Of a DNA stretch of 15,325 nucleotides, positions 1 to 15,325 are shown in pieces; within the stretch, counting starts at the first letter, position 1, and each line of letters opens with the position of its first letter. The position numbers and the translations under genes are program-made. The stretch covers positions 1-15,325 of the forward strand of contig JAUUVJ010000032.1 of NCBI GenBank assembly GCA_030589605.1, written 5' to 3'. The notes under the pieces were generated by a model, which was not told where the DNA came from, searched no databases, and saw only the letters and a program-made list of their open reading frames with translations. Source of the stretch: Candidatus Hodarchaeota archaeon. GTDB taxonomy: Archaea; Asgardarchaeota; Heimdallarchaeia; Hodarchaeales; Hodarchaeaceae.

Positions 1-6884: not shown

Positions 6885-7017
6885 CATTTAGTCTTTCTTC
6901 CAAAAGGGTAAATAAGATATTATATCTTTAGTGAGATGAATGATCTGTTAAGGAATTAACATTAGTCATCATGCTATCGTTTGAAATAGCTTTTTATAAG
7001 TGATTAAAGGTTTTAGT

Positions 7018-7830
7018 ATGATATGGTCAGATTGGAAGAATTCATACAACAAAATAGTTGAGGAATTGGAACTTAATGCAGAAGCTGATGAAAAAACATC
7101 AGTATTGCTCGATGATTTTTTTTGTAGTATATCATCTAAGAAGAAAAATACTATTCATCAGAAATTATCCCACATTTTTCAACATCCTGTAATTATTGCA
7201 GGGGCAGGACCATCTTTAATGCAGGATTTAGCAGCAATATTAAAATCTAAAAAGATCCATAATTTACCTCTAATCTCTGTTAATGGTGCAACGACCTTGT
7301 TCAAACAGAAAGAAATTGTACCGCTAGTAGTAGTCTCAGATCTTGATGGAGATTTAACAGCGATTAAGTGGGCGATCGAAAACGGAGCTTTAACATTACT
7401 ACATGGTCATGGAGATAACGGTAACATTATATTTAATTTTCTAGACCAACATCATGATATTGTTTCAAATTATGATGTATGGGGGACCACTCAATGTAAA
7501 CCTAAACATTCCCTTTTCAATTTTGGTGGATTTACTGACGGCGATAGAGCGATTTTCATTGCATTCCACTTCCAAACCCCCTTGATTGGTTTAATTGGGT
7601 TTGATTTTGGTGTAAAAATTGGCCAATATAGTGTACTAAACTCCTCTATCAAAAAAAATGGAAAATTCAAATTGAAGAAATTTAAGATTGCCCTTGCACT
7701 ACTCGAAAAGTTTCATTCCCGTCATAGAGGAACTCGTTATAATTTGACAACTCAAGGGGAAGTAGTACCAGGGTTTCCCAAAAGAGATATTCCTACTTTC
7801 CTTAGTGAACTGGCTGAATACTACAAGTAG
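7018..7830 (+). CDS. mptE: 6-hydroxymethyl-7,8-dihydropterin pyrophosphokinase, archaeal MptE type (DUF115/COG1634)
   Basis: Family motifs are VIIAGAGPSL, ISVNGATTLF, VVVSDLDGDL and LLHGHGDNG. The track begins at GTG 7000. I prefer ATG 7018 because AAGGT (7007-7011) sits 6 nt upstream of it. Confidence 0.75.
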   Translation: MIWSDWKNSYNKIVEELELNAEADEKTSVLLDDFFCSISSKKKNTIHQKLSHIFQHPVIIAGAGPSLMQDLAAILKSKKIHNLPLISVNGATTLFKQKEIVPLVVVSDLDGDLTAIKWAIENGALTLLHGHGDNGNIIFNFLDQHHDIVSNYDVWGTTQCKPKHSLFNFGGFTDGDRAIFIAFHFQTPLIGLIGFDFGVKIGQYSVLNSSIKKNGKFKLKKFKIALALLEKFHSRHRGTRYNLTTQGEVVPGFPKRDIPTFLSELAEYYK

Positions 7831-8317
7831 CCCGATAACAAGAAGTTTCCCAAATTGTGATATTGATCCTCTCTATTCTTTGCCAAAATTCTTTTTTTTT
7901 CAGTTGATTTTGAACTTTTTCTCCTAAAAGTCTCGTTAAGGCCTCTGTTGTGACATTAGTACAGTCTAATACCTTTACCTCTTCATTAGGAATAGAATAG
8001 AAACGGATACCATATTCAATATCCAGATTATTCTCACGAATATTTATTTCCATATTGGGATTATTTGAAGGCAAAAGAACGTAGTGATCCCATTCAGAAA
8101 GGAGATTATTCAACATTTTATCTAAGTATAGAAAATCAATTATTATGTCATCTGAATCAGGCTTTCCTTCAATTTCAATTCCCACCTGATAATTATGTCC
8201 ATGCAATCCTTCTTCAATGTCATCTGAGATAAGAGCATGAGACGCACTGAAATGAGCAGCAATTTTATCAATAGCAATAGAGATTGAATTATGGCTATTC
8301 TTCTCCACGAAGTTCAA
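7802..8317 (-). CDS. COG0720 family enzyme (6-pyruvoyl-tetrahydropterin synthase / QueD-like), 171 aa
   Basis: The zinc His triad is present in FSASH...GLHGHNYQVGIEIEG. Further family motifs are IIDFLYLDKML, EWDHYVLLP and TTEALTRLL. The start is TTG at 8317 and overlaps the trxB stop as TTGA. GTG at 8308 is an alternative start. Confidence 0.8.
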   Translation of the reverse strand: MNFVEKNSHNSISIAIDKIAAHFSASHALISDDIEEGLHGHNYQVGIEIEGKPDSDDIIIDFLYLDKMLNNLLSEWDHYVLLPSNNPNMEINIRENNLDIEYGIRFYSIPNEEVKVLDCTNVTTEALTRLLGEKVQNQLKKKEFWQRIERINITIWETSCYRATCSIQPVH

Positions 8318-9276
8318 CCATCGCTAGCTTCTTCACCATACCAATCCCCACCTCTCATATCTAGAAATGCAGATATCGCTGCTGTTGTTCCTTCACCAAC
8401 AGCAATCGCAATTTGACCTTGCCCAGGAGTAATATCACCACACGCATAAACCCGAGGAAGATTGGTACGCTGATGATCATCAACTTTAATGAGACCATCT
8501 TCAGTTAATTCGACTCCAATTTTTTTTGCTAGTTCATTATTGGGGTCTATACCGATTGCGATAAAGATTGCTTTTACCCTAATTGAACTTTCTTCTCCTG
8601 TCTTTATATTCTCTATGGTAACTTTCTTCACTCCACCTGCTTCAGATCCGTGGATCTCCTTTACAACAGAATCCCAAAGAATATTTACCTTTGAATTTTC
8701 AAGAATTGCTTTTTTAAGGGAATTTTCTGCCCGTAACTGATCACGACGATGAACTAGATAGGTCTCACGAACGAGATTATCAAGGTAAAGCGCTTCTGTT
8801 ACAGCGGAATTACCTCCACCCACAACAAGTACTTTTTTTGATTTATATAATGGACCATCACAAGTAGCACAATATGAAACTCCTCTACCTTCATTTTCAT
8901 CTTCTCCTGGAACACCTAGGTGACGATGATTCGTACCAGTTGCAAGAATAACTATTTTTGATGTATAACTACCTGAGGAAGTATTTACTTCGATTGGTAC
9001 TTGATCTGTTTTAATATCTGCTACTTCTACTAATTCTTTGATTTCAGCACCAAATTTTTCAGCTTGTTTCCGTAATTTTTCAGAAAATTCAAGGCCAGAT
9101 ATTTCAGAAAAACCTGGATAGTTTTCAATAACTGGAGTTGTCGCTGCTAAACCACCTACTGCTCCCTTGTCGAGTACTAAAGTTTTCCAACCCATTCTAG
9201 ATCCATAAATCGCAGCAGCCATACCTGCTGGCCCAGCACCAACTATTATTATGTCATAATCAGAGGTAATTCCCAT
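8314..9276 (-). CDS. trxB: NADPH-dependent thioredoxin reductase (low-Mr TrxB type)
   Basis: Motifs seen are the FAD site IIIVGAGPAGMAAAIY, the redox-active CATCDG, the NADPH site VVGGGNSAVTEALYL plus HRRDQLRA, and the C-terminal FAD motif ACGDIT. The track starts at GTG 9288. ATG 9276 (MGITSDYDIIIVG) is equally or more plausible. Confidence 0.9.
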   Translation of the reverse strand: MGITSDYDIIIVGAGPAGMAAAIYGSRMGWKTLVLDKGAVGGLAATTPVIENYPGFSEISGLEFSEKLRKQAEKFGAEIKELVEVADIKTDQVPIEVNTSSGSYTSKIVILATGTNHRHLGVPGEDENEGRGVSYCATCDGPLYKSKKVLVVGGGNSAVTEALYLDNLVRETYLVHRRDQLRAENSLKKAILENSKVNILWDSVVKEIHGSEAGGVKKVTIENIKTGEESSIRVKAIFIAIGIDPNNELAKKIGVELTEDGLIKVDDHQRTNLPRVYACGDITPGQGQIAIAVGEGTTAAISAFLDMRGGDWYGEEASDG

Positions 9277-9725
9277 GTTAGCCAACACTCCGTCTATAAA
9301 TGATTAGATCATTATTGTTTATACTGGTTAAATCAAATGTTATTAAACTTTTGTGATTCGAGATACTATGCTTATAATTTGTAACAGAAGTGTTGAAAGC
9401 AAATTTGATAAATAACATATGAATAAACAAATTTGATTCAATCTTGATCCATCTTAATAGCAAAAAATAGATTTTAAAAAAATCATTAAGTATTCTCAAA
9501 TAATATTATTCTAGGTCAAAAACAAAATAAAATGAATTAGTACTAGTAAACTTACAATTGAAAGTCATTTTCTAGGTATTTACTTTCTATTTAGAGAAAT
9601 ATTTAAAGTCGCTACTAGATTGGGTAAATAGAACTTTCACTAATTTCTGGATCTCACTATTATTTGTATGTAAAAGGGTTATCGTAGTAAAAAAGCTCAT
9701 TCAGATTAAGAATGGTTGTTATATA

Positions 9726-12386
9726 ATGGAAGTAATACGATCTTCAACATCAGAAATCATTTTTCTTGTAGATTCATCAAACGCATTGATTAACGAACAA
9801 GATTTCATATTAATATCTGATTCTACTAAATCACCACTAAAAGAATATCTGGGACAAATATCAAATATTATACAGCAAAAAACTGGTGAAATCAAGGGTA
9901 ATGCTTTGGTTCTCGGAGAAATTAACCTTGATAACCACACTTTATCAAAATGTAGATTTCCGATTGCTTTGAAATCCCAGATCAGCAAGCCTCCAAAAGG
10001 ATTAGTTTCGAAAATTATTTCATATCGAGAGGAGAATGGAATTTATCTTGGTGATATAATTACTTCTGATGAGCAGAAAGAACCTTTTTTGATATCTCCC
10101 AATTTTTTAGAGCGACATGTACTTTGTGTAGCAAGTACTGGTGCAGGTAAATCTTATACAGTTGGAGTGATACTAGAAGAAGTTTTAATGAAATATTCTT
10201 CCGCTGCAGTACTTTTATTTGATATTCATAATGAATATTGGGGGTTATCTCAACCAAACGATGGAAATGAGATAGAGTCAATTACCTATGAAGATTATTC
10301 CCCGAGGGGATTCTTAGAGAATATTCTTCTTTTTGAAGAAGGATCACTAGGATTAGGAAAACATTTTGATCTAAATAAGTTACGTAGATTGTCTGACTTA
10401 ACCGCAGCCCAAGAAAATTCTCTTCTGAACATAATCGAAGAGCCTCTTTCACTAGAGGAATTAATTTCGAGAATTGAAAATTCAAATATACATAGTTCAA
10501 CACGAGACAATCTAATTTCAAAAATACATTCACTTAGGAATCTAGATTTATTTGATAAAGATCTGGATTTTCATTCTTTGATAAAACCAGGTCAAATCTC
10601 GATTATTCGTTTAGATCAATTTACAGATGAACGAAGACGGAAGATCTTAGTCAATGAAGTATTAACTCAGCTATTTGAAAAGAAGTTACATGGAGAAATC
10701 CCACGAGAACATGAGATAGTGTTGATTATTGAAGAAGCTCATAGATTTGCCACTTCAGCTGAAATTTTACCACGAATTGCACGAGAAGGACGAAAATTTG
10801 GTGTTTATGAGATACTTATCTCTCAGCGACCTGGTGACTTACCAGATAATATTATAGCCAATATGAATACACTAATAGCTTTAAGAATAAAATCTGATAA
10901 AGATATCAATAAAATTCGGTTAATGGAAGGAATTAGTACCGATACTGTTTCAGTATTGCCTCATCTCATTAGGGGAGAAGCTTTACTTGTAGGATTACAA
11001 GGAACGACTCACCGTCCAATAAAGATCCATGTACGGCCCCGCTTATCAAAACATATAGATCCCCAAGAAGATGAAATGCCTGAAGATATCCCTCGATATG
11101 GTCATATTTCAGATCAGATTAGTGAAACAACTGATGTATCAAAAATTGAAACATTAAAAACTGAAGATATCGATCAAGAAACCGATATTACTCTTTCTAC
11201 CGAGATTGAACCCTTCAGTTTTAAAGATCTTACAAACTTACTTTCATGTCAACATGTTCTAATCCTTCAAAAACATTCAGGTATATGTTTGTTTGGTATT
11301 GGAGCTACTATGTTTAAAATCGATCCACAATTGATATCTGGTTTTTTATCCGCAATTTCTGGGCTTTTTAGTGAACTAAAAAGTCAAACTGCTATAAAAG
11401 AGCGTACAATTATAAGAACATTTAGAGAAGAAATTGGAGACCGTGCTTTTGAGATTATTACAGTAGAAGGGACTTACTCGGCTACTGCCATCATTCACGA
11501 TCGCACTCCAAAATATTTTTCACATCTAAAGAAAAGAGTGAGAACTTTTGTGTACGCTTTTGAAACGAAATTCTTAAGTCATCTTAAAGGATTTTCTGGT
11601 GTACTTGACGATTTTGACTCTGCTAAACAACTGTTAGATGAATACCTTGGTATAGCTTTAACAACTCCTCTTCAAATCAACTTAAACTATCGAAAAGAGA
11701 ATATCACTTCTTATTCAGATTTATATGAAATTATTGAAAAACAATTGGATCAACTAGCTACTGGTGAGGGAATCTTTGTTGAAGAAATGGTAAATCAATG
11801 CATTCTAGACTCTAATTATAATCATCGTGAAATAACAGAAGGAATTATCTCATTTCTGAAAGATAAAATACTCATACTCGTTGATCAAAATCGAAAATTA
11901 CCGCCTTTTTCATCCCAGTTATTGTATGATGTAGAAGAGAAAATACCAGAACCAGAAAAAATAGAAGAAACTGAACTAGATTCTATACAGTCATTTTCAG
12001 ATGAAATCGAACAGAAAAATCATTCTAACGCTATTTCAGTAGAATTAACAGAAAGTAATATGAAATGGTTTTCAGATGTAATACCTGAAATCTCTGAATC
12101 CCCCCTTCCTGACTCTTTAAAGCAAGATATATTGGAGCGAGACATAATGTTTGAGTCAAATTGTAGAATTAAAACAAGTTCGGTCAGAGCGGAAATATTT
12201 TCCATGTCTGATTTAACACGTTGGGCTGAACTTATGACTCAGAGAGGATTTATTACACAATCAAAAACAAAAAACCCGCTTAATGGAATAAAAATCGCAT
12301 TGAAAGCTGAATTTACTACTATTATGTGCTCAATTGCGTTATTGAAGAATGGAGATTTTCTTACAATACTAGCAGAAACAATATGA
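9726..12386 (+). CDS. HerA/FtsK-superfamily (DUF87-type) P-loop ATPase with a 440-aa C-terminal extension: acidic linker, longin/roadblock-like module, possible winged helix and an unknown C-terminal domain
   Basis: The N-terminal region of about 100 aa is compatible with a HAS barrel. Walker A is LCVASTGAGKSYT (nt 10131-10154, checked). Walker B is EIVLIIEEAHRF. Other core motifs are GRKFGVYEILISQRPGDL and TLIALRI. The core ends near aa 440 (IKIHVRPRLSKH). Residues 441-495 are D/E/T-rich. The extension has no TM helices. Confidence 0.85.
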   Translation: MEVIRSSTSEIIFLVDSSNALINEQDFILISDSTKSPLKEYLGQISNIIQQKTGEIKGNALVLGEINLDNHTLSKCRFPIALKSQISKPPKGLVSKIISYREENGIYLGDIITSDEQKEPFLISPNFLERHVLCVASTGAGKSYTVGVILEEVLMKYSSAAVLLFDIHNEYWGLSQPNDGNEIESITYEDYSPRGFLENILLFEEGSLGLGKHFDLNKLRRLSDLTAAQENSLLNIIEEPLSLEELISRIENSNIHSSTRDNLISKIHSLRNLDLFDKDLDFHSLIKPGQISIIRLDQFTDERRRKILVNEVLTQLFEKKLHGEIPREHEIVLIIEEAHRFATSAEILPRIAREGRKFGVYEILISQRPGDLPDNIIANMNTLIALRIKSDKDINKIRLMEGISTDTVSVLPHLIRGEALLVGLQGTTHRPIKIHVRPRLSKHIDPQEDEMPEDIPRYGHISDQISETTDVSKIETLKTEDIDQETDITLSTEIEPFSFKDLTNLLSCQHVLILQKHSGICLFGIGATMFKIDPQLISGFLSAISGLFSELKSQTAIKERTIIRTFREEIGDRAFEIITVEGTYSATAIIHDRTPKYFSHLKKRVRTFVYAFETKFLSHLKGFSGVLDDFDSAKQLLDEYLGIALTTPLQINLNYRKENITSYSDLYEIIEKQLDQLATGEGIFVEEMVNQCILDSNYNHREITEGIISFLKDKILILVDQNRKLPPFSSQLLYDVEEKIPEPEKIEETELDSIQSFSDEIEQKNHSNAISVELTESNMKWFSDVIPEISESPLPDSLKQDILERDIMFESNCRIKTSSVRAEIFSMSDLTRWAELMTQRGFITQSKTKNPLNGIKIALKAEFTTIMCSIALLKNGDFLTILAETI
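11214..11645 (+). other. Longin/roadblock-like module inside the HerA-type protein (aa 497-640)
   Basis: The predicted pattern is beta-beta-alpha-beta-beta-beta-alpha: HVLILQK, ICLFGIG, DPQLISGFLSAISGLFSELK, IIRTFREEIG, AFEIITVEG, YSATAIIH, KKRVRTFVYAFETKFLSHL. The assignment comes from sequence pattern only, with no structure prediction. Confidence 0.45.
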
Positions 12387-12424
12387 AAGGAACGGTATTT
12401 TATAACATTTAATGCAAGTTTCAC

Positions 12425-14995
12425 TCATTCAGTTGTAAATAATTCTTTCACGATTGGAATATCGTCATAAAAAACTTCGAGATCACCCAACCACATAGGT
12501 AGGGTCTTTCCATGTCTTATTTCGAAATCTGTTAAGAAGGATGTAAGTTTTTTACGTAATTCAGTAGATGTAGTATCTGCAAATATTGCTGCGAAAACAT
12601 ATTTTGCATATTCTATCGTCAGAACGACATCTCCATGATCAATTGTTTTTAATAATTGCTCACTTCTGACTGCTTCTTTTGCAAATGAGGTAATAGCAGA
12701 GAAAAGTCCCGCAACTAAAGCTGGTTCGACTTGTGATTCTGCAGCAAATGTGTGTGATAATAAAGCTCTTCCATCTAACATCATCACATGTAAAGAGTCG
12801 ATTGTAACTTCTTTGAATGAATAAGAAAATTCCTTATGAAACAATGTAAATACTTGATTAAAAGGAACTTCGAGATCAAATGTTAATTCATCTAATATTT
12901 CCTGAATTCGAGTAGTTTTTAGCCCAGTTACAAGATTTAATTCCTCTAACGATCTTTCTTTACTAACAATTGCTTGATACAGCTGTGAACCATTTTCGAT
13001 GTTAGCTGCCTTTTCATCTATTTGTTGTTTTAATGAAACTTCTTCAATTTGAGAGGCACTAATTAAAATGATTTTAGATTTTCTCTCCAGTTCACTTTTA
13101 GAGGGTAAATGAGACATATCAGAATAAATTGTTTTGTATTGTGTTTTTTCTTCCCCAACCTGAGTTTTTGCTTTAAATTTGCGTCTAGCTAAAAACAGGA
13201 CAGCTCCATATGTCATTAAAATCGCAAAGGGGTGTAATATATTGTATGGAATTGATAAAATACCCAAAAACTGACCTCCAGTTCCTTTCCAAATAACTGG
13301 AATTTCAATTAGCTGTGGAACAATAAATTGGATCTGGTTGAAAGTACCTTCTTTCCATACTGATGATAACCAATTTGTTGTAACTGTTGTTCCTGTGATA
13401 CCAGCAAAAAGGTTTGCTACTACTGTAATAAATGGAGCGATTAAAATTTCTCCATCGTATTGGGGAAAAGGAGAATCGAAATTTAATAATGTGTACCATT
13501 GATCGTTGTAATAATTGAAAATCAAAAAACTCACTAAGAACATGGTTATATATATCACTACAGTTGAACCTATAAGACTCCAATTCCATCTTCGGATGAA
13601 TAAGATTAATAATGCACAAAGAATAAAACTAGCGAAGTTTTGAGTTAACCAGAAGAAAGATCTGTAATGAACAGTTTCTAAATAAATAAACATACCTTTC
13701 ATAAACACCCTGTATGTAAGAAAACCAAAAGCCAGTAAAATACCAAAAACTATACCTGCTAAAACAGATTTAGCGTAATTCTTTAAATCAAACTGTTCAA
13801 ACACTACTCTCAGATTCTTAAATGATTCAATTAGTTTTATTAGCAAAAATATCGAGAAAGGTTCAAAAATGTCTAAGAACAACACGAAGAATATTGATAC
13901 CATTATAAAATACACAACAAAGTATGAAATTACGAAGATTTGATCAGAATATTGAACTAAGAACAGAATAACAGCTAATCCTGACATAAAGGCTCCTACA
14001 GTTGATAAACTCTGAACCATGGTAATATATAATTGATTTCCTAAGAATTTTCCCTTTCGAGATAAATGACTAGCTTTAATGAGATACACACAGAATACAA
14101 TAGAGGCAATGTATGCAAAGAAAATTTCTAAGAACCAACCCATTGTTGTTCCTTGTAGTAAACTTGGGTTTTCAGTTTCTCCAAGTAACTGAAGAATGGT
14201 CATAAGAAGAAATAGTGTAATCGGCAGAATAGCAATAAGGACTTTCAAAAGTTCTTTTTCACTATCCCAATTCTTTTTCTTTACACTCGTCATAATTTCC
14301 TGAAAAGGGGAAACTTCCATTTCAAACTGTATCTCTTGGAGTCGTTGAGTGATACCCCGTACTTCATTCAATTGCTGTTTAAAATCATCTGTATCGGTTT
14401 CTATTTCTTTAATATTCAATGCAATTTCTTGGGCTTTCTCTTCGGATGCTTCTTTTAATTGTTTTTTGAGTACTTTAATCTCACTTTGGTTACGCTTGAT
14501 AAATCGTTTGAGAGGTTTTTTGTTATTTCTTTTTTCACCCCAGGTCTGGTAAAGTATTATTATCATTGATAAGAAAGGGGATATCCCAAAAACAAATCCT
14601 AAAACAATTATAGGATAATTTAGATAATTAACTAGGGAATTAATTAGATGTTGAACTAAATATCTGATAATAATGGGTATTCCAGGGATTGTTGCATTAG
14701 CAGGACTTACCGTTGTATCCCATACAGTGCTGAAGCCATTAGTACCTGGAATGGGATAATACTCCTGAGTCATGTATTGATTTGGATTCGGTACAAAAGA
14801 GTTTATTATACTTGGAAAAACGAAGTATCCAATATAAAAAACGATAAAACCTATATAAAATCGATTAAAGATGACTGCAATGAGATTTTCGTCTTTTTTA
14901 CGGGTATATAGATAAGGAAAGAATATGATGATCAAAGGTAATAAAGTTACAATAAGGGAGAATATTATATTTATTGGATCGTCAAATAGTGCCAT
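12425..14995 (-). CDS. Large polytopic membrane protein (about 12 TM helices) with a cytoplasmic K/E-rich coiled-coil loop and a cytoplasmic C-terminal tail carrying a possible winged helix and a longin/roadblock-like module; no recognisable family
   Basis: The ATG is at 14995. Hydrophobic helices run through aa 8-610. Positive-inside residues follow TM1 (TRKKDEN), TM3 (KRNNKKPLKRFIKR) and the last TM (ARRKFKAK). The loop at aa 62-120 has an N-A-T sequon and is predicted to be outside. Residues 153-248 are a charged, heptad-like segment. Residues 610-856 are soluble. Confidence 0.8.
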   Translation of the reverse strand: MALFDDPINIIFSLIVTLLPLIIIFFPYLYTRKKDENLIAVIFNRFYIGFIVFYIGYFVFPSIINSFVPNPNQYMTQEYYPIPGTNGFSTVWDTTVSPANATIPGIPIIIRYLVQHLINSLVNYLNYPIIVLGFVFGISPFLSMIIILYQTWGEKRNNKKPLKRFIKRNQSEIKVLKKQLKEASEEKAQEIALNIKEIETDTDDFKQQLNEVRGITQRLQEIQFEMEVSPFQEIMTSVKKKNWDSEKELLKVLIAILPITLFLLMTILQLLGETENPSLLQGTTMGWFLEIFFAYIASIVFCVYLIKASHLSRKGKFLGNQLYITMVQSLSTVGAFMSGLAVILFLVQYSDQIFVISYFVVYFIMVSIFFVLFLDIFEPFSIFLLIKLIESFKNLRVVFEQFDLKNYAKSVLAGIVFGILLAFGFLTYRVFMKGMFIYLETVHYRSFFWLTQNFASFILCALLILFIRRWNWSLIGSTVVIYITMFLVSFLIFNYYNDQWYTLLNFDSPFPQYDGEILIAPFITVVANLFAGITGTTVTTNWLSSVWKEGTFNQIQFIVPQLIEIPVIWKGTGGQFLGILSIPYNILHPFAILMTYGAVLFLARRKFKAKTQVGEEKTQYKTIYSDMSHLPSKSELERKSKIILISASQIEEVSLKQQIDEKAANIENGSQLYQAIVSKERSLEELNLVTGLKTTRIQEILDELTFDLEVPFNQVFTLFHKEFSYSFKEVTIDSLHVMMLDGRALLSHTFAAESQVEPALVAGLFSAITSFAKEAVRSEQLLKTIDHGDVVLTIEYAKYVFAAIFADTTSTELRKKLTSFLTDFEIRHGKTLPMWLGDLEVFYDDIPIVKELFTTE
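12428..12826 (-). other. Longin/roadblock-like module at the C-terminus of the membrane protein (aa 724-856)
   Basis: SYSFKEV, LHVMMLD, ALLSHTF, EPALVAGLFSAITSFAKEAV, LLKTIDHG, VVLTIEYA, YVFAAIFA, ELRKKLTSFLTDFEIRHG. The order of elements and the key motif are the same as in the HerA-type protein. Confidence 0.45.
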
Positions 14996-15276
14996 TACTA
15001 TCCATCCTGCTTAATTAAATCTTATACACAATTATTCATTATTGGAGATAAATTATATTTTTTCCTTTTTATACGTATCATTAAAAACTTTGTTTTCACC
15101 AGATTATTGGTTCCTTCTATTATAAATTTCAGAGGAAAAAGAGGACAATTTACTGTGAAAAAGTCTACTAAAACTTATGTAAAACTACTTTAACCAAGTA
15201 ATTGTGAAATACTAAGAAAATTGACATTTGTAACGATACTAACTTCTCCCCATCTTATAAAAAAAGAAAAAAGAAG

Positions 15277-15302
15277 AGAAAGACGATTACCTTCGTCTTT
15301 TT
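15277..15302 (-). terminator. 10-bp hairpin (AGAAAGACGA ttacct TCGTCTTTTT) flanked by A-rich and T-rich runs; probable terminator of a minus-strand gene lying beyond the right edge
   Basis: The stem 15277-15286/15293-15302 has 9 Watson-Crick pairs plus 1 G-U. In the minus sense it is followed by TTCTCTTCTTTTTTCTTTTTTTATA. The gene it would terminate is outside the window, so this cannot be confirmed. Confidence 0.35.
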
Positions 15303-15325
15303 CGGTAGAGAGCATAGAGAGGAGG

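Follow-up and report, generated by a model that had tools for sequence, protein, structure and literature searches.

Convergent genes for a HerA-clade ATPase and a polytopic membrane protein with related roadblock/longin-type modules in Hodarchaeales

The window, i.e., the whole 15,325-nt stretch of Hodarchaeota DNA that was analysed, has an even base composition throughout. Two of its genes encode a HerA-clade ATPase and a polytopic membrane protein (Table 1). Their stop codons face each other across nt 12387–12424, which agrees with the 38-nt interval reported in the preliminary description. Because the genes are convergent, they belong to separate transcripts, and co-transcription is impossible. 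At the end of the window, the translation PPLYALYRKRRR* corresponds to the tail of a 607-aa protein at locus L004, which, together with its homolog at L055, passes the NCBIfam Heimdall-CTERM cut-off. This surface protein is encoded on the strand of the membrane protein gene, just upstream of it. NurA, Mre11/Rad50, SIR2, and DUF4297 had been said to be missing from the window; indeed, no Pfam match to them was obtained among its ten largest ORFs, and no NCBIfam or PADLOC match among four of these ten.

Table 1. Coordinates of the genes, domains, and motifs in the window
Feature	Position (nt)	Strand	Residues	Size, motif, or basis
HerA-clade ATPase gene, whole	9726..12386	+		886 aa; ORF and translation
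ATPase N-terminal domain	9726..10040	+	1–105	aligns with N-terminal part of archaeal HerA models
P-loop core	10041..11060	+	106–445	motifs; Pfam DUF87
Walker A	10128-10154	+		VASTGAGKS
Walker B	10716-10742	+		IVLIIEEAH
QRP motif	10818-10841	+		ISQRPGDL
Acidic linker, poorly conserved	11061..11213	+	446–496	block identity 0.13 (aa 461–480), 0.34 (aa 481–500)
ATPase roadblock-type module	11214..11645	+	497–640	BLASTP/HMM homology, AF2, Foldseek
Helical, winged-helix-like domain	11646..11912	+	641–729	AF2 pLDDT 84–92
Disordered acidic linker	11913..12050	+	730–775	AF2 pLDDT <50; block identity 0.14–0.17
C-terminal α/β domain	12051..12383	+	776–886	AF2 pLDDT 84–94
Spacer between convergent stop codons	12387..12424	.		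38 nt
Polytopic membrane protein gene, whole	12425..14995	-		856 aa; ORF and translation
Membrane protein longin/roadblock-type module	12428..12823	-	725–856	homology, Foldseek
Pre-module cytoplasmic tail, β-hairpin and helical domain	12824..13186	-	604–724	AF2
Membrane domain, ~12–13 TM helices	13187..14995	-	1–603	hydropathy scan, AF2 helices
Cytoplasmic charged helical hairpin, TM3–TM4	14261..14548	-	~150–245	AF2 helices 108–182, 185–210
Heimdall-CTERM surface protein ortholog, last 12 codons and stop	15287..15325	-		truncated by window end

The 886-aa protein had been described as containing a complete HerA/FtsK-type core with three motifs, and both its translation and the conservation of its family bear this out. 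VASTGAGKS (residues 135–143), IVLIIEEAH (residues 331–339), and ISQRPGDL (residues 365–372), corresponding to Walker A, Walker B, and the QRP motif, show at least 97% identity over 56 family members, with a block identity of 0.9 in the motif stretches. Since the catalytic motifs are conserved, the ATPase is probably active. It is matched by Pfam DUF87/HerA with an E-value of 1.2e-18 and 68.5 bits (cut-off 23.2), by HerA models in NCBIfam and PADLOC, and, by sequence, by solved HerA structures; the PADLOC HerA and mad8 models match the core, with a best score of 128 bits. Among HerA proteins, those of the repair and defence types give the best HMM and PDB matches. Assignment to the canonical NurA-type, defence-type, or Ced-type HerA proteins was rejected, the ATPase scoring 8–14-fold under every equivalog cut-off. 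About 58 full-length orthologs (48–100% identity) were collected, and all those with a named source come from Asgard MAGs, mostly labelled Heimdall/Hodarchaeales. A hydropathy scan of family representatives, a set distinct from the ATPase of the window, gave 0–1 hydrophobic segments.

The N-terminal domain is probably a HerA-type β-barrel, judging from its alignment with archaeal HerA models. The Sulfolobus HerA alignment begins at about residue 100; Pfam has no match in the domain, and its HAS-barrel model has none in residues 1–112 at E-values up to 10. The domain is missing in three divergent variants (P0202, P0219, and P0225), in which Walker A is located at residues 28–57. The C-terminal α/β domain, to which no fold could be assigned, is retained by all variants, including those with divergent cores, and shows no homology to the roadblock-type module in hhalign comparisons. 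The helical domain between the module and the second linker has no Pfam or PDB assignment.

For the membrane protein, about 12 TM helices had been proposed, a number upheld by a hydropathy scan and an AF2 model (pLDDT 81, pTM 0.80), which give ~12–13 TM helices and a cytoplasmic tail of 250 residues. The membrane domain has no Pfam, NCBIfam, or PDB sequence match. Likewise, no solved structure corresponding to the TM domain appeared among the 50 matches listed by Foldseek against the PDB; all 50 are longin/roadblock proteins aligned over ~80–160 columns, and thus none of them reflects the TM domain. The loop of the cytoplasmic hairpin contains 22 K/R and 19 D/E, and the hairpin produced coiled-coil noise matches only. 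The PADLOC match of the membrane protein covers 67 residues of this charged hairpin at noise level (E 1e-3). The part of the tail preceding the module is not related to the helical domain of the ATPase according to hhalign. The module itself is the best-conserved part of the membrane protein (block identity 0.76–0.94) and is still detected with E-values of 1e-46 to 1e-70 in homologs of just 25–49% overall identity. Its conservation is equal where no ATPase adjoins the membrane protein, which suggests that the module associates with itself or with a more universal partner. A total of 66 membrane protein homologs were found, and those with a named source are all from Asgard MAGs.

The preliminary description stated that the two proteins carry the same module. 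They are indeed homologous over ~125 residues, but the identity holds at the domain-family level only. BLASTP aligns residues 497–637 of the ATPase with residues 725–853 of the membrane protein (26% identity, E 1e-4), the reciprocal family HMMs match every member of the opposite family (1e-14 to 2e-4 one way and 1e-12 to 1e-6 the other), and hhalign pairs the two modules with a probability of 97.9% and an E-value of 5e-13 over 119 columns. Outside the module, hhalign found no relation between the two proteins. The suggestion that the module is of the longin/roadblock type is corroborated by AF2 and Foldseek for both copies. In the AF2 models, a five-stranded sheet is located between a central helix and terminal helices, and the strand orders, α-β-β-α-β-β-β-α or β-β-α-β-β-β-α-α, fit the roadblock/longin fold; the ATPase module follows the former. 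With a Foldseek probability of 1.0, the ATPase module resembles MglB, LAMTOR2/MP1, Rag C-terminal domains, and Asgard Roadblock2, and the membrane protein module resembles AP sigma/mu, Sec22b (target TM-score 0.74), Mon1-Ccz1, TRAPP, and LAMTOR, although the accompanying E-values, at 1e-3 to 1e-1, are modest and the query structures are themselves predictions. On these models, both copies belong to the roadblock/longin superfamily. By sequence, no curated roadblock/longin family in Pfam matches at E-values up to 10, and the module profile has no meaningful match among PDB sequences.

The module family comprises 2,837 clusters at 50% identity, distributed Asgard-wide in many architectures, including FG-GAP/Ig/CARDB surface proteins, PCI/winged-helix proteins, and standalone forms. 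No model of the Pfam library searched detects it. The ATPase-module HMM scores a median of 67 bits on other architectures versus 28 on the membrane family, the membrane-module HMM scores 60 bits on other architectures versus 32 on the ATPase family, and the nearest outside-family neighbour of either copy is always another architecture. By these sequence comparisons, the two copies rank with the family's more distant members and are not each other's closest relatives; a local duplication therefore does not fit as the origin of the shared module. Within ~770 kb of flanking DNA, a single further module-bearing gene was present. If a genome carries 5–20 copies, which is a rough estimate, two carriers would be adjacent by chance in roughly a few percent of genomes.

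Whether the genes are neighbours in related genomes had been named as a check, and the outcome is positive. They are adjacent in all 19 species-representative loci with enough flank, in loci fetched from ATPase orthologs, and in L047–L050, and their convergent arrangement recurs at all close Hodarchaeales ortholog loci whose flanks are long enough. In most orthologous loci, the spacer is ~40–130 nt; in L011 and L026, a 467-aa gene is located between the two genes. In divergent lineages (ATPase ~24–31% and membrane protein ~33–49% identity), they are neighbours in three cases and on one contig in a fourth (P0207/P0198). The three comprise L046, with a membrane protein of 49% identity and an ATPase whose core has diverged strongly; L055, in which the ATPase (24%) and the membrane protein (34%) are convergent with a 131-nt spacer in partly reshuffled surroundings; and P0219/P0196, with consecutive protein accessions. 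However, a block of ~18 kb is syntenic throughout, from an HTH protein to a MutS-like gene, and it includes unrelated TrxR, PTPS, MptE, MBL, and MutS-like genes. The retained adjacency could thus be simple descent, and it does not stand as independent support for coupling of the two proteins.

Of the two families, that of the membrane protein is the broader, and outside Hodarchaeales its members mostly have no adjacent ATPase. Within the flanks of ~19 membrane protein homologs of 25–36% identity (L007–L009 and L030–L045; some flanks are short), no ATPase is next door. L009 and L055 have a common membrane-ParA-PTPS-MptE-AIRS frame, and in L009 four unrelated genes replace the ATPase. Conversely, no membrane protein neighbour is present beside the P0062/P0063/P0192 ATPase clade, and in L054 a divergent ATPase directly adjoins TrxR instead of the membrane protein; in L006, a TrxR-like gene lies ~3 kb upstream of the ATPase. 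The most widely conserved same-strand neighbour of the membrane protein is the Heimdall-CTERM surface protein, and this adjacency extends to Heimdall LC_3 (L007), L046, and L055, i.e., further than that of the ATPase. A mirror-tree comparison by distance-matrix correlation revealed no specific co-evolution of the ATPase and the membrane protein.

Roadblock and longin domains undergo homo- and heterodimerisation. The fold predicted for both modules described here is that of MglB, Ragulator (LAMTOR2/3) and the Rag C-terminal domains, Mon1-Ccz1, TRAPP, and AP sigma/mu; what sets the modules apart from those platforms is their fusion partners, a HerA ATPase in one case and a polytopic membrane protein in the other. 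Domains of this kind form dimers and attach nucleotide-dependent machines to membranes, and Asgard roadblock proteins have been crystallised as homodimers and reviewed alongside Ragulator, TRAPP, and MglB (PMC10933270). In its main text, the study of Liu et al. distinguishes 130 roadblock/LC7-superfamily asCOGs with many non-eukaryotic architectures and makes no mention of HerA or FtsK (bioRxiv 10.1101/2020.10.19.343400); the 2,837 clusters and their varied architectures agree with this picture, as far as that main text presents it, of a domain family that is abundant and lineage-specific in Asgard archaea and has been heavily shuffled there. No description of the ATPase–membrane protein pair, or of either module fusion, was found in the literature. 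Thus, as the preliminary description supposed, the gene pair and its domain architecture, which are real, apparently have not been described as a system.

Our estimate, slightly below even chances, is that the Hodarchaeales ATPase and membrane protein act in one membrane-proximal pathway, coupled by adaptor domains that would place the ATPase ring at the membrane protein. For coupling speak the shared module, the fold of both copies, the invariant motifs, the rarity of the module, and adjacency, as well as the two poorly conserved ATPase linkers, the second of which is disordered in the model; against it speak convergence, block synteny, the promiscuous module family, the non-sister copies, the partnerless homologs, and the null mirror-tree result. 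The direct route would be a roadblock-longin heterodimer, as in LAMTOR2/3, Mon1-Ccz1, and the Rag C-terminal domains, and is somewhat unlikely. An indirect route, in which both would bind a common third partner (a small GTPase or a further roadblock/longin protein), is improbable. The linker preceding the ATPase module would give the ring room to lie close to the tail of the membrane protein.

By family precedent, the ATPase would form a hexameric ring translocase. The same precedent speculatively favours double-stranded DNA as the substrate, and the pair would then be a split analogue of FtsK/SpoIIIE or CedA/CedB. FtsK/SpoIIIE is a hexameric DNA pump that acts at the membrane via a long flexible linker. 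It has the ATPase superfamily in common with the protein described here, but the Pfam FtsK_SpoIIIE score (20.0 bits) is below the cut-off of 24, its membrane domain is unrelated, and FtsK unites membrane domain and motor in one polypeptide, whereas here two separate proteins would be joined by a hypothetical adaptor. The crenarchaeal Ced DNA-import system (CedA with a HerA/VirB4-like ATPase) likewise combines a polytopic membrane protein and a HerA-like ATPase in an archaeon. Yet, the sole Ced model matching the ATPase is NCBIfam CedD (67.6 bits, cut-off 600), the membrane protein matches no NCBIfam Ced model at E-values up to 0.1, and roadblock/longin domains are not known from Ced proteins. 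A further proposal, a Hodarchaeales-specific split FtsK-like/Ced-like envelope machine whose ring motor would be tethered to a new-fold membrane protein by a roadblock-longin heterodimer, is unlikely. It might include the upstream Heimdall-CTERM surface protein, which, speculatively, may be a third component of the same apparatus.

Hodarchaeales have been reported as close archaeal relatives of eukaryotes, and the roadblock/longin and small-GTPase genes that they carry in large numbers are interpreted as forerunners of membrane trafficking; a client is known for almost none of these genes. This locus provides two concrete carriers of one adaptor-domain family, conserved order-wide: a HerA-type motor that, by its motifs, is probably active, and a polytopic membrane protein with no solved-structure match for its TM domain. 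Should the domains pair, roadblock/longin adaptors would recruit an energy-consuming machine to an archaeal membrane protein, and a new membrane-associated HerA system would be defined. If the split-machine proposal is true, a eukaryote-type trafficking adaptor would couple a prokaryotic nucleic-acid or protein pump to the membrane. Even if the two domains do not interact, the locus documents an unannotated Asgard family of domains, with ~2,800 clusters at 50% identity, that is both large and highly promiscuous.

Alternatively, the genes may be independent, to which we also assign a probability a little short of one half. The two proteins would employ their copies of a generic Asgard roadblock/longin adaptor to separate ends, for instance homodimerisation or binding of a small GTPase or roadblock partner specific to each. 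The genes would be neighbours because an ancestral chance arrangement was inherited in a strongly syntenic region, the membrane protein working with the upstream same-strand surface proteins and the ATPase elsewhere. Convergence, synteny that takes in housekeeping genes, the promiscuous domain with its non-sister copies, the broader membrane family usually lacking an adjacent ATPase outside Hodarchaeales, the further reach of the surface protein adjacency, the TrxR gene of L054 and the TrxR-like gene of L006 near the ATPase, and the null mirror-tree test all favour independence. However, adjacent carriers of a rare domain are unlikely by chance, the pair survives in lineages that have lost half of the surrounding adjacencies, and local duplication is a poor fit as the origin of the shared module.

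It is decidedly improbable that the ATPase is a soluble HerA for DNA repair or processing with a non-NurA nuclease, in which case the roadblock domain would serve regulation or dimerisation and the membrane protein would play no part. Archaeal HerA of the HerA-NurA type, an end-resection helicase (NF040819/NF040937; PDB 4d2i), has the same P-loop core with Walker A, Walker B, and QRP motifs, and repair-type proteins are among the best matches of the ATPase. Candidate nucleases are encoded in the same block, 3–9 kb upstream: a MutS-like ATPase (734 aa) paired with a DRMBL-type metallo-β-lactamase (303 aa), or a β-CASP enzyme. The former two recur in close ortholog loci wherever the flank suffices, and the β-CASP gene recurs in loci fetched from ATPase orthologs. 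Yet, TrxR, PTPS, and MptE intervene between these genes and the ATPase on mixed strands, the candidates do not occur around the ATPase of L055, L054, and L006, and no locus examined has an adjacent nuclease. NurA, Mre11, and Rad50 are not among the called genes at L001–L006, L046, and L055. Moreover, all HerA equivalog scores are far under their cut-offs (helicase_HerA, 111.7 bits versus 970; HerA_Thermprot, 80.6 versus 800), the generic HerA matches of ~500 residues are too short for the C-terminal extension of ~440 residues (linker, roadblock, helical, and α/β domains), and some family members, unlike archaeal HerA, have no N-terminal domain. A canonical NurA-associated HerA, which had been named as an outcome that would count against a two-component machine, is thus, by these scores and gene neighbourhoods, not what the ATPase represents.

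That the pair serves anti-phage defence, the membrane protein acting as the effector, is disfavoured and highly improbable: in several defence systems an effector protein accompanies HerA, SIR2-HerA and DUF4297-HerA likewise combine a HerA-clade ATPase with one partner, and the PADLOC models match the core, but the NCBIfam anti-phage HerA scores (71.1 bits versus 850 and 59.2 versus 800) are not near their cut-offs, neither SIR2, DUF4297, nor another defence effector is present, the PADLOC match of the membrane protein is noise, base composition is even, and the pair is vertically inherited at a fixed position in a housekeeping block, syntenic order-wide and showing no defence-island pattern. 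The partner in SIR2-HerA and DUF4297-HerA attaches to the ring at its N-terminal face, whereas the candidate contact here is a C-terminal adaptor.

The HerA-clade ATPase and the polytopic membrane protein of the window are encoded by convergent ORFs, with 38 nt between the two stop codons. What the preliminary description had read from the sequence holds in all particulars. Translation of the ORFs, together with Pfam, NCBIfam, PADLOC and PDB sequence matches, confirms the 886-aa protein and its HerA-type core with Walker A, Walker B and ISQRPGDL motifs; the 38-nt spacing and the roughly 12 TM helices of the partner are recovered from the ORFs, the latter as ~12–13 hydrophobic helices; and searches with Pfam, NCBIfam and PADLOC detect no gene for NurA, Mre11/Rad50, SIR2 or DUF4297 in the window, as had been stated.

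Pfam DUF87/HerA matches the ATPase with an E value of 1.2e-18, as do the NCBIfam and PADLOC HerA models and, at the sequence level, solved HerA structures. Its scores fall under the equivalog thresholds of archaeal HerA, anti-phage HerA and the Ced ATPase and under the Pfam cut-off for FtsK; judged by these profiles, it is a HerA-clade protein outside all named families. Identity across 56 ATPase sequences is 97% or more at Walker A, at Walker B, at the QRP motif and at other residues of the core, so the enzyme is probably active. Full-length homologs (~855–894 aa, 48–100% identity) all come from MAGs, and those with a source name are all Asgard MAGs, mostly labelled Heimdallarchaeota, Hodarchaeota or Hodarchaeales. 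Below the full-length orthologs stand two proteins at 32% identity, followed by a steep fall in score to generic ~500-aa HerA proteins. Neither a profile search with the ATPase extension (just 7 proteins) nor a metagenome scan (just 6 close orthologs) widened the family.

Features of the window and of the comparison loci (L-numbers, from other genomes); P-numbers denote homologous proteins
Feature	Location	Strand	Remarks
JAB and β-CASP genes	window		housekeeping content
NfeD gene	window		housekeeping content
tRNA-Val (anticodon CAC)	window 3139-3215	+	ARAGORN and Rfam; between NfeD-like and MutS-like genes
MutS-like ATPase	window 3274-5478	-	734 aa; N-terminal helix-hairpin-helix, MutS domain V
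MBL/DRMBL-type hydrolase	window 5558-6469	-	303 aa; directly beside MutS-like gene, same strand
MptE, PTPS and TrxR-like reductase genes	window		housekeeping content
ATPase ORF	window 9726..12386	+	886 aa
Membrane protein ORF	window 12425..14995	-	856 aa
Heimdall-CTERM protein gene/upstream genes	window 15287-15325	-	last 12 codons
Heimdall-CTERM protein gene/upstream genes	L004 13684-18641
Heimdall-CTERM protein gene/upstream genes	L055 7340-9145
Heimdall-CTERM protein gene/upstream genes	L007 5914-7653
Walker A, VASTGAGKS	ATPase aa 135-143
Walker B, IVLIIEEAH	ATPase aa 331-339
ISQRPGDL motif	ATPase aa 365-372
Second acidic linker	ATPase aa 446-496		poorly conserved; between core and roadblock-type domain
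Roadblock-type domain	ATPase aa ~499-621		α-β-β-α-β-β-β-α; AlphaFold2
Helical, winged-helix-like domain	ATPase aa ~630-720		AlphaFold2
Disordered acidic linker	ATPase aa 730-777		pLDDT <50
C-terminal α/β domain	ATPase		compact; AlphaFold2
ATPase variant P0202	L046 7727-10339
ATPase variant P0225/P0332	L055 12409-15315
Divergent ATPase clade P0062/P0063/P0192	L054 1616-6696; L006 3135-10748; L053 1-2125
Inserted 467-aa gene	L011 4343-5746	+
Inserted 467-aa gene	L026 10290-11693	+
Run of N in membrane protein gene	L001 ~11075-11180 (CP070760.1)
526-aa module protein	L041 884-2461	+	resembles P0273

The domains of the extension were delimited on an AlphaFold2 model of residues 490–886 (mean pLDDT 78). 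A Foldseek search of the PDB with the roadblock-type domain gives a probability of 1.0 to MglB, LAMTOR2/MP1, the Rag C-terminal domains and dynein LC7, and also to the Roadblock2 protein of Prometheoarchaeum; Asgard roadblock crystal structures have the same order of strands and helices as the modelled domain (PMC10933270). The whole extension matches Fuzzy, Inturned and one BLOC-3 chain, subunits of multi-longin GEFs, weakly (E 2e-4, TM-score ~0.2). The low conservation of the second linker suggests that it is flexible; if so, the adaptor domain would be tethered on both sides. The ATPase is a conserved and probably active HerA-clade protein carrying a tethered roadblock domain. Walker A falls at aa 28–57 in several variants (P0202, P0225/P0332, P0207, P0214, P0219 and P0231), whose core is highly divergent and without the N-terminal domain; they keep the module, the helical domain and the C-terminal domain well. 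Their cores could have evolved very fast or been replaced.

The membrane protein has a 250-aa cytoplasmic tail and, at residues ~150–245, a charged cytoplasmic helical hairpin. Its full-length predicted structure is confident (pLDDT 81, pTM 0.80). All 50 Foldseek matches listed are longin or roadblock proteins, each over ~80–160 columns, and include AP sigma and mu, Sec22b (target TM-score 0.74), Mon1-Ccz1, TRAPP and LAMTOR; none of them is thus a solved counterpart of the TM domain, which also lacks sequence matches in Pfam, NCBIfam and the PDB. The C-terminal module is the best-conserved region (block identity 0.76–0.94), being recognized with E values of 1e-46 to 1e-70 in homologs of just 25–49% overall identity. 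Only 66 homologs are detectable, the named ones being Asgard MAGs. The protein is thus a conserved polytopic protein with an unmatched TM fold and a C-terminal longin/roadblock domain. Its orthologs P0127, P0133 and P0146 carry Pfam PF28006.1 in precomputed annotation; this family was absent from the matches (E up to 10) when P0127 and P0133 were rescanned locally against Pfam.

The homology of the two modules, which the preliminary description had noticed as a repeat of the ATPase extension in the membrane protein tail, is borne out by three comparisons. BLASTP aligns ATPase residues 497–637 with membrane protein residues 725–853 (26% identity, E 1e-4), HMMs built from each family match all members of the opposite one, and hhalign relates the modules with 97.9% probability (E 5e-13, 119 columns). 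Outside the modules, hhalign relates no regions of the two proteins, and we therefore rejected the idea that the helical domains of the ATPase and the membrane protein are homologous. Sequence searches for the module, run against Pfam to an E value of 10 and also with NCBIfam and PDB profiles, return nothing meaningful. Its identity came from fold comparison alone, predicted structures and Foldseek supporting the longin/roadblock type for both copies.

In a search of 1.84 billion representative proteins, a profile built from both copies matches 2,837 clusters with an E-value limit of 1e-3 and 601 when the limit is tightened to 1e-10. The module occurs in standalone proteins of 118–157 aa, in proteins of 1,100–2,600 aa for which one or two hydrophobic segments are predicted (two of these proteins have FG-GAP/Ig-like or CARDB domains), in PCI/winged-helix proteins, in other polytopic membrane proteins and in HerA-like ATPases, some of which lack the N-terminal domain. 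Named carriers are labelled Hodarchaeota/Hodarchaeales, Loki/Promethearchaeota or Helarchaeota. Roadblock/longin proteins are known to be abundant and shuffled in Asgard archaea (bioRxiv 10.1101/2020.10.19.343400), with which this spread agrees. The ATPase-module HMM scores a median of 67 bits on other architectures versus 28 on the membrane family, and the membrane-module HMM 60 bits versus 32 on the ATPases. With likely fragments removed, the closest outside-family relative of each copy is likewise a module of another architecture, indicating that the two are the same kind of domain and not a private pair. Local duplication as their source was rejected, since the copies are not mutual closest relatives. 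A different protein, encoded in L041 and carrying the module at its C-terminus, lies 5.5 kb from a distant membrane protein homolog, a second case of nearby module-bearing genes; P0273, which it resembles, has 526 aa, ~12 predicted TM helices and no match to the HMM of the membrane-family TM domain.

In three further genomes fetched by ATPase ortholog (L002/L003, L004 and L005), the ATPase again has the membrane gene as its convergent neighbour. Scanning species-representative genomes with the membrane protein yielded 36 loci; the ATPase lies downstream in 19 of the 19 close orthologs (60–78% identity) with enough flank and is absent downstream in all 16 distant loci. Adjacency of the genes in related genomes, which the preliminary description had made a condition of its hypothesis, is seen in the close loci and in two divergent ones, L046 and L055, and is not seen in the distant loci or in the ATPase clade P0062/P0063/P0192. 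In L046, the membrane protein is 49% identical and the ATPase core is highly divergent, its N-terminal domain missing. L055, with an ATPase at 24% and a membrane protein at 34% identity, has lost TrxR, the 544-aa gene and the HTH gene, and keeps the 601-aa surface protein, PTPS-MptE and the convergent pair with a 131-nt spacer. Among homologs of the two families, P0219 and P0196 have consecutive accessions, and P0207 and P0198 lie on one contig. Convergent adjacency is therefore retained over wide divergence, though it is not universal. The pair also tolerates ~1.6 kb of separation, as a 467-aa gene is inserted between its members in L011 and L026; judged by eye alone from its CxxxCxxC-type motif, this gene resembles a B12-binding radical-SAM enzyme. 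L001 had seemed to keep just a 111-aa module gene beside the ATPase. This is an artefact: a stretch of N marking an assembly gap in a genome labelled complete cuts the membrane gene so that the call holds just the C-terminal module. Downstream genes of L001 are unlike those of the usual block, pointing to misassembly or a scaffold join.

Elsewhere, no ATPase is found near the membrane homolog in Heimdall LC_3 (L007), L030, L031 and a ~740-aa clade, whose neighbours are HDAC and an ABC transporter. L009 shares the membrane-ParA-PTPS-MptE-AIRS frame of L055, its ATPase position being taken by four unrelated genes. In the P0062/P0063/P0192 clade (~30–35% identical, with the module and the C-terminal domain in common), the membrane gene is not next to the ATPase. 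Directly upstream of the ATPase in L054, and ~3 kb upstream in L006, is a TrxR-like gene, with an Arf-like small GTPase further upstream in both.

The more widely conserved same-strand neighbour of the membrane protein is an upstream gene for a secreted protein of ~580–607 aa that passes the NCBIfam Heimdall-CTERM model. Its C-terminal residues in the window are PPLYALYRKRRR, followed by the stop. Ahead of it, the main clade has genes for two more proteins, one of ~540 aa that is membrane-anchored and one of ~490 aa, a membrane protein bearing ArsR-type HTH domains. The adjacency of the secreted protein to the membrane protein reaches Heimdall LC_3, where no ATPase is nearby, and models of the membrane protein should take the secreted protein in. 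An archaeosortase-like role, prompted by this neighbour, is unsupported: the membrane protein matches no exosortase/archaeosortase HMM, and the invariant or nearly invariant columns of its TM domain contain no Cys or His.

We tentatively propose that the adaptor domains would couple the ATPase to the membrane protein, either as a direct heterodimer or through a shared partner. The module is rare per genome, with just one further carrier in ~770 kb of flanks, so adjacency of two carriers by chance is unlikely (roughly a few percent per genome by our own estimate). About equally plausible is that the genes are independent and held together by inherited synteny. In the genomes of close orthologs, the whole ~18-kb block is syntenic (HTH membrane protein, 544-aa protein, 607-aa surface protein, the convergent membrane protein and ATPase, TrxR, PTPS, MptE, MBL and MutS-like gene), so that adjacency within this clade is no stronger evidence of a functional link than it is for TrxR. 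A mirror-tree comparison across 23 paired loci gives a module-module r of 0.81, or 0.58 controlling for TrxR, no higher than for other cross-protein pairs and so uninformative. Within the coupling model, direct heterodimerization of the two modules is the likelier form, though rather unlikely when taken by itself. Family precedent suggests double-stranded DNA as a candidate substrate of the ATPase. A soluble repair role for the ATPase is improbable beside coupling. A defence role for the pair was rejected on distribution and context, the window showing no sign of a mobile or defence island in gene content or G+C, and is very improbable.

The coupled machine would be alike in concept to FtsK/SpoIIIE, where a flexible linker joins membrane domain and motor, and to CedA/CedB; the joint between the two proteins would be like those of Ragulator-Rag and Mon1-Ccz1. 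Full-text literature searches turned up neither the fusion nor the gene pair, in line with the earlier impression that the architecture is not a described system. The architecture is real, and the machine is put forward as a hypothesis at the system level.

The remainder of the window consists of archaeal housekeeping genes with an even G+C content (0.31–0.38). The best NCBIfam match of the MutS-like ATPase is KamC, at 68 bits and far under the cut-off. Together with the MBL/DRMBL-type gene, it forms a candidate repair or nuclease pair, found again in close Hodarchaeales loci with long enough flank.

Follow-up and report, generated by a model that had tools for sequence, protein, structure and literature searches.

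The locus described here raises the question of whether two neighbouring genes of an Asgard archaeon, one for an ATPase and the other for a membrane protein, carry the same longin/roadblock-like domain, and whether this domain is the interface through which the two products meet. Longin and roadblock domains lie at the heart of the eukaryotic complexes that handle membrane traffic and regulate GTPases, and the enlarged repertoire of these domains in Asgard archaea is a main argument for an archaeal origin of the eukaryotic trafficking machinery. The window (the whole stretch of DNA analysed, 15,325 nucleotides, positions 1 to 15,325 of contig JAUUVJ010000032.1) is from a Candidatus Hodarchaeota archaeon. 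The original prediction placed a paralogous module of this kind in both proteins within the span 11214-12826, regarded it as the interaction or regulatory interface of the pair and proposed that it could recruit a GTPase encoded elsewhere. This span runs from codon 497 of the ATPase gene to about codon 724 of the membrane-protein gene on the opposite strand and so takes in the two modules, the C-terminal end of the ATPase and the 38 bp between the genes, where a terminator and promoter scan detected nothing exceeding the shuffled background. The peptides quoted for the two segments were all found, PFSFKD...SELK at aa 495-553 of the ATPase and YSFKEV...KEAV at aa 725-776 of the membrane protein.

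The first gene (9726..12386, forward strand), identified as an ORF with its translation, encodes a protein of 886 aa bearing the first module copy. The product belongs to the HerA/FtsK superfamily of ATPases, since Pfam DUF87 (HerA central domain, PF01935) was detected with E 1.2e-18 and 68.5 bits, above the Pfam threshold of 23.2, and a Walker A motif is present. The P-loop ATPase core (aa 107-436; 10044..11033, forward strand), covered by DUF87 over aa 107-314 and by AAA_10 over aa 133-436, contains the intact Walker A motif GAGKS at aa 139-143. It is the best conserved stretch across the ATPase orthologues, which were gathered with the full-length ATPase as query and comprise some 56 full-length proteins from Hodarchaeales/Heimdall MAGs, most of them with 48-100% identity. 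An acidic, poorly conserved linker (aa 455-495; 11088..11210, forward strand), with a column conservation of 0.17-0.43 against about 0.8 in both flanks, connects the core to the module (aa 497-645; 11214..11660, forward strand), which was delimited by BLASTP, hhalign, AlphaFold2 and Foldseek and is conserved among the orthologues to the same degree as the core. On its 3' side lie a helix-rich stretch conserved in the orthologues, a putative winged helix (aa 650-725; 11673..11900, forward strand), for which Pfam and PDB sequence searches gave no match, and a conserved C-terminal domain of unassigned type (aa 785-886; 12078..12383, forward strand; conservation 0.5-0.7), for which Pfam and PDB profile searches were likewise without matches.

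As in the known HerA/FtsK ATPases (HerA-NurA, Ced DNA-import and anti-phage HerA), the N-terminal 440 aa match DUF87/HerA models with Walker A intact, and all NCBIfam matches were of HerA type and confined to this core. In contrast, the canonical HerA of about 500 aa lacks the 450 aa that module, helix-rich stretch and C-terminal domain add here behind the core, and covers only 35-50% of the query. The scores against the HerA equivalogs of NCBIfam were all far below the cut-offs (NF040819, 111.7 bits against 970; NF042944, 71.1 bits against 850), and no NurA, Sir2 or DUF4297 partner was found among the ORFs of the window. By these scores and neighbours the ATPase is not classed with the DNA-repair HerA (HerA-NurA) or anti-phage HerA systems.

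The second gene (12425..14995, reverse strand; ORF with translation) is convergent with the first and encodes a polytopic membrane protein of 856 aa, with about 11 hydrophobic segments within aa 1-536 in a Kyte-Doolittle scan. The second module copy, recognized with AlphaFold2 and Foldseek, forms its C-terminus (aa 722-856; 12428..12832, reverse strand) and is very strongly conserved (57-100% identity among close homologues). The helix-rich stretch on the 5' side of this module (aa 653-720; 12836..13039, reverse strand) is probably winged-helix-like: AlphaFold2 predicts four helices (model residues 13-25, 29-38, 43-50 and 54-66) and one strand (76-80), with pLDDT above 90, and PDB profile searches gave weak, non-significant matches to wHTH proteins and regulators (E 0.2-1.1). 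The idea of a winged helix beside each module thus stays plausible for the membrane protein, on account of the helices and the high pLDDT, and the two stretches share no detectable homology.

The module copies of the ATPase and the membrane protein are homologous. The two segments alone gave a BLASTP E of 9e-8 with 26% identity over 145 columns, and in an unbiased BLASTP comparison of the whole proteins (E 1e-4) the modules were the only significant segment. Profiles of the ATPase module and of the membrane-protein C-terminus, built independently of each other, were aligned by hhalign with a probability of 98.6% (E 5.1e-16, 121 columns), while other domain pairs of both proteins, used as negative controls, gave probabilities of 0.1-1.6%. 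An HMM made from the membrane-protein modules alone also matched at this position in each of the 55 listed ATPase relatives, with per-sequence E values between 3e-13 and 6e-7. The similarity is clearly beyond chance, in agreement with the predicted paralogy, and the HHalign comparison that had been suggested as its check was significant. By the same method, the ATPase C-terminal domain (probability 0.2% against the module family) and the helix-rich stretch (within 0.1-1.6%) were dropped as candidates for further module copies, and so was a relationship between the two helix-rich stretches (1.6%). Within their family the two copies of the window are only remotely related: scored against the profile of the ATPase module, the membrane copy came 85th among 132 family members, and the best family matches of this profile were modules of single-pass receptor-like proteins. 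Judged by this sequence ranking, the two copies are not each other's closest relatives.

The predicted fold of the module is of longin type, with a five-stranded sheet covered by one helix on one face and by two C-terminal helices on the other, and belongs to the roadblock/longin superfamily. Both AlphaFold2 models, made independently of each other, show the element order β-β-α-β-β-β-α-α (pLDDT 78.9 for the ATPase module and 90.8 for the membrane module). In the membrane copy the elements are E92-99, E104-109, H118-135, E144-146, E151-156, E160-166, H171-187 and H199-213, that is, the longin order β1-β2-α1-β3-β4-β5-α2-α3 without N-terminal helix; the ATPase copy repeats this order and adds one short helix before β1. 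The top conserved motif of the family, [DE]P-x-L[VI][SA]G-[FLM]-[FL]-[ST]-A-I-[ST]-[SG]-[FL], is located on the central helix, exactly where the ATPase model is weak (pLDDT about 49-64). The equivalent helix mediates dimerisation in roadblock proteins, and two C-terminal helices are by definition the longin arrangement (Tran et al. 2024, PMC10933270).

When the membrane model was compared with PDB structures by Foldseek, all 50 matches listed were longin or roadblock proteins with a probability of 1.00, including AP σ/μ, COPI ζ/δ, Sec22b, TRAPP and Mon1-Ccz1 and, over a shorter core, LAMTOR and MglB. The target-normalised TM scores were 0.57-0.72 for AP σ chains (rmsd 3.6-4.2 Å, about 125 columns), 0.66 for Sec22b and 0.59 for Bet5/Trs23, and 0.46-0.57 for LAMTOR, MglB and MK-D1 Roadblock2 (93-102 columns, rmsd 3.4-4.4 Å). 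The ATPase model matched SEDL/TRAPPC2, the VAMP7 longin domain, SRX and AP σ at TM 0.41-0.54 (rmsd about 5 Å), and also Ragulator subunits. Global similarity to solved longin domains is thus clear for the membrane copy and borderline for the ATPase copy (SEDL, TM 0.49/0.54; VAMP7, 0.49/0.50), and the Foldseek E-values are modest (2e-4 to 1e-2). MglB, LAMTOR, SRX and SEDL are all among the matches, and models and Foldseek together agree with the fold and the element order that had been predicted. The likeness of the helix motif to sedlin, put forward in the original prediction, found no sequence support (structural-alignment identity 8-20%; no Pfam match at E<=10).

The eukaryotic longins (the N-terminal domains of AP-1/2/3 σ and μ, COPI ζ/δ, Sec22b/VAMP7/Ykt6, TRAPPC1/2/4, Mon1-Ccz1 and SRX) share with the module the order β-β-α-β-β-β-α-α and the helix-sandwiched five-stranded sheet, and are its closest matches in overall structure (target-normalised TM 0.5-0.72 and rmsd 3.6-5 Å over about 125 columns); sequence similarity to them is undetectable (none in Pfam at E<=10; the identity above is that of structural alignments). 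To our knowledge, the contexts of the module, after a TM helix or fused to a HerA-/KaiC-like ATPase, an MFS transporter or a caspase, are not those of eukaryotic longins. With the roadblock/LC7 proteins (MglB, LAMTOR2/3/4/5, dynein LC7, the Asgard roadblocks of Tran et al. 2024 and MK-D1 Roadblock2, 9jq8) the module shares the core sheet and the central helix over about 95 columns (target-normalised TM 0.45-0.57), and the short helix before β1 of the ATPase copy matches the position of the roadblock N-terminal helix. The complete roadblock topology, α-β-β-α-β-β-β, starts with an N-terminal helix and allows a single C-terminal helix at most; it was not found, as each copy ends in two helices and the one in the membrane protein is without N-terminal helix; the Pfam model Robl_LC7 was silent. 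Roadblock proteins are mostly small and stand-alone, unlike the module, which is embedded in large multidomain proteins.

In Pfam searches at E<=10, neither the modules nor the stretches beside them had a relevant match, whether to a longin model or to Robl_LC7, and longin-type Pfam families were absent at E<=0.001 from 62 members of the module family. PDB sequence-profile searches gave no longin or roadblock match, either for the ATPase module and the membrane-protein C-terminus (at E<=10) or for the C-terminal domain of the ATPase, and a word-indexed search for homologues of the ATPase module on its own gave nothing at E<=0.01. Since the sequence models of Pfam, NCBIfam and PDB all miss the family, it is presumably left unannotated by pipelines built on those libraries.

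The family itself is large. A profile search identified at least 2,246 protein clusters at 50% identity with E<=1e-3, of which 400 were at E<=1e-10, and among 11 sampled clusters with a labelled organism, 10 are from Asgard archaea. Among 127 members of at least 250 aa, a predicted TM helix ends within 60 residues upstream of the module in 73 and lies within 200 residues upstream in a further 39, with none in 11. The co-occurring domains include KaiC-like ATPase, MFS transporter, Ras GTPase, caspase and Ig-like/CARDB ectodomains. A GTPase domain was detected in only one of the 62 scanned members, P0252, in which an N-terminal Ras-family GTPase (Pfam E 2.2e-50) is followed by a C-terminal module; KaiC-like ATPases, MFS transporters and ectodomains are commoner. 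Another member, P0214, initially taken as an ATPase orthologue with a hydrophobic linker, is an unrelated protein consisting of a TM helix and then the module. The module is not peculiar to the ATPase/membrane-protein pair; it is generic and very widespread.

The host, an archaeon of the Hodarchaeales, belongs to the Asgard group, in which roadblock/longin domains are expanded as had been stated; according to the available passages of Liu et al. (bioRxiv 10.1101/2020.10.19.343400), the superfamily is expanded Asgard-wide to about 130 asCOGs, including an 'NPRL2-like longin', with many lineage-specific fusions to signalling domains. The module family fits this picture, and the same passages make no mention of a HerA-type ATPase fusion or of a location downstream of a TM helix. 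A literature search also gave no description of a HerA-longin fusion or of a membrane-adjacent longin module.

The reading that we favour, with a probability of roughly 0.6, is that each of the two genes encodes one longin-type module serving as a dimerisation or partner-docking platform, and that this module is an approximately 140-residue cytoplasmic domain of a large, predominantly Asgard family outside the coverage of Pfam. The proposed function is by analogy with other longin/roadblock domains. As the family modules are located downstream of TM helices in receptor- or transporter-like proteins or are joined to P-loop NTPases (KaiC-, HerA- and Ras-like), their general role is likely to be the coupling of membrane proteins to cytoplasmic NTPases. 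The module of the soluble HerA-type ATPase would then draw the ATPase ring to a family member seated in the membrane, for which the protein encoded next door is one candidate.

Orthologues of the two genes are convergent in all 18 Hodarchaeales loci compared, which span 49-74% ATPase identity, and are directly adjacent in 16 of them, usually with a gap of 13-110 bp; in the other two loci (L003 and L008) a radical-SAM-like gene is inserted between the pair. The entire seven-gene block is syntenic in all 18 loci, and the adjacency of the pair is inseparable from this block-wide synteny. Among more distant relatives, ATPase paralogues of about 33% identity keep the module without the membrane-protein partner, and homologues of the membrane protein are found with no HerA gene beside them. 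Because the domain is widespread, the copies are not closest relatives, the synteny is block-wide and distant relatives are without the partner, the module is not supported as the specific interface of this pair; pair-specific docking and GTPase recruitment therefore stand as conjecture.

On the same observations, each module could serve the homo-oligomerisation or autoregulation of its own protein, the two products never interacting and their adjacency being an accident of conserved gene order. This is a reasonable possibility, if short of an even chance, in agreement with the block-wide synteny, the distant relationship of the copies, the loss of the partner gene in distant relatives of either gene and the occurrence of the family in many unrelated architectures. 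In about 294 kb of Asgard loci, however, only one further weak module match was detected outside the targeted genes; with carriers so sparse, two side by side are not the default, which speaks against independent use and for the favoured reading, though the pair amounts to one evolutionary event.

Somewhat more doubtful is a pair-specific heterodimer, in which the modules bind each other and the membrane protein anchors a HerA-type hexamer, forming a split membrane translocase of the FtsK or Ced type. Both genes are present, convergent and usually close together in all 18 loci, longin and roadblock domains typically pair (PMC10933270), and the ATPase is weakly similar to DNA-translocating HerA-like ATPases including CedD (NCBIfam E 8e-19, far under the cut-off). 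Against such a complex, the neighbour's module ranks only 85th in similarity to the ATPase module, the best matches being single-pass receptor-like proteins, synteny of the block confounds the adjacency, neither gene has the other beside it in distant relatives, two loci carry an inserted gene, and the convergent orientation means that the pair is not co-transcribed.

It is rather unlikely that the module acts as do MglB, Ragulator, TRAPP and Mon1-Ccz1. In that case it would bind a small GTPase from another locus and regulate it as a GAP or GEF, and this GTPase would in turn control the ATPase and the membrane protein. The fusion in P0252 points in this direction, as do the GTPase regulators among the structural neighbours (Mon1-Ccz1, MglB, LAMTOR and TRAPP subunits) and the Arf/Ras-like small-GTPase genes located 1-3 called genes upstream of two distant ATPase paralogues. 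Small GTPases, however, are abundant in Asgard genomes, with 94 asCOGs in the available passages of Liu et al. (bioRxiv 10.1101/2020.10.19.343400), so that such genes can be nearby by chance. No GTPase gene was found among the ORFs of the window, none was noted in the conserved block, the domain was present in a single scanned member, and AP σ/μ and COPI ζ/δ, which head the structural matches, do not regulate GTPases themselves.

The favoured reading of a docking platform also has a far-reaching extension, which we regard as distinctly improbable. An Asgard-wide, undescribed system might exist in which a longin-type domain just inside the membrane physically couples receptors and transporters to cytoplasmic P-loop NTPases (KaiC-, HerA- and Ras-like); the AP σ/μ and COPI ζ/δ longins would descend from or parallel such membrane docking, and at the present locus a HerA-type motor would be assembled on a polytopic membrane protein. 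The module family recurs in testable contexts, either directly after a TM helix or joined to KaiC-, HerA- or Ras-like NTPases, and a docking platform, if true, would offer a tractable handle on how Asgard archaea link membrane proteins to cytoplasmic motors and switches. At the level of the locus the gain is modest: about 140 residues are explained in each of two otherwise uncharacterised proteins, and one candidate interaction is added.

Finally, a GAF/PAS-like domain sensing a small molecule, in place of a longin-type docking domain, is very improbable: the four lowest-E Foldseek matches of the ATPase model were bacteriophytochrome PAS-GAF-PHY chains (E 4e-4 to 7e-4), but no GAF or PAS domain was among the 50 listed matches of the higher-confidence membrane model, and the GAF identity of the ATPase module was rejected on the TM score, which was 0.28 with rmsd 12-14 Å for the phytochrome chains as against 0.41-0.54 with about 5 Å for the longin matches of the same model.

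The right-hand third of the window, which is AT-rich as a whole (GC about 33%), consists of two long convergent ORFs separated by 38 bp, one encoding the HerA-type ATPase (9726-12386, + strand, 886 aa) and the other the membrane protein (12425-14995, - strand, 856 aa). The closest relatives of the window proteins come from MAGs with the labels Hodarchaeales, Hodarchaeota or Heimdallarchaeota, which places the contig among the Asgard archaea. The ATPase contains a HerA/DUF87 P-loop core at aa 107-436 on the + strand (Pfam PF01935, E 1.2e-18, 68.5 bits, cut-off 23.2), separated from the module by an acidic, poorly conserved linker. The membrane protein has about 11 hydrophobic segments within its first ~540 residues, and its Pfam scan gave nothing informative. 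Between hydrophobic segments 3 and 4 lies a long, highly charged and probably coiled-coil loop (KRNNKKPLKRFIKRNQSEIKVLKKQLKEASEEKAQEIALNIKEIE...; 14260-14550, - strand, aa ~150-245), in which a sub-threshold Pfam match to NAD_binding_6 was considered spurious. The interval 11214-12826 extends from codon 497 of the ATPase to roughly codon 724 of the oppositely oriented membrane-protein gene, and therefore brackets both of the compared segments.

The similarity between the two module copies is real, and the copies are homologous. The peptides quoted in the original prediction of two similar segments were all present, and the segments could be aligned by BLASTP over 145 columns with 26% identity (E 9e-8). 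When the whole ATPase was compared with the whole membrane protein, an unbiased comparison, the module segment was the sole significant match (E 1e-4). Homologue sets were gathered independently for the two sides, using close homologues of the membrane-protein C-terminus and about 56 full-length ATPase relatives. The HMM built from the membrane-protein modules alone matched the corresponding position in all of the 55 ATPase relatives listed (per-sequence E 3e-13 to 6e-7), and hhalign of the two independent profiles gave a probability of 98.6% (E 5.1e-16, 121 columns), compared with 0.1-1.6% for negative controls (ATPase C-terminal domain, two helix-rich stretches, module family). Within the ATPase orthologues, column identity of the module is about 0.8, as strong as that of the catalytic core.

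The longin or roadblock fold proposed for the module was supported by structure prediction, with longin as the better fit. The AlphaFold2 model of the ATPase module (aa 490-648, 29-sequence alignment, pLDDT 78.9) shows a short helix followed by β-β-α-β-β-β-α-α, and that of the C-terminal 216 residues of the membrane protein (pLDDT 90.8) shows the same order preceded by a helix-rich stretch. In the Foldseek search of the membrane-protein model against PDB, all 50 of the 50 matches listed were longin or roadblock proteins, each with probability 1.00. The longin matches (~125 columns) included the AP-1/2/3 σ and μ N-terminal domains, COPI ζ and δ, Sec22b, Bet5/Trs23 and Mon1-Ccz1, with target-normalised TM of 0.57-0.72 and rmsd of 3.6-4.2 Å for the AP σ chains, while the roadblock matches (~95 columns) included LAMTOR subunits, MglB, dynein LC7 and Roadblock2 of Prometheoarchaeum MK-D1. 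The ATPase-module model matched SEDL/TRAPPC2 (TM 0.49/0.54), VAMP7 longin, SRX, AP σ and Ragulator subunits. Foldseek E-values were modest (2e-4 to 1e-2), with identities of 8-20%. Phytochrome PAS-GAF chains gave the four lowest E-values for the ATPase model, yet this GAF reading was discounted because TM was 0.28 and rmsd 12-14 Å. A roadblock domain has both N- and C-terminal helices, whereas in longins the N-terminal helix is lost and a second C-terminal helix is gained (Tran et al. 2024, PMC10933270); by these topological criteria the modelled module groups with the longins, and the ATPase copy keeps a short helix before β1. None of the sequence models of Pfam, NCBIfam and PDB recognises the module, so that the fold-class assignment is structural only, and the suggested likeness of a helix motif to sedlin found no support in the sequence.

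Beyond the original prediction, the analysis revealed the size of the module family and its consistent context, near the membrane and in many cases linked to an NTPase. A search of 1.84 billion representative proteins with an eight-sequence profile detected 2,246 clusters at E<=1e-3 and 400 at E<=1e-10, with protein lengths from 100 to >3,000 residues. Of 20 clusters looked up, 11 carried an organism label, ten being Asgard (Promethearchaeota, Hodarchaeota/Hodarchaeales, Lokiarchaeota and Atabeyarchaeia) and one Methanomassiliicoccales. The latter is P0288 (cluster of P0270), a cluster of proteins of ~1,960 aa with two module copies; the family may not be strictly limited to Asgard archaea, or this MAG may be mis-binned. 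Pfam matched the module itself in none of the 62 members scanned, in which the co-occurring domains were KaiC-like ATPases (with DUF835, DUF7504), MFS transporters, ectodomains of bacterial Ig-like, CARDB and macroglobulin types, a single Ras-family GTPase and a single caspase that also had a weak MP1/LAMTOR3-like match. In a simple hydropathy census of 127 members of at least 250 aa, the nearest predicted upstream TM helix ended within 60 residues of the module in 73, 61-200 residues before it in 39 and >200 residues before it in 4; the other 11 had no predicted upstream helix. One recurring architecture began with a signal peptide or TM helix and a large ectodomain, followed by a TM helix, the module and a cytoplasmic tail or NTPase. 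The family is thus shown to be large, with most members linked to membrane proteins and many to NTPases. Two or three tandemly spaced copies were observed in P0188 (2171 aa), P0270 (1962 aa) and P0265 (424 aa), which would fit intramolecular domain pairing. The module family is new and unannotated; both its fold superfamily and the expansion of that superfamily in this lineage are already known. It fits the description by Liu et al. (bioRxiv 10.1101/2020.10.19.343400), in which Asgard archaea have ~130 asCOGs of the Roadblock/longin superfamily and much shuffling of domains.

Because longin and roadblock domains are generally dimerisation or docking platforms, the module can be read as a putative platform of this kind. 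The motif conserved best lies on the central helix, the element through which roadblock proteins dimerise (Tran et al. 2024, PMC10933270). For the HerA-type ATPase, a soluble protein, the module would probably carry the motor to a family member anchored in the membrane, with the neighbouring membrane protein as a candidate partner; we give this reading a probability of roughly 0.6.

A specific heterodimer between the modules of the two neighbours is doubtful. Module-bearing genes are sparse (apart from the targeted genes, one extra weak match in the ~294 kb of Asgard DNA sampled), and therefore two carriers side by side are not expected by chance. A convergent membrane-protein orthologue follows the ATPase gene in 18 of 18 related loci, directly adjacent in 16. 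However, the whole block of MutS-like, metallo-β-lactamase, MptE, PTPS, thioredoxin-reductase-like, ATPase and membrane-protein genes is collinear wherever the locus is long enough, so that the adjacency represents a single inherited arrangement. Among more distant relatives the link breaks down. Two ATPase paralogues (~33% identity) retain the module, one being followed by a module-less convergent gene and the other by the start of an MFS gene, and a HerA-like neighbour was absent beside two more distant membrane-protein homologues. The neighbourhood thus argues only weakly for a functional pair. As to kinship, the ATPase module is most like a subgroup with ectodomain-TM-module architecture, including an L-x-D-L-x-N-x-x-H helix that in those proteins normally comes after a polybasic stop-transfer stretch. 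The best non-ATPase matches of the ATPase-module HMM (70-97 bits) were of this subgroup, and the representative of the neighbouring membrane protein ranked 85th of 132 with 36 bits, indicating that the two window copies are distant cousins rather than a recent duplication or matched pair.

Recruitment of a GTPase by the module is unlikely: the single Ras fusion and the GTPase genes near distant ATPase paralogues hint at it, but the window contains no GTPase gene and few family members are fused to a GTPase.

Several features of the loci were observed in addition. The genes upstream of the ATPase in the window (3274-9288) encode a MutS-domain-V/HhH protein, a metallo-β-lactamase, MptE-like and PTPS-like pterin enzymes and a thioredoxin-reductase-like flavoprotein, and this order is frozen across those of the Hodarchaeales loci L001-L018 that are long enough to include it, at ATPase identities of 49-74%. 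The thioredoxin-reductase-like neighbour recurs at ~33% ATPase identity, echoing the window, in the two paralogue loci, directly upstream in L020 (1616-3713) and two called genes off in L019 (3135-5151); one called gene further upstream, both loci have an Arf/Ras-like small GTPase. In two loci only, L003 (5425-6828, - strand) and L008 (8247-9650, - strand), the pair is separated by a 467-aa gene whose product bears a radical-SAM-like cysteine motif (GCSWRKCRFCS). The ATPase orthologue of L016 (1276-3705, + strand) is interrupted, with an ORF of 810 aa, the module matched in part and tblastn covering the first half only, which reflects a frameshift or pseudogene or else an assembly error. At the left end of the window (158-2974) are genes for a JAB/MPN-domain protein, a β-CASP/RMMBL ribonuclease-type metallo-β-lactamase and an NfeD-like protein, with no relation to the module pair.

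Of the two winged helices suggested next to the modules, the one before the membrane-protein module is plausible, being confidently modelled by AlphaFold2 with a weak, non-significant profile likeness to wHTH proteins (E 0.2-1). The stretch after the ATPase module has a wHTH-like pattern in its sequence and gave no Pfam or PDB sequence match; homology between the two stretches was not detectable. The C-terminal domain of the ATPase, ~100 residues (12078-12383, + strand) without similarity to Pfam, PDB sequences or the module family, is conserved and shows an α/β pattern.
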